Source of the DNA: Armatimonadota bacterium
GTDB lineage: Bacteria; Sysuimicrobiota; Sysuimicrobiia; Sysuimicrobiales; Humicultoraceae
Direction of reading: 5' to 3'
Length of the DNA stretch: 13,447 bases
NCBI GenBank assembly: GCA_037443365.1
Contig: JBBIOM010000043.1
Coordinates: 1-13,447, forward strand
The position numbers and the translations under genes are program-made. Under the pieces are notes generated by a model, which did not search any database, was not told the DNA's origin, and saw only the letters and a list, made by a program, of their open reading frames with translations. Each line of letters begins with the position of its first letter. The stretch's first letter is position 1. Of the stretch, positions 1 through 13,447 are shown one piece after another.

Positions 1-16
1 CGGCGGGCGGCTCTTC

Positions 17-970
17 CTAAGGAGAGACCGAAGCCCTGCCCCCGCCCGCGGCCTTGCTCTGGTAGAGGAGCGCGTCCACCCGCTTCAGGAGCGACTCGGG
101 GGTGTCGTCCGGGCGGGTCATCGTGGCGCCGGTCGAGATCGCCAGCGCGACCTGAGCGTTCCCGGTCCGAGCGTTCTCGGCCCGCAGGCCGGCGGCCCTT
201 ACCAGGGCGGTCAGCTTCTGCGCGACCCGCGGCAGGGCGCGCGCGTCGAGCCCGGGCAGGAGCACCAGGAACTCGTCCCCGCCCCACCGACAGACGAGGT
301 CGGTCTCGCGGATGGCGAGCCGGATCGTGTCGGCCACTATCTTGAGGGCCTGGTCGCCGATCGGGTGGCCCCAGGCGTCGTTGATGGCCTTGAGGTCATC
401 CACGTCAACCATCAAGACGCCGGTGTCCACGCCCAGCCCCCAGGACTCCGAGAGCGCCGATATCACGCGCGACTCGCCCAGATGCCTGTTGCCCACGCCC
501 GTGAGGGGATCCTGCAGGGCGGCCCGCTCCAGGTCGGAGGCGCGCCTCTGGGCAACAAGCGTCCTGGAGTTGTCACTGAACGTCTCGACCGCTCCGGTGA
601 TCCTGTTGTCGCCATCGCGCAGGGCGACGGTGCGCACGTGCACGGGCACCCTGTGTCCGCTGGCGTGCTTCAGGTAGATTGAGGCCTCGCGGGGCTCTCC
701 ATCGGTCAGGGTCTTGGCCAGCGGGCAGTCGGCCTCGCACAGGTTGTCGCCCGCATCATTGGTGTGGTTCAGGATGTCATCCGAGCACCGCGTTCCGATG
801 ATCCGATCACCCGGGAACCCGGTGACGCGCTCGGCGCCCGGGTTCCAGTAGACTATTCTTCTCTCGGTGTCCGTGACGTAAACGCCATCGTGCACGTGAT
901 CGAGCACCGTCTTCCAGAACCCATCGGTCTGGCTCGTGCGTCGTGCGCCGCCAGTTCTCCTCGCTGCCAT
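17..970 (-). CDS. PAS-domain sensor diguanylate cyclase (PAS-GGDEF), 317 aa
   Basis: N-terminal PAS (DGVYVTDTERRIVYWNPGAERVTGF...GAVETFSD). GGDEF domain motifs DPLTGVGNR, DVDDLKAINDAWGHPIGD, intact GGDEF (269-283) and RxxD I-site RETD (299-310). SD-like GAAAGGA upstream of the ATG. Confidence 0.95.
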   Translation of the reverse strand: MAARRTGGARRTSQTDGFWKTVLDHVHDGVYVTDTERRIVYWNPGAERVTGFPGDRIIGTRCSDDILNHTNDAGDNLCEADCPLAKTLTDGEPREASIYLKHASGHRVPVHVRTVALRDGDNRITGAVETFSDNSRTLVAQRRASDLERAALQDPLTGVGNRHLGESRVISALSESWGLGVDTGVLMVDVDDLKAINDAWGHPIGDQALKIVADTIRLAIRETDLVCRWGGDEFLVLLPGLDARALPRVAQKLTALVRAAGLRAENARTGNAQVALAISTGATMTRPDDTPESLLKRVDALLYQSKAAGGGRASVSP

Positions 971-1001
971 GTCGCCAGCGTCCTTTCCCCGTGAGGGTGC
1001 T

Positions 1002-1325
1002 CTAGCCGCTTTGCCTGCCTGATCTGCGCGACCTGCCGCCGCGGTTCTCCCATGGCCGGAACCCGGTTTCGTACATCGCCTTCGACAGCATGTGCGCGCC
1101 CACCGGGGCGGTGAGCAGCACGAAGAGCAGCGTGACGATCTCCCGGCCGTCGGTGCCGTGCGCCAGGATCGCCGAGGTCAGCACCAGCGCCAGCCCCAGC
1201 GTGGCCGCCTTCGTGGCCGCGTGCAGGCGCGCAAAGGCGTCGCCGAAACGGTGCAGCCCCAGCGCGGCGATCAGCGCGAGACTCGATCCCGCCAGCAGCA
1301 GTACGGCGATCGCGGCGTCACGCAA
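1002..1325 (-). CDS. mrpG: Mrp/Mnh cation:H+ antiporter subunit G, 107 aa
   Basis: RLHAATKAATLG and LTAPVGAHML motifs; three hydrophobic segments; TTG start with GGGAGG 7 nt upstream; overlaps the mrpF stop; last position in the mrp gene order. Confidence 0.93.
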   Translation of the reverse strand: MRDAAIAVLLLAGSSLALIAALGLHRFGDAFARLHAATKAATLGLALVLTSAILAHGTDGREIVTLLFVLLTAPVGAHMLSKAMYETGFRPWENRGGRSRRSGRQSG

Positions 1326-1581
1326 TGGGAGGCCTCCCGCGCACGTAGCGCGCCGCGGCCACGGTCCCTATGAAGCCCAGTATGGCCACGACAGCGGCGA
1401 CGTCCGCGTAGAGCCGCGTCCCGGCGCGCATGCCCAGCACGGTCACCAGGATGATCAGGATCGTGGCGATCGTGTCTCCGGCCACCACGCGGTCGCCCAG
1501 GTGCGGCCCGCGTATCATGCGCAGCAGGCACAGCGCCATGGCGATGACGAGCATGGCCAGCGCGACGGTCACGGCCGTCAT
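1318..1581 (-). CDS. mrpF: Mrp antiporter subunit F, 87 aa
   Basis: RMIRGPHLGDRVVAGD and LGFIGTVAAARY motifs; ATGA overlap with mrpE at 1578-1581. Confidence 0.93.
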   Translation of the reverse strand: MTAVTVALAMLVIAMALCLLRMIRGPHLGDRVVAGDTIATILIILVTVLGMRAGTRLYADVAAVVAILGFIGTVAAARYVRGRPPIA

Positions 1582-1946
1582 TCCAGCAACCCCCGGATGG
1601 GACGCTCCAGCGTGCGCTTGATCTCATCCACGGTGGCCGCCGGATCGTCCAGGGCCAGGACGTGCACGAGCAGGTGCGACCGATCCGCCGCGACGTCCAC
1701 GGTCATCGTGCCCGGTATGAGCGTGATCGAGTGCGCCAGCATGGTGATGCCCGCGTCGGTCTTGAGGTCAAGCGGCACCTGCACGATGCCCGAGTGGATC
1801 GCAAGGCGCGGCCGCAGCACCACGAGGGCGGCGACCGCGATATTCGCCATTACGTTCTGATAGATGAACGTGACCAGCCAGGTGATCCCCCACCTGATCC
1901 GTCGCAGCGGTGCCAGTTCGCGCCTGCTCACCGCCTCTGTCCCCAC
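1578..1946 (-). CDS. mrpE: Mrp antiporter subunit E (short form), 122 aa
   Basis: ANIAVAALVV, LAHSITLIPGTMTVDV, LLVHVL and IKRTLE motifs typical of MnhE; lies between mrpD and mrpF; GTG start approximate. Confidence 0.9.
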   Translation of the reverse strand: MGTEAVSRRELAPLRRIRWGITWLVTFIYQNVMANIAVAALVVLRPRLAIHSGIVQVPLDLKTDAGITMLAHSITLIPGTMTVDVAADRSHLLVHVLALDDPAATVDEIKRTLERPIRGLLE

Positions 1947-1970
1947 GTGACCGCCACTCCCCCTGGGCTG

Positions 1971-3431
1971 CTACTTCTTGAGAATCGCGGCCACATACCT
2001 GGCCGGTTGGGTCAGGTGCTCGGCCGCGGTCGAGGTGAGCGAGTACAGGACCTGCGCCCGCAGCCCGACGGCGATCGTGATGAGGGCAAGCGCGGCAGCA
2101 GGCACGACCAACCGAGCCGGCGCGCGCCGCGGCTCCCCCGGTCCCCAGAAGGCGGTCGCGTAGATCTTCAGCATGGACATCAGCGTCAGGATGCTGACGA
2201 TGACGCTTACGGCCACCACGCCGTACTCGCGCGCCTCCAGCCCGGCGCGTATGAGCAGCAGCTTGGCGAAGAAGCCGGAGAACGGCGGGACCCCTGCCAG
2301 CGACAGCGCGCACACCACGAAGACCAGCGCGAGTGTGCCGTTCGTGCGGGCCAGGCCTCCGAGCCGATCCAGCCGGTCCGTGCGCTGCGTCTCCTCGATG
2401 GCGCCGCCGACCAGGAGCAGGCCGGACTTCACGACGATGTGGTGCAGGACATAGAAGATTCCGCCGGCGATCCCTAGCTGGCTGGCCAGCGCCAGGCCCA
2501 TGATCATGTACCCCACCTGGCTGATGATGTGGAACGAGAGGATCCGCCGTATGCTGTCCTGGGCCAGGGCGCCCAGGACTCCGAACAGCATCGTGGCCGA
2601 CGCCGACCACAGCAGCAGCGGGTCCGGCCCGCTGCTTGGGAAGACGATCGTGAACACCCGGAACAGCGAGTAGACGCCCACCTTGGTGAGCATCCCGCCG
2701 AAGAACGCCGCCAGGCCTCCGGGCGGTATGGCATAGGCGTGGGGCAGCCAGAAGTAGAAGGGGAAGATCGCCGCCTTGGTTCCGAAGGCCACCAGCAGCA
2801 TCATGGCGCCGGCGCGCACGGTGGCGGCGGGCGCCAGCGGCACCCGCTCCACCAGGTGGGCCATGTTCAGCGTGCCTGTGGCCGAATAGATGAGCGCGAC
2901 CCCGAAAAGGAAGAACATCGAGGCCACAAGGTTGATCGCGACGTAGCCGAACGCCTCGCGGGCCTGCCGCTGTGTGGTGCCGTGCGTCAGCAGGAAGTAG
3001 GACGAGATCAGCATGACCTCGTAGGCCACGTACAGGTTGAACAGGTCGCCGGTCAGAAAGGCCCAGTTGATGCCGCTGAGAAGGAACTGCCAGCCGGCGT
3101 GCACGAAGCGATCGTCGCGGCCCGCCGCGATCGTGAAGGCGAGCCCCACCAGGCCGATCAGCGACGCGATCAGCACCATCAGCGCACCCAGCATGTCGGC
3201 CACCAGGGTGATGCCGTAGGGCGCGGCCCACCCCCCTGCCTGTATGGGCATCACCTCCCCGCCGCGGGTGAGCAGAACCAGCGCGATGCTGGCCGCCAGC
3301 GTCGCGATGCCCCCGGCTATCCCAAGGGTGCGCTGCGCACGGCGCGATTGCCAGACGATCAGCAGTATCGCCGCCAGCATCGGCACGATGATCGGGAGTA
3401 CGGGCAGCGCCGCGATCAAACTAGCGGTCAT
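1971..3431 (-). CDS. mrpD: Mrp antiporter subunit D, 486 aa
   Basis: FLTGDLFNLYVAYEVMLISSY, KAAIFPFYFWLP, LTKVGVY, HHIVVK and GVPPFSGFFAK motifs of the NuoM/N-like antiporter fold. Confidence 0.96.
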   Translation of the reverse strand: MTASLIAALPVLPIIVPMLAAILLIVWQSRRAQRTLGIAGGIATLAASIALVLLTRGGEVMPIQAGGWAAPYGITLVADMLGALMVLIASLIGLVGLAFTIAAGRDDRFVHAGWQFLLSGINWAFLTGDLFNLYVAYEVMLISSYFLLTHGTTQRQAREAFGYVAINLVASMFFLFGVALIYSATGTLNMAHLVERVPLAPAATVRAGAMMLLVAFGTKAAIFPFYFWLPHAYAIPPGGLAAFFGGMLTKVGVYSLFRVFTIVFPSSGPDPLLLWSASATMLFGVLGALAQDSIRRILSFHIISQVGYMIMGLALASQLGIAGGIFYVLHHIVVKSGLLLVGGAIEETQRTDRLDRLGGLARTNGTLALVFVVCALSLAGVPPFSGFFAKLLLIRAGLEAREYGVVAVSVIVSILTLMSMLKIYATAFWGPGEPRRAPARLVVPAAALALITIAVGLRAQVLYSLTSTAAEHLTQPARYVAAILKK

Positions 3432-3741
3432 CGCCCTTCTCCCCGCCGCCGAAGAGGTGCATCCGGTATCCCAGCGCCAGTAGGAACGCGGTCACGCCGA
3501 ACGAAATCACGATCGCCGTCAGGATGAGGGCCTGAGGCAGCGGGTCGGTCATGGGACCCCGTCCGGCGCCGATCACCGGCACCCCGCCGCGCAGCCCGGC
3601 CGAAAGCAGGATGGTAATGTGAGCCGCGTGGGAGAGCAGGGAGAGGCCGATGATCTGGCGCAGCAGCGACCTCCCAAGGAGCAGGAAGAACCCCGTGGCC
3701 ACCAGGACGCCGACCAGCAGCGCAACCAGAGGCGCCATCAT
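3421..3741 (-). CDS. mrpC: Mrp antiporter subunit C, 106 aa (start corrected from the ORF track's 3954; 3738 is an alternative ATG)
   Basis: DPLPQALILTAIVISFGVTAF signature; ATG at 3741 forms an ATGA overlap with the mrpA stop; 3' end overlaps mrpD by 11 nt. Confidence 0.94.
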   Translation of the reverse strand: MMAPLVALLVGVLVATGFFLLLGRSLLRQIIGLSLLSHAAHITILLSAGLRGGVPVIGAGRGPMTDPLPQALILTAIVISFGVTAFLLALGYRMHLFGGGEKGDDR

Positions 3742-6488
3742 TCCCCCCCCGCGGCTTCCACCAGCGAGCGCATCGCCGCGAGCACCGCGCCCGTCACCAG
3801 CAGCATCACCCCGAGGTCGAAGAACAGCGAAGAGGGCAGCCGGTGCCCCGCGACCACGAGCAGCGTGTGCTGCAGCAGCGGCTTTCCCGCCACAAGGGGG
3901 ATGGCGGAAGAACCGGCGGCCAGCGCCAGCCCGGCGGCCATCAGGATGTCCCAACGTCGCGCCAGCAGGGCGGCGCCGAATGCCTCCGAGCGCAGAACGA
4001 CCGCGGCGGAGATCATCAGGCCGGCCACAAACCCGCCGCCCGGTCCGTAGTGGCCGGTCGCCAGCAGGAGTAGCGCGTAGGCCACGATCACCGGGGAGAC
4101 GGCGCGCGCGATCGTCCGCAGGATCAGCGTGGTGAACGGCCCGCCCTCCCGCGCCTCACCCCGCTTCCGGCGCTCCGCGCCCGACCCGGCACGACGCCAC
4201 GGCGCCAGGGAGACGATCCCGAGCGCGGCGATGGCCAGCACGCTGATCTCGCCCATCGTGTCCCATCCGCGGAAGTCCACGATGATCAGGTTCACGAGGT
4301 TCTTGCCGCCGGCCTGGGCGGCGTGCGTGAAGAACTCACCCGAGATGCGCTGAAGGGCGGAGGGGGCGGCCACCATCGCCGCCATCACGGCGCCGGCCCC
4401 GCCCGCGGCGGTCGCCGCCAGCCAGTCCGTTGCCGGGCGTGCAGGGGGATGTGCGAGGTCGCTCTTGCCGAGCGCCGATATCGCCACGAGGAACAGCACG
4501 AGCGACACCGTCTCGATCACCGCCTGAGTGATGGCGATGTCCGGCGCGCTGAGCAGCAGGTAGATCAGGCTGACAGAGTACCCCGCAGCCCCCAGCGCCA
4601 GCACCGCCCCCAGCAGCAGCCGCATGCGCACGGCGGCCACCGCCGCGGTCATCGCGACGAGCACGGTGATGGTCGGCCCCAATTCCATCTCGCCCGGCAG
4701 GAGACTCGCCGCGATCCCGGTCCGGGCGAACCCGAAGGCCACAAGCGCGACGGCCGTTCCCGTGATGTAGATGAGGTAGTCGCGCAATCGGCCGGTGAGG
4801 TACAGCCCTGTCAGGACCTTGGCCCCGCCGAGCGTGGCGGCATACGCGCGGTCATATAGCCGCCCGGCGCTCATCCACCGCAGGCGCGTCTCCAGCTGGG
4901 CTGCCAGGGGATGCAGCCTGAAGAGCAGCCATCCACCGCCCACGGCGGTGGTCAATGCCACCACCGCGACAAGCGTCGGACCGTGCCAGAGCGCCACACG
5001 CTGCGGCGCCCCGGTGATCGCCGCCGCCGCGAGGCCTGCCAGGCGCTCTACCGCGCCGGGGGCCAGCCCGAAGGCAAGCGCCACGACCGCCAGGACGCCG
5101 GCCGGCGCGTACAGCAGCGCCGGGGGCTCGTGCACGCTCTCCGGCGGCGGAGGCGCGTCTGCGCGGGCCTTTGCGCGACGCGGCTGCGGAGGGCCCCCCA
5201 GGAAGATCCACATGTACCGTGCCCCATACGCCAGCGAGAGCGCTCCCGAGAGGATCACCGCGCCGGTCGCGGCCCAGGGGCCGTGCAGGAAGGCTTCCAC
5301 CGCCGCTTCCTTGCTGAGGAACCCTCCGAAGGGAGGCAGCCCGGCCATCGAGAACGCGGCCAGCGCCGCGACGCCGAACGTGAGCGGCATCCCCCGGCGC
5401 AGTCCTCCCAGGCGGTCAATCACGCGCGTGCCGGTCTCGTGCTCGACGGCGCCCGCGACCAGGAAGAGCGCCCCCTTGAACGCGGCGTGGTTGAGCACGA
5501 AGACCATGGCCGCCCCCACCGCTGCGGGTGTGCCCCATCCCAGCAGCGCGGTGGCCAGCCCCAGCGCGCCCACGGTGGAGTAGGCGAGCAGGCCCTTCAG
5601 GTCGGTAGCCACCAGCGCAAGTGACCCGCCCACGAGCAGCGTCGCCAGGCCGGCGGGCGTGACCGCGGCCACCCACAGGGCCGTGCCGCCGAGTACGGGC
5701 AGCAGGCGCGCCAGCAGGTACACCCCGGCCCATACCATCGTGGCGGCGTGCAGGTAGGTCGAGACCGGCGTGGGAGCCACCATCGCCGAGGGCAGCCAGA
5801 ACTGGAACGGCACCTGCGCGGACTTGGTGAATGCTCCGGTCAGCACGAGCGCCAGGATGACCGGGTAGGCGGGATCCGCCTTGATCGCTGCGGCCCTGGT
5901 CAGCAGCGCGCTTATCTGCCAGGTTCCTCCGGCCTGCGCCAGCATCACCAGGCCGACCAGCAGCGCCACGCCGCCGGCCACGGTGACGACGAGCGCCGTG
6001 GTTGCGCCGGCGCGCGCGTCGGGGTCCTCGTTCCTGTATCCGATCAGGAAGAACGAGGCCAGGCTGGTCAGCTCCCAGAAGACGTAGAGGACGACGAGGT
6101 CATCCGCGAGCACTACCCCGAGCATCGCGCCCATGAAGATCAGCATGTGGGCGTAGAACCGGCCCAGCTCCTGGCCCGCGTGCATGTACGCGACCGAGTA
6201 GACGAAGACCAGCACCCCGACGGCCAGGATCAGCCCTGCGAAGAGCAGCGCCAGGCCGTCCAGCGCCAGCGCGTACCGCAGTCCTACATCAGGGAACCAG
6301 TCCAGCGACAGCCGAGGCGTCTGCCCGCTCCACGTTGGCGCCGCGAGCGCGGCGAGCGCCGCCAGCAGGCCTGCTGTGACCGCGGCGCTGATCCAGCCCG
6401 GATGGGCCCGGAGCCGGTTGGCAATCGGGCCGGCAAGCGGGGCTGCCAGGATGGCGATCAGTGGGAGAGCGCCGAGCAGGAAGGGCAC
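3738..6488 (-). CDS. mrpA: Mrp antiporter subunit A fused to B (group-2 MrpA'), 916 aa
   Basis: FWELTSLASFFLIG, TKSAQVPFQFWLPSAMVAPTPVS, DLKGLLAYST, GFLSKE, APDIAITQ, NLVNLIIVDFRGWDTMGE, and the C-terminal MrpB motif GHYGPGGGFVAGL. No separate mrpB gene in the operon. Confidence 0.96.
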   Translation of the reverse strand: MPFLLGALPLIAILAAPLAGPIANRLRAHPGWISAAVTAGLLAALAALAAPTWSGQTPRLSLDWFPDVGLRYALALDGLALLFAGLILAVGVLVFVYSVAYMHAGQELGRFYAHMLIFMGAMLGVVLADDLVVLYVFWELTSLASFFLIGYRNEDPDARAGATTALVVTVAGGVALLVGLVMLAQAGGTWQISALLTRAAAIKADPAYPVILALVLTGAFTKSAQVPFQFWLPSAMVAPTPVSTYLHAATMVWAGVYLLARLLPVLGGTALWVAAVTPAGLATLLVGGSLALVATDLKGLLAYSTVGALGLATALLGWGTPAAVGAAMVFVLNHAAFKGALFLVAGAVEHETGTRVIDRLGGLRRGMPLTFGVAALAAFSMAGLPPFGGFLSKEAAVEAFLHGPWAATGAVILSGALSLAYGARYMWIFLGGPPQPRRAKARADAPPPPESVHEPPALLYAPAGVLAVVALAFGLAPGAVERLAGLAAAAITGAPQRVALWHGPTLVAVVALTTAVGGGWLLFRLHPLAAQLETRLRWMSAGRLYDRAYAATLGGAKVLTGLYLTGRLRDYLIYITGTAVALVAFGFARTGIAASLLPGEMELGPTITVLVAMTAAVAAVRMRLLLGAVLALGAAGYSVSLIYLLLSAPDIAITQAVIETVSLVLFLVAISALGKSDLAHPPARPATDWLAATAAGGAGAVMAAMVAAPSALQRISGEFFTHAAQAGGKNLVNLIIVDFRGWDTMGEISVLAIAALGIVSLAPWRRAGSGAERRKRGEAREGGPFTTLILRTIARAVSPVIVAYALLLLATGHYGPGGGFVAGLMISAAVVLRSEAFGAALLARRWDILMAAGLALAAGSSAIPLVAGKPLLQHTLLVVAGHRLPSSLFFDLGVMLLVTGAVLAAMRSLVEAAGGE

Positions 6489-6535
6489 CTGGCGCCTACC
6501 GAATCCAAGATACCTTGAATCTCGTTCTTACCTGG

Positions 6536-6568
6536 ACCACGCGACTTAAGGTACAAGAGCCGCGTGGT
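6536..6568. repeat. Inverted repeat in the divergent intergenic region (possible operator)
   Basis: ACCACGCG (6536-6543) and CGCGTGGT (6561-6568) are perfect 8-bp arms 17 nt apart; they extend to 11 bp with one mismatch. Confidence 0.6.
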
Positions 6569-6576
6569 GCGGTCAA
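6548..6576 (-). promoter_or_regulatory. Candidate sigma70-type promoter of the mrp operon
   Basis: Minus strand reads TTGACC (6576-6571), 17-nt spacer, TACCTT (6553-6548): 5/6 match at -35 and TAnnnT at -10, ending 59 nt upstream of the mrpA GTG. Confidence 0.6.
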
Positions 6577-6597
6577 GCCGACAGAAAGGGGTTCGCC

Positions 6598-7959
6598 ATC
6601 CGCGTAACCTTCCACGGGGCCGCCCGCACCGTCACCGGCTCGCTCCACCTGGTCGAGGCAGGCGACACGTGGGTCTACCTTGACTGCGGCCTCTTCCAGG
6701 GGCACCGCGCCGAGGCGCTTGAGTGGAACCGGTGCTTCCCTTCCAGCCCACGCGACCTCGACGCGGTCATCCTCTCGCACGCGCACCTTGATCACTGCGG
6801 CAACCTGCCCACGCTGGTGGCTCAGGGGTTTCGCGGCCCGATCTACTGCACGCCGGCCACCCGCGACCTGGCCGCGCTGGTGCTGCGGGACAGCGCGAAG
6901 GTGCAGCGGCAGGATGCGCGGGTCGTGAACCAGCACCACCGGCGCCAGGGACTGCCCGCGGTGGAGCCGCTCTATGACGCCCGCGCCGCAGAGAGGGCGA
7001 TCGCCCGCCTGGCGGCCGTGCCCTATCGGCGGCCGTTTCGCGTTGGCTCCCTGACCGCCACCTTCCACGACGCGGGGCACATCCTGGGGTCGGCGATGGT
7101 GCTGCTCGAAGCGGACGATTGCCGCATGGGCTTCACCGGCGACCTGGGCCGCCCCGGGACCGCCATCGTGCGCGACCCCGAAGTGCTTCCAGCGGTGGAT
7201 CTCCTGCTCATCGAGTCCACCTACGGCGACCGGGAGCACGCCCCGCGCGCCGAGGCTGAGGCGCACCTGGCTGCCGTTGTGCGTGAGACCGTCGGCCGCG
7301 GCGGAAGGGTGCTGATCCCGTCCTTCGCGATCGGTCGGGTACAGGAGGTCGCGTACACCCTGCACCGCCAGAGGGAAGAAGGCCTCGTCCCGGCGGTCCC
7401 CTTCTATGTGGACAGCCCGATGGCGACCGACGCCACAAGGATCTTTCGCGCGCACCCCGAGTGCTTCGACGAGGAGATCCTGGCGCACCTGAGGCGGCAC
7501 GATCCCTTCGGGTTTGGCGCTATGCGCTACGTGCGCACCCCTGCCGAGTCCAGGGCGCTGCGCGCCTCGAAAGAGCCGTGCGTCATCATCGCTACCTCCG
7601 GGATGGCGGAGGCAGGCCGCATCCTGCCGCACCTGCGCGACCGCATCGGCGACCCGCGGTCCACGCTTCTGTTCGTGGGATACCAGGCCGAGCACACGCT
7701 GGGCCGCCGACTGTCCGACGGTGCGCCGGAGGCCAGGATCTACGGTGAGCCGCACAAGGTGGCGATCCGGATCGAGCGGGCCGACGCGTTCAGCGCGCAC
7801 GCCGACCGGAACGAGCTGCTCGCATGGGCGGCGCGCGTGCCACGGATCGGCCGCGCGTTCTGCGTGCATGGCGACGAGGCCGCGGCAGAGGCCCTGGCGG
7901 GTGCGCTGACCTCGGCCGGGATCCCCTCCGAGGTGCCGGTGGAGGGGCAGACTGTCTAG
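6598..7959 (+). CDS. MBL-fold metallo-hydrolase, beta-CASP family RNase (CPSF73/Ysh1-like bacterial group), 453 aa, ATC start
   Basis: In frame from 6598: (M)RVTFHGAARTVTGS, DCGLFQG, SHAHLDHCG (HxHxDH at 6778-6795), AGHILGSA, FTGDLG, ESTYG, DSPMA, SGMAEAGRI, FSAHAD, VHGDE. AAAGGGG lies 6 nt before the ATC. The ORF-track start (6817) cuts off the catalytic motif. Confidence 0.92.
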   Translation: MRVTFHGAARTVTGSLHLVEAGDTWVYLDCGLFQGHRAEALEWNRCFPSSPRDLDAVILSHAHLDHCGNLPTLVAQGFRGPIYCTPATRDLAALVLRDSAKVQRQDARVVNQHHRRQGLPAVEPLYDARAAERAIARLAAVPYRRPFRVGSLTATFHDAGHILGSAMVLLEADDCRMGFTGDLGRPGTAIVRDPEVLPAVDLLLIESTYGDREHAPRAEAEAHLAAVVRETVGRGGRVLIPSFAIGRVQEVAYTLHRQREEGLVPAVPFYVDSPMATDATRIFRAHPECFDEEILAHLRRHDPFGFGAMRYVRTPAESRALRASKEPCVIIATSGMAEAGRILPHLRDRIGDPRSTLLFVGYQAEHTLGRRLSDGAPEARIYGEPHKVAIRIERADAFSAHADRNELLAWAARVPRIGRAFCVHGDEAAAEALAGALTSAGIPSEVPVEGQTV

Positions 7960-8021
7960 GAGGGCGAGGGGCTTTCCGCGCGCCGCGCTTCGACGCCGGG
8001 CTGCCGGCGCGCTACGGTGAG

Positions 8022-8591
8022 CTACGCCAGCACGATCTTGCCGTCGCTCATGTCGGTGACGACGGCCAGCGCCACGATCGGCACGCCCAGCGGCGCCAGC
8101 AACGCGCGACCCCCTTCCACGACCTTCTCGATGACCGCGCCGATGCCCACGACCGACGATCCCGCGGCCTGGGCCAGGCGCACCAGGCCCAGGATGGTCT
8201 GGCCGGTCGCCAGGAAGTCGTCCACGATCAGCACCCGCTCGCCGTGCGCCAGGTACTCGGGCGAGACGATCAGCTCGATCGTGTGACCCTTCGTGTGCGA
8301 AGGGGCCAGGGTCAGGAAGACCTGGTAGGGCATCGTCACCGGCCGCGTCTTGCGGGCGTAGACCACCGGCACTCCCAGGTGCATGGCCGTTGTGAACGCC
8401 GGGGCTATGCCCGAGATCTCCGCGGTGAGCACCTTCGTGGCCCCCACGCCAGCGAACCGGGCCGCCAGCTCGCGCCCGCACTCGCCCAGCAACGCGGGAT
8501 CCACTTGGTGGTTGAGGAAGCTGTCCACCTTGAGGATGCCGTTGCCCAGGTTGCGGCCCTCACGCAGTATCCGTTCCTTGAGCGCGTCCAT
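8022..8591 (-). CDS. xpt: Xanthine phosphoribosyltransferase, 189 aa
   Basis: ILKVDSFLNHQVDP N-terminal signature, TAEISGIAPA, PRPP-binding VLIVDDFLATG and VIEK; length typical of Bacillus-type Xpt. Confidence 0.95.
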   Translation of the reverse strand: MDALKERILREGRNLGNGILKVDSFLNHQVDPALLGECGRELAARFAGVGATKVLTAEISGIAPAFTTAMHLGVPVVYARKTRPVTMPYQVFLTLAPSHTKGHTIELIVSPEYLAHGERVLIVDDFLATGQTILGLVRLAQAAGSSVVGIGAVIEKVVEGGRALLAPLGVPIVALAVVTDMSDGKIVLA

Positions 8592-8654
8592 CCTGCCCCC
8601 CTATCCGCAGGGCCGCCAGCGTCATTGAGTCGGGCGCGACAGCACCCCCCGGCA

Positions 8655-10223
8655 CTACGGGGCGACGTACTCGACTATCAGCCGCGGGCGGTTGGCCAGG
8701 ACGTCCTCCCCGTGCCCGAAGTAGACCAGGTTGGCGCCCCCTTCCATGTTGCGTATCAGCAACCCGTAGTTCGGCAGAGTTCCGGCGACCCATGCCCTGA
8801 CTATCTCAGTCACGTCCCACTCGACGGAGATGCGCGTGGCGCCTCCCGCTATCGTCACGGGACCGGCAGGCCTCAGCACCGCGTAGCTACCGGCCAGCAG
8901 GTTCCAGGTAGCATCCGCCTCGGTCCAGGGCCGCGTGACAGGAAAGACCGTGTACAGATCGGCGCCGCCGGACCTGTATCCGTACAGGAACAGGCGCAGC
9001 GTGGCCCGGCGCACGGTCGCGCCGGGAGGAAGGGCGATGCTGAAGCTCACCACCGAGCGGTACCTGCCCGTGGCGTCGCGCCCAACGAAGAGGGCCTCGG
9101 TTGGGTGCGGAGCCGCCGGCGCCGCCTCGACGAGCGGCGCGTCGGTGCGGCTCCTGAACTCCTGTGTCCGGACCGTCGGAGCACCTGTCGGCGTGGCCGC
9201 CGGCGTGGGGGTCGCGGCCAGCGGGCTGATCACGGCCAGCTCCCAGGCCTCGTTGGAGGACGGGTTCATCCGCACGGTGATCTCGTCTCCGCGCCGCACG
9301 CGCGCCGGCGCGTCACCGAGCGGGACCGGCGCGCCGTTGATCGTCACCACGGCGTCATGGTTGATGCGTACGACCTGCCCGTCCTGCAGCGCGATCGCGG
9401 TCGGGGTCAGCACGTCCACGCGCCCACGCACCTGCCGGAACGAGGCCCTGACACTCGCCGCGTCGTTAGAGGTGCCCACGGCCTCGACCCGCACCTGGTC
9501 GCCGATGCGCAGCGCCGCCAACGCCGCGGATCCGCCCGCACCCGTGCCCGCGTCGAATCTCAGAATCGCCGTCTCAGGAGTGATGGTGAAGATGTAGATG
9601 ACCGCGCCCACGCTGACGTGGATGCGCGGCGGGGTCGCGGCGGTGACGACGGCAACCAGCACTCCATCGGTGACCCTTGGGGACGGCGTGATGATTGGGG
9701 TCGGGGTAGGGGCGGGAGTCGGCGCCGGCGTCACGACCGCTGTTGGCGTCGGGAGCGGCGTGGGCCGGGGCTGCTGATAGCCCGGAGGAGCCGGCTCGGC
9801 CGTCGGGAGCGTGATGAGCACGGTCCGCGTGGCCGCCTGCCACTGCACGTAGGCGCCCAGTGCCTCGCTCACGAAGCGCAGCGGCACCATGGTGCGGCCC
9901 CCGACGGACATGGGCGGGGTGTCCAGGATAACCATCTTGCCGTCTACGGCCGCCTCTCGACGCCCCATGACCAGCTCGATCTTCCGGGTGGCCGTGGTGG
10001 CGGTGATGCGCTGCGCGGCCGGCTCCCACAGGACGGTGGCGCCCAGGCGCTCGAAGACGCCTCGTAGGGGTACCAGCAGCCGCCCGCCCACCTCGACGGG
10101 CGGGACATCGAAGGCGAGTTCCTCGCCGTTGACGATGACCCGGATCGCCCCCTGGCCGGCCACCGGGACGAGGTTGAGGCCCAGCACGCAGAGCAGCAGG
10201 CCTGCTACGAAGGCTGGACGCAT
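8655..10223 (-). CDS. Secreted/cell-surface modular protein: signal peptide, copper amine oxidase N-terminal (stalk) domain, Pro/Thr linker, two beta-rich repeats, linker, DNRLRE (CBM96-like) domain; 522 aa
   Basis: ATG at 10223 is preceded by AAGGAG and GAGGG. Hydrophobic N-terminus. Duplicated stalk motifs GRLLVPLRGVFERLGATVLW and GRTMVPLRFVSEALGAYVQW. C-terminal WTEADATWN, WDVTEIVRAWV, NYGLLI and RPRLIVEY match DNRLRE-type domains. Confidence 0.85.
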   Translation of the reverse strand: MRPAFVAGLLLCVLGLNLVPVAGQGAIRVIVNGEELAFDVPPVEVGGRLLVPLRGVFERLGATVLWEPAAQRITATTATRKIELVMGRREAAVDGKMVILDTPPMSVGGRTMVPLRFVSEALGAYVQWQAATRTVLITLPTAEPAPPGYQQPRPTPLPTPTAVVTPAPTPAPTPTPIITPSPRVTDGVLVAVVTAATPPRIHVSVGAVIYIFTITPETAILRFDAGTGAGGSAALAALRIGDQVRVEAVGTSNDAASVRASFRQVRGRVDVLTPTAIALQDGQVVRINHDAVVTINGAPVPLGDAPARVRRGDEITVRMNPSSNEAWELAVISPLAATPTPAATPTGAPTVRTQEFRSRTDAPLVEAAPAAPHPTEALFVGRDATGRYRSVVSFSIALPPGATVRRATLRLFLYGYRSGGADLYTVFPVTRPWTEADATWNLLAGSYAVLRPAGPVTIAGGATRISVEWDVTEIVRAWVAGTLPNYGLLIRNMEGGANLVYFGHGEDVLANRPRLIVEYVAP

Positions 10224-10273
10224 CTTTCCCTCAGCTCCTTTCCCTGGCACCCCGCTTTGAGAGTTGATGCCCT

Positions 10274-10299
10274 ATTCGGCGGCCGCGCCCTGTCCTCCT
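10274..10299 (-). promoter_or_regulatory. Candidate SigH-like promoter (AGGA-N18-GAAT) for the surface-protein gene
   Basis: Minus strand AGGA (10299-10296), 18 nt, GAAT (10277-10274); resembles the Bacillus sigma-H consensus. Confidence 0.4.
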
Positions 10300-10330
10300 G
10301 GGATGCCCCCGCCCGCTGAACTGCGAGGCG

Positions 10331-10357
10331 GCAGGAGCGATTGGCAGGGGGTCGAAG
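10331..10357 (+). promoter_or_regulatory. Candidate SigH-like promoter (GCAGGA-N17-GAAG) for mscL
   Basis: GCAGGA (10331-10336), 17 nt, GAAG (10354-10357), ending 44 nt before the mscL start. Confidence 0.4.
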
Positions 10358-10401
10358 CAGGCACCGATGGGCTTGGCAACCTAATGGTGGAGGTGGGCCG
10401 C

Positions 10402-10830
10402 GTGCTTCGGGAGTTCAGGGAGTTCGCCGTGAAGGGCAGCATGCTCGACCTTGCCATCGGATTCATCATGGGCGCGGCCTTTGGGTCGGTCGTGAACTCG
10501 CTGGTCAACGACATCATCATGCCGCCGATCGGTGCACTGCTCGGCAAGGTGGACTTTGGCAGCCTGTTCCTCAACCTGTCGGGCCAGGCCTATCCCGGTT
10601 TGAAGGCGGCGCGGGAAGCCGGCGCGCCCGTGATCGCCTACGGAGCCTTCCTCAGCGCCGTCGTGAGCTTCCTGATCGTGGCCCTCGTGGCCTTCCAGGT
10701 TGTCAAGGTGGCCAACCGTCTCAGGCGCGAGGCGCCCGCCGCCCCGCCCACAACCAAGGATTGTCCGTACTGCGGGACGAGCATTCCGATCGTGGCGACG
10801 CGTTGCCCGCACTGCACGTCGCAGCTGTGA
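10402..10830 (+). CDS. mscL: Large-conductance mechanosensitive channel with C-terminal zinc ribbon, 142 aa
   Basis: (M)[43 protein letters not shown] and [18 protein letters not shown] at 10402 follows GGAGGTG (10389-10395). C-terminal CPYC-x10-CPHC. Confidence 0.96.
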
Positions 10831-10831
10831 C

Positions 10832-10854
10832 CCGGCAGCCCCGTGGGTTGCCGG
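10832..10854 (+). other. Intergenic stem-loop directly after the mscL stop
   Basis: CCGGCAGCCC-CGT-GGGTTGCCGG: 10-bp stem with one G-U pair; no U-tract follows. Confidence 0.6.
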
Positions 10855-10880
10855 TAGATCCGTCAGTCGGAGGTTTGATC

Positions 10881-13316
10881 ATGCCAGCGGCGGATTTCGA
10901 GAGACTGGGCATCTTCTACATTGGGCGCGCGTACGATGCCGAACAGGCGAAGCCCCGGGATGAACTGATACTGTACGATGCGAAGGACCTGGTTACCCAC
11001 GCGGTATGCTTGGGCATGACCGGGAGCGGCAAGACTGGGTTGTGCATCACGCTTCTCGAAGAAGCCGCGCTCGACGGCGTGCCCGCGATCGCCATTGACC
11101 CCAAGGGCGACCTTACCAACCTGCTGCTGACGTTTCCGGAACTACGGCCCGAGGACTTCCTGCCATGGGTGAACGAAGACGACGCGCGGCAGAAGGGTCT
11201 CTCGGTCGAGGAGTATGCCCGCCAGCAGGCCGAGATGTGGGCGAGCGGCCTGGCCGCGTGGGGACAGGACGGCGCGCGCATCCGCCGGATGCGCGAGGCA
11301 GCCGAGTTCACCGTCTACACGCCGGGCAGCACTGCCGGAATGCCGGTGTCCATCCTCAGTTCGTTTGCGGCGCCACCTGCGCCGATTCGTCAGGACCGGG
11401 AACTGCTGGGCGATCGCGTCAGCATCACCGCCACCAGTCTGCTAGGCCTGGTAGGTATCGAGGCCGACCCCGTTGTCAGCCGCGAGCACATCCTGCTCTC
11501 GACGATCCTGGACGCCGCCTGGCAGGCCGGAGAGGACCTCGATCTCGCATCACTCATCCAGCACGTACAGACACCACCCGTGTCCAGGGTTGGGGTCATC
11601 GATCTGGAGACGTTCTATCCCTCGACAGAGCGCTTTGCGCTGGCCCTGCGCCTGAACAACCTCCTGGCCGCTCCGGGGTTCTCGAACTGGATGGTGGGGG
11701 AGCCCATGGATGTCGAACGGCTCCTCTACAACGACCGGGGCAAACCGCGCGTGTCGGTCTTCTCGATCGCGCACCTATCCGACGCCGAGCGCATGTTCTT
11801 CGTTGCCTTGCTGCTGAACCAGGTGCTCGGGTGGATGCGCGGGCAGTCCGGCACCACGAGCCTGCGCGCGATCCTATACATGGACGAGATATTCGGCTTC
11901 TTTCCCCCGGTGGCGAACCCGCCGGCAAAGCGACCGCTGCTCACCCTACTCAAGCAGGGGCGGGCCTTTGGCCTGGGCGTGGTGCTGGCCACCCAGAACC
12001 CCGTAGATCTCGACTACAAGGGTCTCTCGAACGCCGGCACCTGGTTCCTGGGGCGCTTGCAGACCGAGCGCGACAAGGCCCGTGTGCTCGATGGGCTGGA
12101 GGGGGTCTCGGCCGCATCCGGCGAGGGCTTCGACCGCGGCGGCATTGACAGGTTGCTCTCACGCCTGGGCAGGCGGGTCTTTCTTCTGCACAACGTTCAC
12201 AGGGCTACCCCGGATGTCTTCGAGACGCGCTGGGCGATGTCGTACCTGCGGGGGCCGCTTACGCGCGACCAGATCAAGCGCCTGGTTGATCCGACGCGAG
12301 CGGCCGGAGTGGATGCTGCTCCCGTGTCGGCGGCAGTGCCCGCGGCGGCTCCGTCCGTCCCCCTGCCAACCGTTGCCGCTCCAGCCGCCGTGCCCGCGGC
12401 TGCACCCACGCGCCCTGTGCTGCCACCCGGTATCCCGCAGTACTTCGCGCCGGCTGCGGCCGCGCCCGAGGGCGGCCAGGTCCGCTACGAGCCCATGCTG
12501 CTGGGCGCGGCGCAGGTGTTACTCCACGACGCGAAGGCAGGCGTTGACGCGAGGCGCGACGTGGTCGTGCTGGTGCCCTTTACCACCGGCGTGGTGGCCG
12601 TGGACTGGGCCGCGGCAAGAGACGCAGGATTCGGCGCCACGGATCTGCAGGCCTCCCCGGCGCAGCCCGGTCTGTTTGGGGGGCTGCCACCGGCCGCAAC
12701 CAGGCCCAAGAGCTACGAGGCCTGGAGCAAGGAGTTCGCTGGCTGGCTGTTGCAGGAGCAGCAGATTGAGATCTTCCGGCATCCTGGCTCAGGCCTGCTA
12801 TCACAGGCCAGCGAGTCTGAGCGCGATTTCCGCATACGGCTGCAGGGTGCGATGCGCGAACGACGCGACCAGGCCGTGGAGCGCTGGCGTCAGAAGTACG
12901 GCCAGAGGGTGACCACGCTGACCGAGCGCCTGCGCCGCGCCCAGGAGGCCGTCGAGCGGGAGAAGCAGCAGGCGCAGCAGCAGCAGGTTCAGACGGCGGT
13001 ATCGGTCGGCGCAACGATTCTGGACGCGTTCATGGGACGCAGGGCGATCCGCAGCGGTACCATCGGGCGCGCGACTACCGCAGCGCGCGGCGCGAGCCGG
13101 TCCTACAAGGAAGCGCAGGACGTGAAGCGGGCGCAGGAGACCGCAGAGGCGCTCCAACAGCAACTGGATGCCCTGGAAGCAAAGATTCGCAGCGAGATCG
13201 AGACGGCTGTCGCGGCGTCCGACCCGGCCACCGATCCGCTTGAGAAGGTGGTGGTGAAGCCCAAGCGCACCGGCGTGACGGTGCGCGCCGTAGGGATCGC
13301 CTGGATACCCGGCTAG
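10881..13316 (+). CDS. HerA/FtsK-superfamily (DUF87/DUF853-like) P-loop ATPase with C-terminal coiled coil, 811 aa
   Basis: ATG at 10881 follows GGAGGT (10869-10874). HAVCLGMTGSGKT Walker A (11013-11036), IDPKGD, ILYMDE Walker B (11871-11888), KQGRAFG arginine finger and LATQNP. Then a Pro/Ala linker and a Q/E/R-rich helical tail. Confidence 0.9.
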   Translation: MPAADFERLGIFYIGRAYDAEQAKPRDELILYDAKDLVTHAVCLGMTGSGKTGLCITLLEEAALDGVPAIAIDPKGDLTNLLLTFPELRPEDFLPWVNEDDARQKGLSVEEYARQQAEMWASGLAAWGQDGARIRRMREAAEFTVYTPGSTAGMPVSILSSFAAPPAPIRQDRELLGDRVSITATSLLGLVGIEADPVVSREHILLSTILDAAWQAGEDLDLASLIQHVQTPPVSRVGVIDLETFYPSTERFALALRLNNLLAAPGFSNWMVGEPMDVERLLYNDRGKPRVSVFSIAHLSDAERMFFVALLLNQVLGWMRGQSGTTSLRAILYMDEIFGFFPPVANPPAKRPLLTLLKQGRAFGLGVVLATQNPVDLDYKGLSNAGTWFLGRLQTERDKARVLDGLEGVSAASGEGFDRGGIDRLLSRLGRRVFLLHNVHRATPDVFETRWAMSYLRGPLTRDQIKRLVDPTRAAGVDAAPVSAAVPAAAPSVPLPTVAAPAAVPAAAPTRPVLPPGIPQYFAPAAAAPEGGQVRYEPMLLGAAQVLLHDAKAGVDARRDVVVLVPFTTGVVAVDWAAARDAGFGATDLQASPAQPGLFGGLPPAATRPKSYEAWSKEFAGWLLQEQQIEIFRHPGSGLLSQASESERDFRIRLQGAMRERRDQAVERWRQKYGQRVTTLTERLRRAQEAVEREKQQAQQQQVQTAVSVGATILDAFMGRRAIRSGTIGRATTAARGASRSYKEAQDVKRAQETAEALQQQLDALEAKIRSEIETAVAASDPATDPLEKVVVKPKRTGVTVRAVGIAWIPG

Positions 13317-13447
13317 GCCAGCAGCACCGCTTGCGCCTGTTGGTGTGTAGTTGTTGGCGTAGAGCATAGTCGCGCCTGGCAAGGAGGTCGGAACCCCCGG
13401 GGGTGCGGAGGTGCCGAATCGGGCCGGCCGCGTGGCTGCATGGGCGG

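What the first reader, a model, noticed from the sequence alone, without database searches (positions are those of the whole stretch)
6547..6819. beta-CASP nuclease apparently initiates at a non-canonical ATC codon
Seen: an in-frame TAA at 6547-6549, then no in-frame ATG/GTG/TTG until 6817, which is downstream of the HxHxDH motif (6778-6795). ATC (6598-6600) sits exactly where the family's Met is expected (M-R-V-T-F-H-G-A-A-R-T-V-T-G-S), 6 nt after AAAGGGG. Known: AUU/AUC-type starts are rare, are discriminated against by IF3, and limit expression (E. coli infC and pcnB use AUU). Inference: deliberate low or IF3-coupled expression of an RNase. Alternatives are a recent ATG-to-ATC mutation or a base-call error. 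Gene callers would truncate this gene.
Basis: partly seen in the sequence, partly recalled or inferred. Interest (0 to 1): 0.7.

Follow-up and report, generated by a model that had tools for sequence, protein, structure and literature searches.

The report
RNase gene that starts at ATC
A ribonuclease gene in an uncultured bacterium really does begin at the rare start codon ATC, a feature kept across several related genera that probably holds the enzyme at a low level and makes standard gene finders cut off its catalytic site.

Summary
After TAA 6547-6549 the frame has no ATG/GTG/TTG until GTG 6817 (codon 74), downstream of HxHxDH (6778-6795). ATC 6598-6600 lies 6 nt behind AAAGGGG. The ORF 6598-7959 encodes a 453-aa stand-alone beta-CASP nuclease, closest to Thermus RNase TTHA0252, whose Met1 aligns with this ATC.

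ATC is not an error. Contigs of two samples carry it. It recurs in 3 congeneric genomes, one 90%-identical metagenome contig and 3 species of two other genera; a fourth has ATT. In G010 a TGA five codons upstream excludes any other start. Codons 2-73 are under purifying selection like the rest of the gene. All 11 weak-start orthologues carry a good Shine-Dalgarno. Outside this clade, none of 151 assessable family members lacked a canonical start, bar one apparent frameshift.

The lineage uses AUC elsewhere: infC has ATC in 27 of 29 genomes of the order, and a TctA-like gene has it in 6 of 6 congeners. A genome-wide scan flagged only that gene and this one.

The database call for this gene is the truncated 380-aa form. 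Low, IF3-sensitive expression is a reasonable inference but untested. This is a new member of a known kind, of moderate interest.

The parts
6489..6597 (+). Intergenic leader and promoter region between the divergent MrpA-like gene and the beta-CASP gene. It is not coding.
   Evidence: The upstream gene on the minus strand starts at 6488. The five genus-g1 sequences differ here by a 2-nt indel, so the region cannot be in frame. Pairwise identity of the last 66 nt is 55/66 to 64/66. There is no sigma-70 consensus and no Rfam hit.
6547..6549 (+). In-frame TAA that closes the frame 17 codons upstream of ATC.
6585..6591 (+). Shine-Dalgarno AAAGGGG, 6 nt upstream of ATC.
   Evidence: The duplex with the genome's own 16S 3' end motif (found on contig C40) is -8.1 kcal/mol.
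6598..6600 (+). ATC, the proposed initiation codon.
   Evidence: It aligns with Met1 of TTHA0252 (query 2-438 against chain 2-414) and with the M/V start of orthologues. ATC is conserved in G004, G006, G002, L137, G010, G020 and G044, with ATT in G043.
6598..7959 (+). Beta-CASP nuclease CDS, 453 aa, with the stop at 7957-7959.
   Evidence: Pfam Lactamase_B, Beta-Casp (1e-37) and RMMBL. TTHA0252 E 2.5e-84. GC1/2/3 of 0.74/0.52/0.87 is typical of real genes here.
6778..6795 (+). HxHxDH metal-binding motif (H61 A H L D H66), upstream of the first canonical start.
   Evidence: H61, H63, D65 and H66 are invariant in 28 aligned relatives.
6817..6819 (+). GTG, the first in-frame canonical start. This is where the public gene call begins, giving a 380-aa product without the MBL motifs.
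   Evidence: P0004 (380 aa, 100% identity, only RMMBL and Beta-Casp Pfam hits).
3738..6488 (-). Divergent neighbour, a fused MrpA/MnhB-type antiporter subunit (916 aa). It shows that the beta-CASP gene has no upstream gene on its own strand.
   Evidence: Pfam Proton_antipo_M, MnhB, MbhD and MbhE.

Best explanation
The 453-aa beta-CASP ribonuclease gene is translated from AUC 6598-6600. A 30S subunit is positioned there by the Shine-Dalgarno AAAGGGG six bases upstream, and the initiator tRNA pairs with a third-position mismatch. Shown here: no canonical codon can supply the conserved N-terminus and catalytic HxHxDH motif. The ATC, or ATT, is kept at that position in a clade spanning three genera. 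The N-terminal 73 codons are under protein-level purifying selection. Every weak-start orthologue has a well-placed SD. The lineage uses AUC for infC and a TctA-like gene. Inferred from established knowledge: AUC initiates at roughly 1-3% of AUG in E. coli and is discriminated against by IF3. The gene is therefore probably expressed at a low level that rises when IF3 is limiting. It would share this dependence with infC, which uses the same codon in this order. A weak start is a plausible way to hold down a 5'-3' exo/endoribonuclease that acts broadly on mRNA. The confidence given is for ATC being the start codon; that the weak start is selected for low or IF3-coupled output I hold at about 0.4.
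For: In the window: TAA at -17 codons, no canonical start until codon 74, and SD plus 6 nt plus ATC.
Reads: a contig of run X1 (depth 40, possibly the source) covers 6450-6900 with 0 differences. A contig of another sample, X2, covers 6450-6732 with 0 differences.
Orthologues in the order: 45 had an assessable N-terminus. Of the 17 in family f1, 8 have ATC or ATT at the aligned position with no adjacent canonical start: G000, G004, G006, G002, G010, G020, G044 (ATC) and G043 (ATT). In G010 a TGA lies 5 codons upstream and there is no canonical codon in the next 80 codons. In G043 a stop lies at -31 and the first canonical codon is at +8. A 90%-identical metagenome contig, L137, also has ATC.
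Selection: dN/dS for codons 2-73 is 0.10-0.31 against 0.17-0.31 for the rest, in 10 pairs of 5 g1 sequences. A 2-nt indel lies just upstream of the SD.
SD strength: the median duplex is -8.0 kcal/mol for 11 weak-start orthologues and -3.1 for 34 canonical ones.
Family-wide controls: 77 of 79 and 73 of 74 assessable loci have a canonical start near the aligned N-terminus. The three exceptions are G010 itself, the g1-like L137 and an apparent frameshift in L063.
Lineage use of AUC: infC has ATC in 27 of 29 genomes, 13 of them with an in-frame stop 2-10 codons upstream. A TctA-like gene has ATC in 6 of 6 congeners with a stop 5-6 codons upstream.
Literature: an ATC start of Deinococcus dnaA was shown by N-terminal proteomics (PMC2830850, passages read). 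AUC initiates at 1-2% (0.1-3%) of AUG in E. coli (10.1101/063800, passages read).
Against: There is no direct evidence of the protein's N-terminus or of expression; no RNA run is on record for this DNA. In G004 and G002 an in-frame GTG lies 9 codons upstream of ATC and could serve there. Within genus g1, synonymous divergence is only 0.1-0.5, so retention of the C within that genus alone is weak evidence. The gene was found in only 17 of 33 other genomes of the family, and one copy (G020) carries an internal TGA. The gene is therefore dispensable, and a weak start could be tolerated rather than selected. IF3 dependence is extrapolated from E. coli and Streptomyces. The initiator tRNA was not found in this incomplete assembly.
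Confidence: 0.85

Rival explanations
1. ATC is the start codon but has no regulatory meaning. An ATG-to-ATC change was fixed by drift in a dispensable, low-demand gene, was partly compensated by a strong SD, and simply persists.
For: The gene was found in only 17 of 33 other family genomes, and G020's copy has an internal TGA. The Thermus homologue TTHA0252 is non-essential (PMC4229858, passages read). Start codons flip within the clade between ATC, ATT and GTG. Isolated CTG-type starts occur in G054 and G080.
Against: A single C-to-G change would restore ATG, yet ATC or ATT is kept in 8 of 11 assessable members of a clade whose proteins are only 68-73% identical. dN/dS of about 0.2 shows that the protein matters.
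Confidence: 0.3
2. Translation starts at another codon: the GTG 9 codons upstream seen in some relatives, the near-cognate AAG 6586, or a downstream codon such as CTG 6649 or GTG 6817.
For: G004 and G002 have an in-frame GTG at -9. Public gene calls use ATG at codon 18 in relatives (P0003) and GTG 6817 here.
Against: In G000 the GTGs at 6564 and 6567 are out of frame because of a 2-nt indel, and G006 and L137 lack them. AAG lies inside the SD and is absent from G004 and G002. Downstream starts would delete residues 1-17 or 1-73. Those residues are invariant or nearly so in 28 relatives, including F5, G7, V12-H17 and HxHxDH, and they are under purifying selection. G010 offers no alternative at all.
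Confidence: 0.05
3. Artefact or dead gene: a sequencing or assembly error at 6600, or a pseudogene that lost its start.
For: The genome is a 69-contig metagenome-type assembly. Real indel artefacts do occur in relatives: G068 has an extra G in a G-run, and L063 shows an apparent frameshift.
Against: The sequence is identical in contigs of two samples. ATC is found in seven further species or contigs and ATT in an eighth. The full-length frame is open in all five g1 sequences with a complete copy, and dN/dS is about 0.2.
Confidence: 0.02
4. Programmed frameshift or coupling from the out-of-frame GTG GTG at 6564-6569 into the gene's frame.
For: Two GTGs lie 30 nt upstream in another frame, which stays open to a TGA near 6682 (own reading).
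Against: The GTGs are absent from G006 and L137 (tggtcc, tggttc). There is no slippery motif that I could see, and no upstream gene lies on this strand.
Confidence: 0.01

Closest known systems
Thermus thermophilus TTHA0252 (PDB 2DKF and others), a stand-alone bacterial beta-CASP RNase
   Same: Same architecture of MBL, beta-CASP and RMMBL domains and similar length (453 against 431 aa). E 2.5e-84, and the alignment runs from residue 2 to residue 2, so the N-termini coincide. TTHA0252 has 5'-3' exo-RNase and probably endo-RNase activity, is non-essential and affects about 200 mRNAs (PMC4229858, passages read).
   Different: No non-canonical start is reported for TTHA0252 in the passages I read. 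The activity of the window's protein is untested.
ATC-initiated dnaA of Deinococcus (D. deserti, D. geothermalis, D. radiodurans)
   Same: An ATC start codon is conserved among related species, was missed by annotation, and was proposed as a basis for regulation (PMC2830850, abstract and passages read).
   Different: That case has N-terminal peptide proof and this one does not. The gene is a different one (replication initiator against RNase), and here the codon spans three genera of an uncultured lineage.
IF3-discriminated weak starts: E. coli infC (AUU), pcnB (AUU) and Streptomyces sigR (GUC)
   Same: A weak near-cognate start behind an SD sets low output that depends on IF3. pcnB is, like this gene, an RNA-metabolism enzyme. 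infC of this order uses the very same ATC.
   Different: IF3 dependence is experimentally shown for those genes (PMC2830850 passages on infC and pcnB; PMC5472188 abstract only). Here it is inferred.
Cas14 (type VII CRISPR) and archaeal aCPSF1 beta-CASP nucleases
   Same: These are the best NCBIfam matches, at 404.5 and 319.5 bits, with PDB hits 8YHD and 2XR1.
   Different: Both scores are far below the family cut-offs of 800 and 580.2. The match covers only profile positions 1-432 of 612 of Cas14 and 175-613 of 631 of aCPSF1, so the extra parts of both are missing, and there is no CRISPR context in the window.

Membership tests
beta-CASP nucleases (MBL superfamily) | Pfam Lactamase_B, Beta-Casp and RMMBL domains above the gathering scores | tested here: met
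   Beta-Casp 129.8 bits (cut-off 27.7), RMMBL 47.7 (21.6), Lactamase_B 42.7 (22.7).
beta-CASP nucleases (MBL superfamily) | Metal-binding motifs: HxHxDH, the later H and D of the MBL fold, and beta-CASP motifs A (acidic), B (H) and C (H). Motif names are recalled. | tested here: met
   H61, H63, D65, H66, H161, D182, E206, H401 and H424 are present in P0001 and invariant in 28 aligned relatives. Assigning these residues to the named motifs is my own reading.
TTHA0252-type stand-alone bacterial beta-CASP RNase | Full-length similarity with no extra KH, C-terminal RNase J or Cas14 domains | tested here: met
   E 2.5e-84 over query 2-438 and chain 2-414 of 431. There are no further Pfam domains.
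TTHA0252-type stand-alone bacterial beta-CASP RNase | 5'-3' exo- and endo-ribonuclease activity | not testable with these tools
   This needs an enzyme assay.
RNase J | A match to TIGR00649 or RnjA and the RNase J C-terminal domain | tested here: not met
   No RNase J model appears among P0001's NCBIfam hits.
Cas14 (type VII CRISPR) | NF045584 above its cut-off, and CRISPR-cas context | tested here: not met
   404.5 bits against a cut-off of 800, with only profile positions 1-432 of 612 matched. The neighbours are Mrp antiporter, PRTase and other unrelated genes.
Genes with a genuine non-AUG (AUC/AUU) initiation codon | No in-frame canonical codon can encode the conserved N-terminus | tested here: met
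   Stop at -17 codons and first canonical start at codon 74. The same holds in G010 (stop at -5).
Genes with a genuine non-AUG (AUC/AUU) initiation codon | A ribosome-binding site at working distance | tested here: met
   AAAGGGG plus 6 nt, -8.1 kcal/mol against the genome's 16S tail. All 11 weak-start orthologues score -6.6 to -12.7.
Genes with a genuine non-AUG (AUC/AUU) initiation codon | The codon is conserved in orthologues while the protein stays under selection | tested here: met
Genes with a genuine non-AUG (AUC/AUU) initiation codon | Direct evidence of the N-terminus (proteomics or ribosome profiling) | not testable with these tools
   The lineage is uncultured and no RNA run is listed.
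IF3-regulated weak-start genes (infC/pcnB type) | Expression changes with IF3 level | not testable with these tools
   The only evidence is circumstantial: infC of 27 of 29 genomes of the order uses ATC.

The most novel reading that the evidence does not exclude
In this order, AUC marks a small IF3-titrated set of genes. These would include infC itself, this mRNA-degrading beta-CASP RNase and possibly the TctA-like transporter. When IF3 becomes limiting (stress, cold, ribosome-assembly trouble), RNase synthesis would rise together with IF3, linking bulk mRNA decay to the cell's capacity for translation initiation. The repeated appearance of ATC, ATT and CTG starts with strong SDs in this one orthologous group would then be convergent selection for that coupling.
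Probability: 0.15. Interest if true: 0.6.

Novelty: new member of a known kind. Interest (0 to 1): 0.4.

Why it matters
Three points. First, annotation. Standard callers give a 380-aa product here, and 436- to 444-aa products in relatives, that lack the N-terminal strand and, here, the catalytic HxHxDH. Fourteen of the 120 best database hits show such truncated N-termini, so this RNase family is systematically mis-described in this lineage. Second, biology. This is a comparatively well-supported natural AUC start outside infC, in an RNA-decay enzyme. It is kept across genera and paired with strong SDs, which makes it a clean natural case for studying how weak start codons set enzyme dosage. 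Third, lineage context. It shows that this uncultured lineage uses AUC for infC throughout the order. Close homologues are labelled Armatimonadota. Earlier notes of this scan file the genome under CSP1-3/Sysuimicrobiota, which I did not check.

Tried and rejected
- No RNA holder is listed for this DNA, so expression could not be examined.
- Only Logan contigs, not raw reads, could be laid. They show presence, not allele frequencies.
- Rfam at gathering thresholds gave 0 hits in the window. The sigma-70 and terminator consensus scans of 6350-8750 found 0 sites.
- The leader 6530-6650 folded as RNA at -42.9 kcal/mol, z -0.34, with 74 of 200 shuffles as good. The SD-containing hairpin of the MFE is not kept in G004, by my own inspection. 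I make no claim of a structured leader.
I used them as family-wide controls rather than as close relatives.
- In the genome-wide scan, 29 ORFs were flagged, and in 26 of them an opposite-strand frame scored at least as well (C38 only marginally). C38:14294 is a repeat-rich shadow. C3:88775 is a DUF47/PHO4 ORF with 65 codons before its first canonical start but no SD-plus-near-cognate site, and I left it unexplained.
- L063 (Planctomycetota) lacks a nearby canonical start but reads as a 1-nt frameshift next to a T/G run, not as a weak start.
- Aragorn found 42 tRNAs. Neither tRNA-Met(CAT) looks like an initiator by its 5' end, and the single tRNA-Ile(GAT) looks ordinary. The idea of a special initiator could therefore not be tested.
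- Paper searches for AUC/ATC start or initiation codon, for non-canonical start codons with IF3, infC and pcnB, for TTHA0252 and beta-CASP, and for non-AUG with ribonuclease and IF3 listed no paper on a non-canonical start in a beta-CASP gene. The CSP1-3 paper PMC11604079 contains no 'start codon' or 'ribonuclease'.
Full report
**1. Observation**

- TAA 6547-6549 is in frame.
- The following 89 codons contain no ATG, GTG or TTG.
- The first canonical codon is GTG 6817-6819, which is codon 74 counted from ATC 6598.
- HAHLDH occupies 6778-6795 (residues 61-66), upstream of that GTG.
- AAAGGGG (6585-6591) is separated from ATC (6598-6600) by six bases.

Canonical start triplets make up 7.1% of coding codons in this genome. 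By my own arithmetic, 73 coding codons without one has a chance of about 0.5%.

**2. What the gene is**

The ORF 6598-7959 (P0001, 453 aa) carries Lactamase_B, Beta-Casp and RMMBL domains.

Its closest solved relative is the Thermus thermophilus RNase TTHA0252, at E 2.5e-84. The alignment runs from residue 2 of the query to residue 2 of the chain, so ATC sits where TTHA0252 has Met1. According to passages of PMC4229858, TTHA0252 is a non-essential 5'-3' exo-RNase (probably also an endo-RNase) whose loss changes about 200 mRNAs.

NCBIfam gives only sub-threshold matches to Cas14 (404.5 bits against a cut-off of 800) and aCPSF1 (319.5 against 580.2), and none to RNase J. The protein is therefore a stand-alone bacterial beta-CASP RNase of the TTHA0252 type.

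The metal ligands and beta-CASP residues H61, H63, D65, H66, H161, D182, E206, H401 and H424 are invariant in 28 relatives.

The gene stands alone on its strand.
- Upstream, a divergent MrpA-like antiporter gene (3738-6488, minus strand) starts 109 nt away.
- Downstream, a phosphoribosyltransferase (8022-8591) and a Cu-amine-oxidase-N/CBM96 protein (8655-10250) converge on it.
- The long ORFs 6496-8481 (minus) and 7824-10067 (plus) have the codon-position GC pattern of shadows.

**3. Not an error, not a pseudogene**

A Logan contig of run X1 (depth 40, possibly the source sample) matches 6450-6900 without a difference. A contig from a second sample of the same study (X2, depth 2.8) matches 6450-6732 without a difference. 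These are contigs, not raw reads.

In the five genus-g1 sequences (G000, G004, G006, G002 and metagenome contig L137) the gene is 453 codons long and open. G005's copy is cut by a contig end. dN/dS is 0.10-0.31 for codons 2-73 and 0.17-0.31 for the rest, over 10 pairs. The N-terminal part that precedes the first canonical codon is therefore translated and constrained.

Just upstream of the SD, the five sequences differ by a 2-nt indel. That excludes coding continuity further upstream.

**4. Orthologues**

I searched 94 genomes of the order and examined every orthologue whose N-terminus was present. That gave 45 loci.

In family f1, 17 loci were assessable; G005 was dropped for the contig edge. 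One ATG row rests on the unpublished genome G024.

| Codon at the aligned start | Genomes | Notes |
|---|---|---|
| ATC | G000, G004, G006, G002 (genus g1), G010 (g4), G020, G044 (g5) | G010 has TGA five codons upstream, no canonical codon in the next 80 codons, and GAGGAGG 7 nt upstream. G004 and G002 also have an in-frame GTG nine codons upstream. In G000 that GTG is out of frame, and it is absent from G006 and L137. G020's copy also has an internal TGA. |
| ATT | G043 (g5) | Stop at -31, first canonical codon at +8, AGGAGG 6 nt upstream. |
| ATG or GTG, at the position or one codon before | the other nine | |

In the other families, 28 loci were assessable.
- 25 have ATG or GTG at the aligned position or one codon before it.
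- G054 has CTG at the position, with its first canonical codon at +15.
- G080 has CTG at -2 behind GGGAGG, or alternatively ACG at -1, with its first canonical codon at +8.
- G068 has an extra G in a G-run, which is a frameshift artefact type.

As family-wide controls I scored two broad samples from many phyla.
- Genome contigs: 77 of 79 assessable loci have a canonical start within -12 to +3 codons of the aligned N-terminus.
- Metagenome contigs: 73 of 74 assessable loci do.
- The three exceptions are G010 itself (L033), the g1-like L137 (ATC again) and L063, which reads as a 1-nt frameshift.

The weak start is therefore a property of this clade, not of the family.

**5. Evolution of the start codon**

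A maximum-likelihood tree of 45 orthologues used rows of at least 300 aa. G049's 202-aa fragment and L137 were left out.

The tree places the g1 sequences as sister to a group made up of G018 (GTG) and the remaining six. Within those six, G010 (ATC) is sister to G016 (GTG), G045 (GTG) and the trio G044 (ATC), G020 (ATC) and G043 (ATT). This 12-row clade has support 99/95. Its outgroups, g7 and g11, have ATG or GTG.

There are two readings.
- The ancestor of the 12-row clade already had ATC. The codon then persisted while the proteins diverged to 68-73% identity, with three changes to GTG and one to ATT.
- Alternatively, ATC arose about three times independently.

Either way the weak codon is stable or recurrent. 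I cannot tell the two scenarios apart.

**6. Shine-Dalgarno**

The genome's 16S gene ends in the usual CACCUCCUU tail (contig C40). Duplex energies of the 17 nt upstream of each start with that tail are as follows.

| Group | n | Range or examples (kcal/mol) | Median |
|---|---|---|---|
| Weak-start orthologues | 11 | -6.6 to -12.7 | -8.0 |
| Canonical-start orthologues | 34 | most lack a recognisable SD | -3.1 |

The isolated CTG cases also exceed their sister sequences. G054 scores -6.6 against -4.9 to -6.0, and G080 scores -10.7 against +0.7 to -3.8.

Relatives are not independent, so this amounts to about three contrasts, all in the same direction. The pattern is what one expects if these codons are real, SD-dependent starts.

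**7. The lineage uses AUC elsewhere, but rarely**

- infC: ATC sits at the aligned start behind GGAGG in 27 of 29 genomes of the order. One has ATA and one was unresolved; a C-terminal fragment from G001 was dropped. Thirteen have an in-frame stop 2-10 codons upstream and no canonical codon between. One ATC row rests on the unpublished genome G015.
- A TctA-like transporter (G000 contig C9, ATC at 3027, minus strand): it has AGGAGG, 7 nt, then ATC, with a stop 5-6 codons upstream. Its Pfam domain begins before the first canonical codon. ATC is kept in 6 of 6 congeners.
- Genome-wide scan of G000: among 1748 ORFs with a gene-like GC pattern, 29 have at least 25 codons of coding signal before the first canonical start. 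In 26 of those an opposite-strand frame scores at least as well.
- A second scan asked for an SD, at least 8 coding codons before the first canonical start, and a winning frame. It found ATC only at this gene and at the TctA-like gene.
- That scan is blind to weak starts that are soon followed by a canonical codon. 'Rare' is therefore a lower-bound statement.

**8. Mechanism**

Shown here: position, SD, conservation, selection on the N-terminal codons, and the lineage's use of AUC.

Inferred from established knowledge:
- AUC gives about 1-2% (0.1-3%) of AUG output in E. coli (10.1101/063800, passages read).
- Near-cognate starts are rejected by IF3, which underlies infC and pcnB control (PMC2830850, passages read) and sigR control in Streptomyces (PMC5472188, abstract only).

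The likely consequence is a low basal level of a broadly acting RNase. That level would rise when IF3 is scarce, in step with infC, which carries the same codon. The main rival is that the weak start is merely tolerated in a dispensable gene; the gene was found in only 17 of 33 other genomes of the family.

**9. Comparison and novelty**

ATC starts are known. The clearest case I read is Deinococcus dnaA, proven by N-terminal proteomics and conserved in three species (PMC2830850). This is a new member of that kind, in a different gene class, in an uncultured lineage, with unusually good comparative support.

My paper searches listed nothing on a non-canonical start in a beta-CASP gene. The CSP1-3 paper PMC11604079 contains no 'start codon'.

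The phylum name is not my finding. Close homologues are labelled Armatimonadota. Earlier notes of this scan call the genome CSP1-3/Sysuimicrobiota, which I did not check.

**10. Practical consequence**

The database holds the window's product as a 380-aa protein without the MBL domain (P0004). Relatives appear as 436-, 443- and 444-aa proteins that start at internal Met or Val. In all, 14 of the 120 best hits have N-termini that begin inside the conserved domain. The DNA of the others could not be fetched.

**Verdict**

The regulatory purpose is plausible but untested. This is a new member of a known kind, of moderate interest.

Noticed in passing
G000 contig C9, about 3027 down to 1483 on the minus strand (locus L217:84-1628:-): A TctA-family transporter gene also starts at ATC: AGGAGG, 7 nt, then ATC, with an in-frame TAG 5-6 codons upstream. 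The Pfam TctA domain begins at residue 19 and the first canonical GTG is at residue 24. ATC is kept in 6 of 6 congeneric genomes. The upstream stop overlaps the SD, which suggests coupling to the preceding gene.
   Followed up: partly
G000 contig C15, about 19945 on the minus strand (L032, L220); loci L220-L248: infC starts at ATC behind GGAGG in 27 of 29 genomes of the order (one ATA, one unresolved). Thirteen of them have a stop 2-10 codons upstream. An ATC-started IF3 would be 170 aa.
   Followed up: yes
L117 (G054) and L129 (G080): Two single-species orthologues in other families have CTG where their sisters have ATG or GTG. G080 could alternatively use ACG. Both have better SDs than their sisters. 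They could be further weak starts or assembly errors.
   Followed up: partly
L127 (G068), L063 (Planctomycetota MAG), L022 (G020): Broken copies of the same gene. G068 has an extra G in a G-run just after ATG. L063 has a 1-nt shift near a T/G run. G020 has an internal TGA at about codon 331. All look like assembly errors or decay, not recoding.
   Followed up: partly
window 6538-6567: A perfect 7-bp inverted repeat, CCACGCG ... CGCGTGG with a 16-nt loop, lies in the leader. It is invariant in all five genus-g1 sequences, so there is no covariation to judge it by. The whole leader does not fold better than shuffles.
   Followed up: partly
window 6496-8481 (minus) and 7824-10067 (plus): ORFs of 661 and 747 aa have the codon-position GC pattern of antisense or out-of-frame shadows of real genes (GC1 about 0.88-0.89, GC3 about 0.65-0.68). 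They are longer than the true genes they overlap and are a trap for length-based gene calling.
   Followed up: yes
G000 contig C3, 88775-89629 (L218:326-1180:+): An ORF with PhoU_div (DUF47) and partial PHO4 matches has 65 codons before its first canonical start and no obvious SD-plus-near-cognate site. It may be a frameshifted or fused gene.
   Followed up: no
window 10341-13316 (plus): A 991-aa ORF has only weak HerA/DUF87 P-loop matches (E 4e-5) and a lower GC3 (0.76) than its neighbours. I did not examine it further.
   Followed up: no
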